A DNA stretch of 62,496 nucleotides, the filler included, from Globobulimina sp. (Eukaryota): assembly GCA_003354225.1 (NCBI GenBank). It is 12 parts of 12 records of this genome, joined end to end, with 100 filler letters (N's around TTAATTAATTAA, not from the genome) between each part and the next. Parts side by side here need not be neighbours in the genome. Positions count along the whole stretch, not along the records: positions 5,224 to 10,346 come from PIVH01000712.1; 11 more parts are not named here. One strand, written 5' to 3'. The notes beneath the pieces are model-generated. The model did no database searches, was not told the origin of the DNA, and saw only the letters and a program-made list of their open reading frames with translations. The position numbers and the translations under genes were made by a program. Positions 1 to 62,496 of the stretch are shown here, piece by piece. Position 1 is the first letter of the stretch. Each line of letters begins with the position of its first letter.

Positions 1-1732
1 TCCACTGATTTGGCATTGGTTGGAAAATTGAATGTAAAGTCAATGCTTGGATAATAATATGTTAATTGATAGATTACGGGGACCATTAAGGCGTAAATCA
101 ACAATGGAACAATGCATTTGTATGGCCAGCGAGTGGTATATTGTGCTAATTTGAAGTAACAATTTTTCCGAACTTCAGGTTCTTGTTCTTCCTCATTTTC
201 ATAGTTTTGTTGATGGTCATTCATATCATCGATTCCCAATGGTAACATTTCTATGTCATCTATAAATTTAATATGGTTTTGTTTCTGTAAAAGCTGTGAA
301 GAAATATCAAAATTAAAAATGTTTTAACTGTTTTTAGCTTCCGGAATGTGATCAACTTTCACAATATTAAAGTTTGAATTTGCTTTAAGTGTCGGGATAC
401 TTTCATTGATCACTAATAAATTTTCATTGTTTTGCATTCTGACTTCCAACCCATAATTTTTGTATTTGTTACATTTACCACAGCGGCACAAGTTTGCGAC
501 ACATCTCACTAAGCACGACGGGAATGCTTCCAATTTACCGAAACAGTTTGGAAATAGTAGTATGATGGAAGAGGACATTGATATATTCACTAAAATGCAA
601 ATAAAGATAGAGACCGCTGCGCCATATCCGACAGTTTCCATGCCAGCGATTGGAAACAGCACAAGAGCCAAATAGCAAACCATCAATACGACGCCCGATA
701 AACATACAACATGACCTGAATATTTTATCATTCCTTTAACTGAGTCATCCACAGAGTTTCCAGTGCTTCTTTCTTGGGCAAATCTTGACAATAAAAACAT
801 GGAATAGTCGATACTTAAAGCCATAGATAAAAATATCATAATACTGGGAGCAGTGGGATTTACTTTCAATAAATAAACAGTAAAAGGATAAAATATACCA
901 AACGATATAAGTATAGTCATTGCCAATGCGATGGCGGGAAGAAGCACTAATTTCCACGATCCAATCTAATATTTTAATATCTTATATATGGCCGTTATAA
1001 CTGTGCAGTACATACCATATATATCATAAAACAAAAGATGACTGGCAAAATAACTATATCTTTCGAGGTCATATCTTGTGAGATTGCATCCATACATTCT
1101 TGGAATATGGTGATTCCACCGGTTAATACAATATGATATTCATTATAATGTGAATTAATTTCATTTAACTCAGCTTTCACTGCGTCAATGAATCCATTTA
1201 ATGTTTGTGTAGATGCCCCATTGATATTGGATTGAATGTATATTAACATGACATCTTGTGAGGTATCGATGTATTTTGGTTTCTTAGCCATATCAATAAA
1301 AGATTGCACACTGTAATTTTTGCCTTGAACTGCGATTATATCATTGGAAATGTTTGCTGTCGAATAATATGACTGTATGTCCATTAATAAATTGTAATGT
1401 GGATTTACGTTGTTCCAAATTGAGTCATTGATCATTTTGTAGATTTGAGCAGAATCTCTATTTATTATCGTATGCGTTTCATTCACTCTCCATTTTGCTT
1501 GAACTAATATAACCTCAGTGTCAATGAATAAAAATTGTGGAAAGTATTTGTGCATTTCATTGTAGGCGATGTCACTTTCACTTCCTGAGGGCGGTAAAAA
1601 TTGAAACACTGTTTGATTCGGTAAATCTAAACCATAAAAACAGGATATCACAGCGAGTGTAGTCCAAAATATTATGATAAAGACTTTAAAACGTTTGATG
1701 AATCGAAATAGAACTTCAGCAAAATCAACCAT
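1..1732 (-). CDS. MMPL/RND-family multi-pass membrane transporter, 3'-truncated, intron-containing
   Basis: Likely ATG 1732 (MVDFAEVL). TM1, luminal loop, LTGG, then a TM bundle with the MMPL motif ALSIDYSMFLLSRFAQE. GT-AG intron 966-1015 joins FMIYM|IGSWKLVLLPAI. A second intron ends at CAG ~294 (donor uncertain), after which the frame is open to the contig end (YFKLAQYTTRWPYKCIVPLLIY, start of the second MMPL repeat). Confidence 0.8.
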
Positions 1733-1785
1733 GCTTTCGTTTCTACGGTAAAAATCAACTAAGTAAAAAGTTTTATAGTCTTGCA

Positions 1786-4700
1786 ATGTTTACGATGCAG
1801 TATTTCTTATTGACGTTAATTGTAATTACAATCGCGACTAAAGATTCCTTGATGGACCCAGAGAAATACGTAAAAATATACTCTCAATGCGACCCAACAC
1901 CAGATAGCACCATTCATAAAAACAATGGATTATATTATATTAAACCCTCAGTCGACGGCATGATAATTCCAGTGATATGTTCCAACGGCTATACAATGAT
2001 TGATTTATCATTAGACACAAATTTAAAATCAATCCCAACCTACTTATCCTCATATGATTACAGTCGCGTTTCCATCGATTATATTATCCCCAATTTAGAT
2101 GATACCGCCACATTTCGTGAATGGTGGTTACCTTCTGATAAAAATACAAAATTCCGCATTGCAAAAGATTGCAAATCTTGTCTCGATTCAAGAGATCCAT
2201 TGCTATCAAACAATGTCGTATATTATACGGATTCGTCTCTATTTTGCTACACATCATACATTGGCAACAATGCCTGTTTGGACGCAGTCAACGCATATTC
2301 CTGCAACATATGCGATGTCGGCATCTTTACGCAAACTGCAAATGATATAAACAACGACCAATATTGGCGTCAATGCAGTGCCTTACAAGCCTCTCCTGAC
2401 ACTCCCTCGTGGCATGAACCACAAATGAGAGTGAATCACCATTTGATATATCGACCAGTAATGAGCTTACAACGTAGTGCCTGTAGCTGCTATCAACAAG
2501 AAAGCAAAAACAAAAACGAAATATTAAAAGAATATATCATCGCAAAGAGTGAGTTGCCGCTTGTAACATATGGCACAAATAATATTAAAGCTGGTGCAGA
2601 GCTCATGGAGAATATCCAATATATCGATGATAGCATACAATTTCAGGATATTCATGTCGCGGATGACGAGTCTGCAGACAATGATATGTTAAACAAGTGT
2701 GCTGAAAATAAAATATATTTGACTCAAAATGATTTCTTAACCGGTACTTATCGCATCCGCGACTGTGGAGAATATATATTTACTCAGGATATTATCTGCA
2801 ATTTCAATGCCCCGACACATGAACAAGAATTAGATTTGGATTTCAGTCCCAATTCAATTGACAACGAAGCGAATGAATTATATTGGTTTCCAACACGCGA
2901 ACAAGCCTCAAAAGATAATTCCTATCCGGGTTTGTATGATTTTATTGGCTCGTTTTCGTTGGGCTTTTTTAGTGGGATCACGGTCGAAACTGATGATGTA
3001 ATTATTAATTTAAACGGCTTTACCTTTTCAATGCATAAAAAGTTTTATGTACAGCAACGTTTTTTTAGTTTAATTGAAATGGCGTCGAAAATGTTTGAAC
3101 CGTTACAAGGACCGACTGCGTGGGGGCTATATAACGAATATTATGCAAAGAATTTAGAAATCAAAGGACCGGGTACTTTAGCGACCTCATCGCATCATGC
3201 AATCCATGGCAATTTGGCTCAAAATGTCTATATTCATGACTTAAATATTAAAAATTTTGATGTGGCAGGAATTTCTTGCAATGGATGTTCATTTTTAACC
3301 ATTGAAAATGTAGTGGTTGGGCCTCAAAACAAAAATATACCCACTTTAGGTCGCTATACGCATGCAAGGGCATTCTTACCTCGCTTGAAACATCTAAACG
3401 ATAAATTTGGCGATGAATTTATTACATTTTATAACCGAAATCCAATACAAATATCACAATTATGTTCCCGAATGGTGCAAGAAATGGATATGATTTATTT
3501 TAATTATATAAATAACAAACAATATGACGATATTAGTAATTTGGAATGGATTGCAGCCAAGAAAATATTCCTGAATCCGAGCGGTTGGATGGATGGTGGC
3601 AGTTCGTATGGAATAACCATCAATGGGCGCGGCGCCGCTGTGGTTGGCATTGGTGTACGTACCGACTCCGTGAATAATATTATTTTGCGCAATGTAGAAA
3701 TATTTGGTATTTACAACGAAGCAAAGGAGAAAATAAAGTATCAGCTACCTGCTGCCGACGAGAAAAATAATGGCCAAGAGGCCACGACTCGGGGCATATT
3801 ATTTGATGCCATCGATTGGATTGCAGTCAGTGATCAGATTGAGGACCGAATGAAGAGCCAATATGTTGGTGATTGTTATACCGACATTCAATTTGCGGCA
3901 GCAAAGTTTGTTGATTCTTGGTACTTTCGTAATTCTTATTTTGTTGGACAAAGCAACATTGATTATGTGTTCAAAGGGAATAATCTGGAAACTGACTATC
4001 CATTTTTAAAGATATTGCCACAGCGAAATGAAAACGATTATTACGAGGATGTCATTACACGGTCATGCGGCACTGACATACAACTCCATTCCTCCAAAGG
4101 TGCCATTGGTTTAATGATTAATGGAGCGCAAGATTCAATAATCGATGATGTTTTTATTCATGATATTTATAATTTTGCTGCGTTGGGTTCAACCATTTGT
4201 GGACCGTACGATGTATTGCATATTACCTTTGAAGATATTGATATTCAAAAAGGATACACAGCGACGAGAGCACATGGTTTGGTGATTGATTTTGCGAGCG
4301 GTGAATTTACGAATATTCATATTGATAATATTCAATCTAAAAATGGCGAAGCAAATGGTTTTACAATTTATAAAGGATCGGATGTGCAATTATTAAATAT
4401 TAATGTAGAGAATGTCTATGCTGGCACAGAATTAACAGAGGAGGATGTAAATCAATTAGTTTTACCAAATTATGTACCGAGAGCATGTTCTATTGATATT
4501 CATGAAAATGCACAAGTTGAATATGTAACAGGTACGATGTCCGACAATTTAGTATTTGGAAATATTGATGGATTTATTGTTTGTGATCCATTTAATGATG
4601 AAAGTGATAGTAATGATGGAGGAATATTGAGCTCAAATACAGTTTTATTTGGATTGGTAATGAGTATATTTGTTTTTTTGATGATAATTATTTATTGGAA

Positions 4701-4788
4701 TCGTAAACCAATATTCAAAACAAACAAAAAATTTTCTGAAAACACACCTTTATTAAACAAAAATAATGATATCGAAATTACTCCGTAA
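1786..4788 (+). CDS. Type I membrane protein: signal peptide, fibrinogen-like N-terminal motif, putative right-handed beta-helix, C-terminal TM and dileucine motif
   Basis: 1000-aa ORF; hydrophobic N-terminus; GLYYIKP..IPVICSNGYTMID; beta-helix-like repeats (NVYIHDLNIKNFDVAGISCNGCSFLTIENVVVG); TM VLFGLVMSIFVFLMIIIYW; ENTPLL tail. Confidence 0.7.
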   Translation: MFTMQYFLLTLIVITIATKDSLMDPEKYVKIYSQCDPTPDSTIHKNNGLYYIKPSVDGMIIPVICSNGYTMIDLSLDTNLKSIPTYLSSYDYSRVSIDYIIPNLDDTATFREWWLPSDKNTKFRIAKDCKSCLDSRDPLLSNNVVYYTDSSLFCYTSYIGNNACLDAVNAYSCNICDVGIFTQTANDINNDQYWRQCSALQASPDTPSWHEPQMRVNHHLIYRPVMSLQRSACSCYQQESKNKNEILKEYIIAKSELPLVTYGTNNIKAGAELMENIQYIDDSIQFQDIHVADDESADNDMLNKCAENKIYLTQNDFLTGTYRIRDCGEYIFTQDIICNFNAPTHEQELDLDFSPNSIDNEANELYWFPTREQASKDNSYPGLYDFIGSFSLGFFSGITVETDDVIINLNGFTFSMHKKFYVQQRFFSLIEMASKMFEPLQGPTAWGLYNEYYAKNLEIKGPGTLATSSHHAIHGNLAQNVYIHDLNIKNFDVAGISCNGCSFLTIENVVVGPQNKNIPTLGRYTHARAFLPRLKHLNDKFGDEFITFYNRNPIQISQLCSRMVQEMDMIYFNYINNKQYDDISNLEWIAAKKIFLNPSGWMDGGSSYGITINGRGAAVVGIGVRTDSVNNIILRNVEIFGIYNEAKEKIKYQLPAADEKNNGQEATTRGILFDAIDWIAVSDQIEDRMKSQYVGDCYTDIQFAAAKFVDSWYFRNSYFVGQSNIDYVFKGNNLETDYPFLKILPQRNENDYYEDVITRSCGTDIQLHSSKGAIGLMINGAQDSIIDDVFIHDIYNFAALGSTICGPYDVLHITFEDIDIQKGYTATRAHGLVIDFASGEFTNIHIDNIQSKNGEANGFTIYKGSDVQLLNINVENVYAGTELTEEDVNQLVLPNYVPRACSIDIHENAQVEYVTGTMSDNLVFGNIDGFIVCDPFNDESDSNDGGILSSNTVLFGLVMSIFVFLMIIIYWNRKPIFKTNKKFSENTPLLNKNNDIEITP

Positions 4789-5123
4789 TGGATTGTAAAT
4801 ATTTTATGCTATTAATTATAGAACAACATTATTTTTTGTTTGTTTGCAGTATTTGATATTATAATGTAATTTGTTAATTTTATTATATCTATTTTATAAT
4901 TAATTTTAGATATTTTACTATTTTTATTATCTATATGTAATGATTTAATATTTGCATGTACTGTATAGTTTATCTATGGATTCAAGTCAGTAGAGTCTAG
5001 GTAGACAATAGGGTTTTTGCTTTTAGTTCATTTCTTCAATCAACATTTAAATTTTCTATTTTTACTAACATTTGAGTGCTTCACTTTGTAACTAAGTATG
5101 CTGACCATGGGCAATAACTCTTT

Positions 5124-5223
5124 NNNNNNNNNNNNNNNNNNNNNNNNNNNNNNNNNNNNNNNNNNNNTTAATTAATTAANNNNNNNNNNNNNNNNNNNNN
5201 NNNNNNNNNNNNNNNNNNNNNNN
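5124..5223. other. Artificial contig spacer (N44-TTAATTAATTAA-N44). Identical spacers at 10347-10446, 15568-15667, 20787-20886, 26006-26105, 31225-31324, 36442-36541, 41659-41758, 46871-46970, 52082-52181 and 57291-57390
   Basis: Eleven identical 100-nt blocks with stops in all six frames; the flanking segments decrease monotonically in length. Confidence 0.99.
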
Positions 5224-5224
5224 C

Positions 5225-6085
5225 TTGATAAATAGCGATAATGACGTTGTGAATGATGGCGCTGAGACTGTGAATGCGCTCTCTTTGTCTTTGGATTTGG
5301 CATTGACGGGCAATCAACGTGAATCACAATTATCTGCACTGAATTTACAATCAGCACGCATATATAATACAGCTGCTGATGATAGCTTGGCTCCATCCAA
5401 TGATAGCGATTTGCATATATTGGTGACTAAATTGAATGAAATGGAGGTGGACGTAGATGATGTGAATAGCACACAGAATTTGACTTTGATTGATACGCAA
5501 TTTACCAGATCACACTCGCAATCTGCGCACCCTCTATTAGAGAGCCCTGGTGGTGATGAGAAAAGGGTTTTTGATGAGAGTGAGTTACAGAATGAAGAAA
5601 AACAGTTTCGGGCCAGAGAACGGCAACGACAGAGTGGATATTTATCTTATCCTAATTCACAACCGTCTGTCCATTCTCATATTGACTCGCATGGCCAATC
5701 TGATTATCGTTCTGCAAAACAGATTGTTCAATCGTCACACAAATATAATACGCGATCACGTTCTAAACGTCGGCGAGAGCGTAAAGCGCGATATAAATTA
5801 GAATTGGTTGCTGCAGATGTACATAATACAAATGTACAACAAAGCAATATGCAGATGCATACACAGCAGATACAAACACATCCACAGCAGTCAGAAGAAG
5901 AACATATTAAATTGACCTATGCACAAAGACCTAAGCGCCAATTCCAGGATACACAAAGTATTACTCGTAGCTGGAAAAAAGCATCCGATGACTCCAGAAA
6001 GTTACGTCGTAGCCAGCGAATTGAAAATAAACATCAGCAATACCAACAGCAACAACATAAGCAAAAACATAATACATTTTCATGA
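5225..6085 (+). CDS. Putative ORF1 of the LINE (5'-truncated; basic, disordered, Gln-rich)
   Basis: Open from the contig edge; Arg-rich patches YNTRSRSKRRR and RKLRRSQRI; stop TGA overlaps the next ATG (ATGA 6082-6085); no CCHC knuckle visible. Confidence 0.6.
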   Translation: MINSDNDVVNDGAETVNALSLSLDLALTGNQRESQLSALNLQSARIYNTAADDSLAPSNDSDLHILVTKLNEMEVDVDDVNSTQNLTLIDTQFTRSHSQSAHPLLESPGGDEKRVFDESELQNEEKQFRARERQRQSGYLSYPNSQPSVHSHIDSHGQSDYRSAKQIVQSSHKYNTRSRSKRRRERKARYKLELVAADVHNTNVQQSNMQMHTQQIQTHPQQSEEEHIKLTYAQRPKRQFQDTQSITRSWKKASDDSRKLRRSQRIENKHQQYQQQQHKQKHNTFS

Positions 6086-6714
6086 TTTTTGATATTAATA
6101 TCTTTGTAATATATAACCATATACATTTTTTATGGTTTATAGTGTATATATTGCATTGTATCTTTTTTACACTAATTTATTTTTGTTTTAATCCATTATT
6201 TTTGACTTACTTCTTTAATGATTTTGTTATTTTTAATCTTATCTTCTTTTTTAATGCATTTGCCATTCTGATTATGGTTTTTATGGCATGTTTGTTTTTG
6301 ATTTTGTTTTTTCTAAAGTTTGTCCTTTGGTTTTTCAATATTTCTCTTTTTATTCTCTTTTCTAGTTTTTTTAGTCACATAATTTTAGATTTCCTTTTTT
6401 CATTATTTATAATCTTTATTTCTAAATTTCCTTTTTGCCATTTGATGTTTCATGCCAATATTCTTGATTTTTGTTATTTGCATTTGGTTTTGAGATACTT
6501 TCTTTATTTATTTTCTTTGATTACTTATCAAAATTCTTTACATTTCAAACAATCAGAAACTCGATCACATGTTTTAGTTATTTTTATCCTATGCTTCATT
6601 CTCGATTTATGCCTTATTTCCGATCTCGCAGTTTCTATTTATTTATGCTATATATTGGTGTTATTATGCTGTCATTTGTTTGTTTATCTGTATGGTATCC
6701 AATTTATTAAATGA
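6082..6714 (+). CDS. Putative hydrophobic multi-TM ORF between ORF1 and ORF2
   Basis: 210 stop-free codons rich in F/I/L; ATGA overlap at both ends (6082-6085 and 6711-6714). Could also be a T-rich spacer that is open by chance. Confidence 0.45.
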   Translation: MIFDINIFVIYNHIHFLWFIVYILHCIFFTLIYFCFNPLFLTYFFNDFVIFNLIFFFNAFAILIMVFMACLFLILFFLKFVLWFFNISLFILFSSFFSHIILDFLFSLFIIFISKFPFCHLMFHANILDFCYLHLVLRYFLYLFSLITYQNSLHFKQSETRSHVLVIFILCFILDLCLISDLAVSIYLCYILVLLCCHLFVYLYGIQFIK

Positions 6715-9700
6715 TGATGCAAAATAATCATAGAAAAGGTACATTTCCTCATATAATTGATAGCGACAAGATATTGGATCATATTGATTATAATTACTAT
6801 AATCATTCTTTGTCATTTATGTCTCTTAATATTAATGGGTTACTACACGCAGATTTAGGCCGAATTAATGATAAAAAGCTGTGTGTTTTACAAAGTATCA
6901 TTGATGAATTGGAGCCTACAATCATTGCATTGCAGGAGGTTTGCATTCATTATAAGTCAGATTTAGAACCACCACATATCGATGGATATTTTTGTAGCAT
7001 TAATGATGTCCCGTTATATGATATGCATTTGAAAAATGTTGTGTACATTAAAAATAATATGCGGGAATATGTAGATGTTGTCAGTCTTAATGATATGGAC
7101 AGAAAGCATATCATTCGTGATTTGGTAGATTTGTCAGCTTTGACACATGAAAATGGGCATTATTCTACGTGGTTTATCATACATCCCTCGCCCGTGTCAA
7201 ATGTAACTGAGTCTGTTTTGTTTGGATCTTATTATCGTTCGCCGAATCGATCTCTTTTGGTTTCGGACTTACAAATATTTAAATATACTCTTAGTTATAT
7301 TCTGCATCGATATAAACAAAGAGGATGGGATGGAAATTCATTGGTATATACAAATAAAATTATTCGTACCTTTATCTTTTGTGGGGATTTTAATATTCAT
7401 AATGAGCTATATTCGAAGATAAATCATCAACAATATAATAAAACAGACAGAATGGAATTTAAATGGTTGTCGCAAATTATTGAAGCAAAACATGTTTCTA
7501 TTGTCAATACACAGCGTATACCGACACATAACAAAGGTAATGTCCTTGATTTGCATTTGGTTTCTGATAAATTGATGAAGCATTGCAATAATTATGTGAT
7601 AAATTGTATAAATGATGATGATCCTATGCAACATATCTCTGATCATTATATTCTATTTTCGATCATCAATTTGGATGCTTGTCAGCATAAACGGTTTGAT
7701 TCGGTGAATTTGCATCAGTTTTCTGTAAATAATGTGAATTATCGTTTTAATAATCCGAAGCAACTGCATTTGTATAAGCTTCGTACAATTCGGGCTCTAC
7801 GGCACTTGGAACAACGTATTGATGCTTTGAATATCACAAATTATACAGACATTGATAAAATATCGCATGCATTCTATTGTTTGATCCACAAAAATGCGAC
7901 CAAATATATTGGCAAAATCAAGAAACGGACTTATCGATATCGTCAGCTTTGGTGCAATGATCATATAATTAATTATAGCAATCATGTGGCAAAAATCAAA
8001 CGTGATTGGTTGCAATGCGCAGATTTGTCATTGAAAGGCGAGTTGCGGGCTATATATAAAAAAGATAGAAACACATTGAAAAATATGTGTACACAAGCAA
8101 AGAAATATAAATTACGGCAAAATATACATTTAACTGTTAATGGTGGCCGAGATATACATAAATCGATGCGATACCTACGTAAAATTGGTAAAGTTACGAC
8201 ACGTAAACATCGTATTCCTTATCTAATACACAAAGATACGAGCACTGGATTGACGAATTTTGTTCATAATAATCATGAGAAGGCCAATCTATTTGCGCTC
8301 AAATTTTGTCATCGTGATCTATCTCATATTCGTTATAATCCATTGAATCGGATACAATTTAAGAACATTCCGCTGATGGATACTATTTATGATTGTAATA
8401 AGGTAATACATGATATCTCTCATAGATTGCCAGCAAATGGCATAAATAATCCCCGACTCATTCGTAATGATTATAGACATAAACGAGCCACAAATACTAG
8501 TTCGATATATTTAGTTCGATATATTTTGCGAATTATGAATAATAAATGCAATCACGGTGTTGGTATACACCTGCAATTGTTACTATATTTGGATCCGTAT
8601 ATTATACAATTTTTGGTGAAGTATTTAAATATCTTCTTTACGTTTGAATATTTGCCGAGGATACATAAAATAACATATATTTCGGCCATTTCTAAGCCTA
8701 AACGAGACCATCATTTTGTTGATAACTATCGGGAGATATCACTTAATGGATCAATCAAAAAGTTGTATGAATTATGTTTATTGTATAAGGGACTTGAATT
8801 TGTTATTGACTGTGATGTAATTCATCCAAATAACACAACCAATATGAAGGGAAAGTCGACGCGGGATATCGTTCTGTTAATGATAAATGATATTAAGCAG
8901 CAATGGAATCGACAGATTCCAACATATGCCATATTTTCTGACATCGCACAAGATTTTCCTTCGGTGAGATATGATATTTTGATCCAGCGTTTGTATCAAT
9001 ATTATGGCTTTCCGATGAAATATGTTCGGATAATGTATGATTTGTTGATAAATTGTTGGTGTGCAGTCGTGATAAATGGCATTCGATCTCAGTGGATGCT
9101 GCAACTCATTGGGTTGGGTCAGGGCCGCCCATTGAGTCCTTTTTTGAATATGCTTTATTTGGACCCGTTATACTATACGATTCCGAAATATCTGCCGTTG
9201 AAAATATATATATACGTCGATGACTTGGTAATGTGGACTGTAATGAAGGCGCTCTTTATGTATGATATTGAATATGGACTACAATATGCCATCGATAATG
9301 TTATTAATTGGTTGAGTCTGAATGGGATGAAATTATCTGAAAGAAAGACTAAATATATTGTCTTTTATACAAAACATATGGATAAGAAATATGTAGTTCC
9401 GCGACCACACATTCGATTGTATAAAATGGTGAAAATCAAACCTGAACAGTATGTTAAATATGTGGGATATTATCTAACTTATAATTTATCGCCGCGTATA
9501 CAAATTAATCACATGGTACAGCGAATGTATTTGGATTGTAAGAGTATACAAACTACGGCCAAATATATTGTTGGCTTCCCAATGAAGAAGCTCTTCCACT
9601 ATTTTTCGTCAGTTATACTATCTAAGATTGAGTATCCAGTGATTTTGTTTACGTGTATTAATAATAAAAATGACTTTTCTCCGTTGAAAAAGATGTATTA

Positions 9701-10346
9701 TCAAACTATAAAACTGTTATTTGGCGCAACCCGAACTATTCCGCATGATATCTTAATCATTTTGACTCCTTTTACACATTTTGAGGTGTTCATTGATATC
9801 AAATTGCTTCGTAATTGGGTGAATTTGCTATATTTACATGATCGTAATGTGCTATATACATTGATCAGAGATCATTGGTTACCACAATGGAATTCATATT
9901 TGTTATCGCCGCTAAATCGCCGTACACAGAAATCAAAATTGCGTTATATGCAGACGTACGACCGAAAGAATCCATTTTTCCAACTGTTTCTACTTGCGAT
10001 TAAGTATAATGTGTTGGATTCGATAAATTATAATTGGCGATTTGCGATGAATGAGTATGGCACAAAAATTAAATACATTCCATCCTTTGTGATTAAGCCA
10101 AAACATATACAATTTGTGTGTGGAATGTATACAGAAACACAACAAATTAATAACTGTCATTGCACTGTTTTTGGCTTTACCGATGGTTCAATCATTAAGA
10201 AATATGGCGGTGTTGGCATGTTGTTGGAAATACATCGCATTCACTGCCATTTTACACTGTGTTCCGCCGATATTGCTCTCCCTTATAACAAGCAACCAAA
10301 TGACATTGATATTGATACTTTAACTGATATGAAATTACAGTATGAT
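6711..10346 (+). CDS. LINE ORF2: AP endonuclease + reverse transcriptase + start of RNase H (3'-truncated)
   Basis: APE motifs SLNINGL, IALQEV, YYRSP, GDFNIH, LDLHLVS, SDHY. RT motifs YREISL, FSDIAQDFPSV, GLGQGRPLSP, YVDD, KYVG. RNase H-type FTDGS...GVG near the contig end. Confidence 0.95.
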
Positions 10347-10699
10347 NNNNNNNNNNNNNNNNNNNNNNNNNNNNNNNNNNNNNNNNNNNNTTAATTAATT
10401 AANNNNNNNNNNNNNNNNNNNNNNNNNNNNNNNNNNNNNNNNNNNNTTGAAAGTTGTAATGGATAAATACAATACTCACCAATTCTTTTACCCAATAATA
10501 ACCGCACACGTCCAACAAACATATTTCAGGGGTGCTGGATTATTAAAAAAATAGACCAGGGGTGAGCTCAAGGCGCTATATTCATTTTATCGACATATTT
10601 TGCTGTGGAAACTCGACTGTTGCAAACTAATAAACTATTAATACAACAAAAAAAACACTACTAATAAACATTAATAATTTATATTTTTAATTATTATTA

Positions 10700-12904
10700 T
10701 CAGTTAATATAATCGTCAAATAATGTTTGTTGTCCACTGGGTGATATCGATGCAACCATAACAATGTTATCCTTATTTTTTAAATCCCGATGAAATGACT
10801 TTGAAATAAATTCATGATCAGCATCAAAACCATTATTATAAGTAATCATATCATCGTCAACAGATTTGCATTTACTGCGGATGACTGAGACGGGACATGG
10901 CGAAGACTCAAATAAATCATAATTAACATTCATAGCGGCACTATCATTGTCATCTTGAAAATAATAATTGTAATTATTTAGATTTTTCGCAGTTGAACAT
11001 GTTTTATCCGATTTTGTTTCAATATTTGATATTGATCTTATCGGTGTATTTAATGAAATAAATCGTTTGTTTGAATTTGAATAATTTGAAATTAAATTAA
11101 TTTCAATATTATTATACAATACACTCTCAATGTAATCATTATTCAGTTTATTTTTATGAAATATTCGTTTTACCGCAATAAAATTTTCAATGTCTTTAAA
11201 TTCTGCGGAATAGCATGTTTTTATCAATATATTTCTATTTTGTATTTTATCATCTTTTAAAATATTTTTATTTGCTAAAATATCATGAACTTTATGAAAT
11301 TGGTTACATTTCAATAATTGATCTGTTTTTATTTTGAAGACTGACAAAGCACAGCGAAATATAATATTAATTGAATCATAACATATCATATTGTCCCATA
11401 TTATTAATAATGATTTAAATGATAACGTATTGACAAATAAACCTAAAAACCAATGAAATGTTAAATTATTTATCAAATGTTTATCGATATCGCATCCATT
11501 AATAGTTTGTAAATGTTTATATAAATTTGGTAAATATTCTTTTATAATGTCATTAAGTACAAATCCATCAATTTTAACACCTAAAATATCCGTTTGATGA
11601 TAATAATATTCATCAAATAAGCAACATATCTTTTCAATTAAATATGACAACATCCAAAATCCTTCCTTTTCGTTCAAAAATAATAATAAAACCGCACCTA
11701 AAAAATTCATAGATTGACAATATCCAATCTTATTATTTCGATAACTATAATTTATTAATATATTTTTCAATAAATTGATTGATTTTGAATTTTTATATGT
11801 TGAATGAATGGGAAACGTTCTTTCCAAATCTCTTTCCAATGTTTCATCCATTTCCATTGAAATATTGCTCTCTTTTTCCTTTTCTTCTTGATTATAATCA
11901 CTTAAATTGTTGAAAGAAACCATGTTTCTCCAAACATAGCCTCTCAGCACGGATGGTATTCCATTACGAATTAAGTCTTTTAATTCTGCATTGAATGGAT
12001 CTAACCGTTTATGATAGTTATGGGCAATAAATTTTCTCCAATGCTTATTTATCCCATAATAATATTCATTTGTATCTGTATCATTAGCATCATCATCGTC
12101 GACCTCATCCTCCATATCATCATCAATAGCATCAATATAATCAATGCAATACAATTCATCGTGCGATAATAATCCATTTGACTTCATCCTATTTAATATG
12201 ATATATTTATAACAAGTATCACAAACACGAACAATATCTCGAATGCCTAAATCCGGCAAAACAGCTGTATGCGACGAACATTTCTGACATAACAGTTTAC
12301 CACAGCTACGACAGTGATGTTTCCTATTTACGGCATTAAAATTATCATCACAAATTTGACATTTTTTAACTTTATCATCAGAGATCCATTTGTTTGGTCG
12401 CCTCATTTTCTCTTTTTTAACAATTAGTTTTATTGTATTTAATTTTATCGATATTCGATTTAATAATTTTATGCAATCGTTGCGAATAAATTGTGTTTGG
12501 AATAAAATATCCCAATATTTACCTTTTTTGCTTTTCTTGTTTCCAATATTTAATGTATTATTAAACTGAATTATCAATCGCACTGATTCTCTATTATTTT
12601 TTTTATAATTATTATTTGTATGAATTGTATCTGATTCACATGCAAAATATTCAACAGATTTAATTATAATATTGATATTTTTGATGTTATTCACGTATTT
12701 TAGATTCATAGTTTGTGAGCCAAAATTAGATTTATCCAACGATTTTCTTATTCGCAAATCACCATTTTGCTTATTTATAGTAAAGTATAATGATGTTTTT
12801 ATTGCCGATACACTCCGTGATTCATAAATACAATATGTATGTTTATGTGCATCGGAATTTGGACGCGTTGATGGCAAACTTAATTTACGGCCAAACAAAC
12901 TCAT
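10700..12904 (-). CDS. FYVE-domain TBC (Rab-GAP) protein
   Basis: FYVE: WISD..CQIC..RKHHCRSCG..CQKCS..RVCDTC. TBC: GIPSVLRGYVW, ERDLERTFP (Arg finger), GYCQSMNF (Gln finger). Likely ATG at 12904. Confidence 0.92.
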   Translation of the reverse strand: MSLFGRKLSLPSTRPNSDAHKHTYCIYESRSVSAIKTSLYFTINKQNGDLRIRKSLDKSNFGSQTMNLKYVNNIKNINIIIKSVEYFACESDTIHTNNNYKKNNRESVRLIIQFNNTLNIGNKKSKKGKYWDILFQTQFIRNDCIKLLNRISIKLNTIKLIVKKEKMRRPNKWISDDKVKKCQICDDNFNAVNRKHHCRSCGKLLCQKCSSHTAVLPDLGIRDIVRVCDTCYKYIILNRMKSNGLLSHDELYCIDYIDAIDDDMEDEVDDDDANDTDTNEYYYGINKHWRKFIAHNYHKRLDPFNAELKDLIRNGIPSVLRGYVWRNMVSFNNLSDYNQEEKEKESNISMEMDETLERDLERTFPIHSTYKNSKSINLLKNILINYSYRNNKIGYCQSMNFLGAVLLLFLNEKEGFWMLSYLIEKICCLFDEYYYHQTDILGVKIDGFVLNDIIKEYLPNLYKHLQTINGCDIDKHLINNLTFHWFLGLFVNTLSFKSLLIIWDNMICYDSINIIFRCALSVFKIKTDQLLKCNQFHKVHDILANKNILKDDKIQNRNILIKTCYSAEFKDIENFIAVKRIFHKNKLNNDYIESVLYNNIEINLISNYSNSNKRFISLNTPIRSISNIETKSDKTCSTAKNLNNYNYYFQDDNDSAAMNVNYDLFESSPCPVSVIRSKCKSVDDDMITYNNGFDADHEFISKSFHRDLKNKDNIVMVASISPSGQQTLFDDYIN

Positions 12905-13093
12905 TGTACTGTACACCAGATAAAATGTTTAAAAAAAAAAACTGAAGTTTAGTGGACGGTTTTTTACGAGTTCTGCTTCAAAACTTTAAGATTGATCAGA
13001 AAGGAAGGAAGGAAAGGAAAGGAAAGGATACTGTACATATTGATTAATTATTATAAACGTGTATAGTTTTAGAAAAATCAATGAAATAAACAC

Positions 13094-15391
13094 TTAAATC
13101 GGAATATCTCCATCACCATCATCACCATCACCATCATCATCACCACCAACATCATCTAAATGTCCTTCGTCCTCTGCCTTTGTGCTAAATGTGTTCCTTT
13201 TTCTCGTTTTATCATTATCATCTTGTTTATCCTGATCACTTTCTTCTTTTTCCTCTTCTTTTTGTTCCAGATCCAGATCCAAATCATCCAATGCAGAGAA
13301 CCTAATCAATCTATCTTTGCTCTTAATTGTGTGCAGTTTTACGTTGTTTGCATCCTCGTCTCTATATTGTTTAAACATAACTCTCCGGACATCTTTTGCC
13401 TTATCAATGAGTCTAGCAAAATATCCAGTAATTAAGGTAGAAACAATTAAACAAAAAATAAAAGTCACCCATAACAGCCATACATTTGCCCGTCTCATTT
13501 GGTCTGAGCCGGCAGTAATTAAATTTATTGTAAATTTAATAGCATTGGTAGTGCCCATACTGCCGGCAATGCCCAAACCAAATACTGTTACATACACTAA
13601 TTCAAATACTGCTGTATCCAATATCATTGGCACAAAATCAGAATCGCCTTCAATATGTAACTCTTGCAGCGGATCATAAAATCTTTCAAATGTATCTGAA
13701 CATATACAGTAAAAGTACATCAATACAATTTAAAATAAAATAAAATAAAATAGATATTTACATACCAAACATTGCTTGTGCCACACCTGACAATTTCCGA
13801 AAAAATAAAATCCATAATCAATACAAATTGTATACAGTGCGGAATTTCCGTTCATATTCATATTTGGTGCACAAATTGTTATATTGCGATGATGGATTGT
13901 ATTTGTTGGAAATTAAATATTTATTGCACCTTTATCTGCAATCTTTTTTTTTAATCCCCATCTCTCCACATAATGAGTACCAATCACTGATAATGATATA
14001 CCACCAATCGCCACAATCCAATATAATAAACATTGTGCACCTATTAATACCTCACCATTCGCTAAACTCTGCAACGATGCCATTAATGCATCAAACAATG
14101 CCATTCCAACCACAAATCTCAAGTTGTCATATAATACGTCATTCACAATTATTCGAGACTTATCGGTTAAAAATAGCTGTTGTTCTGCTGGTGTTGCATT
14201 CTTTGGATACAAAATATGAAATTGCTCACTAAATGAAAATGCCACAGAGACAAACAAAGCAATGGTTATAAAATATCCCCATTGCTGAGCCACTAAGTTT
14301 GCATTGTTACGTCCATAAATTGCGAGAATAAATGTATTTATGCAATCTCTCCATGACCAGGCAATGGCGAACTTGATCACAGTTTGTGTCAATTTGATGG
14401 ATCTTTTGACAAATGCAAATTTTAATAACCGTTGTTTTTCTTCACTTTGAGTGTTGAATCGGTCATCAAATTCTTGCAAATATGTTTGTATTTCATTTTC
14501 TTTGTGCTCGTATACACCGCCAATACGAATAACTACATAGATGCCAAACGCAGTCATAAAGAGCGCATAAAAAAAATATGCAGTGGCAGTGGCTGAGGCA
14601 GAAGTGATAATTAACGCAAATGTCGCCTTTGCTGCATCACGCCATGCGATAGACACTGTATTTGATAGTGTGTCGACAAATAAATCTTCAAATTTTTCAA
14701 CCAATTCATTTGCTTCTATCTCTACAAAATCATAGATTTTTTTCGCAGAGGATTCTTGTTTCTTTTTTTCTAATTCTTGAATCGCATCGCGATCGCCACC
14801 TATTATTTTCCTGCATGGTTTCAGAGTGTATTTATATTTATATTGGTATACAGTACATATATCTGATATGAATGTTAACTTTTCTTTGCAATTAAGATTT
14901 AATTCACGTTTCATTTCAGTTAAATCTTCAAAAGCTCTGGGGATAACAGCTAAAATTATACCAATAATAAATATAATAAAAAAATAAATCCACGCATTAT
15001 TAGCTTTGTCATATTTGTCACCAACATTTCTGAACTCGATTTTTAGAGTATTTGTCATGGCGAGTGCTAGCAATGTCGCATTAACCCAACTTAAATTATT
15101 TACAATTTTATCAACAGTCGCATCTAAACATTGTTCTGTCATTAATTTTTCCTCAGCTTGTTTATCTTTGATTGATTCGACTAATGCTTCTTCGCAATCT
15201 GAATCTGTTAACATTGATTGCATTCTGTCATATTCTTTTTGAGGGCTTTTTTTACAGCAATCACCACATTTATTGTGCCATATTGTAAATACTGGCAAGT
15301 CTTTTGCTTTTTGCGATAACCTTCTTGGACGAGAAGACTCTTTTTCATCTGAATTTTCTTCATTAAAGCTTAGTCCTTGATACTGTGACAT
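13094..15391 (-). CDS. Polytopic membrane protein of unknown function with about 5 internal helical-hairpin repeats; 3 exons
   Basis: Exons 15391-13930, 13786-13766 (21-nt microexon) and 13695-13094; GT-AG introns 13787-13929 and 13696-13765 keep the frame (DK G VAQAMF D TFER); acidic C-terminal tail. Confidence 0.7.
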
Positions 15392-16022
15392 TGTTTCATT
15401 TATCTTAATTCATAAATGGTGAGTGTAACTGATTCGTAGAAGAAAATTTGGATCATAGGGATTTCTTAAGAAGAAGTCATATTTGGACAGATATCTACTT
15501 GATCCTCTTATACATTCCATAATTTCCATTCAATTATTAATTTGTTTTGGATTTGCCCACCCAAGACNNNNNNNNNNNNNNNNNNNNNNNNNNNNNNNNN
15601 NNNNNNNNNNNTTAATTAATTAANNNNNNNNNNNNNNNNNNNNNNNNNNNNNNNNNNNNNNNNNNNNCTATTTGCTTCATGTTCACCCCATCAAGCGATA
15701 ATCATCAGTTTTATCATTGGATGCTATAAACTGATTTTTAACCGAAATATCTGTTGGACTAATTTCCAAGTTTTTTTCAGTAAGGTTTCTCCTTAAAACA
15801 TCATGATGTTCAGTTTCTTTATACTTATATTTACCATAAGCGTAGGATTTGATAGGTTAGGATTGGCATTCTTGGATAATATATATATATTCTCAAAAAT
15901 AATATATATATTCATATATGATCCCTTGACAGGTCAACCATTTATTTATATATGATCGAAGGTAATATATATATTAGTGGCTGGTATATGTATATCTTAT
16001 CGGGAACACTACTGTATATTTT

Positions 16023-17168
16023 GCTAAAAGAGTGCAAGTGACCAATATTCATATGGGGGCAATATTTGCGGGCACCTTTATTGGCACTGTGACATTCACC
16101 GGTTCTGTTGCAGCATTCTTAAAATTACGAAATTTAATCTCGTCGAAATCCATTGCATTGCCAGGCAAGAATGCGGTGAATGTGTCCTTACTGTTGGGCT
16201 CATTGGGTTGTGGTGGAATGTACATGACTTCAACAACCAGCGAGAGTGTGATGTTAAGCGCGTTATTAGGCACCGTAGTATTATCGGGCGCATTTGGAGC
16301 ACACACAACCACTGCAATTGGTGGTGCTGACATGCCTGTCGTAATAACGGTATTGAACAGCTATTCAGGTATTAATTGCAATTGTCAGCTGACAACGTAT
16401 GTATTTTTTGCATACAAATGTTTGCTATAATCAATATATTCAGGATGGGCGTTATGTGCCGAGGGATTTATATTATCGAATGATTTACTAACCATCGTAG
16501 GTTCGTTAGTGGGCTCATCCGGCGCCATATTATCATATATTATGTGTAAAGCCATGAATCGAGATATTGTTAATGTGTTATTTGGTGGATGGAATCAAGT
16601 GGGCGGAGGAGGCCCAGCAATGGAAATAAGTGGTACGGCCACTGAGATAGATGTAGCTGGCACTGTGGACCAATTAGCGGATGCAAAATCAGTGATAATT
16701 GTGCCAGGTTACGGTATGGCGGTGGCGAGAGCCCAATATCCAATCAAAGATATCTGTGATCAGTTGGCGGCGCGTGGTACCAAAGCTCGCTTCGGTATCC
16801 ATCCGGTTGCGGGTCGCATGCCGGGACAAATGAATGTGTTATTAGCAGAAGCCGGTGTGCCCTATGACGTGGTCTTAGAAATGGATGAAATAAATGATGA
16901 TATGAGCGAGACTGATTTAGTGTTGGTGTTAGGCGCAAATGATACCGTGAATAGTGCGGCGGAGGAAGACCCCAATTCGCAGTTAGCGGGGATGCCAGTA
17001 TTACGAGTCTGGCAATCAAAGCATGTGGTTGTAATGAAACGAACTTTGGGCGTCGGCTATGCCGCTGTCGACAATCCCGTGTTTTATAAGGATAATACGG
17101 ATATGTTATTGGGTGATGCAAAAGCAACTTGTGATGCATTAGCATCGGGACTTCGAGAAAGAACATAA
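16023..17168 (+). CDS. NNT: NAD(P) transhydrogenase beta part (domain II C-terminal half + NADP-binding domain III); 5' end missing or rearranged
   Basis: [34 protein letters not shown] (intron 16369-16443), [65 protein letters not shown]. Confidence 0.93.
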
Positions 17169-18094
17169 ATCAATGATACCATTAATATTATAATATATTT
17201 AACGAATACATTGCTCACTTGCTTGTATTTTCCCATTTTTGTCAACTTCTAACTAAACTTAAATTTAATCCAATTGATTTCTTATAGGAGTTTGAATAAA
17301 TTGATGTTGTGATGAAAAAATTTGTTCCACGGCATTCTCCTTCGTATTTAGGTATGAGCACACTAACTCTTTCGTCATTTTGCTTGACTTTTACGTTGTT
17401 GTAACCTGCGTGTATTGTATCAATCAGATACTATGTAAAGGAGACACTTCAATTCTTCGAATTGACAAAGTTAGCCATTGTCATCAGATTTCCCTTTTTT
17501 TGAAAGTTTCAATTCTGTTTGTTTTATCAATAAATCACACATTATGCTGCTTTGAAACATAAAGAAAGCTGTACGAACAATCTTGATAAGTTTTAGTCTG
17601 CTGCAGATTTATTTGAAGTCATGGTTGGCATGGTGTTTCTGGTTTGCTGTATACAATATTCAAATGCATTTGTTATCATGAGATCGATTATAAATAAAAT
17701 TAAACAAAACAATTGAAATTTGCAAACAACAAAATCCTAAAAATCTGCAATAAAATCAATATTAAATCGATGTTTTACTGAATAAATGCATAAAATATCC
17801 ATAATCCAACCAAATCATTAATTAAATTAGTTAGAAACGCGATATGTGTCTTGTCAAGTTGAGCGAGATTCGGTGGATTCAGTTCCTAGATGATGGGACA
17901 ACTGATTTCTAAGGTTTGTTTGATAAACATTGGTTTGACGTCGATGCTTTCAAAAGATTTCAAAAAAAAAGAAGTGTTAACCAGCGCCAAAACTTCACAA
18001 CTGTTCTTGTATTGGACATAACAAACAGAATCATGACGTACTAACTTTGTCAATTTAGAACCTAACAAGCAATTGCAAAAAAGATATAAGTCAG

Positions 18095-18109
18095 TCAGTC
18101 AGTTTTATC

Positions 18110-18141
<32 letters not shown>

Positions 18142-18965
18142 CATTATCATTGTGATTATCATTGTGATTGACATTTATTGCTTCTTTTTTTATATTTCTT
18201 TTATTATAAAAAAGGACATACGCCGAACTGGTGAATACCTCTTTTTCTGTTATTGACGAAACCGAAGAATCATCAAATTCGTACCACTTGCTATTATTCA
18301 AATTTTTGGCATAAGCAATGTAATGACCACCGCCTAAACCGCCCGAATGGATTGACACTGCAAACAAATCATATAAAAGAGAATCAGCACCAATCCATCT
18401 CGATAAATCGAAGCCATTTATTGGATATTGAACCGGCGCATCATTCTTCTCTCTGTAATAACCATTTTGTGTAAATCTTTTTAAATGAATAATAAAAATA
18501 TCGGGCAGCGAATATAAATCTAATTTCTTTTTCGCGCATTTATGATCCCCACAATCTCGACAATACCACGCATCATTTTTGCTCAAAGTCTCTTCCAACA
18601 CAAACTCATCAATACATTCACTCAAATTTAGTGTTTTCTCACTTGATGTATATGACGACGACGACGACGATGAATAGGATGAATGCTTTGAGACTGACTC
18701 GTCGTTTAAAGGCGATACAAATACATTGTGATTAAAACAATTTTGTGCGCCGCATTCCCATCGAATGCCAAAGGCTCTCGTATCATAGCTGCTGTCTGGT
18801 ATTACCATGTGGAGAGAAGACAAGTTGTCCAAAACACAGCCATTGCAATACGCGCTGTAACTGCACTCTCCGCAGCTACGGCCATACTTATCCAACACCA
18901 CAACTTCATATGCTCCCCTTTTCTCTGCCTCTGCCTCTTCCTCTTTATCCTCTTCTTCTTCTTTA

Positions 18966-18997
<32 letters not shown>

Positions 18998-20786
18998 CTC
19001 ATCACTTGAAAACATTTTAATAATATCATTATTGATTGGCATCCATTTCTCAATATTTTGCAATATTAAGTAGGGCTCAATTAGTTTCTCGATGTATTGC
19101 CGGATCAAAGCGATACAGATATTGGACTGAGACGGCAATTTAATGACTAACGGAATGCCGACGTCCGAGTATCGCATATTGGAGGAAGTGAGTTGGTGAT
19201 AAATGGGGATTATTTTGAATTTGGTGGTGTCTAAATCCAATTCATTGCCAAATAATAATTGGTTCACTTGTTGGTCAGTGGCGACTTCATAGCAAAGCGT
19301 GTGGTTATTATTGTTGTCGTTGTCCGATATCTCGTCAATTGAGCCATAGTTGGGATAAACATTATAAATGTGATGGTTCCACACATCGCAAATAATTAAT
19401 CTATTTTTAGCGATTAAAGTCATTGCAGACAACTCGTCCTTTAACTCGCTAATCGTTGAGAAAAAAGCTAATTTTATCGCGTATTTCTTTGGTAAAATGT
19501 TTAAGTCCAAAAAAATCACTGTCACCATCTTTATGACATACTTCTTCTCCGTCGGCAAGGGCACCGACAAAAACATGAACGGGTCGAAGGTGACGGATAT
19601 TTTCGAGCAATCGGGACACTCGACGCGAGATTTTAATTGTCCCTGAATTAGATCTACGATGATTGAGTCATTCCGCTCTTTGTGGATGGACCACGACTCG
19701 CTGCCATCATCGCCATCATCATACTCTTTCTTTTCGCAGTACGGTTTGTTTAATATGCGGTTGAGGTCTTCGTGGAGGCCGTCCAACAGAAACTGTAACA
19801 GCTCGGAGGAGTCGTGTTGTTGATAGCCACTAAAACGAGGTTGGATTTGCCCGATGGTCGCTTTTAACTCATTTGGTGCCAACACGCTGTACGAAGAGGA
19901 CCAATACTTTGACAACAAAGAGGACCACGTCTCCGCCACTTTGCCTTTCCAACCGAGCGGATTATCGCGGTTTATCTCAGATTTCCATAATGAAGAATTT
20001 AAAAAATAAGCCACAAATAAGGGACAATGAGAGAGGCACTGAATGGTTGAGTTCATAAAACAAGTATTTCCCAAATTTCTCAAACCAACGCAACCAGCGT
20101 CCGTTGGTGCGCTCGGATCGTCATTATTGATGTTCATGTTCCACATATAATTATTATTATTATTATTATTGTGGTGATTAAAAGTGCTCCAAAATGGATC
20201 CGGCGCCGTATACGTATTTAACACATCAATTCTTTGCGATTCTTTATCTAAACATTCATCATAATTTGACGAATATCCATCGTAATGCACTTTTATTGTT
20301 TGGTTGCCATTGATATTGATTTCGGTCACTTGGCCCGTATACCATTTATGATACGCACTGTCATAAATATCTATTTTCAATCCAACAAAGATGGACTCTC
20401 TCCACTTATTGGCATCATATTTTCTTTTCCATTTTCCATCTTCTCCTCGAACTTCAAACATATAACTTATGGCTGAGGATAAGTCGATGTTTAATGCCCA
20501 TTCTCCAAAAGCTACACAACACTCACTCTCACTTAATAATATCCATTCTTTCTCTTCTTTTTCTTCTTCTTCCTCTTCTTCCTTTTCTTGCATCACCTCA
20601 TCATAGGATGGCGGTGGAACGTCCTCTTCCGATCCAGATGCCGGTACAGATGCCGATGGGGTATTAACTGGGAACGGATTCCAATGCTCATATTCTTGCT
20701 CAATATCTCCTTCATTGCCTCCTTCTCCTTCTTGGCTCTTCGCTGTCGCCGTCGCCGTCGACGAAGCCTTCCTCACTGTCTTCCAA
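18095..20786 (-). CDS. Ubiquitin carboxyl-terminal hydrolase, USP4/11/15-like, with an N-terminal Tudor/MBT-like barrel; 5'-truncated
   Basis: Cys box GLRNLGNTCFMNSTIQCL; QQHDSSE; FDPFMFLSVPLP; WYCRDC; His box HSGGLGGGHYIAY; WYEFDDS. Confidence 0.95.
18107..18150. repeat. (ATCATT)n microsatellite encoding the Asn-Asp tail of the USP
   Basis: Hexamer tandem read directly from the sequence. Confidence 0.85.
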
Positions 20787-21249
20787 NNNNNNNNNNNNNN
20801 NNNNNNNNNNNNNNNNNNNNNNNNNNNNNNTTAATTAATTAANNNNNNNNNNNNNNNNNNNNNNNNNNNNNNNNNNNNNNNNNNNNCTTAGTTAATTTGG
20901 ATATTTGACGATTTCATACTTTTATCAATATTGCTGATATCCCATAAATATTTATTTTTGACAGTTTTTCATGATTTGGCATTATCCATAAATAAACTAC
21001 CTAATCCGTGTAACTTTGTGTATACCATAATTTTTTATTATTTTCGCTTGAATCGGCTACAAAATTGATTCACATTTCACAACAGGTTTACCAAATAGAT
21101 ATCCCGCAGCCGTGGTGTTCAGGATCAAATAATATTATATTAAACTTAAGTTTTCAAAAAAGTATGATAAAAATAACGCAGGTTGTGTTTTCAACACACT
21201 TTTTCCTACTCTACTCCACTCAAAATAGTATATTATTACTAATATATAT

Positions 21250-22008
21250 ATGGCAGGAGCAAGTGTTGATGTTGATGTTGATGTTGATCCTCAAACTCAA
21301 CAAACAAAGCAATTTGATCAATTAAAAGACATTGTATGTAAAACATTAGAAAAGAAAGGTATTTTGGCAAAGACACAAGCGAAACTTCGTAAACATGTAT
21401 TTGAAGCACTGTTAATCGGCGAACAAGAAAATAAATCAAATTTTTGCAATTTATCTCCACAAATTGATGAGAATGATATTTATGATAAGTTTGCAATGTC
21501 GTTAATTGGTGATTTTTTATCTTATCACCATTTGGATTATACACTGTCTTTAATGAACACTGAGTCACAAAATAAATTACAATTAACACAAAATATCACA
21601 GCAAATGAAATTGCATCAAGATTAGGTTTAGGAGCACAAAAACCAAATCCTGACCGCTGTTTATTGAAACAATTAGTTTCAAAGTTATTTGATTCCGATG
21701 TGTTTAAACCAACAAATTCTGTCTTATCAAATGGCATTAAATTGAAACAAAAAAGTCTATTAAATACATCATATACATCGTATCAAACTGCTTTAAATAA
21801 TAATATTAATAATAATGATCGGAATGAGCGGATAATGAATAATGAGAATGAGAATGATAATGAATACGAGGATGATTTTGCCACTGATAATGAATCACAA
21901 AATACTCTAAAATTAGAGAATGTTGCTGATATAATTTTGAATGTCAAAACGGATAAAATCAAATTTAATTTCAATTGTAATCACTCAGACAAAACAATAA
22001 AACAATAA
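21250..22008 (+). CDS. FOP/CEP43(FGFR1OP)/FOR20-family LisH centrosomal protein
   Basis: LKDIVCKTLEKKGILAKTQAKLRKHVFEAL (TOF motif) and LisH LIGDFLSYHHLDYTLSLMNTE. Confidence 0.8.
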   Translation: MAGASVDVDVDVDPQTQQTKQFDQLKDIVCKTLEKKGILAKTQAKLRKHVFEALLIGEQENKSNFCNLSPQIDENDIYDKFAMSLIGDFLSYHHLDYTLSLMNTESQNKLQLTQNITANEIASRLGLGAQKPNPDRCLLKQLVSKLFDSDVFKPTNSVLSNGIKLKQKSLLNTSYTSYQTALNNNINNNDRNERIMNNENENDNEYEDDFATDNESQNTLKLENVADIILNVKTDKIKFNFNCNHSDKTIKQ

Positions 22009-22306
22009 TATGGAGATTGGGAATCTATTTATTTATTTATTTATATTGACACTTTTCCTTCGCAAAACTTTCTTTTTTGGTTGCTCCAACTCCGCTGTCT
22101 CAGACTCAAAGGCAAAGATGACTTGTTTCAAAGTTTCAAGAGTTTGAAGTTTTTTTTTTTGCATACTTCATACCAGTGATACCACTGTAAATCAGTGCAT
22201 TGTATGACAATCAAAAGTAATACAAATAAAATTCAATTAATTCATAAATCAGTGGCTTCAACAAATTTATTTATTTTTTCTCATTTTTTTATTTATTCTC
22301 ATTTTT

Positions 22307-23377
22307 TTATTGTTGAGTTTGTTGTTTATTGGTTGTCCAATAATAATTTGAATGTAAAAATCTTTGTTCTTCCATTGATATCATTTCATTTGTATACAAC
22401 AAATGGTTCTTTTTGTTATTTTTTTTTGTGTTTATAATATTACCGCTCTCTCTCTCTCTCTCTATAATATTTTCATTTTGTTTAATTTCAATCGATGCCA
22501 TTCCATTTCCACCATTCATTTCATAATTTTTATTATTTGGTGATGATGGTTGTTGTGGTTGTTGTTGTTGTGATTGTTGTATTATTGTTATATTTGGTGG
22601 TGGATGGTGTGAATGAAGAGTATGGGAATGGGAATGGGATGGATGTGGTGGATGTGGTAGATGTGGATATGGCGGATGTATGGGATGTTGATGTTGATGT
22701 GGATGTTGATGTGGATGTGGATGTGGATGCAGATGATGATGATGCTGATTATTAATATAATGGTTAAATGGTGATGGTGGCGGAGGCATTGCCATCATCA
22801 TTGGAGCCATCATCATTTGATTCATCCTTTTATTTATTTATTTATTTATTTATTTATAGTCAGTGCAAGGATGTGATGTAATACATACATACATTGGATT
22901 TATCATTGGATTGGGAAACATTGGATGATGATTGATTTGTGGTGGAGGTGGTTGTTGTTGTAGTTGTTGTATTGGTGTTTGTTGTATTGGTAATAATAAT
23001 TTCTGTCTTTTAGTGGGTGGTTCGCCTCTTTCTGCGTGTTTTTCGTCAATAACTTGTTGCGGAATGTTAGACATTCCAAAGATATCGATATGAAATGAAT
23101 CCCTTCCTTCTTTGGCATGCGGTACTTTATCAATTTGTTGTTTGTGCACTTGAAACACATGGACCATCATTCCATGCGCCGATCCCAACCGTTTATGACA
23201 AACAATACATTTGAAGTGTTTTGCTCTTTGATGTTGGATTAATACTTTTTCATTCTCAAATGTACGATCACAATAATAACAAAATATTATTGGTTTAACT
23301 GCATAAAATGGTATTGCTATGTTCGAAAATCAAAAACAAACAAAAAATCACATACATTTCTTTTTTTTCCTTCCCAT
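22307..23377 (-). CDS. ZNF207: BuGZ/ZNF207/SUF4-family zinc-finger protein; 3 exons
   Basis: MGRKKK|FKPIIFCYYCDRTFENEKVLIQHQRAKHFKCIVCHKRL..HVFQVHK; introns 23299-23355 and 22827-22892; Pro/His/Gln low-complexity middle; GLEBS-like ISMEEQR. Confidence 0.9.
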
Positions 23378-23628
23378 GTTCAGGCAAAGTCAAACCAAGA
23401 TAAACTTTTCAGATAAAAATCTTGCTTAGCTCATCCAGCTGATAATGGGCCTGGCTCTGGGTTCAGACTTCAGACTTCAGAGAAACATGATATTTTGTTT
23501 GCAAATGGGGCAAAACTTGCATGGCTAAAATCAGAATTGTTTTGACAGCACAAAATGTATTTAAACAACACAATTGAATTGAATAAGATTGACAACACAA
23601 TTTAATATTTATTTGTTAAGAATATTGC

Positions 23629-24305
23629 TTAATTGCAACATCCGGATTTATTTTTCTTTGTTTGTTGATCCAAAGTGACTTTGCTTCCGTTGTTATTGCC
23701 ACCATCCCCCATCGATATTTTTTTTTCAACAATGTCAGTGGCGATGGCAATAAATGCTTCTTTCACATTGGTGTCAGTTTTGGCAGAAGTTTCAAAAAAT
23801 TTTATGCCATATTCATCGGCTAATTCTTGCCCTCTGTCTTTTGTAATTATTCTATCATCGGTCATATCACATTTATTGCCAATTAATATTTTTTGCACAG
23901 AGTCAGAAGCATGTTGCTCAATGTTGCGAATCCAATTTCTTATATTTAAAAAGGACTGTTCGTCGGTGATGTCATAAACTAACAAAATGCCCATTGCGCC
24001 CCTATAATACGCAGTGGTTATCGTACGAAACCTTTCCTGTCCGGCGGTGTCCCATATTTGTAATTTCACTCTTTTACCGTCAATCTCTACCGTCTTAATC
24101 TTAAAATCAATTCCAATCGTTGTTATAAAGGATGTTGTAAATGAGTCATCACTGAATCTCAATAATAAACAACTTTTACCAACACCTAAAACATAAAAAT
24201 AAACAACACATAATTACGCAAAATCGCACATACGTACCGTACCGTACCTGAATCACCGATCATTAACAGTTTTATTAAATAATCATATGCTGCCTGACGG
24301 GCCAT
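23629..24305 (-). CDS. RAB8: Rab8/Sec4-type small GTPase
   Basis: [18 protein letters not shown] (intron 24186-24247), [46 protein letters not shown]-terminal GCCN. Confidence 0.95.
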
Positions 24306-24430
24306 TCGATTTTATAATTAATATCAAAGGAATTGAACTGAAGCGATGTTAGTAATAAGAGAGAGAGAGAGAAGATAAGATAAGCGTTTTTGCACTCAAC
24401 TCAACTGAGCTTAGCTGATCACACTGAACC

Positions 24431-26005
24431 ATGCTGCCGAAACAAGGCAAACGCAGAGTGCAAGCTTCTCGTCAAAACACTCGCCGATCAACAGCTGGGC
24501 CTCTAAAAAAATCGAAATTTGATGAACGATATTACAAAGAAAACCAAAAATCATGGATTTTTCAATATATATGTTATGGATTAATTGTTGTGGGCATAGT
24601 CATAACCATAATATTTATCGGCTCAATTGCATCTAATAAGGATAATAAAACTAAAACTAAAACAACTCTGCCGCCATTTAATCATTTTAATGTTGATGAC
24701 ATTACAGATTTAGTAAAAAACACAAAAGAAAAAGAAATAGAAATTGTATCAAATGTAAATGTAAATGCAAATATAAATGCAAATGCAGTTGAACTGACAT
24801 TTCGAATCTATACAAATGAACACTGTGACGAGTCGGATTCCACACAGTTTCTGAGCATACAAAAAAGATCAAAGGACATAGCCAAAGATTCAATTGGATC
24901 GGACTGTGCATTATGTTTTAAATTCTGTAATACAAAAATGAATGAGAATGGCAATGATATTGATATATCACTGCGAGGATTTATATCTTCTGTTCGTATC
25001 ATCTCGTCTCGCGCTCAAATGTCTGGTCAATTGGATTTATTTGGCGATTGCGCCTTCAATACGTACCATTCGTCGGTGTTTGAATTCGAAGGTTGTGTGC
25101 GTTTATATGAGTGGCCGTTGACGCAAGCAATCAGAGTGCGGAGAAATTATTTAGATTTGGCACAAACAGTGGCACCGCCAATAGACAGCAAACAATTGCC
25201 GCCGATGCAAGAACATTTGACAATGCCTCGAGATGACAGCAACGATGCTGTGGCCAAATCGTATCTGATTGTTTATTCATGTGAATCGAGCGAATACTGT
25301 GCCTTTCAGGCCCAAGCCAATTATTACGGATATTTGACCTCTCAGCAACACCCAACAAAGTCTTCGTTTTTGCGCTTATTAAGCAGCGGCGAACCGGACG
25401 ACATGGCCTCTTACATCCCCACATTCACTGCGCCGCGAAATCTATACTCTCGCCGCTATTCACCATACAACAAAGCGGATATTTTGGTGAAATGGTTTGA
25501 ATATAAACAAGACGCGAAAGCAGAGATTATTGTAGTCATAGACCCGGACAATTGGATAATCCGCGACCTCACACATTGGACAATCCAGGTCAAGGAAGGA
25601 GAGGCCATCGGCGAAGCCGCATGGTTTCATGGCAATGGATTAGTGAATGAGTTATGGAGCGAAGTGTGTGCAAATAATTGCCAATATGCGTTGGATATGG
25701 TTGGTGTGCCATACCTTGTTCATCGCAACGATTTGGAGAAAATTGCGCCATATTTCAAGCTGTACATCGATATCATGAAAGAAAGAGAAGAGAGAGACGC
25801 CTCCTTTTTGAACAAGTACAAAGGCATTCAGATGGGTTGGGGCACGGAGATGTTTGCTTATATATTTGGTGCGGCGCACGCCGGCGTAAAACATCGCGTC
25901 GTGCGAGGCATCCAGCGGAGAGACGTGTCGTCGCGACCAAACACTGTGGAGGAAGAGCTATCGATTGATATGATTCATATGGGCCGGGCGTGGTGGCCCA
26001 GCGAC
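24431..26005 (+). CDS. Type II membrane glycosyltransferase, HPAT (GT95)/peptidyl-serine galactosyltransferase (GT96)-like; 3'-truncated
   Basis: N-terminal TM anchor; IVYSCESSEY, YSPYNK, IVVIDPD (DxD), VGVPYLVHRNDLEKIAP, GWGTEMFAYIFGAAHAGVKH. Confidence 0.8.
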
Positions 26006-26105
26006 NNNNNNNNNNNNNNNNNNNNNNNNNNNNNNNNNNNNNNNNNNNNTTAATTAATTAANNNNNNNNNNNNNNNNNNNNNNNNNNNNNNNNNNNNNNN
26101 NNNNN

Positions 26106-26279
26106 ATGTGATTTTAAATATTCTTCAGTTGCACGAATGTCAATTATTACAGACTTGGCGACAAATGAATTGAATAAATCGTGAATACTACACAATTGCT
26201 CTTGTTCTGAATTATCTTCTTTGGAGCTTTTGGTGTCGTCATCCAATGCATCCTGCTCTTTTGATTCAGCCGCTGACAT
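26106..26279 (-). CDS. 5' fragment of a rhodanese-like domain protein
   Basis: MSAAESK...DLFNSF..VIIDIRATEEYLKSH resembles the rhodanese IDxR...EY...H motif; runs off the contig. Confidence 0.55.
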
Positions 26280-26505
26280 CAAACACAAACTACAAATGAA
26301 AAATAATTGACTACTAATTAAGGAACTATGACACTGTGTCAATGACATATTTTACAAATGTAAACCTACAGTGCATTGGAACAATACGCAGGTTAATTAA
26401 TAATTAAATTAGAAAATAATCCCGGTGCTATATTGAGTTTGTTTTCAATATGAGCCCGGAGCTAACAATAAAAAAAAATGAAACAAAAGATGTTTCAATA
26501 CAGAA

Positions 26506-27033
26506 TTATTTTGTTCGTCGGATTTGCCTTCGATTCGTGAACCGTCGAGCTTTTCGCGATTTATATGACAACATTTTACGTTTCTTCTTTGATTTTTTAA
26601 CCTTTGCTGATGATTTTGGAGCAATCTTTTGATTTTTAGCTGATTGCTTTAGATCATCTATAATTTCATCAATGGTCTTAAAAAGTATTTTATTTTCTTT
26701 TCTCTCCACTGTTTTAACATCATTCATTTGGTCCATTTCGTCCATCATTGCATCATTGTTACTGCCTTTATTTCCTTCCATTTCATGATCCGTGTTTAAG
26801 TCATCATTTTCTTCAGAAACTTCATCTGAATCTGAGAAACGTCCTAATTCGCCTTCAACATTAATATTCAAATAATTCGAAAGCGTATCATCGACCACAT
26901 CAACTTCGTTTTCTATGTCAAATGGAGATCGAATTATTTCCCAATCTTTTTGAATTCTATTCGGGCGCTGATATACTGCGACATTTTCGCTATTCTTACG
27001 ATTTGATTTGTTGTAAAACCAGCTAAATGACAT
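26506..27033 (-). CDS. Hypothetical protein (acidic middle, basic C-terminus)
   Basis: 175-aa ATG ORF with protein-like composition; no recognised domain. Confidence 0.6.
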   Translation of the reverse strand: MSFSWFYNKSNRKNSENVAVYQRPNRIQKDWEIIRSPFDIENEVDVVDDTLSNYLNINVEGELGRFSDSDEVSEENDDLNTDHEMEGNKGSNNDAMMDEMDQMNDVKTVERKENKILFKTIDEIIDDLKQSAKNQKIAPKSSAKVKKSKKKRKMLSYKSRKARRFTNRRQIRRTK

Positions 27034-27615
27034 TTAGTGTGGTACTGCTTATTGAGGCAAATAAAAAAAAATATTTTAATTATTGTCAAAAACTCATAGG
27101 ATTCTGAATCTGACGTATATTGTCATCATTGACGATGACTGATGACATTCACATAACTAGTTAACTACTGACATTCACTTTCTAAGTATAAAAATCGGTA
27201 CCACATGAATATGTGCACTGGTTTGGGCCATCTTGTACTATTTGCTGTGTTCAGAAACAACTGAACATTATGAAATTGATGAAAATACAAAAAAACTCAA
27301 CTATTTACTACTCAATCAGTCATCTCAGTTAATAAACAATGTCCGCCGAACACGCAACACTCCTTTGATCAGTCACGCATACATACATGCACACTTACTC
27401 TGAATTGATACCATATTGTAATTGTATCACCACCCAATATCTAAACGTGCATATTATAAAATAAACAAATTAAAAATTTTTTGTATACACCGAAAAAAAC
27501 ACAAAAATTTATCTTTTCTTTACTCTCAGTTATCTTTTCGTGGAATATAACCACTCCTATCAATATCAATTCCATTCCATATTGGATTGTTAATGTAAAC
27601 CACTATGCCCATATC

Positions 27616-29991
27616 ATGTCACATTGGTTAGCATCAACATCAAAACAACAACAACACTCAATGTCCGTCCAAAAACACTCTAACAACAACATTTATAATT
27701 TATTCTTGTTTCTATCCCTATTCTTTCTATTCACACCAATCCACAGCCAAGACACTGATCACACCACAACCTTCAACACCACCTTCGACACCACAATCAA
27801 CGACACCATCTACACCATCACCGACAACACAATAATAATCTCACAAATAAACGAATTGATTAAAAACGGCGGCATAGAACGCGGTAAAACGTGTGCTGAT
27901 ATGGGTTTGAATAACTGCACTTATATCGATACCTCACACTCTGACTCCCATCCATATGCTGATATAAACGACTGCAACTCCACAAAAGTGTGCATCATAA
28001 CTTGCGATGAGCAGTATTCATGTTCAGATTGGCACATCTACGCAGCACCAGACATGATATTGGTCATTGACTGCATAGCTCCTGGTTCCTGCAAACAGCT
28101 CTCCATTCATGCCACGCAAGCTTCCTTTGTCCACCTCCAAGCCAACAATATAAACTCGATCACAAATTCACAAATCCAATGTCCACACTCAGACTCACAC
28201 TCACAGTCACCGTCCTGTGTCATATGCGGTCGCTGTACAGATATGCATGGCGATGAACATTGCGAGCCCACTGAGACAACATTGAGCAGAATTTTCAACG
28301 ATGATTATACAGTCAAGTCCTCTGATGCTATGATGAAACATTTATCCATCTACGCCGAACATGGATACTCAGATGTGACTCTACTGTGTGATTTGTGGGA
28401 AGTGGGTCTATGCGTTACACACAGTGTGATATTATGTGAGCACCAACGGCAGCAACAAACGTGTTGGATCGCCATCGAGTATACATATGATCAGAGGTCT
28501 GCGCAGTATGCGTATGTCTGTGAGGACGATGTGCAATGTAATACTTATAGTTATAATACAACGGATGAGATACATGCAACAGTAGCAGATGTGACAGATT
28601 CCAGTGAGGATCCAGACGCGAATGCGGCAAATATATCAGACTCACAAGGTAAGGACATAGTGACTTTATTGCACTTACTACGCGATATATTAAAGAAGAA
28701 AAACATGATATTATATGTGAGCATTACGGTGTGCACTGTCGTCTGTTTGTGTGGTGTGTTATGCGTATTAGTATGCAAATGTCCATCACGAGACAGAGAG
28801 CGCGAAAACGATGCAAAGAGAGAATTTAAATTCGAGCAAAAACAGCAGGAGAAACAAAATGTAAAATATAATAAAAACAGTTATAAACTATGCAAGAAAT
28901 GTACAGCAAAGTCGTGTTTATGTTATTATTTATCGTGTTGTTGTTGTTGTTATTGCTGGCAATGTTTACGTCGCTCATCGCAGCAAAACACACATTTAAA
29001 TAATAGCCATAACCATAGCACGCCTCCAAAGCACATGCATGTCAACAAAGACAACGTCAACAATAACTCTCATACGGATGAGCCACAAACTATAAATCCA
29101 CTATCCATTGATAAAAAAGGTGGCATTATTCCTTCATTTTTCATTAAAAACCGAGATAAACAGCTCATATCACCATCGCATTCAGGAACGAATACTGTCG
29201 AATTGGTCGTAATTGCCAATAATAATTTACATCCACCGGCGTATTTATCGCATATACAACAACAATCGCATACCACTACGATCGCACCATCGTGCAATTT
29301 AAATAAATTAGTTAACTTACAACAACAACAAAGCTTATCCTCGCAACACAGGCAATGCAACACAGAGCGGGGTACGTTTTCACGTAGTTTTGAGACACAG
29401 ATGCATTTACAACAACGATCGTGTTCTCATACCTCACACCATGATGGATTGGAAGAGCAGGCTGCAAAGAAAATTGGTGATGCGAAATTAGGCACAAATA
29501 CCGGACATAATACGCAGGCAAATAGCAATACGCCCAATCATAATCATACACCGTTTCTACCCAATGATGCATGTCATTGTCCTGTAACACATTGTCCTGT
29601 CACAGCAAAACATGATACAGATACAGGTACACTTGGTGCCGTAGTTGGTGGTGACTTTGCCTATGCACTGAAGATGCAACAGCAGCAGATATTTGATGCT
29701 GTGCTGGTGGGTAATACACCGACAACGACAAAAAATACACCTACGGATACACCGGGCCATACACCACCAACCAATGGCGATACACCATATACAATCACAG
29801 TGGGCAATGTACATTCGGAGGCACAACATGTACCGACACAGACCATTGCGGCCGATGGTGATATTATTAATCTTGGCGGCGGCTTTGCCATTGGACCGGA
29901 AGAGTCCACCTCGTCCACACATACATCCATTACGGACTCACGGTCTTCGCAGACATTCGATCCTGAACATCCGAGTTGTTATGATCAATAA
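27616..29991 (+). CDS. Cys-rich type I membrane protein with long low-complexity cytoplasmic tail (start codon uncertain: 27616 or 27661)
   Basis: Signal-like LFLFLSLFFLFTPIHS; Cys-rich ectodomain (CIITCDEQYSC..IDCIAPGSC); TM ILYVSITVCTVVCLCGVLCVLV; poly-Cys cluster; His/Gln/Thr-rich tail. Confidence 0.7.
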   Translation: MSHWLASTSKQQQHSMSVQKHSNNNIYNLFLFLSLFFLFTPIHSQDTDHTTTFNTTFDTTINDTIYTITDNTIIISQINELIKNGGIERGKTCADMGLNNCTYIDTSHSDSHPYADINDCNSTKVCIITCDEQYSCSDWHIYAAPDMILVIDCIAPGSCKQLSIHATQASFVHLQANNINSITNSQIQCPHSDSHSQSPSCVICGRCTDMHGDEHCEPTETTLSRIFNDDYTVKSSDAMMKHLSIYAEHGYSDVTLLCDLWEVGLCVTHSVILCEHQRQQQTCWIAIEYTYDQRSAQYAYVCEDDVQCNTYSYNTTDEIHATVADVTDSSEDPDANAANISDSQGKDIVTLLHLLRDILKKKNMILYVSITVCTVVCLCGVLCVLVCKCPSRDRERENDAKREFKFEQKQQEKQNVKYNKNSYKLCKKCTAKSCLCYYLSCCCCCYCWQCLRRSSQQNTHLNNSHNHSTPPKHMHVNKDNVNNNSHTDEPQTINPLSIDKKGGIIPSFFIKNRDKQLISPSHSGTNTVELVVIANNNLHPPAYLSHIQQQSHTTTIAPSCNLNKLVNLQQQQSLSSQHRQCNTERGTFSRSFETQMHLQQRSCSHTSHHDGLEEQAAKKIGDAKLGTNTGHNTQANSNTPNHNHTPFLPNDACHCPVTHCPVTAKHDTDTGTLGAVVGGDFAYALKMQQQQIFDAVLVGNTPTTTKNTPTDTPGHTPPTNGDTPYTITVGNVHSEAQHVPTQTIAADGDIINLGGGFAIGPEESTSSTHTSITDSRSSQTFDPEHPSCYDQ

Positions 29992-32102
29992 TTTATGATC
30001 CATGTTTTATGTGCACTGTATACATAATTGTTTCTCCATATATTATAATATATTTTTTTTTTAGTTATTTATTTTGTTTATTTATTTTATATAATTAGCC
30101 ATCATTTCATTTGCAATTTAATTCTCAAATGACATATTTATAGCTTGTGTTGTGCTGTATTTGACTTTTTTTTTAACGTTTTTTCGAGTGTTTTATGTTT
30201 TTTTTTTGTTTTTGTGAATAAATTCATTGTATGTTTGAAGTAGGAATAAAAATTTTAGCAATTTTTATTCGTTTTCGAAAATCAAAATGTATTCAAGTTA
30301 TTATGATATCACCATAATTATATCTATATTACGTAACGTAATTAATATTTAGATGTTTTTTGCTTTTTGCTTTTTGCATGTTTTTTTTGTTTGCTTCTTA
30401 TAATTTGCTGGTTTTCTTGTTTTTGTTGATGTGTCTTTAAAATGTGTTTTTATGAATTAATTTTTTTTTTTTTGGTGATAAACTGTTTAATATTAATGTG
30501 GTGTATATAATAATAATAATAATACCCGTAGTTATAATTATAAATTTTCACACAAAAAACACACATAGCAGTGATATAGCACATATATATTTGTCTACTT
30601 TGAAATTCATTTTGTTGTTTTGTTTTTAACTCATATCTCATCGATCATATAATTAGTATCAACTTTTTTTGTTGTCATATTGTTTTAATTTTGTTTACTT
30701 TTTTTTAACTTTTGTGATATTTCTTATATACTATGGTTAATAATAAAATCACAAATATTAAATATGTATCGTTTTTGTTTTGCTCTCTTTATCTTAGCTT
30801 CTTTTTAAGTATTAACGAAATTTTTTATATTAATATGTTAGGTATATAAATAATGTCAAGTAATAATTGTTTTCTTTCTCGCTGTGAAGAAAACGAGGTG
30901 TTGCTGAAATGCAACGGACAGCCTTCCACACAAATCAATAGATTTATGTTTACAAATGTGTTGCAGGCAAGCCTGGCAAGGTGAATGATGTGATGACGAC
31001 AGGATTTTCTGAAAAAGATCATCTAAGAATTGATGTACCGGGATAAGGCTAACAATAGAGATAAAACAAAAAAAAAGATTAAAAACAGCTTAAATTTAAC
31101 ATGTTTGTCGGAGAAACCCGATAAATTAAATGTATTGGGCCCCAAAAAAATTCTAATCACAAAACAAAAATACACAAATGAACAATTTTTGATACCCATT
31201 ACATTTAAATTATCGGATTTATCCNNNNNNNNNNNNNNNNNNNNNNNNNNNNNNNNNNNNNNNNNNNNTTAATTAATTAANNNNNNNNNNNNNNNNNNNN
31301 NNNNNNNNNNNNNNNNNNNNNNNNTGATAATGTAACGCCAATTATTGATGACTGGAACGAACTTACAATTTGCCATGATGGTGGGCATTATCCAAATTGC
31401 TTGACGCTTACCATTCCATAAATTCAAATTGACGTACCAGCTGGCCAGTGCAACCATGTTTGCATATTATGTGGGCTATACAATAGTGTGTCGTTTGTGT
31501 TTGCAGTTGATGATGACATGTGCCGTTAAGTAGTGATTGTTGCATTGCTTACATAAAAACTTTTCATACATACATTAAAAATAAATCACATCACAATACA
31601 AAACATGGTAATATGACATATTACTCCCTCCCCTACCAATAAGAAAAGTAGGTTTCTGTCTTTGAGGGTTACAATAAACAATGACATAAAATCCAATGGC
31701 AAAAATTTTTCTTTTCTCTGTTGGCATTCTTCCGTTCTCATTCTGATGCTTCTGACAAAGAATTCTCCTGACTTGGTCTCTTTCCATTGGCTTGCTGGTG
31801 TTGCCCTAATTCATCACTACCCATTCATTGTAAATGCTTCAAGCTCCTCCTTCCTGGTAACCACTGCTCCTTCCTGAATCCAATTTGATACCTTTGAGCA
31901 ATGGTACAATGACAACTTCTCAATGTTGAACTTTTAGAACCAACATATAAAATTTGGCAATCCATACTGCTTCGTTACCATTAAAAACTACCATTTCTGC
32001 TGCTTTAAGATAAGCGTTACCAAATACTTACAGGCAATCCCGACTTCTTTGTTGCCATTTCACATTACCATTTCTGCTGCTTCCCAGCAATTGTTACCAT
32101 TG

Positions 32103-32287
32103 GGACATGATGCTTGTTAGAAGTTGACTAGACTTCAAGTTCGCACCAATCAAGAAATAAGGACATGGTGTTTGTTAGAAGTTAGTCAGACTTCAGGTTC
32201 ACACCAATCAAATTACCAAGACATGGTGTTTATTAGAAGTTGATCAGACTTCAGATTCACACCAATCAAAATTTACAGGGACGTGGA
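32103..32287. repeat. Three degenerate ~58-bp tandem repeats, each with a GAAGT-N7-ACTTC inverted repeat and CCAATC
   Basis: Units start at 32103, 32161 and 32219 (partial fourth at 32279); consensus GGACATGGTGTTTGTTAGAAGTTGnnnAGACTTCAnnTTCACACCAATCAA. Confidence 0.85.
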
Positions 32288-35200
32288 CAAGTACCATTGG
32301 AATTTCTATGAACTTCCTTTGGAAGTCTTATGACCTTCCTTTTGCTCGGCCGAGACTTTTTTGGTACATTTTGAAAAATTGAGCTGGGGGAAACCGTTTT
32401 GGGACGAAAACGAAAATACAATCAAGACGTTCACAATTTCTGGCCAACCTTTGTTCTCCATTTCCATAGATAACTCAATATACTTGGACCACATTTTCTA
32501 TTCCTTTAGTGGCTCCTTTTCCAATTGACACTGTTGGCTGTTTACTGCTAATGGACTACAACAGGACAAAAACCATAAATTCCAAAGCAAATTCTTGACA
32601 ATTCCCAACATCCACTGCAATACGGCCGTACTTGCAGCGTACGCGAATTTCTGTCCATTCTTTGCAAACATTGATGTTCCATACTTGGTCTCATAGTCCA
32701 TTTCGCGTCCATGAAGATGGCATCCTTTCGCTAGTGGCATTCTTCCCATCACCTCATCACAAGATTTTCAGTAACAGAATGCTAGGGTCGAGGTCCGAAG
32801 ACTTAGCAAGGAACGTTCTCCCACACCTCCTTTCTAACAGCATCCTCGCCAATTGTCTATGAAGAACTCCTTGATTGGCCGGTCATGTCATACACATGAA
32901 AACATGAAAACATCTGAACAGTGAACATTCTAGCAAACCATTTCGAGCTGGTCGCTATTTGACATTTTGGTTTCCCCCTTTTAAACATGAACAAAATTTT
33001 GGTAACCTTCTTTCGGCAGCTTTCAGTACAGAGATTGCCATTTAGGAATTGAAGGAGAGAAAAAGAACAAAGGGAGAATTCGAAAAATTGAACCATAATA
33101 CGGGATTATCATTCCTCCAGTTGCTACTGATAACCATGAGGTCATACGGGTAGTTACTACCAAACAATGGTAACGGGTACAATTAAAGGAAAATACTGTA
33201 CTTGACTACGTACATTTTGACATAATGTGGCCTGGGGAAAATGACAATTTCTATCCAATACCAGACAATATGGATGGGATACTGTAGCAGTTTTTTGTCC
33301 ATAACTTTGTTCTTTTGGTCGTAAACTTTAACTTGAGTGGTTAAACATTATTTTCGACTGAATTGACAAAACCATTGGTGGGGATTACGAATTAGGAGCG
33401 TACAGTACCCACATAGAAGACATAATAGCAGTGGTCAACTATTATCCTTCCAAAATGACCACTTTTAACTTCCGGGAATTCGCGACGTTACCATATGTGT
33501 AAATTTGACTACAAATAGGAACACCAATACTGGGATCAGCTGCTTTGATCATGAGTTTTCCTTGATAGTTATCCATACAAAACAGTTCATTGTCACCAGA
33601 AATGTTCCCTTCTGTGGTTGATTTGATGGAATTTATAAGTACACCGCGAACAAAATTTCCACCGTACAATTAAATATGGCTACAGGTACCCGAACTGACA
33701 TAAACTGAATAGAAATGCAGGATGATAGTATTACGGTAATATTACAGTACATTTCCAAACCAAATATGATTGAAACAGGAACTGATGACATTCATTTCTC
33801 CACATACCATAAAAACTCATAAAAGCCATACCTGAGGTCCACATGATAATAGATTTTTGGACACTTCCAGCTGTAGCTTGCCCATTGATGTTGTTTCGAT
33901 CTCATTCTTTGTTATCGGTTTCCATGGCCTTCCAAAATGATAGATTTGAATGTCCTGATTCTTCCCTTGGTTTCCTTCACACTGTCTACCCTTAATCACT
34001 ACATTTCCAAAATACCGACGTTTACATCCATATTGCGGTACCAAAAATGTTCATAAGTTGTTTCCTTTTGTTGAACCGTACAATTTCATCCAAACTCTCT
34101 ACATCCCAACATCACTAATGGTCCTTGAAAATAAAACCACTCCTTGATTGTTATTCCATACTATTAACTGCTCCATACCATATCCAGTAGTACCATACTT
34201 TTGTCTCTTAAAAATTGAGCACATAAATCAGCATTTCCCTGACCATTGTATTCACCGTCTCTTCCCATTGGCAATAACTTCTGATCAACCATCTGTCAGT
34301 TGAAAATTTGAACTTTGAAATTCTCCCGTACATTTGACCATTCTAACCGTTGGGTCCAATGAATTCTCCTTCCTTGTTCCTGTATGTACTTTCAGTTCTA
34401 CTATCATCACAGTGTTTCTTCCGAACTTGTTGTCTTCTAATTTGCTTCAGCACATAACACAATTTGAGTCCATTTTGGTCGATGATTCTAACCAAACAAT
34501 CGAAATAAATTTGAATATCTTGCAACCACCATTTTGAAATTCACTTTCTTGATTCCTGTGATTATTCCTGGTCCTTTTTGTCACTAAATTGTGTTTCTTC
34601 CCATTTCCCCTCTATAATAACATTCTGGTGTGTAACTCCGATTGATTCCGCCTCACTTTTCAGATCTATTGGCTGTATTACCAGTGTCACATGGCGTCAA
34701 CACTTTGAATTGTAATGGTCTTGTCACATCTATACTCCTTTGATCTGAGTCCTTCCATCCTTTATTTGTCGTTGGAACACATTTATTATTGGATGATATG
34801 ATCCGTCCTGAATTTCTGATGTTCTTGCAGCAAAAATAATTTTTATCTGTCCTTCATTACCATATTTGCATCACAAGATTGGTATTATTCGCTGGTCCTA
34901 ACAAATTCCTGAGTCTGTTTGTCAGTAATTAGAGTTCGTCTCCAAGTAGATTCACATTAATCGATTTCATAATCGGGCCACTTTACTAGTCCAACTTGTT
35001 GCATATGATAGTCACAACACTATACTTGGTAGTCACATCCTTCCTGTTAGATTCTGACTAGTCAGCAAACTATGCATTATTGCTACACGAGCTTCGGGAC
35101 TTCATCGCTTGCAATCAATGGAACACCGTTTCATGTTGATATAATTAGTCGGCTTCCCGCATAAAATTTGCTGTTTCCCGAGAATACCATCATCTACTTC

Positions 35201-36868
35201 TTTCTTCTGACATCACATATTCCTTCAGGTTAGTCAATTCCAGCTCTACATCCTATGTCGACATCATTTGAGTTCCGGAATTGCATCAATTTCTGTCACA
35301 CAGATTGTATTTCACCCATTCTCCCGATACAAAAGTCCTTTCTTAACAATTGAATCTTCCTTCCCATAATTGTCGCTGCATCAATTGATCGAACCATATT
35401 TTAAATGTCCAACAAACACCAGATTGACTACGATCATCTTTCGGTTCCAACCAATTTTCCAATATCTCATGATGTGATATTTCCATTCCATCCAATGACA
35501 CCAATTCCGATCCTTTGATGTCTCTAGCCATTGGCATTACAGCCACAAAGAAGAAAAAATGAATATAGTAATAGAACACCACTATCCCGCTACTGCTAAG
35601 GAAAATGTTCCAAGACTACACGGCACCATTCTAGCACTCCAGGGCCAGACACGATGGAACGAAACTCGATGTGTTCTTTCTTCGACCTGAAAGATAGGAA
35701 CATTCTTTCTTCACTTCCATACCATAAAAGCCCATTACACATCATCCCCATTTACAGAAACACACAAATTCTGTTTTTATTGACCGGAATATAAGGCAAC
35801 ATACACAGGCACAGGCAAAATACAAGAAAGGACAACTTGTAATCCAAAATGGCCACAAGAAAAAAAAATTTCTGTCTGTTCCCCTCGAAATTCCTGAGTG
35901 ACGACCACAATTTCCCTTTCTTACATAGGATTTTCTCTTTCTTCAGATGGCCCATTAATGTCGATTTTCATATTGAGTAACAAAAACATTAAATCCTCGT
36001 AACATGCCAAAATGGACGATAAACACCGGATTTCACTGATAGTGTGAACGCGTACAATGATTAAATCTTCACTCCAGAAAAAGGGGCGTATGCAAAAACA
36101 ACAAATAGTGAGTGCCAGCCATTCCAAGTTTCGCCAGGTAGACAGGAAAATTTGCCATTCCATAAAAGCACCCAAAATGAAAACTTGTCAGTGACTTTGG
36201 GTCCTGCCCATTTATTTGCCACAATTACATATACAATTACATATACAAATAAACAAAATACAATTATTTTACAATACAACACAAAATTTAAGATAATTAC
36301 GTAATAATATAATTTGAGACGGCGCTGATCAATAATTTTTGGTCCTGGTCGAAAATTCTGAATCAATCCACGGTTGATTGTCATATGTAGGTAACTCATT
36401 TTGTCCGTGACCTTCATCCTCAAGTTCTTGTGGTCGGTTCCNNNNNNNNNNNNNNNNNNNNNNNNNNNNNNNNNNNNNNNNNNNNTTAATTAATTAANNN
36501 NNNNNNNNNNNNNNNNNNNNNNNNNNNNNNNNNNNNNNNNNCAGCTCTTAGACAACATGTTGAACATGTTACTCAAATGTTCAACCCACAATTTTAAAAC
36601 CCCTGAGAAAGTGTCCACACTCTTGCCATGTTATCCTACTTCTCATTCTTCTAAAAAAGTGAGTTACTAGTACTGGAACACTAATTGTTTAGGTTTGGTA
36701 CTTTGGTATGTACAGCAAACGTCGTTTGATTAAAAACATGTACACCACTGTCATCATCTGTTTTTTGTAGAGAATGAACAATGATCATATTACAATAGAA
36801 ATCTGAATATGAAACATAACAAACAAACGAAGTAACACATGTGCAAAATATCATTTGTATCAATTGTA

Positions 36869-38967
36869 TTACAGATAGGAAGTCTTTTTTTTAAATTCTT
36901 CATCAGTTTGGTTCTTAATAGATTCTTCCACTTCAAACGCTTTGGTTTTTAAAAACGTTTCAAGAATTTGTTCCATTAAGAAAGGAGTTAATTTCTCCTC
37001 CATCCCACCATACATAGCCGCTTGTACTTGAATCATATACTTACCAATTTGTCTGCCACTAAACCCATGCGTTTTGTTCGTCAATCGATCCCAGATAAAA
37101 TCATCCTCCTCAAAGCCTGCAATATCAATCACTCTCCCTCGGATCACACCAGATTGGATATTCGCATGTTGTGCATGCTGTGTTATATAAACATCAAAAT
37201 AATGTCTCAACATAGTTTCCCTCTCTCTTTCCTGCGGTAAACCAAACTCAATCATATCGTCAATCCGATCAATGACAGCCTTGTCTAATGATTGTGGTAC
37301 ATTTGAGGCTAACACGATCATAAAATCTTTGGTTTCCGTGCCACTGCGATATAAAAACGCACTCAATGCATTCCGCATATTTTCACTCATCTTATCCGAT
37401 TCCCTGCCTTTACGCAAAAAAGCATCCGCTTCATCAATAAATAGAATAGTTCCTTTTTTTGAAGTTTCCGCCCAATCGAATATTTTATGCAATTCGGTCA
37501 CTGCATTTGCGCCCAATTGGATAAAATCTGCGCCAGTCATCACTGCATAATCCAAACCAGATTGCTCCGCCAACATTCGTGCAAACAATGTTTTACCAGT
37601 ACCTATTTTTTATTTATTTCTTTGTTTTTGTTTCAAATAAACAGTCGAGAACACACCCGGTGGTCCATAAATTAATAAATGTCGAAACGGAGCCTTATTA
37701 ATTTTAGTTTGCTGCGTACAACGTGTGATAAATTTTATTTTATTATTGATATCCGACGATAGTACAATCCCATTAAAATTGTTCTCATTTCTATTTTCTT
37801 CCGTTGCTTTACTTGCCAATTTCGCATTCATTTCAGAAATGCGTTTTTTTAACTCTTTGGAAGTATACCTCTGATTTTTACTGAAAAACCATGACTTACT
37901 AGGCTTTAAATCCTTGAATGAGCGCCGCGATGTCTCCCTTACTAGCGACGGTTTACCCCAATGTTTCTCTATTTGTCTGGCAACTAAATTGATGCCACGG
38001 CGACTGGCAGTGACCGCTGCTGTGATGGCCACTAAACCAGTGCCCATAATCCATAATTTCTCTTTGTCAGTGATTAAGTCCCTGACACCAGAGGCCAAAT
38101 TAGCGTACGCCAATAGCTCTTCTTTGCGTATTTCTAATTTGGTGGTCCGTCCTTCCTCCAATTCTTGCTTTTGTTCTCGTAGATGAACGTCTTCATTCTC
38201 TCGCTCTATCTTCATTTTCCCCTTTGTCTCTGCCCCAATCCGAATGGAATTGGTCTCCCGATCTAACTTTGCTTGGTAGTCCATGCTCTCTCTCCTTTTC
38301 ATTTCAATTTCTTCCTCAACTTTTTTCTGTCGCTGCAAATTCTCTTCGTTTAATTGTCTCTGTCTTTGTAGCCATTCTTCCTGCGCTTTTTTCTTCTGTT
38401 CCATCAATTGTTGCTCTAACTGCGCCTATTTTTTTTATTATTTTATTTATGAAATCGGACTTTTAACAAAAAAAAGTGTTTCTATAAAAAGATGAAAAAA
38501 TACTTTTTGTTGTGCTTCTTGTCTCATTTTTTCTTTCCATAATTCTTGTTGATGTTCATCGCGTTTCGCGTCCAGATCGTGCTGGTTTTGCATCATTTGT
38601 TGTCGGTATTGCATATTTTCTCGCGCCATTTGTTGTGTTCGCAGCTTTGCTTCGGCTTCTTTTCTCCGCTCTTGTTGCAAAGCGAGGCGTAACACATCTT
38701 TTGAGTGTGCAGAAGCATCTATTTCCTTCAATGCCTAATTAAAATCCGATACTATAGTTAGTCATGAAATTTCCAGAAAATTCAAAATATTTAACTTACC
38801 TTTGCTCCTTCCACGAGAGCGGAAGCATCAAAATCTGAGATAACTTTGGTGTTTGATACATCTGCTTCATCATCGACATAGTAGTCATCATCATACTCAT
38901 CGTCAATATCATCGTTGTCACCATCATTTGGTGGTGGAGGGTTACTTCCGCCAAATAACCACGACAT
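36869..38967 (-). CDS. ATAD3: ATAD3-family mitochondrial AAA+ ATPase; 4 exons
   Basis: FDASALVEGAK|ALKEIDAS, coiled coil, GKPSLVRETSR, APFRHLLIYGPPG|TGKT, LFIDEADAFL, LASN..DRID; introns 38735-38799, 38426-38503 and 37603-37656. Confidence 0.93.
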
Positions 38968-39341
38968 TAGTATCTATAAATAGTTGAAAAGACTTGAAAG
39001 TCCCGATGTGATCTGAATATGTTTGATGTTTTTGGGTGTGTTAGTAAAGTCTTTAATTAGTGCAAAATAAATGTGTATCAAAAATTTCAGCCACGCGACA
39101 GAAAGCAAGTATTAATAATTTCTTTTTTATCTACCAATTAAAAAGAAAATGGGTCAAGGAAAAAGCAAGCTAAATTTACTAAATTACGTCAAAAGAATTA
39201 GCATTTCTTTGTTTAACCATATTTTTTCTTTCAGCGGTTTAAGTTTAACCAAAATTTAAATATAACCGCAAACCGAACAGTCGTATATATTGTTTGACAG
39301 TGGGTTTGTAGTGATATAACACAATTAAATAAAAACACAAT

Positions 39342-40919
39342 CTATATATAAATATCACCGCATTGATGCATATCACCCGCATATTCAACAATTAGTTTGT
39401 CCAAATGATATCTGCCAAACAACTTTGCTAATTGGGAGTCGCGTATTTTTGTGGCCTCAATATTTGTTCTTTGTTGCATCATTTTGTCAATCAATTTTTC
39501 ATTCAGAACTGAATTATCTTGAACTATCATCACATTCAAACACATTTCAAACACATATCGTAAATTCCACAATTTATACACAATCAAGCAATTTACAACG
39601 AAATGTAGAATCAAGCAAATTGCAAATACACTGAAATGCCAATAATTGGACAATAACAAATATAGCGAATGCCACATGGATTGAGATGATGATAATGTTG
39701 AAATAAATAGCGATTTAATAACTTGATTTTCTGCAACATAATTTTGTATTGAATGATATGAATATAAATCAGTAATTATTTGGTGAGCAATGATATATGG
39801 ATACAATAACGCATATAATATGTATACAATTTGCAAAGGAATAAACACAAATAATAACATTATGTATTGCATTTCTACCAATTTGTCATAAAATGACATA
39901 CCATCCTCATCGTCATCATCATCATAAGCATTCTTCCATAACATTTTAAATTCCCATTTGAATGATTGTCGACTTGTTGAAGTAATTTGAGGTATTGTAT
40001 ACCCTCTTAATTCCCGAATAAATTTTGAAGTACATTCCGAATACGCAGTTGTTAATAATTTGCTTGCTACGTATTTTGCGCTCGATGGTATCCAAAATGC
40101 CGATGAATAATGTTCAGCGAGGACTTTATTTGCAATCCCTACTCTTAATTGATATTCGTCGACGTCATTTGTTTCAGGATATTTGCTGGCATTTGGCTGG
40201 TGTGTAATTGCTTTTTTTTTGAATAGTGATTGGAACTCACAATCAAAGAAAGCAAAAATCGGAATTAACAATGTTGTAAACAATGTGCCAAATATATTAC
40301 AACTATTTGATGGTTGATGGATATGTATAAATTTGAACAGTTTTTGATAGAATGCATCAGAGTGCGGACTGCTTAAATTATCATGAATGGGAAAGTATAA
40401 TTTTTTCGAGTAAATTGCAGGAATTATATTAATATTCGAATGGACAAATGATGACAACACAAAAACAGATAACTTGAAAAAAGAAATAAATGCTACTATC
40501 GGAAATGTAGCCACTCCGATAAATATAATAAGGGTCAGAATTAAAAATACAAAACATGCCACATCAAATCCACTAAATGACGTTTGATGAACTACACCAA
40601 CACAGGAAACAACAATGCATAATGCAACCACTGTTGACAAATTGAACAAAAATATCCAAATATACGTATAATAGGAATCACAATTATGCGTAAATAATGA
40701 TAATGGGGATATTTGGTACACACTTAATTGATTACCAGTTAATTCATTCTCTGTAAATCTTGCTTGCGAAAATTCCATCCATGCGACGGTGCTCGCAAAA
40801 ATGAACAAATCTGACAACATAAGGAAATTTACCAAATTCGCACGGTGATGAAAGGGAGGCATTGATCCCATGTCTGGCATTTTTTTCTTTTGATACCAGG
40901 TCATGTGTGGATAGGTCAT
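39342..40919 (-). CDS. Hypothetical multi-pass membrane protein
   Basis: 525-aa ATG ORF with about 5-7 hydrophobic helices; no family recognised. Confidence 0.7.
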   Translation of the reverse strand: MTYPHMTWYQKKKMPDMGSMPPFHHRANLVNFLMLSDLFIFASTVAWMEFSQARFTENELTGNQLSVYQISPLSLFTHNCDSYYTYIWIFLFNLSTVVALCIVVSCVGVVHQTSFSGFDVACFVFLILTLIIFIGVATFPIVAFISFFKLSVFVLSSFVHSNINIIPAIYSKKLYFPIHDNLSSPHSDAFYQKLFKFIHIHQPSNSCNIFGTLFTTLLIPIFAFFDCEFQSLFKKKAITHQPNASKYPETNDVDEYQLRVGIANKVLAEHYSSAFWIPSSAKYVASKLLTTAYSECTSKFIRELRGYTIPQITSTSRQSFKWEFKMLWKNAYDDDDDEDGMSFYDKLVEMQYIMLLFVFIPLQIVYILYALLYPYIIAHQIITDLYSYHSIQNYVAENQVIKSLFISTLSSSQSMWHSLYLLLSNYWHFSVFAICLILHFVVNCLIVYKLWNLRYVFEMCLNVMIVQDNSVLNEKLIDKMMQQRTNIEATKIRDSQLAKLFGRYHLDKLIVEYAGDMHQCGDIYI

Positions 40920-40987
40920 ATTTCCGACTCAGTTTGTAGTTTTTTTACATTCCCAAAACTTCTTACCTACTCTCACCTGCCTATCCA

Positions 40988-41658
40988 ATGGCAGACCCTT
41001 ATGCATATGACAGCATATATTACCCTACAAACCATCGTGACGGTGACCTCACCAAAACAAACCCAATCATAGACGATAGCGACCCAAACAAAGAACAAAT
41101 GGTGGTGAAAATTGGCATTTTAGGCAATCAAGATGTCGGCAAAGCTAGTTTTATGCGTCGCTATGTGCGCGACGAATTCAATCAACATTCCTCATACGGA
41201 TATTACAACAATAGCCCAGGCTCCGTCTTATTTTTAGAAAAGCAAATCTCTATGAAAAATGTAAACTTGTTCCTAGGTTTATGGTGTTCCACAACTTACA
41301 ATATCTACGAATCTGCGTTGCAATTAGTGTGTCAAGACGCAAATGTCGTAATCTTCATGTTCTCGCTCACCAACAAAGCCTCCTTAAATGCAATAAAATC
41401 GTGGTACGACCAAGCCTTAGCTCAAAATAAACAGTTTATCCCCATCTTAGTCGGTACCAAATACGATATCGTCCATGAAAATATCTCGGGTTCCAATGCA
41501 AACTCTCATTTTTACCTCAATCAATATCATAAAATGACCAGAATCGCCAGGAAATATGCCATGAAAATGAAGGCTTCATTGATATATATTTCATCCAAAT
41601 CCAACACAAATATCAATCATATCATTAAAGTGTGCGTAGCCAAAGTATTTAACATCAA
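40988..41658 (+). CDS. Spg1/Tem1-like small GTPase with degenerate G motifs; 3'-truncated
   Basis: VKIGILGNQDVGKASFM, FLEKQI, LVCQDANVVIFMFSLT, IKSWY, PILVGTKYD, ARKYAMKMKASLIYISS, AKVFNI match the Spg1/Tem1 pattern. Confidence 0.8.
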
Positions 41659-41758
41659 NNNNNNNNNNNNNNNNNNNNNNNNNNNNNNNNNNNNNNNNNN
41701 NNTTAATTAATTAANNNNNNNNNNNNNNNNNNNNNNNNNNNNNNNNNNNNNNNNNNNN

Positions 41759-41854
41759 GATGAATCCAATGATGAATCCAATGATGAATCCAATGATGAA
41801 TCCAATGATGAATCCAATGATGAATCCAATGATGAATCCAGTGATGAATCCAGT
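41759..41854 (+). repeat. 8 x 12-bp GATGAATCCA(A/G)T tandem repeat encoding (DESN/DESS)n
   Basis: Read directly from the sequence; in frame with the helicase ORF with no intervening stop. Confidence 0.95.
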
Positions 41855-43771
41855 GAGAAAATATTTTTTGATGCTGCATCAAGAAGCCGATTATCCAGAA
41901 AACGACGATTCGACGATGTTGATGATGGTTTGACTGGTAGTCGAAAAAAAAGACGATTGTCAGAAACAACGCATTTATCACAGTCATTGTCACAATTATT
42001 ATCAGCTAATCACAATGTTTATGAATCGTCACAATTATTATCACTTGAAGAAAATAAACAAAATGAAGAAAATGATGATGAATCGTCACAATTAGTATCA
42101 CTTGAAGAAAAGGAAGAAAATGAAGGAACTATATGGGACCAGACTTATTTAGGTATCGATAAAGCGGATTTTGTGAGCCATGCGAATCTGATCCCTGAAT
42201 TAACTTATAAATCGTTAATATTGGAAGAATTGCAAGATATTAATGATCGTGATTTGGCATTGGATGAAGACAATAATAATTACGACGCAGTAAAACAATG
42301 GGTCGAATGTTTTCTGTGCAGAATCGTCACACCGCAAATGTATTACAATTTACATACAATGAAACAATGCAATGCACAATTTATTTTAGCAGTGGTGAAA
42401 TATAAAGTTGTTAAAAATACCAAGAAAGATGGAATGAGTGTCAAGTATGTTCCTTTTTATCCCAGATGGGCGACCGATGCAAATATAAAATCATTTGATT
42501 CAGTTGCATGGATTCCGCCTCCATGTCATTTATTTATTGATCGAAGGAATGGTAAAGGATTAGTATTAAATAAATTTGATTTTACGTCATATTATCAGTT
42601 TGTCAGTCGTCCATTACGAAATTCACTACGTGCGCATCATCTGATTGATTTTTTTAGCAACGGTATTTGCAGAGGAAAGGAGAATGTAATCCATTTTTTT
42701 TGTTGTTACTTATTTCATTTGATACATTATCCTGTCGTTAATCCGCAGTTATTCATCATCTTATACTCGTTTGCACGTGGAACTGGAAAGAATGCATTCT
42801 GTTATTTAATCAAAGCATTTATGGGTAATGTGTATTTTCGAGAGATCAGTGGATATCAATTTTTTCAGAATACAACGTTTACGGGAGAAACAGAATATAT
42901 TTTAACTGTCATAAATGAATCACAACTGGTCACTAAACCACAGATAGAAAAATTAAAAGCAAAAATTACCAATGAAACAGCATTAGTAAATAAGAAATAT
43001 GAGCAGTCATCGTTACAAATTAATGTCGAAAGGTGTATTATGTGTATCAACACCAAAAATTGTGGTTTAACTGGTAGAAGATTTGCACCTTTTCATGTAT
43101 CAGAGGATAGAGCGAGAGAGAAAGCCCATTTTAATATGATATATACTGGAATAAGAGATCCTGATGCGGTGAGACAGTGTTGGGAATGGATTCGTAGTAA
43201 AGTAACATTGCAGGAACGAGATGAAATGAAAAAAAATCAGTTTAATTTCGAACATTTATTTCAATCAATCCAAGGTAATGAGTATCGTGAAGAGAATGAA
43301 TATGTAAATGCAGGAGTAATAATTAAATTCTTTACATACTTATTATTATTTGTGTTTAATATTAAGAAGGAAAGGGATTTTCGATTAGCAGCAGCTCGAC
43401 CTAAAGCAAACATTACACATATTGTTCTTTTTGATAGATCGGATATTAGGACTATGTTTAGCAGTTTCTATGTTCAAATTGACGGAGGTCAAGCATCGGA
43501 CGTATTTTCAACATATGGAGCATTTCGCATGGCATTGGAAGATATTCAACATTCTGGATTCAGTTTCTTTGCTGATCATAGACAAGCATCGACTAGATAT
43601 TGGTGTTATAATTTTGTAGTATTGTTAAAATATATGAAGACACAATATCCAAGTTTAATGAAACAATGTTTAAAAAAAAGAAGGAGAATTGATATAGTCA
43701 TTCCAAAAACAGTTATTTTTCAACCTTATGAAAAATGTACAAAAACATTACAAAGAGAGTTTCTATGTTAA
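41759..43771 (+). CDS. D5/NrS-1-like (DUF5906-type) superfamily 3 helicase; 5'-truncated, with acidic repetitive N-terminus
   Basis: Frame open from the contig edge. RWATDANIKSFDSVAWIPPP; ICRGKENVIHFFCCYLFHLIHYP; Walker A ARGTGKN; Walker B LTVINE; EKLKAKIT..VNKKY; motif C IMCIN; Arg finger GRRF. Confidence 0.8.
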   Translation, partial: DESNDESNDESNDESNDESNDESNDESSDESSEKIFFDAASRSRLSRKRRFDDVDDGLTGSRKKRRLSETTHLSQSLSQLLSANHNVYESSQLLSLEENKQNEENDDESSQLVSLEEKEENEGTIWDQTYLGIDKADFVSHANLIPELTYKSLILEELQDINDRDLALDEDNNNYDAVKQWVECFLCRIVTPQMYYNLHTMKQCNAQFILAVVKYKVVKNTKKDGMSVKYVPFYPRWATDANIKSFDSVAWIPPPCHLFIDRRNGKGLVLNKFDFTSYYQFVSRPLRNSLRAHHLIDFFSNGICRGKENVIHFFCCYLFHLIHYPVVNPQLFIILYSFARGTGKNAFCYLIKAFMGNVYFREISGYQFFQNTTFTGETEYILTVINESQLVTKPQIEKLKAKITNETALVNKKYEQSSLQINVERCIMCINTKNCGLTGRRFAPFHVSEDRAREKAHFNMIYTGIRDPDAVRQCWEWIRSKVTLQERDEMKKNQFNFEHLFQSIQGNEYREENEYVNAGVIIKFFTYLLLFVFNIKKERDFRLAAARPKANITHIVLFDRSDIRTMFSSFYVQIDGGQASDVFSTYGAFRMALEDIQHSGFSFFADHRQASTRYWCYNFVVLLKYMKTQYPSLMKQCLKKRRRIDIVIPKTVIFQPYEKCTKTLQREFLC

Positions 43772-43833
43772 TTAAAATTCAATTATTTAAATTCTGAGTG
43801 TTTATTTAAAAACATTAAAATCTGCAAAACATT

Positions 43834-45000
43834 ATGTTCGATCTCTTGAAATTTAAAGAGACTGCTGTTCTCTTGTTGCAACATCTTAATAAACGGGAGA
43901 CTTTTGAACCTACGACACGCACGTTACAGACACTGATCGATGCAGCCAAATTACACTACAAAAAATCCAATCGACGATGTATTTATGCTGGACTTTTCAT
44001 TAAATTCGTTAAATCTTTACAAAGTGAATATCAATGTTTACCGGATCGTAATACCGATGAAGTATGCTCTATGCTTATAACAACTATTAACAATGCACCA
44101 AATCAACCAGCTTTGAAAAAACGATTATTTAATCTGAACGATAGCCAAAATACATTAAAATGTGGAATCAAAATGTCACCAATTACGACAAGCATGTCTC
44201 CAATGGAGACAATCAATATGTCGCCAATAAAGGTTGGTTGTATAGATATTAAGAAAATGCCACGTTTGGAAAGCGGCGAAGGTCCCTCGTTATTGGATCT
44301 TACAACTCCAACACCATCAGTATCCCCGATCAACTCCATCCCATCCAAATCAATCAGAATCAAAAACGAAAAATATAGTGAATCATTCGAAGGGAGAATA
44401 AGATCGATAGTTGATCATTCAAACAACAGTTTAAACAATAAAACTCAAACACAAAATAAACAGATATATTCAGCTCATACAGCGACACCAAAACCAATCA
44501 ATACAAACAATAATAATTATTCGCTCCGGAAAGGTCGGTATGTCGGTCAAGATAATTTCATGCCGTACGAAGCAAAAAAGGAAACAAGTATTGATGTAAC
44601 ACATTTTAATTTGAAAGAAACAAGAAATGACAATACAGTGGCAAGTCCAGTGGCAAGTCCATTGATATTAAATATATCAAATACAATGACAACGCACAAC
44701 TCCAAAGCGATGAAGACAACGATGAAAATATCAAATATTGATGAAGACAACGATGAAGACAACGAGCTGCTTTATGATTGGTTAAGCGATTTGGATTTAA
44801 CCACTTTGAATGTGAATGTAACCGGAAAGGAAAAAAAGAAGAAAAAAAGAAAAAGGGAAAAAAAGAAAAAGGAAAAAAAGAAAAAGGAAAAAAAAAGGAA
44901 AAAAAGAAACAAGAAACGAAAACTCAACCAAGTATATGATAGCGACGGACAAACAACAGTTAAAACGGAAAATAAACGAAAAAAACAAAAATTTCATTAA
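43834..45000 (+). CDS. Hypothetical nuclear protein: helical N-terminus, SP/TP-rich linker, poly-Lys NLS-like tail
   Basis: 388-aa intronless ATG ORF 62 nt downstream of the helicase. Confidence 0.7.
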   Translation: MFDLLKFKETAVLLLQHLNKRETFEPTTRTLQTLIDAAKLHYKKSNRRCIYAGLFIKFVKSLQSEYQCLPDRNTDEVCSMLITTINNAPNQPALKKRLFNLNDSQNTLKCGIKMSPITTSMSPMETINMSPIKVGCIDIKKMPRLESGEGPSLLDLTTPTPSVSPINSIPSKSIRIKNEKYSESFEGRIRSIVDHSNNSLNNKTQTQNKQIYSAHTATPKPINTNNNNYSLRKGRYVGQDNFMPYEAKKETSIDVTHFNLKETRNDNTVASPVASPLILNISNTMTTHNSKAMKTTMKISNIDEDNDEDNELLYDWLSDLDLTTLNVNVTGKEKKKKKRKREKKKKEKKKKEKKRKKRNKKRKLNQVYDSDGQTTVKTENKRKKQKFH

Positions 45001-45150
45001 CATTGTATTGCGTAACGTAAACATGGAATGGGCACATATTTAAATTTTGTTATTGTAATAATATTTTAACAGACTTGAGTCACTGATTTAACAGACTTGA
45101 CTTCAAAAAATTGAAAAAAACTCTCTCTATTTAACAATCCTTGAAAGACA

Positions 45151-46315
45151 ATGCAACACAAAACCTATGAATTAAATATATCTGATGATGAATATCATCA
45201 GTATAAACATGTAAAACCACGATGCAATAAATATCAAACAGTAAGGTCGAAGAGGTCGAGGTCGAGGGGAGAGAATAATCGAGATCGGAGGGGAGAGAAT
45301 AATCGAGATCGGAGGGGAGAGAATAATCGAGGTCGAGATAATTATTACAATCGAGATCGGATGGGAGAGAATAATCGAGGTCGGAGGGGAGAGAATGATA
45401 ATTATTATAATCGAAGTCGAGATCGAGGTCGGATGCGAGAGAATAATCGCATTCGCGATACCGGACCGCGGTCAGAGTACTCAGGATCGAGGCGGGAAAG
45501 AAATCTGGATTCAAATCCGTATTTGGCATCGCAGTCGAGGTCGAGGTCGAGGTAGCAGGGGAAAAAATCCGGTGTAGTGGCATCACCACCGCATAATACG
45601 AATAATACAATGGGTTTAGAATCACCACCGCATACACCATCACCATCACTGTCATCGAATAATAATTCAACGGCATTACCACCGCATATACCGATCCCTA
45701 CAATAGATTTAACAACACCATCACCACAGCACAGTAATATAAATAATAATTCGCTGATTGATTTGTCATCACCACCACGTAAAATGCGAAGCGCCGGTTT
45801 GTGTCTGTGTTGTACATATATCTGTGTTCTGTACTTGTGATTTGAATGTGTGGTTTTGTATCTTGTATTGTATCTATTTAGTACACCATTTGTTTTGTTT
45901 GATGTTTACCGCCGACGGTACACCAGCTATGGATGAAGATAAAGAGGCATATGGTGGTGGTTTGAGTGCATTTAAACAACAAGACATCGAGGACTTAGCA
46001 TTTGATAATGATCCTACAAACGAGGATATTCAATGGCATCTATTCGAGAATCATTGCGATGCGAAGAAGAGACTAATAAAAGCAGCCAATGATCTGCGCG
46101 ATACCAATGAGCATAGGGGAAACTTAAAACGGCGTTATGATGCGAATTTTTACAAATTAAAAATTTTAGAGAAGGCGATTGAAACACTACCTCTTCCGAT
46201 GCAAGCAAAAATCAAGAATGCTGTGGAAATGGTGGAGAAGGAAATGGTGGAGAAGGAAATGGTGGAGAAGGAAAAGAAGGAAAAGAAGAAATGTAAGAAA
46301 AGAAGTGATTGTTAA
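45151..46315 (+). CDS. Putative split gene: RS/RGENN-repeat ORF (45151-45555), in-frame Pro-rich continuation after one TAG, intron 45797-45881, coiled-coil exon ending at 46315
   Basis: 45151 and 45577 are in the same frame; the GT..TTTAG intron joins ..RSA V HHLF.. in phase 1 with ORF 45758-46315. Confidence 0.55.
45265..45450 (+). repeat. 24-bp degenerate repeat AGGGGAGAGAATAATCGAGATCGG encoding RGENNRDR
   Basis: Copies at 45265, 45289 and 45313 plus diverged downstream copies. Confidence 0.85.
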
Positions 46316-46589
46316 TGACTGGAAGTACGTAATTATAATCCATATTGTTTTTTTTTTTTTTTGAATTTGAAAATGGATCTATTTAATATTGCTTGTATTC
46401 ATAGAAAAATTAAACCTTGTTTGTCATCATAGAGGGTACCACGGAAAACTATTAATTTAACACAAGGGTTTATCAAAATAAGTGACTTTTTAGGTTTAAT
46501 TTGAAAAAAAATAAACATCAATGTCATATTGAAAAAACATCAATGTCATATTTAATTAATTTACAAAGTACAAACAACGGTCATATTAA

Positions 46590-46870
46590 TTATTTCAAAA
46601 AAAAAAGGCGATTGTGGTTTGGTATTGGTAAGTGGCGGTCACTGTCACACACGTGAATGATATTCGTTTGTATTGTTATTCTATCTTTTTTTAATTGCAC
46701 TTCTGTGTGCTTTATAATTCCTGGCAGTTGGCACATTGTTGTCGATGGATGTATTTCAAACGCGCGAACTAGATTAAATTGACCAGTGTCTCTATATATG
46801 TACCAGAATGAGTATGCTGCCAATAGTTGATTTTTTTTATCGAATTCAATTCCTTTATAGGGTGCTGGCT
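46590..46870 (-). CDS. 3' end of a hypothetical protein running off the contig
   Basis: Frame open from the contig edge (PAPYKGIEFDKKNQLLAAYSFW...) to TAA at 46590. Confidence 0.45.
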
Positions 46871-46970
46871 NNNNNNNNNNNNNNNNNNNNNNNNNNNNNN
46901 NNNNNNNNNNNNNNTTAATTAATTAANNNNNNNNNNNNNNNNNNNNNNNNNNNNNNNNNNNNNNNNNNNN

Positions 46971-49823
46971 CAAATTGAACATTACAAATCAAAACTTAAG
47001 AAAGCAAACATTGACATTGCCAAAGCATCCAATTACTATCGCAAACAGTGCGCAATCTTTAAAGCAAAACAAACTGAATTACTCAAACATATATCATCCA
47101 CAAATTATTCCTCCACCAAACAGGACATAAAATATGTATTTGTTGAAGATATAAAACAAATTAAATTAATTGCTCAAAAACGTAAAAAAACCTCTATTCA
47201 AATACAGTTTGTGACGGGAGACCAGGCTATTTTTAACAACATCGATGTCATTGACGACCATAACAATAATCAGATTACACCAGATATTAAAAGTGAAAGC
47301 AATAAAAATGATATCGAGTTACAAGCCATATTATGTCAAGAATTGCAAAAACGAATTGAAGACATTGATAGTTTGATAAATATAACATTTGAGCAGAAAT
47401 ATATGATAAATGATAGCACGGATTATGGGGACACTGCGCAAAATAACAACAGCAACAACCACAATAATGATGATATATCATTGCAAATGAGATTGAATTT
47501 GATAGAATATGTAAATAAAATAAAACAACGACATAACAAATATAATTTATACGATCGGATTCAACGCGAAAATCAAAAACGAATAGGCGCAGTAAACAAT
47601 AACTACTTGCAATCATTGCATGAGAATAATGGTTTATGGAGGAATTTATTATTAAATTTCCCCATTGATATTGTTGGCATATTATCCTTCGAATTAAATG
47701 ACAGAATTCATGACGTCCAAAACGTGAAAGATGTGCTATATAAAAATGAAGAAGCATTATATGAAAATATTAATGATATAATGTCTGATATCAAATACAG
47801 ACATAATGATAGTTTCCGGTCTTGGAATAAAACCAATAATACGCATAAAATGACGCAGAAATGGAAGCATATCATCAAAGAAGTAGATATTAACAATGCG
47901 CGGTGGAGGAAACAAATATATTTTGATTCAGTTCCAACTTCAAAGATTAATTCAAATCAAAATGAATTAGAAAATCATAGCCATTCCACCAATGATTGGC
48001 TGTTTACTGACGAGATCAGAAATACTTTCATCGACTCGCTCAAAGTGAATAAGCATTCCGTGCATTTACTAACTTATATTGGAGCTTATCTGAACAGAAT
48101 AATTCCAAACATTGCAGTGGAGTTTGAAGCAGATTTATACAAATTATACATCCCAATCATTACGAATGACCCACACAATGTAATTATTACCATGTTGGAT
48201 GGCATTCTATTTGCAATATTAATCAATTTGTGTGAGAGGGATTGCATTGATTTGCGTGTATTGCAATTACCAAATAACAGCGCCAATACAAGCAAAGAGC
48301 CAGAACCGTTAAGCGAAATATCGATCCGTTGCAATATGAGAATAATATTTTCTTCATTGGCCGCGTTAAATATTGAATTACCGCAATGGAGCATTGATGA
48401 TTACTTTGATATTAATATCACGGTCAATATCATGCTATGCATTGTGTTCCAGCTATTTTCCAAACAGTTAGATGATAAAATAAATATTACTGCACATCCA
48501 CAGTTGTTGCGGTTGTGTCAAAGCGAAGCTGAAGGACAAAATGCGTCATTTTATACTTGGAAGGTGTGGCTAAATAAATGGTTGTTACATCTCAAAGAGC
48601 CGAAACAAATGCCATTACAGCCGGTAATTCACGAAGAGAAAGAGCCGGAAATGCATAGCTTAGGCAATTTTAATGATGATAATAGGAATAGATTTGAATC
48701 TGACACGGATTTAATTGCAAATATATTGCATACCATTGACTATCATGATTATTTGATACTGATTTGCTGCAGAATGGATGACGAGTTTGTAGCTAATAAA
48801 TTATATAAAAATGATGCTCATTGTTTGTTGTTGTATGAGTGTATAACTAGTAAGTTATTGGCAGGCACAGAGACTATGATTAAGCTCCAAGACATCCAGT
48901 CACATAATCCATTATTACAAGAGATGTTATTAGCGGATATTTTCGAGGTTAACAATGGAATAAATGCGTTGAGTAAAGAGGAGAAAAAGATAATTTCATC
49001 CAACAGCAATATGAGTCATGTATTGATAAAGCGGTCGGCCGAGGAACAGATATTGATCTCATGGATAAATTCATTTGTTGGCGATTGTAAGTTGCATATA
49101 AATAATTTACAATATTGCTTGTGTGATGGCGTGATTATTCTGAGATTGTTGGATAAGTTGAAAGCGGGCTGCGTGGATTGGAAGTGTGTCAAGTTAAGAA
49201 ATGCGATCCGCAATAAATTTGATGCTTTGACCAATTGCAAGTTAATAATGGATGCATGTAATGATAATTTTGCATTTAATTTGGTTGGATTGAATAGCAG
49301 CGATATTGCTGATGGCAATTTAAAATATATAAATAAATTATTGTATCAAATCATGTGCTATTCGAGGAATATTTTATTGTCAGAGATACAATTTAATGGC
49401 AAATATGTGACGGATAAAATGATTTTGCAATGGATCAATAATAGAATTAAAAATTATAAAAAGAAAATTAAAGAGAATGACCAGTTGCAACATAATAAAT
49501 TAAAATTAATTACAATTAAATCATTTCGCGAGAATCAATTAAATGATTCGATATTATTTATCAATTTATTAGCTTCCATACAAAGTGAATGGATTAATTA
49601 CGATTTTGTTGAAAATATACCAAAAGGCAATATTAATAATAGTAGAAAAGAAAAATTATTAAATGCAAAATATTGTATTACGCTCATTCGCAAATTAGGA
49701 CAAAAAATATTTGTTATTGCCAATGATATTTGCATGTCGGATGCAAGAGCCATATTATCTATTTTTACAAATATTATGATTATTGCTGCAAAACATAGTG
49801 ATAACGATCAACTTATTAATTAA
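46971..49823 (+). CDS. Divergent fimbrin/plastin-like protein (tandem CH actin-binding domains) with long N-terminal extension; 5'-truncated
   Basis: Frame open from 46971; DGILFAILIN..IDLRVL, EEQILISWINS, LCDGVIILRLLD, LVGLNSSDIADGN, ILQWIN, NAKYCITLIRKLG. Confidence 0.82.
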   Translation, partial: QIEHYKSKLKKANIDIAKASNYYRKQCAIFKAKQTELLKHISSTNYSSTKQDIKYVFVEDIKQIKLIAQKRKKTSIQIQFVTGDQAIFNNIDVIDDHNNNQITPDIKSESNKNDIELQAILCQELQKRIEDIDSLINITFEQKYMINDSTDYGDTAQNNNSNNHNNDDISLQMRLNLIEYVNKIKQRHNKYNLYDRIQRENQKRIGAVNNNYLQSLHENNGLWRNLLLNFPIDIVGILSFELNDRIHDVQNVKDVLYKNEEALYENINDIMSDIKYRHNDSFRSWNKTNNTHKMTQKWKHIIKEVDINNARWRKQIYFDSVPTSKINSNQNELENHSHSTNDWLFTDEIRNTFIDSLKVNKHSVHLLTYIGAYLNRIIPNIAVEFEADLYKLYIPIITNDPHNVIITMLDGILFAILINLCERDCIDLRVLQLPNNSANTSKEPEPLSEISIRCNMRIIFSSLAALNIELPQWSIDDYFDINITVNIMLCIVFQLFSKQLDDKINITAHPQLLRLCQSEAEGQNASFYTWKVWLNKWLLHLKEPKQMPLQPVIHEEKEPEMHSLGNFNDDNRNRFESDTDLIANILHTIDYHDYLILICCRMDDEFVANKLYKNDAHCLLLYECITSKLLAGTETMIKLQDIQSHNPLLQEMLLADIFEVNNGINALSKEEKKIISSNSNMSHVLIKRSAEEQILISWINSFVGDCKLHINNLQYCLCDGVIILRLLDKLKAGCVDWKCVKLRNAIRNKFDALTNCKLIMDACNDNFAFNLVGLNSSDIADGNLKYINKLLYQIMCYSRNILLSEIQFNGKYVTDKMILQWINNRIKNYKKKIKENDQLQHNKLKLITIKSFRENQLNDSILFINLLASIQSEWINYDFVENIPKGNINNSRKEKLLNAKYCITLIRKLGQKIFVIANDICMSDARAILSIFTNIMIIAAKHSDNDQLIN

Positions 49824-50074
49824 TTTTATTTTATTTTTGTTTGTTATAATTATGTTCGCTCTATGTTTTTCAGTTGTATTTTTTTGTGAACTTTAATACC
49901 CGATGTTTTTCAGTTGTATTTTCAATTTGAATGAGAAAACCCGATGAAATCCGAGACAAAACGTTGTATCATATGTGTAAACAACGACTTCCATTCGTTT
50001 TGGAAATGGTATAATAATAAACCATCGGATTTTTGATGTGTCACTAGTTCTCGGTGCAAACGATTTAATTAACA

Positions 50075-51880
50075 ATGCTTGGATCACAACCTAAACAGGA
50101 ACATGGTTGTTATGCTGTAGAATTGCATTGCCATTTAGGTATATTATGCATTTAGCTCTAAAAAATGCACATACAGTTTATGATTGCATCAAAATAAAAC
50201 GTAGATGGCTGTGTAACACCAGAAATTGTATTCGCCGCAGCAAAAAGAAACAATATTAAATTGCCATCAAATTGTAAAACTGCGGAGGACTTGATTCCTC
50301 ATATAACCTGTCTTCGAGAACCGGACTCATTGAAAGAAATGTTGGACAAATTATATTTTTACTTACCTATAATTGCTGGCGATTCTATAGCCATTAAACA
50401 GATTTGCCATTCCTTTGCAAAGCAACAATATACGAATAAAATCTATTATTCAGAAGTTCGATACTGTCCTCACTTATTATCTGGGAAAGATTTATCAGCT
50501 GAACAGGTATTGACAGTCATATTGCAAACATTGCAAGAAGCATCCAAACGGTATGGCATTATTATAAAATCAATACTATGCAATATGCGCCAATGGAAAG
50601 CCGATCAACGCGCAACAGAGATACTTGACTATGCCATCAAATATGATGATGTAATCGGTATTGATTTAGCCGGAGACGAATCAGCGTCTGATTCGACCGA
50701 CGGTTGGAAGCAATTCTTTTTCAAAGCAAAGTTTGAGCATAAATTGAATATTACAGTGCATGCGGGAGAAGCTCTTGGGCCACAAAGTGTGTTCGATGCG
50801 TTAGACAATTTATATGCGGATAGAATAGGCCACGGTTATAGTTCTCTGCAGAATCGCACATTGCTTGACAGATTGCAGAGGGACCAAATCCATTTGGAGT
50901 GCTGTCCAACGTCCAGTATTTGTACAAAAGCTGTGGAACTCAAAAATAATGAATGGGGGAAGCATCCAATTGCGTTGTTTCAGAAACATGGCATTAATTT
51001 TGGTGTAAATAGTGACGATCCAATGGTATTGAATTGCTGTTATAGCTCGGAAGTGGATATTTTGATTGAAAAGTGTGGTTTAAGTAAACTCCAAGTCATT
51101 GCATGTTGGATGAGAGCTGCAAATGCAGCGTTTTTGAATGACAGTGAGACGGATCAGTTAGTAAAAGAGATAGAGTGCAGAGTTAAGAAATATTATTTGA
51201 ATGAATATGTATCCTTTGATTCATGGATAAGCAAACAATGGAAGATTGGATCAAAAGTTGAGGTTTATTCCGCGTCCAATGATTGTTGGTTTGTAGCTGA
51301 TATTGTTGGGATAGTTAATGATTCTGAAGGGGAGTGGTTGGAAGTACAGTATATTGTCAATGATATGTTCAGATCAAAACAAATCCCGCGCGATGATGAT
51401 GCTGCGATCCGACCCTTTTCAAAAGCAAGCAAAGTATACCGGTACATATATGATGCTGTTCAAGCTGTTGCTGTTTCTGTTGCTGTTTCTGTTTCTGGCG
51501 GCGATATGAAAACGGCACAAGGAATAAATGGAGAAGAAGAAGATGAGGAATCAGTGCCCATTGGTCGTCCGGGTGATACAAGAGATGTTTTTATTTTATG
51601 TGACGCACAAGGATCTAAAACAAAAAAAGTTAGATTAGCACCAATTTGGTTTGATGTTCAGAAACGTTTCGATAATAATGAGAAATTACATGATGAAAAA
51701 TTTGATGAAATCATGGGTGATACAGTGCAAAATGTGGAGATTGTGGCCGAGAAACAAAATGATATTTTGGCAGAATTGCAAGAATTACGTTTTGGTGCGG
51801 ATAGAGTGGCAGATAAAATGAATGATATTTCTGATGGAATAATGAGTGAAAAACAAAACAATGTACATTCAGATGACTGA
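50075..51880 (+). CDS. ADA: Adenosine deaminase with C-terminal Tudor/SH3-like barrel and coiled coil; 2 exons
   Basis: ATG 50075; VELHCHL|DG across intron 50139-50204; EVRYCPH, GIDLAGDE, TVHAGE, RIGHG, ECCPTSS, VNSDDP. Confidence 0.92.
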
Positions 51881-52181
51881 CAAAAATGAAAAATTATATT
51901 TTGTGTTTGGAACTTGATGAGTTTTGTTTGCAGCTACTAGTGGTTAAAAAAAAAGGGTTTCCAAACAACTGAAATCACCTCATGTAAATACGTCGATCAC
52001 TGTGTCTTTTGTTTCTTACTTTTATCAACAAGAAAATCTCGATTAAACACCTGTTTATCATACACCTGCCTTGCATGATCANNNNNNNNNNNNNNNNNNN
52101 NNNNNNNNNNNNNNNNNNNNNNNNNTTAATTAATTAANNNNNNNNNNNNNNNNNNNNNNNNNNNNNNNNNNNNNNNNNNNN

Positions 52182-55100
52182 GACTGTGCGAGCGCAGTGG
52201 ATTATTATCGGCATCCTCCCGGAGATCGCGGTGGCCGGAGATCTCATTCAGCGCCAATCCCACCGGTAACTGTGCGTCAATCTCATCGTCCAACAAATTG
52301 GCTGACGTACCCGCAGCGCCCCGGCGCTTTCTCCGAGCACCGGCTCCAGAGTCATCAGGGTCATCTAAGTCCGTATTCAGCCACAACATTAAGTTAATCC
52401 GTCCATTCTCGTCATATATATCCGCTTCCTCCTGCCGTTGGTTCTTTTTCTCCTCTTCTTCATTGTCCACAGCATCGCCACTCTGCGCCGTAAACCGCAA
52501 CGCGTCCTCGAAAAAGCGGTCCAATTCACGGCCAGCGTTGTCCAACAACCACACTGCAGCCACTTCCAAATTATCCGAACATTGCTCCAATGACACCACT
52601 GCCAAATCCAACGGGTAGTTGCCGCCCATCATAATCACCAGTTCCTCGGCGCGCGTTCTCCGTATCATTTCGACTTCGGACAGTTCCGTGCTGGGATCGT
52701 TATGCTTCTCCATCTCAGCCAGCCACTTCTTGTCCAATTTGGTGTCTTCGAACGGGAATTTGAACGCTGCATTGCCTAAATTCACCTCAACGATGGCGTT
52801 GTTGGATTGCATCCATATCATTGGGTAAAACTGTCCCTGCACGTTTTCGAAACCTATCTGAGAGTATTCGTGCTGCGACAATATCACTCCGTTTTTGGTG
52901 AAGTATATTTTCTGATATTGCTTGCCGTCCCAACCCACGCCGATGGTGTCGCCTTCTGCGAAGGACAGCGTTTTCAATTCGTGCGGGATGGACTCGCGAG
53001 ACACGGTGTTGTATTGAAATCCATTGCAGCCAATCGCGTACGAGGACTGTGCACCGGGTTTGCCCTGAAATTGCATGCCGGACCGCCAGACTCCCACTGC
53101 GATGTTCCAGTTATGCTCGATGGCTAAGGACTTGTCGTTTAACTGCAACGCGCCGGTGCCCATTTTCACGATGGTCACTTCATAGTAATACGCAGGGATT
53201 GATTGTGGGGCCAATTCTGTGCTGCGGCAATATCCCACGAAATATTCCGGGTTGGTTTTGAACATGATTCTGTACGGATATTTGGACGAAAACCGCACAT
53301 TTTTGCTCGATTCGCTGTCCAATGTCTTTGGCAAATTTAATTTTAAATTTTTGTACGGCGAAAATTTCAACAGTTGACGTTGGGTTTGCGAGCGAGCGGA
53401 TTTTGGGATACGTTCGACGAATGATAGTGGTCTATCGTGTATCTTCTCTAATAATCGGTTTTCTAACTCTTCTAAGAAACGGATACTGCGATATTGATCC
53501 AGCGCTGTTGGACGAGTCGCAATCGCTAATAAGTTGCTTAATAACTTGTCATTGGCACATTTTAATAGCACGGAGGTGCCATCACTTTGCTCCATTAACA
53601 CACATAACGCTTTCAGCCCCAATGAGCGCAATTGATGGAACAATAACTGCGACAATGACGGCTCTGGCACAGCGGCAGGAATCTCCACATCAGTTTCCTT
53701 TTTTTCTTTCTTCTTAGGTGGCGGCATAGCCATAGCACCAAATCCCATCGCAGCAAAAGAAGGAGTGGGCATCGTCGGCGCCATCGGGTTCTTAAAGCCG
53801 CAAACACCGCACGAACTGGCCGACATTTGGTTGATTAATGTGCATTGCGGGCAATTCCATTCCACTGCGTCGACTGGCTGGGTCTGCTCTGTTTGCAGTG
53901 GCTCTGCGTTAACGTTATTTGGTGGGACCGGAGGATCTGCGCTATCTGTTTTATGCTCAATATCAGTTTTACTCTCCTCCGGCACAACATTGTGTGTGCT
54001 TTCCTCGCTATCGCTGCTGGCCGGATCCCTCGATTCGAGATGGATCGGGTCGGTGAATATAGTCAGATACTGCAATAATTGCTCGTTGATGGGTATGATG
54101 CCTAAGGCACTCATCTCCGACATGGGGATTACTTTGGATATCTCGATGGTGACTGGCCGCTTGACATTGTCAAATAAGACCTGGCATAAACCAGTCGATC
54201 TATTCACGGTGATACATATGCCCTTTTCCGCCATGGCTGCGTCATCTTCTTCATTGATTTTTAATTGCACTCTGCAGCCCGGCCGTAATCTGTCGCCATG
54301 GCCACCCAAAATGGACAGACTGGCCATTAATATCTTCACTTGCATGAATGCATCCATATCGCTGTCATCTTCAGGCGATTTTTTAATGTCGTCATCATCG
54401 TACACTTCGCCCTTGTTCAGGTTGATTAATTTGGATGCATTTCTTAATGAATTAAACAAGGTTTCCAGTACGAATCCTCTCCATTTGTTATTCTTTAACA
54501 AAGCTCGTAGGAAAATCACATAATCCAAACTTAAGTCACGTTTGATCTCCGCAGATAACGCCATGGTATGATCCAAAGCTGACCATTCGTGTAAAACATG
54601 CTGTGTAATGTTTGGGTTTTGCGCCAACATTAATTCCCCGCATTTTACAAAGAAAAATCGTACTAATTCCGCATCGGATGCACTGGTGTCGTCCTCCAAT
54701 AACCCCTGCTTTTCTTCCATTTTATGCAACATTCCCAATGCAGACTTTGCAGGCGCTGCTGATCGAGGCGTCAGTGGCTGTGAAGGCAGCAATGCCTCTC
54801 TCTTCGCAGTGCCTTTAATCAGCTCAACTGCATTTACCTTGGTCAAGCCACACGGCGGTATAAACTGCGTAATATCTCGCAATATCAGCAATGCCACGCG
54901 TTGTATCCTCGGCGTTCCATGGTACAACAACTCACATAATGTAATTAGAAACGCATCCGATTTCACGAAGGATTTAATGCTCCGCGAGTTGGACTTGTAC
55001 GTTAAATGTCGGATACATGCAATATGCGCATAAATCAACTGTTCAACCTGCAAAAAAGTAGCATCATAGTTGGTGCACATAAATCGAATATCCGCATTGG

Positions 55101-56250
55101 AGTCCCAGTCATTGTTCGCTTCCGCAATGTGTATCTTTGCATTGCTATGCGACGCTATTTTGATACTGCTCAACCGCGCTATATTACGCACAATCTCATT
55201 ATGCGTACAATGCAAGATCTGCACTTGCAATCCACCCAAATTCAAATCATCCGGCGTAGGCATCGTCGTATTGTTAAGCCAGCCTTTCTTCCCATTATTA
55301 AAGCCCATCAACATTAACGACAGCAAGTTATACAAGGATTTCAGTAACAAATTATTGTTATCTTTCTGATGCGGCGCTAATGTCTTCCAATCAATACCGA
55401 CTGTCGCCATTAATGCATCCATCTCCTCCTCGGGTACAGATACCTGCACTTTGGCTGGTGATGAGACAGCAGCACTGTTCCAGTTACTTTTTAATAGCCC
55501 AATGTACTGCGTCAACATCGCATGGACTGTATCCAACACTTTCGTACTGGCAATAAACGTCTCCTCGCCCGGTGTCAGCACCATGGCCCAGGCACTTATC
55601 GCCTGTTGTTTTAGCGGCAACTGCACAGAAACATCCTTTATCAGCTCAGCAAAGTATAAATACAGCTTTTCCCACATCACTCGAATGTGTTTCTCGTGCA
55701 CCGCGCCACAGCTTTGTATATTGGATAAAAAATGAATAGTACGCGGACCAACGTCATAATCGCCATATTCCCGCAACGGGCATTTCCATTCGCGCAACAA
55801 TGACACTTTGGGCGATAAACAGGTCAATGCTTTGCTGTCCTCCGTACCATTCAATAAACCCAACAAACATTCCATCGAATCACTGCGTAATTTGGCCCTA
55901 CGTCGATGCCGTTTGATTAATCCAATAAATGTCTCCAATGAGGTCTCGCATTGAATGAATGTAATAATCATATCCGGCAGCGATGTAATACCTTTTTTTT
56001 CATCCTTTTTTCGCGCTTTATGCGCCTCGAAATTATTTATAGTTTTCCAAGTATCAAAAGCCAACCTCCATTGATCCAAATTATTCACTTTATCACTACG
56101 GACCGACGAATCACTAAATTGCCGTTCCAGTGACTTCAACTGCGATACTTGCACCGTCATAGAAAAAGAAGTAGTTTCTTCGTCAGATATCCCCTCCATA
56201 AACATCCTGCAAAATGGCCGCATCTGTAACAAAAACTGCGCTTTTTTCTT
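52182..56250 (-). CDS. Fragment of a giant ubiquitin-ligase-like protein (RanBP2-type ZnF, SPRY, UBA), probably HECT-type; both ends missing
   Basis: WNCPQCTLIN..SCGVCG; SPRY YYYEVTI..EGDTIGVG..IYFTKNG..FYPMI..VNLG; UBA MGGNYP..NLEVAAVWLL. HECT domain itself not seen. Confidence 0.8.
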
Positions 56251-56858
56251 AATCTCTGCATATGAACAGTCACAGTAGTAAAATCTCCATACTCATTACC
56301 CCAGACCTCTTTAAATATCTGTTCTTTAGAGAAAACCTCTCCTCTATTTGATGTTAAAAACAGAAGAAGATCCATTTCCCTCTTGGATATATCAATTCTG
56401 GAATTATCTTTTTTAAGTGTATAATGATCAGGATTAAACTGGATTTCCCCTAAGTGTATAATTCCATTCTTTGATTCCAGATCTTCCGTTTTATTCACTG
56501 TTCTGTTTAAATGTGCCCGTATTCTTGCCGTTAGAACACCTGGACTGAAAGGTTTAGTAACATAATCATCTGCACCACCATTAAAACCGGTTAACATATC
56601 CCCGTCTTCCTGTCTGGCAGAAGTAATTATTACAGGAATCGTGTTATTTTTTCTAATTTGCTCCAGAGTTTCAAATCCATCGATTCCCGGCAGATTTATA
56701 TCCAGAACCAGAAGATCAAACTTCTCATCTTTCAGAGCGATAAGGCCTTCTTCTCCCGATTTACAGCAGGTTGTCCTTATGGATTCTCTAGTTAAATATA
56801 AAGAGATCAGATGAGCAATATCATTCTCATCTTCTATAATAAGTACACTTGCTTCCAT
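56241..56858 (-). CDS. Bacterial OmpR/PhoB-family response regulator, C-terminally truncated at the junction
   Basis: VLIIEDE, LVLDINLPGIDG, GADDYVTKPF, KREMDLL..VFSKEQI..VWG..TVTVHMQRLRKK; the terminal TVrGxGY hairpin is absent. Confidence 0.92.
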
Positions 56859-56863
56859 ATATC

Positions 56864-56868
56864 CCTCC
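56864..56868 (-). promoter_or_regulatory. Shine-Dalgarno GGAGG upstream of the response regulator ATG (56858)
   Basis: Minus strand reads TGGGAGGGATAT-ATG. Confidence 0.75.
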
Positions 56869-56952
56869 CAATCAAACAGACTGATATTATACACTGGTAA
56901 TTAAAATCATAAATAGATTGTTTTGATTTATGGAAGAATCTATACTCGTAAA

Positions 56953-57273
56953 ATGGGGAAAAGTTATACAAAAACCATATTAAAAATTGGATTGCCTCTA
57001 TTAGCCAGTCAAATGTCACATTATATAATGAGGCTGGCTGATACTATTATGGTCGGTAGACTTGGAACAGAACAATTGGCGGCAATATCCATGGCTAGTA
57101 TGTTTTTTGCTGTACTTGTTGTACTTGTCTGGCCGATATCTATCGGGGCACAGACAATCACTTCACGAAGATATGGCAAAATCTTTGAAACTGAAAGTAA
57201 AAAAAATGAAAAAAACTGCTTATTTACCGGTGAAGTACTGGATAATGCAATACTGATAGGTGCAGTAGCATAA
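56953..57273 (+). CDS. Bacterial MATE-family efflux transporter, N-terminal fragment
   Basis: ILKIGLPLLASQM..LADTIMVGRLGTEQLAAIS..GAQTITSRRYG; stops after about 106 aa close to the contig end. Confidence 0.85.
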   Translation: MGKSYTKTILKIGLPLLASQMSHYIMRLADTIMVGRLGTEQLAAISMASMFFAVLVVLVWPISIGAQTITSRRYGKIFETESKKNEKNCLFTGEVLDNAILIGAVA

Positions 57274-57390
57274 TTCCTAGCAGAGCTAGCNNNNNNNNNN
57301 NNNNNNNNNNNNNNNNNNNNNNNNNNNNNNNNNNTTAATTAATTAANNNNNNNNNNNNNNNNNNNNNNNNNNNNNNNNNNNNNNNNNNNN

Positions 57391-58072
57391 AATTCGGTTC
57401 TTGACATGTATTGACAGGATTGTGTATATATGCGGGCTGATTGTATGCTGTGTTGACGTTAACAGCATACTGTGAATAATTACAACTGTAAATAGATGGC
57501 GGTGAACTAATATTATATACATGCATATTATCACAATATACAGCGTTTGATGTAGTTACATCGAGAGATGAAATGGATACTAATTCGTCAATCATTTCTG
57601 CAGAATTTAAAGTATCGGAATTATTATAATAATGTTGGGTTTCTAGTTCGTTTGGCGTTTGTTTGCCAGAATAATGATACTTATCTTGTTTAGTATTGAC
57701 TTTTGATAATGGCGAAGGCGCATTTTCTAAGTAAAATGCTTCAAATAAATCTTCTGAAGATAAGCAGAAAGGTGATGATGCATCAATATTATCCATCAAT
57801 TCCACTGACGGAATGTGTGAACAATTATTTGTTAGTTCTGTTGAACGATTATTATAATTATTACTTTTATTGAGATCTTCACAAATTAAACCTTCGGTTT
57901 CAAGCATTCTAAAAATGCCATCCAAATTCTTATTACATCCCTTTTTTATGCGTTGCTTTTTCGTCGCCTTTTTTATTGTCCATTTTAACCATACAACCTG
58001 AAGAATTTTATTCCATTGTTTGTAATATTTAATAATATTATTTTCTGTATACACTTTATTGACTGAATTCAT
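57391..58072 (-). CDS. Hypothetical protein, 3'-truncated
   Basis: ATG at 58072, open to the contig edge; low-complexity Asn/Ser/Tyr tail. Confidence 0.55.
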
Positions 58073-58241
58073 ATCTACTCGCAATCACAAGCCGGACAGA
58101 AAAAGACTAGAGGATTTAAGCGTTTTTTTAGCTGTTTGTTGTATGTCTGTTGACAGAATTAGTTTTGGTTTTGCCAACTGAAAAACTTTACATTTTTAAG
58201 GCTGTACATTTTCTACTAAGCACCATCTATCTTGATGTCAG

Positions 58242-61200
58242 ATGAGATTAATCTCAAAGCATTTCTTCTCAACAAAGGAATACAAAGCTTTACAATACAA
58301 TGAGTCAATACAGACATTACAAAATATTCTCAATTCACCATCATTGCAATATGATATCAATTCTGTTGAGTCTGCATTCAAAATATACAAAATGATTGAT
58401 TTAAAAAAAGATAAAGCACAAAATGTCGCTGATATTATCAATATTGTATTAAAGATTATAATGCGTTCACATCAGTATGACAAAGCTCTTATTATTTGGA
58501 ATGATATAAATAAATCAAAACTGAATAACATTTCATATCAATTGCTATTCCAATGTTTTCTAAAGATACAATCAAATAAAAGCAACATAACTAATGCTTG
58601 CATCGACATGTTGCAATGCATGGAAAATGGAAAAAATATAAATGATGATTCAAATGATGTTATTAAACTTTTATCAAAATGTAACGATAAAAAACAAATG
58701 AATTTGGTTTTAAATGCGTTGGATAAAGATATGGATAAAAACATACTGAATGACATTATGAAAGCTTTAATCAATGGCAAAAAATATAAATCAGCGTTGC
58801 TATTTTATGATTGTATCAGTTTAAATGATAACAATTATCATAAATTGACACTATCAGCACTCAAAGCATGCATTCACACAAATAATGCGCAAAAAGGCAA
58901 AGATATTTTCAATCAAATCCAAGCATATCATAGCATTCAAAGCATTGAACTACAAAACGCATTCATAGCATTTTATAATCACTTTGCGGACATTAATGGA
59001 GCAATAAATGTTTTTAATTCGATTGAAAATGATAAAAGAAACATTGTGACTTTAAATGCAATGATGACTGCATTTATTCACCATGCAAATTATCAGAAAG
59101 TAATTGATTTATATGACGATAATGCAATAAATTGCAAACGCAATGATATATCACATATTTTGGCAGTGAAATCATGTTTGGATTTAAATAATTTTGAAAA
59201 AGGCAAACTTATTCAAGAAAATATCAATATGATAAATAATATTCGACTTCAAAATACTTTCATCCATTTTTATGGCCATTTTAATGATATTGAGTCTGCA
59301 GTAAATATTTTTAGTTCCATTGCAGACAAAAATAAAACAAATGTTACTGTTGGCACAATGATGAAAATATATTTAGATAACAAAGAGTTTAAAAAAGTGC
59401 TAGATTTGCATGATAAATATGAATATTTACATAATGAGATATCACATACATTTGCATTGAAAGCATGTGTTAATACTGGCGATGTTTTGCGAGGAAAAGA
59501 GATCCATTGTACTATTAAATCAACAAACAAATATGTATCAAATGTATTTGTCCAAACAGCACTGATTGATTTTTATGGTGAATTTGGCGAAATAGAAATG
59601 GCTAAACATATATTTTCAAACATTACCGAAGCAAATAAAAATAATGTTTGCATTGGGGCTATGATGAAGGTATTAAAAAACAATGATTTAAATCAGCAAA
59701 CATTAGCTTTATACAAGACATATAAAAGTAAATTAACATTAGATGATATTTGTGATATGTTTGCTATCAAAGCATGTTTGAAAATGAATGATTTTGAAAA
59801 TGGACAATGTATCATAAACAAATTAAACCTGCAAAATATTAACAATCAACTTAAGAACACACTCATTGGTTTTTATGGACATTTTAAGCGAATATCATCG
59901 AGTTTTGACATATTTGATGGGATATTAAATGCAGATTCAATCGGCGCAGATACTGTTAATTCAATGATGACTGCCTATATTTCTAATGATGATAACGAGA
60001 AAGCAATGAATTTATATAAATATTATGCAAATCCTGACATTAATTTAGTTGACATTATATCTCATATTATTGCAATAAAATTGTGTATTAAAATGAATGA
60101 TATTGAAATGGGTCAAAATATTGTCAGTAAATGTGATGTAAATAAAGAATTGAAAAAGCATAAAAATGAATTTATAAACAGTATTATCGATTTTTATGCA
60201 TATTTTGGTGATATAAAAAGTGCCCAAAATATATTCAATGCAAAGAAGAATAAAGACAGTGTTTCAATCAATTGTATGATGACAAATTATATAAATAATG
60301 GGTATTTTGCCGAAGCATTAGACATTTATGATAATTGTACGTATAAATCATTACTAAATGAAATATCTCATGTGTTGGCAATAAAAGCACATACAATGTT
60401 AAAGGATGTTAATAAAGGAAAAGAAATATATTCTTTTTATTTGCAAAACACAAAAAACAATGAGATAAAACATGCTGTGATGGATTTTTACGCAGAAAAT
60501 GATACTGAAATTGACCATATATTAAATATTTTTAATTCAATGGATGGTGACTCCGTTGATATTGTTCCAATCAATATTTTAATGAAAGCATTTATTTCTC
60601 ACAATTTAAATCATGATGCTTTACAATTATATAAAAAACATAAAAATAAACTGAATGATATATCTCATGTTGAAGCCATAAAATCATGCACAAATTGTAA
60701 AAATGCAGATTTTATGAATGAAATAATTCTCTCCAATATACAAAATAATAAAAATATTAAAGTTTTAACCGCATTGATTAATTTTTATGGTGAAATAAAT
60801 GAAATTGGAACTGCATTAAAAATATTTAATTCGATTGTTGACTCAAAAAATGGAGATTTAAATATCATAACACTTAATACAATGATGCAATGTTGTTTTG
60901 ATAATGAAATGTATCTAAAATGTATTGAGTTGTTTAATATTTATGTTTTGAAAGGCATTGTTTCAGCAAATATTCAGTCGCATTCAATATTATTTAAAGC
61001 CTGCGCACAGTCAACGTGTTATCACGTTGGTACGCAAATACATAAAATGTTAGAAACCGATGTGAATTTAAAATATATTTTGAATGAAACAGAAATTGAA
61101 ATAAATTTGATTAATATGTACGGAAAGTGTGCGATGCTAAATAAATGTGAAGAGATATTTGAAAATATTAAAATAAAACAATATGACAAATATTGCACAG

Positions 61201-61664
61201 AAATGGAACTATGGAATTGTATGATAAATGCATTTGGCCGCAATGGAAATTATAGTGAATCAAAGAAATATTTTGATGAAATGAAATCTGACAAAATTGG
61301 TTTAATTCCAGACAGAAAAATATATATTTCGCTGCTCAATGCGTGTAACCATTGCGGTCATATTAACGAAGCAAAGAAAATTTGGCAAACTGAAATTTGT
61401 AATAATGAGGAATTAAAAAATGATGCTTTTATTGTTACGACGTTGGTTGATTGTTTTGCAAGAAATGGCGATTTGAATACAGCAAAAACACTTTTATTTG
61501 AATATGAAAATAAGAAAGAAAATAAATCGCATGAAAGTATGTGGTTGGTATTATTGAGTGGATGTAAAAAGTTTAGCAATGATGATGTTAGTAATAAGAC
61601 TGCAATACAAGACATTTATAATCAATTTAACATTACTTTTGGTCAAAATAAACAAAACAGTTAA
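58242..61664 (+). CDS. Large pentatricopeptide repeat protein with PLS-like triplets and E1-like end; no DYW domain
   Basis: About 8 ~100-aa triplets (e.g. QTALIDFYGEFGEIEMAKHIF / NNVCIGAMMK / ISHTFALKAC..GKEIH); ends LINMYGKC, LWNCMINAFGRNG, YISLLNACNHCG, TLVDCFARNG, MWLVLLSGC; basic N-terminus. Confidence 0.9.
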   Translation: MRLISKHFFSTKEYKALQYNESIQTLQNILNSPSLQYDINSVESAFKIYKMIDLKKDKAQNVADIINIVLKIIMRSHQYDKALIIWNDINKSKLNNISYQLLFQCFLKIQSNKSNITNACIDMLQCMENGKNINDDSNDVIKLLSKCNDKKQMNLVLNALDKDMDKNILNDIMKALINGKKYKSALLFYDCISLNDNNYHKLTLSALKACIHTNNAQKGKDIFNQIQAYHSIQSIELQNAFIAFYNHFADINGAINVFNSIENDKRNIVTLNAMMTAFIHHANYQKVIDLYDDNAINCKRNDISHILAVKSCLDLNNFEKGKLIQENINMINNIRLQNTFIHFYGHFNDIESAVNIFSSIADKNKTNVTVGTMMKIYLDNKEFKKVLDLHDKYEYLHNEISHTFALKACVNTGDVLRGKEIHCTIKSTNKYVSNVFVQTALIDFYGEFGEIEMAKHIFSNITEANKNNVCIGAMMKVLKNNDLNQQTLALYKTYKSKLTLDDICDMFAIKACLKMNDFENGQCIINKLNLQNINNQLKNTLIGFYGHFKRISSSFDIFDGILNADSIGADTVNSMMTAYISNDDNEKAMNLYKYYANPDINLVDIISHIIAIKLCIKMNDIEMGQNIVSKCDVNKELKKHKNEFINSIIDFYAYFGDIKSAQNIFNAKKNKDSVSINCMMTNYINNGYFAEALDIYDNCTYKSLLNEISHVLAIKAHTMLKDVNKGKEIYSFYLQNTKNNEIKHAVMDFYAENDTEIDHILNIFNSMDGDSVDIVPINILMKAFISHNLNHDALQLYKKHKNKLNDISHVEAIKSCTNCKNADFMNEIILSNIQNNKNIKVLTALINFYGEINEIGTALKIFNSIVDSKNGDLNIITLNTMMQCCFDNEMYLKCIELFNIYVLKGIVSANIQSHSILFKACAQSTCYHVGTQIHKMLETDVNLKYILNETEIEINLINMYGKCAMLNKCEEIFENIKIKQYDKYCTEMELWNCMINAFGRNGNYSESKKYFDEMKSDKIGLIPDRKIYISLLNACNHCGHINEAKKIWQTEICNNEELKNDAFIVTTLVDCFARNGDLNTAKTLLFEYENKKENKSHESMWLVLLSGCKKFSNDDVSNKTAIQDIYNQFNITFGQNKQNS

Positions 61665-61841
61665 TAATGCAAACTGCGCTGATCCATTGCGCTGATATTA
61701 AATATCACATATTACTTAAAAACGCTTTCATTTTTGTCACATTCTGAACTTGTTGAAAACTTTCCTTGCACAAATATTTGTTGTTAAAAATAATTAATAT
61801 ATACCAAGCTCAATTTGGGAGTCAGAGCTATGTGTCAGATT

Positions 61842-62309
61842 TTAAATAATTAAGAAGAAGCTGTTTTTTTTGTAAATTTTAACATTCTTTGGATATTTGT
61901 TACAACACATTCTATTTAATCTATTATTCCGTTTATATGCAAATTTATTCTTATTCTTATATTTATCAATTTTGATTTTCCCACTTTTCTTCTCTTTATT
62001 AAATATCTTCTCAACTATTAATTCATTTTGTTTTTCAATTCTTTCCATTGCAATTATTGGTTCACCACAATGTTCCTCATCAACATATAAAACACAACTA
62101 TAATTATCTGATATTTGCATCAATTTTTGATAGCAACAAACAGATTTTTCAATATCAAAACGACACAACATTTGAGCCATTTTATGTAAATATTTTATCT
62201 GTTTATCGATCATTCCATTCTCGTTAAACATATCAACCAATTTACTATATACATCAGCTGCTTTGCTGTATTCCTCATTCTTTTCATATGCCACTGCATC
62301 AAAAACCAA
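61842..62309 (-). CDS. Hypothetical protein with TPR/SNAP-like helices (likely last exon)
   Basis: AVAYEKNEEYSKAADVYSKLVDMF..EKSVCCYQK. Confidence 0.45.
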   Translation of the reverse strand: MVFDAVAYEKNEEYSKAADVYSKLVDMFNENGMIDKQIKYLHKMAQMLCRFDIEKSVCCYQKLMQISDNYSCVLYVDEEHCGEPIIAMERIEKQNELIVEKIFNKEKKSGKIKIDKYKNKNKFAYKRNNRLNRMCCNKYPKNVKIYKKNSFFLII

Positions 62310-62496
62310 AAGTTCTGTCGCTATTAAACATTTTTATAATGATTTTGATCCACAAAAACACATTTTCGCATAGGACTTACAGGCAAATTAAGTGTGTCCC
62401 ATAGCACGGTCACCAGATTAGATCATTCAAAATATATGTTATTTTCCGCAGAAATTTCCATTGCAACATATTTTGAATAACATCTAAAATGTATTG

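Follow-up and report, generated by a model that had tools for sequence, protein, structure and literature searches.

The window is the whole 62,496-nucleotide stretch of Globobulimina sp. DNA that was analysed, filler included. One contig in it (PIVH01000712.1; G000:C712, 5123 nt) is wholly occupied by a retroelement with three reading frames (Table 1). The element is an APE-type LINE, with APE followed by reverse transcriptase (RT) in ORF2, a poly(A) 3'UTR and a dispersed family. The first-pass annotation recognised a LINE at 5225..10346, but these limits are contig ends and not element ends. The window copy is incomplete, with the 5' end of ORF1 and the 3' end of ORF2 both off the contig. 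Its three frames are chained by two ATGA overlaps, each a -1 step, as that annotation described.

Table 1. Features of the element, in positions along the whole window.
Feature	Position	Strand	Remarks
ORF1, 3' part	5225..6085	+	286 codons; start cut by contig; pN/pS 0.20
Junction 1 (ATGA, -1 step)	6082..6085	+	ORF1 stop overlaps middle-frame start
Middle frame	6082..6714	+	210 codons (55% U); no internal stop; protein sequence not conserved
RNA hairpin (7-8 bp stem, U-rich loop)	6115..6137	+	20-32 nt past ORF1 stop, 8/8 copies
Candidate upstream UGG(A/U) site	6655..6661	+	putative; TGGT in the window's subfamily
Stop cluster at junction 2, around the ORF2 start	6708..6733	+	
ORF2	6711..10346	+	APE, RT, start of RNase H-like domain; 3' end cut by contig end

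ORF2 contains an APE domain (residues 37-314, approximately 6819-7652; Pfam Exo_endo_phos, 1.5e-7) and a reverse transcriptase domain (residues 666-920, approximately 8706-9470; Pfam RVT_1, 6.6e-15), both over the cut-off. The YVDD motif is at residue 835. APE and RT are thus as first annotated, but the RNase H domain after RT is only likely, as judged from motifs and weak structural matches. The window holds the first motif alone (TDGS, 10179). Among sister copies, the D-E-D-D motifs are complete in one and a C-terminal Cys/His cluster is also present. A low-confidence model (pLDDT 44) has many Foldseek matches to RNase H at E 0.13 or worse, none at E <= 0.001, and no RNase H match was found in Pfam or among PDB sequences. 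The closest database relative of the whole ORF2 has 22% identity. The ORF1 part in the window has no Pfam match; its C-terminus is basic, with an R-S-x-R-x-x-x-K-H motif. The ORF1 of the relative C1447 has at least 1105 codons, and an Atlas search with the N-terminal 450 residues of ORF1 is uninformative. The pN/pS ratio is 0.20 at the end of ORF1 and 0.21 in ORF2.

The family is multi-copy, with 27 APE matches at 44-78% identity in addition to the self-match, and 36 matches with P0013. The same architecture is common to this divergent family, in which ORF2 identity between copies is approximately 50%. Of 14 family 3' ends, 7 have an A-run 386-425 nt past the ORF2 stop; this evidence comes from other copies, and the window copy ends before the poly(A) position. 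In the family contigs examined, both element ends never occur on one contig. Spacer DNA adjoins ORF2 in 13 copies, and 8 copies are usable for junction 1. The 13 copies belong to four subfamilies, so counts among them overstate the number of independent cases. ORF1 and ORF2 are separated by approximately 600 nt, or less in some subfamilies, and the ORF1-ORF2 region is absent from two distant LINE contigs. Misassembly is unlikely, because contigs of run X1 bridge both junctions, with 2 other letters and 0 gaps across junction 1 (5713-6548) and full identity across junction 2 (6622-7342); X1 is a separate assembly, but its reads are possibly shared with the window's assembly. Relatives occur in a foraminiferan transcriptome. 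The relatives P0004-P0029 are available only as sequences without surrounding DNA, and the three-frame architecture is known from this genome alone. Searches for related loci with flanks returned a single metagenomic locus, an unrelated two-ORF LINE, and none in viral contigs. In prokaryote genomes the only match is a bacterial endonuclease. An Rfam scan of 5225-7200 gave no real match.

At junction 1, ORF1 of the window ends in TCA TGA, with the stop at 6083-6085, and the following ATG occupies 6082-6084. Conservation, which the annotation proposed as a check on both junctions, holds here for the -1 register (8/8 copies) but not for the AUG. The AUG lies exactly on the ORF1 stop in three copies, from two subfamilies, and the remaining five read GTAA, TTAA (three copies) and TTAG. 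TTA and GTA differ from AUG by two letters, and near-cognate codons within -10 to +20 nt of the junction are common in such sequence. Entry by reinitiation at junction 1 is a candidate route and not a certain one, because the AUG is absent from these five copies and near-cognates are common by composition.

The hairpin 3' of the ORF1 stop is conserved with covariation. Pairing is maintained in 63 of 64 cells, with double-sided changes at 2 pairs and one-sided changes at 3. The stop-to-stem distances (20, 20, 23, 29, 29, 29, 32 and 32 nt; n=8) share one phase, and in all eight copies no stop closes the -1 frame before the end of the hairpin. The hairpin is the only conserved block of the middle frame. 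Looser hairpin patterns gave 7 extra matches without ORF1 context in a first set, 6 of them unrelated. A second set gave 9, of which 8 are unrelated and the ninth was inspected in the first set.

The spacer frame is stop-free up to ORF2 in 13/13 copies. Six of these frames are 202-232 codons long, and 0/3000 shuffles of each are as open. In the window spacer, any sense frame is open in 0/3000 dinucleotide and 2/20000 mononucleotide shuffles, so the open frame there is not a product of chance. As a control, 12 family 3'UTRs (45-53% U) are closed, with 2-14 stops per frame and a longest open run of 71 codons. The U content of the spacers is 0.48-0.60, against a 3'UTR mean of 0.48. Aligned spacer parts diverge less than ORF2 synonymous sites (pS 0.17 vs 0.36 for the window and C26844), and the spacer is therefore not free at the nucleotide level. 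Indel offsets are multiples of three in 6/11 cases in the spacer vs 1/9 in UTR pairs, which is a weak test. One exception is C5739, in which the -1 frame is open for just 45 codons and the frame of ORF1 continues for 204; ORF1 is also broken in this copy.

The evolution of the middle frame is unlike that of a protein gene. Beyond codon 25, its pN/pS is 1.03 (CI 0.62-2.01, 153 codon pairs), a wide interval based on blocks picked for identity. The first 25 codons have a pN/pS of 0.20 and would encode a conserved N-terminal peptide, xHIHF[LV]W. This peptide may still have a role, but it was set aside as the explanation of the block, because the block is the hairpin, which shows compensatory changes, and most changes in the flanks of the block are non-synonymous. 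Spacer length and sequence vary freely, and homologous spacer DNA is read in differing frames among intact copies. For example, two blocks of C21504, with 34/37 and 42/49 nt matching the window, fall in a different frame there, and that frame is still open (199 codons from ATG). Both registers of the open frame occur within three subfamilies. The predicted middle protein has no Pfam match, and an Atlas search returned only unnamed low-complexity clusters of low recognition value. A conventional accessory ORF (an env-like or membrane protein) was rejected on the pN/pS ratio, the C21504 frame switch and the identity of the conserved block as a hairpin. The annotated term tricistronic holds for three translation units but not for three functional proteins, because the extra ORF lacks protein-like evolution. 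Indels, which like stops the annotation had counted against its own reading, are common in other copies, as are frame switches, but stops are absent; this combination favours coupling and disfavours a conserved product.

At junction 2, the middle ORF of the window ends in AAA TGA (6712-6714), overlapping the ORF2 ATG (6711-6713), as annotated. The overlap is conserved, with ATGA or TGATG on the ORF2 AUG in 13/13 copies. It is not always the overlapping stop that ends the open frame. The middle-frame stop lies -17 to +11 nt from the ORF2 AUG in all 13 copies, in the forms AUGA (3) and UGAUG (4), in the other register 5-17 nt past the AUG as AUG-n-stop with n = 2, 8 or 14 (5), or 11 nt before the AUG (1). 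The middle frame is fused to ORF2 in 0/13. The TAA at 6708-6710, annotated as a block to frameshifting into ORF2, is present in the ORF2 frame but is one member of an all-frame stop cluster, together with TGA at 6712 and 6715 (middle frame), TAA at 6725 and TAG at 6731 (third frame). Both out-of-frame registers are closed within -2 to +20 nt of the AUG in 13/13 copies vs 29/116 internal ORF2 ATGs. No significant structure emerged when 100 nt on each side of junction 2 were folded (z -0.8 to +2.5). TGGAT occurs between -90 and -15 nt of the middle-frame stop in 8/13 copies (expected 0.7; related copies are not independent) and twice in 3708 nt of 3'UTR. Neither an Rfam model nor a primer-like pattern located the host 18S rRNA in G000.

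The open frame, the junction geometry, the hairpin covariation and the absence of protein-level selection can be read from the aligned copies. With moderate confidence, the middle frame is interpreted as a ribosome bridge, indifferent to its peptide, that is both entered and left by a termination-reinitiation step. Ribosomes would translate ORF1 and stop, and a fraction would stay on the RNA, aided by the small hairpin downstream. These would restart on an AUG or a non-AUG codon that overlaps or adjoins the ORF1 stop in the -1 frame, and translate the U-rich, stop-free filler, the identity of the peptide being irrelevant. They would then terminate at the stop cluster beside the ORF2 AUG, where a fraction would restart, perhaps aided by the putative upstream UGGAU site. 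The bridge would tie RT synthesis to ORF1 translation on one RNA and lower RT output twice. The annotated coupling of RT translation through an extra ORF thus stands as a family-wide chain shaped like coupled termination-reinitiation, with the coupling itself as its predicted function. The stop-free stretch of approximately 200 codons is probably kept so that ribosomes leaving ORF1 pass on to the RT gene in two steps.

A rather unlikely alternative retains the same coupling but gives importance to the bulk product. A hydrophobic nascent chain would engage SRP and hold the RNA at the ER or the nuclear envelope, or the product would be a small membrane protein. Retroelement RNA can be tethered to the ER through a nascent chain. 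Frame switches would be tolerated here because any frame of a U-rich RNA gives such a chain. All 9 frames examined have a GRAVY of 0.66-1.63 and 1-8 transmembrane-like windows, and the U content of the spacers, the lack of fusion to ORF2 and the retention of a long spacer in place of a simpler, direct overlap of ORF1 with ORF2 are consistent with this alternative. However, GRAVY equals the frame-blind expectation in 13/13 copies (z -1.9 to +0.5), as does charge, and other frames of the spacer are equally or more hydrophobic. The free variation in length and sequence and the uninformative Pfam and Atlas searches also argue against it.

Frameshifting by -1 (or +2) at the ORF1 stop, which would give ORF1 a hydrophobic tail and leave junction 2 as the sole true reinitiation, is improbable. 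It would accommodate the fixed -1 register, the first junctions that lack an AUG, the Ser found as the last or second-last ORF1 codon in 8/8 copies, and C5739, which resembles readthrough. Against it, an X-XXY-YYZ heptamer precedes the stop in 0/8 copies, the -1 frame is open for just 1-3 codons before the stop in four copies, and the AUG coincides with the stop in three. Frameshift stimulators usually lie 5-9 nt downstream, and the hairpin is beyond this distance. Canonical -1 programmed frameshifting was rejected on the missing heptamer and the distant hairpin. It is very improbable that the spacer is non-coding (an IRES, internal promoter or intron) with an incidental open frame, as proposed for vertebrate L1, where long spacers of 257-1032 bp have predicted IRES (PMC5381506). 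Nucleotide-level conservation and the RNA hairpin fit a non-coding spacer, but it fails on the six frames of more than 200 codons, the closed 3'UTRs of like composition and the phase of junction 1. Against an intron in particular, 9/13 copies have no AG in the 60 nt that precede junction 2, and 3/7 have no GT in the final 60 nt of ORF1.

The bridge reading can be compared with known systems as far as the accessible parts of the cited papers describe them. In SART1, an R1-clade LINE of Bombyx mori, ORF2 is translationally coupled at UAAUG (Kojima 2005, as cited in PMC5972666, PMC10275272 and PMC2699510). SART1 shares the overlapping stop-start and needs RNA structure downstream of the ORF1 stop, where the covarying hairpin lies here; none was found at junction 2. 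SART1 passes from ORF1 to ORF2 in one step, whereas here a 200-codon frame intervenes, two steps are predicted and the AUG of step one is absent in 5/8 copies. Calicivirus reinitiation tolerates two or three start-codon changes, and termination-reinitiation junctions take the forms AUGA and AUG-n-stop with n = 2, 8 or 14 (PMC5972666). The same forms and first junctions without AUG occur here. The calicivirus TURBS has UGGGA 40-90 nt upstream of the stop, which pairs with 18S helix 26; here it is TGGAT rather than TGGGA, at approximately 30-60 nt in 8/13 copies, and no motif 2/2* stem was found. The calicivirus RNA is also dicistronic, with two functional products. A stop within approximately 14-17 nt of the downstream start, as in coupled systems, is found at junction 2 in 13/13 copies and as an AUG overlap at junction 1 in 3/8.

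Mammalian L1 uses an unconventional form of reinitiation for its ORF2 (Alisch 2006, as cited in PMC5972666 and PMC5381506), which likewise depends on termination at the upstream ORF, but the spacer of this L1 is 63 nt, with no bridge frame and no hairpin described in the available text. In megabat L1, removal of spacer AUGs cut retrotransposition approximately 3.3-fold, which was read as a small-ORF relay (PMC4072516). Long spacers also occur in fish L1, where they are T-rich, and in frog, lizard, opossum and afrotherian L1 (PMC5381506). In these elements hundreds of nucleotides separate ORF1 from ORF2, as here, but they are described as having several small ORFs or a predicted IRES, and not one spanning frame that overlaps both neighbours. 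By analogy, the element would work like SART1 and calicivirus coupling and like the megabat spacer relay, with the full-length bridge frame as an added feature. A literature search, mostly of the main text of open-access papers, found no LINE with a spacer-spanning frame.

How ORF2 is translated from polycistronic LINE RNA, by IRES or reinitiation, is an open question that is sharpest with long spacers (PMC5381506, PMC4072516). The family is a natural experiment on it. Copies with approximately 50% ORF2 identity keep the open frame, the phase of junction 1, the hairpin and the frame-blind stop cluster, and discard the peptide. The ORF1 stop, hairpin, filler and stop cluster form a compact, testable reinitiation cassette, and the element may be a eukaryotic example of two serial reinitiations, each following a long ORF. 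A stronger version of the bridge reading, which could equally prove wrong, makes the long frame a pure conveyor, with 100-230 codons that selection would hold stop-free and frame-switchable, a hairpin restart even without AUG, an all-register stop cluster and two serial reinitiations. In its boldest form, the RNP would also be anchored to the ER or the nuclear envelope by the hydrophobic chain, and vertebrate L1 elements with long T-rich spacers may use a similar mechanism. The family is also a warning that a conserved, hydrophobic ORF of 200 codons need not encode a functional membrane protein. An alternative genetic code is unnecessary; under table 1 the neighbouring host genes have open frames, with Pfam matches.

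The three-frame arrangement of the LINE copy in the window is real and conserved. The copy fills contig C712 of the species' own assembly (G000) from end to end; the window itself strings together unrelated contigs, with linkers between them. The chain of ORFs described in the first-pass annotation, with stop-start overlaps at 6082-6085 (junction 1) and 6711-6714 (junction 2) and a TAA before ORF2, is seen in the sequence (table). Both junctions are bridged, free of gaps, by contigs of a separately assembled run (X1). ORF2 contains both an endonuclease domain (APE) and a reverse transcriptase domain (RT) and breaks off within an RNase H-like domain, at its first motif. The T content of the middle frame is 55%, and any frame is left open in 0/3000 dinucleotide shuffles.

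Open reading frames of the LINE copy in the window
Feature	Position	Strand	Basis
ORF1, cut at the 5′ end	stop TGA 6083-6085	+	sequence reading
Middle ORF, 210 codons	6082-6714	+	sequence reading
ORF2, TAA immediately upstream of start	start 6711	+	sequence reading

The APE search of the own genome gives 27 matches. The ORF2 N-terminus is reached in 14, and 13 of those include spacer DNA; contig C4323 begins at the ORF2 AUG and is left out. All 13 copies have a U-rich frame without stops that reaches ORF2; it is complete or cut by the contig end (in C1599, by a chimeric break). Six of these frames have 202-232 codons (each 0/3000 shuffles open) and four have 88-128 codons (15-43/3000). Two of 44 and 74 codons are individually not significant (268 and 234/3000), and one 22-codon frame was left out of the shuffle test. 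Among 12 of 14 family 3′ ends used as a control (after removal of a distant family and a 15-codon stub), T content is 45-53%, each frame has 2-14 stops and the longest open run is at most 71 codons. An A-run terminates 7 of the 14 ends. The stop-to-A-run distance is near-constant (386-425 nt) across subfamilies (loci L035, L075, L077, L031 and L073), and the conserved ends are subfamily-specific. At C1599 1-240 (L030), the spacer adjoins unrelated coding-like sequence, which we take to resemble bacterial sequence; this is a chimeric contig or a 5′-truncated insertion.

At junction 2, all 13 copies place the middle-frame stop between −17 and +11 nt of an ORF2 AUG. The forms are UGAUG (4), AUGA (3), AUG-n2-UGA (2), AUG-n8-UAA (2), AUG-n14-UAG (1) and a stop 11 nt upstream of the AUG (1), and they match those given for termination-reinitiation in section 12 of PMC5972666 and in part of PMC2699510. 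Two registers are in use, both of them inside three of the four subfamilies, a pattern that frameshifting could not accommodate. None of the 13 copies fuses the middle frame to ORF2. Both out-of-frame registers have stops within −2 to +20 nt of the ORF2 AUG in 13/13 copies, compared with 29/116 internal ORF2 ATGs, and an ORF2-frame stop lies at most 21 nt upstream in 9/13. A ribosome arriving in any frame would thus halt beside the ORF2 AUG. TGGAT occurs 90-15 nt before the middle stop in 8/13 copies (0.7 expected; the copies are related) and twice in 3708 nt of family 3′UTR; the window's subfamily has TGGT in its place. TGGAT is a candidate site in a position resembling that of the calicivirus element TURBS. 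No host 18S for comparison with TGGAT was found in G000.

The junction 1 set consists of eight copies, each also recovered by searches without the motif. The first-pass annotation proposed testing whether both ATGA junctions are conserved: the stop-start geometry holds at junction 2 in every copy, whereas the overlap at junction 1 is ATGA in only three of eight (TTAA 3, GTAA 1, TTAG 1). The sole block common to all eight is an RNA hairpin at 6115-6137, and the −1 frame stays open beyond it in 8/8. Pairing holds in 63/64 cells, with two pairs changed on both sides and three kept by one-sided change; slid positions pair at 33-47%. The hairpin begins 20, 20, 23, 29, 29, 29, 32 and 32 nt downstream of the ORF1 stop, in a single phase throughout. 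This constant phase implies that the region after the stop would be read in frame, also in copies without an AUG. Start codons with two or three changes still support calicivirus reinitiation (a portion of PMC5972666), and SART1 requires structure downstream of its stop-start, according to passages in later papers citing it. The exception is C5739 (L008), where the −1 frame closes after 45 codons and an open frame at 816-1430 continues the ORF1 frame past a TAG for 204 codons to a TGATG. Because its ORF1 is broken, it is either a decayed copy or a readthrough variant. The initial bases of this contig recur at its end.

The middle frame is probably best read as a ribosome bridge. A ribosome would terminate at the ORF1 stop, restart in the −1 frame with hairpin assistance and tolerance of the start codon, elongate across stop-free filler, terminate at the stop cluster and restart at ORF2. 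RT would be coupled in cis to ORF1 translation, and would be rare if each step ran at the 4-20% tabulated for viral termination-reinitiation in part of PMC2699510. Entry by frameshift at the ORF1 stop is a distinctly unlikely alternative, since the eight junction 1 copies contain no slippery heptamer before that stop.

A conventional gene is rejected for the middle frame on pN/pS, frame switches and composition. Within high-identity blocks that align in frame, overall pN/pS comes to 0.81 (from 210 codon pairs, with 26/27/26 differences by codon position) and rises to 1.03 past codon 25 (CI 0.62-2.01), compared with 0.21 in ORF2 and 0.20 at the ORF1 end; full local alignments give 1.0-1.7. Codons 1-25 give 0.20 (from 64 pairs, with one copy entered twice), a signal that coincides with the hairpin, the flanks of which mostly change non-synonymously. 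C21504, open for 199 codons from an ATG, reads two window-homologous blocks (34/37 and 42/49 nt) in a different frame, as do C17176 and C16796 for one block each (C16796 is truncated and perhaps decayed). That the same route yields a bulk-hydrophobic tether or membrane product is possible, if rather doubtful; hydrophobicity and charge equal the frame-blind expectation. A non-coding spacer is highly improbable. Where it aligns, spacer DNA shows less divergence than ORF2 synonymous sites, which counts against full neutrality, and in a weak test 6/11 spacer indels versus 1/9 in UTR pairs are multiples of three. Splicing out of the segment, against which the first-pass annotation had set its reading, appears unlikely because AG is absent from the 60 nt before junction 2 in 9/13 copies and GT from the final 60 nt of ORF1 in 3/7.

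We regard the arrangement as a new variant of coupled reinitiation. The ribosome bridge would act in the manner of SART1 and calicivirus coupling, whose geometry it shares, and is a putative rather than a proven member of that group. The nearest functional precedent (part of PMC4072516) is the small-ORF spacer of megabat L1, where AUG removal lowered retrotransposition about 3.3-fold. Vertebrate L1 elements commonly have long, partly T-rich spacers in which IRES are predicted (part of PMC5381506), and Paramecium LINEs have two ORFs with frameshift, reinitiation or readthrough (part of PMC5405496). No LINE whose ORF1 and ORF2 flank a third sense frame is named in parts of PMC5203782, PMC5006619, PMC5718144 and PMC3894237. 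Outside Repbase, most subscription papers and supplements, a literature search found no LINE of such design.

The family is highly divergent, and the closest database match to whole ORF2 is only 22% identical. The APE-region profile matches 26 proteins, and the two named as Bolivina argentea transcript products point to a foraminiferan family. The standard genetic code fits neighbouring host genes. At C1447 909-4223 (L053), ORF1 is unusually long (at least 1105 codons) and has neither a Pfam domain over cut-off nor an Atlas match for its first 450 residues. Two ORF1 copies share a stretch weakly similar to PAM2, a motif that interacts with poly(A)-binding protein (E 0.2 and 0.044); this could bear on translation control. 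C1262 2787-3971 (L035) and sister 3′ ends have an insertion of ~60 residues between the first two acidic motifs of the RNase H-like domain and, at the C-terminus, an extended Cys/His cluster (C-x3-CC-x2-N-x2-G-x-C) ahead of the usual knuckle. In a distant LINE (L090, C1457 3739-4179), a 146-codon hydrophobic frame overlaps the ORF2 end in the expected 3′UTR.

Elsewhere in the window, long ORFs at 27460-29991 (843 codons) and 39342-40928 (528 codons) have zero Pfam matches. The intronless 1000-codon ORF at 1786-4788 belongs to no Pfam family, has only a sub-threshold GH28 stretch, and encodes a secreted or single-pass membrane protein that is probably beta-helix-like.

Follow-up and report, generated by a model that had tools for sequence, protein, structure and literature searches.

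Does the contig at positions 41759 to 46870 of the window carry part of a virus or mobile element resident in the nuclear genome of Globobulimina sp., and if so, which enzyme replicates it? The window is a stretch of 62,496 nucleotides in which 12 contigs are joined by 100-base spacers, and the interval analysed here is one whole contig, G000:C719 (5.1 kb, both ends open), with a GC content of 34% vs 30-44% in the other contigs. It comes from a highly fragmented assembly of 48,370 contigs that also includes bacterial contigs and a 23.7-kb contig resembling Polinton-like viruses (PLVs). An original prediction, made from sequence alone, had described a virus- or mobile-element-like cassette built on an SF3 helicase, and our analysis confirmed this observation as a whole. 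With neighbouring contigs the element could be extended to ~10.5 kb over three contigs. We read C719 as the middle of an element related to PLVs and virophages in a protist nuclear genome, with a TVpol-linker-SF3 protein of ~1,200 aa as its core replicase, and give this reading a probability of about 0.5. Features are collected in Table 1.

Table 1. Features on contig C719 in window coordinates
Feature	Position	Strand	Basis or remark
3' part of probable TVpol-linker-SF3 replicase, 670 aa, 5'-open	41759..43771	+	open frame from first base
12-bp tandem repeat, assembly break point	41759..41854	+	DESN x6, DESS x2; C2192 ends in same repeat
Two basic clusters (putatively NLS-like), then LSQSLSQ	41897..41995	+	sequence
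57-bp tandem duplication in acidic linker	42014..42127	+	88% identity
SF3 ATPase core: Walker A, Walker B, B', motif C, arginine finger	42779..43084	+	motifs, profile match
ORF2, 388 aa: ~100-aa N-terminal domain, low-complexity body, Lys-rich tail	43834..45000	+	
ORF3, 134 aa, RS/RD-rich, 24-bp repeats	45151..45555	+	
Pro-rich 76-aa ORF, probable exon before candidate intron	45610..45840	+	
Candidate GT-AG intron, 130 nt, GTTTGT..CCAG, 47% T	45797..45926	+	unverified
ORF4, 137 aa, acidic then coiled-coil-like, Lys-rich end	45902..46315	+	elsewhere weak matches
3' end of orphan ORF with Arg-rich N-terminus, begins on G000:C10841	46590..46870	-	163-bp overlap, 99%
Start of 573-nt segment skipped by one X1 contig at TTTAA microhomology	46695..46870	.	

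Judged from its sequence, C719 encodes a real SF3 helicase of the NrS-1/DUF5906 type, with the Walker A lysine, the hairpin lysine and the arginine finger present. The ORF had been called intronless and is indeed a single open frame up to its stop, but it is incomplete at the 5' end. Its motifs are GTGKN (42779), VINE (42908), KLKAKIT (42950), INTK (~43040) and GRRF (43070-43084); we assigned Walker B and motif C by comparison with general SF3 motifs. Residues G172, G174, K175, E218 and N262 are invariant in all 13 aligned helicase sequences. The profile searches proposed as a check support SF3, with a Pfam match to DUF5906 just over the cut-off (E 3.7e-6) and a match of a profile built from relatives to PDB 6k9c/6k9e (E 4e-10); the best ESM Atlas matches also bear DUF5906 (score 0.97-0.98). 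The Walker A of these PDB entries is that of NrS-1 as given in the cited sections of PMC7102993, and Arg556 and Lys525 of NrS-1, named there, map by count to the profile columns RRF and NKK, both of which C719 retains. Pfam, ESM Atlas, PDB profile and NrS-1 alignment support the predicted SF3/NrS-1 type. A word-based protein search gave no match for either the helicase or ORF254, a single-sequence PDB search was blank, one weak phage match turned up, and scans of viral_contigs and metagenome_contigs found no relative.

The 5' part of the probable replicase measures 552 aa counted from Met and is carried by contig G000:C2192, which was found by searching the genome with the N-terminus of a relative (E 2e-48). 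In a structure model (pLDDT 87.7) this half has the minimal family-A polymerase fold that characterises TV-Pol in the cited sections of PMC2579912: structural similarity reaches TM 0.80, all 46 PDB matches listed are family-A polymerases, and the best named viral matches include the replicases of Qinghai Lake virophage and Zamilon (TM 0.74-0.76). This fold, with virophage replicases as best named matches, supports and sharpens the viral or mobile origin that had been proposed. The hairpin Arg (R78) and the two palm Asp residues (D107, D251) given in the same sections do not vary among the 7 sequences aligned. The RxxxK fingers motif that defines TV-Pol there reads HxxxK in C2192, with K151 invariant, and C2192 is therefore a variant of the TV-Pol fold rather than a textbook member; this replacement may weaken its polymerase activity. 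Most long-linker relatives also lack the Arg, and the motif is intact in P0012 and C23652.

Together, C2192 and C719 most likely encode one TVpol-linker-SF3 replicase. The TV-Pol ORF runs off the end of C2192 within the 12-bp repeat of C719, in register, and the contig ends show exact in-register overlaps of 20, 32, 44 and 56 nt. Since the repeat is shared in register and relatives carry both domains, fusion to the C-terminal D5-like helicase is strongly indicated, even with no read or contig spanning the C2192-C719 junction. Run X1 contains other contigs with the 12-bp repeat but different flanks (loose ends 41770 and 41804). The original prediction was right about SF3/NrS-1 type and viral or mobile origin; its remark that no primase was visible is true of C719 alone and is an assembly effect, because the C719 frame is open from its first base and the TV-Pol ORF on C2192 ends in the same repeat. 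What had been described as (DESN)8 does consist of eight 12-bp units, but two of them encode DESS; the 57-bp duplication was located as described. LSQSLSQ is also present in P0014 and on C1272, a contig of the second family described below.

By sequence, the C719 replicase belongs to a small clade with long-linker forms of 1,100-1,500 aa. Four of its seven closest relatives have both domains in one chain (1,114-1,491 aa), and the remaining three (568-728 aa) gave no TV-Pol match. Among relatives of at least 650 aa, 46 of 96 match TV-Pol, and the clade also includes compact forms of 777-835 aa, one with TV-Pol and two without. The helicase tree is of a quick type (SH-aLRT only, midpoint root, no named references) and leaves out 12 rows whose Walker A window was not clean as well as P0014, which ends before the ATPase. 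The contigs that encode P0002-P0008, P0014 and P0154 range from 3.8 to 23.7 kb. A second family occurs in the same genome, with its TV-Pol on C1272 (38% identity) and its helicase on C9889 (44%); C1272 and C9889 overlap by 139 bp at 96%, C40121 and C9889 by 119 bp at 100%. An AlkB-type gene and a homolog of ORF2 neighbour its replicase, the latter on C40121 and adjoining the helicase in inverted orientation (pairwise E 3e-8). Family 2 shares with P0014 the order TV-Pol, basic cluster, LSQSLSQ, helicase, and it has a candidate in-frame GT-AG intron in its linker and a RING/PHD-like insert. Over 492 helicase codons, differences at the codon positions number 197/166/265, a pattern that fits selection on the protein. 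In family 1, genome searches found a single assembled helicase copy and a single TV-Pol. A single-copy helicase gene in conserved host synteny had been named as the case that would count against a mobile element; the second family, at 44% helicase identity and with a shared neighbour gene, is at odds with it.

Downstream of the helicase, the orphan ORFs are co-oriented and closely packed as described, with gaps of 62, 150 and 61 nt and no significant Pfam match for ORF2, ORF3, the 76-aa ORF or ORF4. ORF3 and the Pro-rich ORF share a frame with one in-frame stop between them, and as ORF3 ends at this stop, the C719 copy may be decaying; at this point an X1 contig departs from C719 in a single base and a 2-base gap. 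The proposed host-type splicing of one gene is plausible but tentative, as 25 of 60 possible GT-AG pairs in that size range keep the frame. The last ~280 bp of C719 are occupied by the 3' end of the opposite-strand ORF, for which no paralog was found. Part of the 573-nt segment has a depth of ~120 vs 5-10 elsewhere, a search of the assembly for its high-depth variant end gave nothing, and reading of its ends led us to reject it as a GT-AG intron. The right-hand contig of the element ends in a simple repeat also present in host-like contigs.

Decayed copies lie on C23415 (87%, with stops) and C33704 (85%), C1272 continues into a repeat that has matches in 30 further contigs, and ORF254-like sequence is joined to a piece of host RPA49. 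Both the decayed copies and the joints to host-like DNA point to integration, and the element is likely endogenous, as originally proposed; given the fragmented assembly and the microhomology joint in X1, the joints could instead have arisen as chimeras during amplification. Depth on the element in run X1 is flat at 5-10, a value without a single-copy control, and runs X2 and X3 of the same sample gave almost no coverage, which is not proof of absence.

No capsid, A32 ATPase, protease or integrase gene was found over the ~10.5 kb of linked contigs, whose ends are open. The capsid searches were insensitive, and this blank is weak, because the putative capsid ORF of the PLV contig C1 likewise escaped Pfam and PHROGs and a double-jelly-roll (DJR) family search gave no match anywhere; C1's putative capsid had no second match. 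The genome has four matches to A32-like packaging ATPases, but no element contig carries one or is linked to one. Tyrosine recombinases have 87 matches, none on element contigs; the 30 loci fetched have no ORF in common with the element and look DIRS-like or bacterial by eye, and we rejected them as its integrase. PLVs and virophages are also marked by terminal inverted repeats and a length of 15-30 kb; terminal repeats between the outer contigs were not found, the ends of the element not being reached. The Polinton/Maverick combination of protein-primed PolB (pPolB) and rve integrase does not apply, since the replicase is family A. A KDZ (CxC4) transposon as carrier was likewise rejected: the 14 KDZ-like matches show no link beyond an ORF4-like ORF on C7081, which has a near-identical copy on C27332 (copy vs ORF4, pairwise E 0.11). 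C1 (22-25% GC) and the Polinton-like C1143 have no ORF in common with the element and are separate elements.

In the reading that we prefer, the replicase would consist of an N-terminal TV-Pol and a C-terminal NrS-1-type helicase, connected by a long linker that is acidic and disordered and carries NLS-like clusters. The helicase would form an ATP-driven hexameric ring unwinding the element's DNA, and the tethered TV-Pol would prime and extend without a proofreading domain, the linker giving it access to both strands and directing the protein to the nucleus. Basic, low-complexity accessory proteins would be encoded by the orphan ORFs nearby, and capsid and integrase genes would either be located outside the assembled contigs or no longer be present.

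Possible, if doubtful, is an element that is capsid-less by design, a self-replicating TVpol-SF3 replicase with few accessory genes that moves as an episome or inserts without an integrase of its own and is the PolA counterpart of transpovirons. Its three contigs hold no recognised structural gene, the simple repeat at the right is common to host-like contigs, neither C1 nor C1143 shares an ORF with it, an AlkB-type gene and an ORF2 homolog adjoin the family-2 replicase, and contigs of P0002, P0003, P0004, P0007 and P0008 measure 5.8-12.8 kb; section 13 of 10.64898/2026.10.13.758929, as cited, suggests that PolA/AEP replicases may move on their own. However, the left end is open in mid-gene and no ends are defined, PLVs measure 14-40 kb in the cited sections of PMC12220804, and the capsid blank is weak for the reasons given above.

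We regard a free virus or plasmid of the cell, its prey or the surroundings, sequenced alongside the host and not integrated, as unlikely: tight gene packing, an intronless replicase and the bacterial and PLV-like contigs of the assembly would suit it, but decayed copies, host-like GC, candidate introns and the joints, both to host repeats and to part of a host gene, speak against it, as does the flat X1 depth, with its missing control. Domestication, in which a virus-derived polymerase-helicase serves the host and unrelated host orphans lie alongside, could account for the long NLS-bearing linker, the altered RxxxK motif and the family-2 intron candidate and RING/PHD-like insert; two divergent families with truncated and decayed copies, a conserved neighbour (ORF2) that is an orphan with flipped orientation, and the compact members of the clade make it quite improbable. 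Very improbable is an origin of the two halves from different loci with C719 encoding a stand-alone helicase. The join does depend on a tandem repeat found elsewhere in X1, and helicase-only relatives exist, but the same repeat, in the same register, is where both ORFs leave their contigs, family 1 has one TV-Pol and one helicase, and family 2 and P0014 keep the domain order.

TVpol-linker-SF3 is the replicase type of Sputnik-like virophages and many Polinton-like viruses, and TVpol-SF3 is common in PLVs according to the cited sections of PMC12220804 and 10.64898/2026.10.13.758929. The virophage proteins (Sputnik V13, Zamilon, OLV25, YSLV1, Qinghai Lake virophage; PMC2579912 and PMC3671162, cited sections) have the domain order proposed here, the same PolA fold and, like the C2192 half, the hairpin Arg, two palm Asp and no exonuclease domain before the polymerase. 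In contrast, two named virophage proteins measure 778-839 aa vs a probable ~1,200 aa here, and the present replicase has a long acidic linker with repeats and basic clusters, HxxxK for RxxxK, and no capsid or recombinase gene in its observed neighbourhood. PLVs with a PolA-SF3 replicase and tyrosine recombinase (cited sections of PMC12220804, PMC10120064 and 10.64898/2026.10.13.758929) share the replicase type, occur, as our element probably does, as insertions in protist genomes and, like the C719 clade, swap N-terminal domains within a helicase clade; unlike them, our element has no linked MCP, ATPase, YR or terminal repeats, and its GC is host-like. It also has candidate spliceosomal introns, whereas PMC10120064, in the sections cited, treats PLV-type elements as intron-free. 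The phage NrS-1 primase-polymerase-helicase (PDB 6K9C/6K9E, DUF5906; PMC7102993, cited sections) belongs to the same helicase subfamily, its Walker A Lys, hairpin Lys and arginine finger aligning, but has an N-terminal AEP Prim/Pol in place of TV-Pol and a bacterial host. Transpovirons and free-moving PolA/AEP replicases (10.64898/2026.10.13.758929, section 13 as cited) are alike in being a replication module with no recognised capsid genes; transpovirons are defined there by pPolB plus DDE transposase, neither of which is linked to the element.

The enzyme type is known from small protist viruses; here its long-linker form is found in host-like DNA, with no capsid yet seen nearby. Surveys such as PMC10120064, in the sections cited, detect PLV-type elements via capsid genes with intron-free gene calling, and a lineage with a replicase half again as long, repeat-broken assemblies, possible splicing and no nearby capsid would be missed by capsid-based surveys. 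The change in RxxxK raises the question whether its TV-Pol is a full polymerase, a primase only or inactive. Tentatively, such elements might form a family of capsid-less, integrase-less nuclear replicons with giant-linker TV-Pol-SF3 proteins, which during long residence in protist genomes gained NLS-like linkers, spliceosomal introns and captured genes (AlkB, the RING-like insert). They would then be to PolA what transpovirons are to pPolB, and an actual example of the free-moving PolA replicases that have so far been a proposal. If there is no capsid module, the element would show directly that a PolA replicase can be a mobile element in its own right; should a capsid be present, it would represent a new PLV lineage in a little-sampled host.

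The feature is real, and its helicase is most likely one half of a replicase whose polymerase half lies on the next contig, with an inferred join. It occupies a whole contig (G000:C719) of an assembly of 70 Mb in 48,370 contigs, and the 62.5-kb window consists of 12 such unrelated contigs of about 5.1 kb each with 100-base spacers between them. Eukaryotic families (TBC/FYVE, ATAD3, Ras, calponin homology, PPR) were found on the other contigs. The helicase scored above the Pfam cut-off for DUF5906 and its profile matched PDB 6k9c/6k9e (E 4e-10), the chain of which has the Walker A that PMC7102993 reports for NrS-1; counted by hand, the columns that correspond to NrS-1 Lys453 (catalytic), Lys525 (hairpin) and Arg556 (finger) are retained. 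The original prediction of an SF3 helicase was right, as it was for the 57-bp duplication and the packed, co-oriented orphan ORFs, whereas its eight DESN units held in number but not in composition. The bases shared by the 3′ sides of ORF254 and the helicase, which match at E 0.005 when a small set is compared, might represent a common 3′ signal.

Features of the replicase contigs and of neighbouring or related loci (positions are those of the window unless a contig or locus handle is given)
Feature	Position	Description
Open frame of the helicase half	41759-43771	no stop from the contig's first base
12-bp repeat	start of helicase frame	8 units: DESN x6, DESS x2
Two basic clusters and 57-bp duplication	helicase frame, between 12-bp repeat and helicase
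Shared 16 bases	43775-43790; L014:3105-3120	identical after stop codons of helicase and ORF254
Four co-oriented orphan ORFs	3′ of helicase	gaps 61-150 nt where measured
573-nt skipped stretch	46695-46870 + L021:164-560	opposite-strand ORF
C1272 (L015), family 2		AlkB-type ORF, TV-Pol (38%), linker
AlkB-type 2OG-Fe(II) oxygenase ORF; Cys-cluster linker	C1272 3-986 and 2222-3361
Candidate GT-AG intron	C1272 2158-2236	79 nt
C9889, family 2		helicase at 44%
C40121, family 2		shares 119 bp (100%) with C9889; ORF2 homolog facing helicase
C22162 (L060)	2-928	RNA polymerase I A49 (RPA49) piece continuing in frame into ORF254 homolog
LINE ORF2, another contig	6711-10346	endonuclease + reverse transcriptase, 1,212 codons open
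DUF5654 match, another contig	13913-15409	498-codon frame, E 4e-6

Against 1.84 billion representative sequences, a full HMMER scan with the helicase gave 338 matches, nine of them at E 1e-30 or better, and several top matches were proteins of 1,114-1,491 aa whose N-terminal domain bears family-A polymerase motifs. With a relative's N-terminus as query, contig C2192 was recovered in the genome (E 2e-48). Its ORF (552 aa from the Met) leaves the contig inside the DESN repeat, as at the start of the helicase contig, and the two ends share exact overlaps of 20, 32, 44 and 56 nt, every one in register. For residues 1-300 a fold was predicted with pLDDT 87.7; the PDB matches listed for this model were family-A polymerases, and the best named viral structure matches include virophage helicase/primase/polymerases. 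The domain is the minimal family-A polymerase/primase (TV-Pol) of PMC2579912. It retains the Arg of the hairpin and the two Asp of the palm, with HxxxK where RxxxK is expected. From the shared repeat and the in-register overlaps we infer the junction; no contig or read bridges it, and X1, a run of the same sample, contains other contigs with the same repeat. The joined protein would be roughly 1,200 aa long, depending on the number of repeat units. The earlier statement that no primase is visible is true of the helicase contig itself, but the polymerase half probably lies on C2192.

At its right end the helicase contig overlaps C10841 (163 bp at 99%), and one X1 contig joins both. The three contigs amount to about 10.5 kb and encode the replicase plus roughly eight orphan ORFs, for which Pfam and PHROGs gave no significant function-naming match. 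One X1 contig lacks 573 nt of the opposite-strand ORF (an in-frame loss of 191 codons), with TTTAA microhomology at the joint. Within the missing stretch, a portion has a different end and a depth of ~120 versus 5-10 elsewhere in X1; a chimera, a variant copy or a small amplified piece could each underlie the skip and the peak. In the second replicase family of this genome (C1272, C9889, C40121), whose layout is like that of the first, the AlkB-type ORF (Pfam E 2e-7) lies immediately upstream of TV-Pol, and a RING/PHD-like Cys cluster lies within the linker downstream of the candidate intron. The third codon position differs more than the first and second in TV-Pol and helicase domains alike, and because C40121 has an ORF2 homolog, ORF2 travels with the helicase.

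The TV-Pol profile matched 48 of the 150 helicase relatives listed (46 of the 96 with at least 650 aa). A quick tree was built from 56 helicase cores (midpoint root, 12 rows left out), and in it the window helicase and C9889 fall into a 14-row clade with SH-aLRT 98. Under this root the earliest branches are compact forms of 777-835 aa, of which one has TV-Pol and two lack it; the long-linker forms are nested inside and less well supported. No named cluster was found among ten clusters of relatives checked. Four more TV-Pol-like ORFs and three more DUF5906 helicase fragments of other clades occur on short contigs of the same genome (L013, L114, L115, L116, L003-L005).

Helicase type and TV-Pol half together support the predicted origin from a virus or mobile element. 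Integration is favoured at the sequence level by the host-like GC of the helicase contig, decayed copies of element sequence in the genome, the repeat into which C1272 runs (matches in at least 30 other contigs, with 40 of 61 candidates scored; one contig sharing it carries a MYND-finger gene), two candidate GT-AG introns, one per family, and the RPA49 joint, whose ORF254 homolog is 29.5% identical to that of the element and which is either a host-gene insertion or a chimera. Joints to host-like DNA can be amplification chimeras, and a microhomology joint in X1 counts against integration. On C23415 (L029), the region upstream of TV-Pol is present as a decayed copy whose end coincides to the base with that of C2192; it abuts a stretch that is LINE-endonuclease-like by eye, with no Pfam match.

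That the element is capsid-less, as had been considered, seems possible but less likely than not. Searches of the genome gave four A32-like ATPase and 87 tyrosine-recombinase matches, none of them on the element's contigs, and no ORF was common to the element and the loci fetched (4/4 and 30/87, respectively). The assembled left end falls mid-gene, and the insertions described in PMC10120064 generally span 15-30 kb. Pfam and PHROGs also failed to detect the putative capsid on contig C1. This contig (L055-L057) is a 23.7-kb, AT-rich, PLV-like sequence with an A32 ATPase; C1143 (L058) is Polinton-like, with an ATPase and, by eye, integrase-, capsid- and protease-like ORFs. Many tyrosine-recombinase loci (L063-L092) resemble DIRS-type elements, and some appear bacterial. 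A link to KDZ transposases was tested and dropped; the at least 14 CxC4/KDZ-type matches of up to ~1,000 aa (L022, L031-L049) amount to a large expansion of this transposase type in a protist genome, some being apparently intron-split.

Virophages are reported to carry PolA-SF3 fusions (PMC3671162), which are described as common in PLVs (PMC12220804; 10.64898/2026.10.13.758929). A literature search, mostly of open-access main texts, found no account of a possibly spliced form with a long linker, nor of such elements from foraminifera. According to PMC2579912, TV-Pol is predicted to have primase and polymerase activity and stands without a nuclease partner. The long acidic linker (21-27% Asp+Glu) would most likely tether the polymerase flexibly, and its basic clusters would most likely take the protein to the nucleus. 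SF3 helicases work as ATP-driven hexameric rings, as this helicase would by analogy with NrS-1. The Arg of RxxxK has a nucleotide-binding role in Pol I, and its loss may by analogy lower nucleotide binding, so that this TV-Pol is possibly primase-only or weakened in activity. The replicase type is already known, and the long-linker form is a variant of it.
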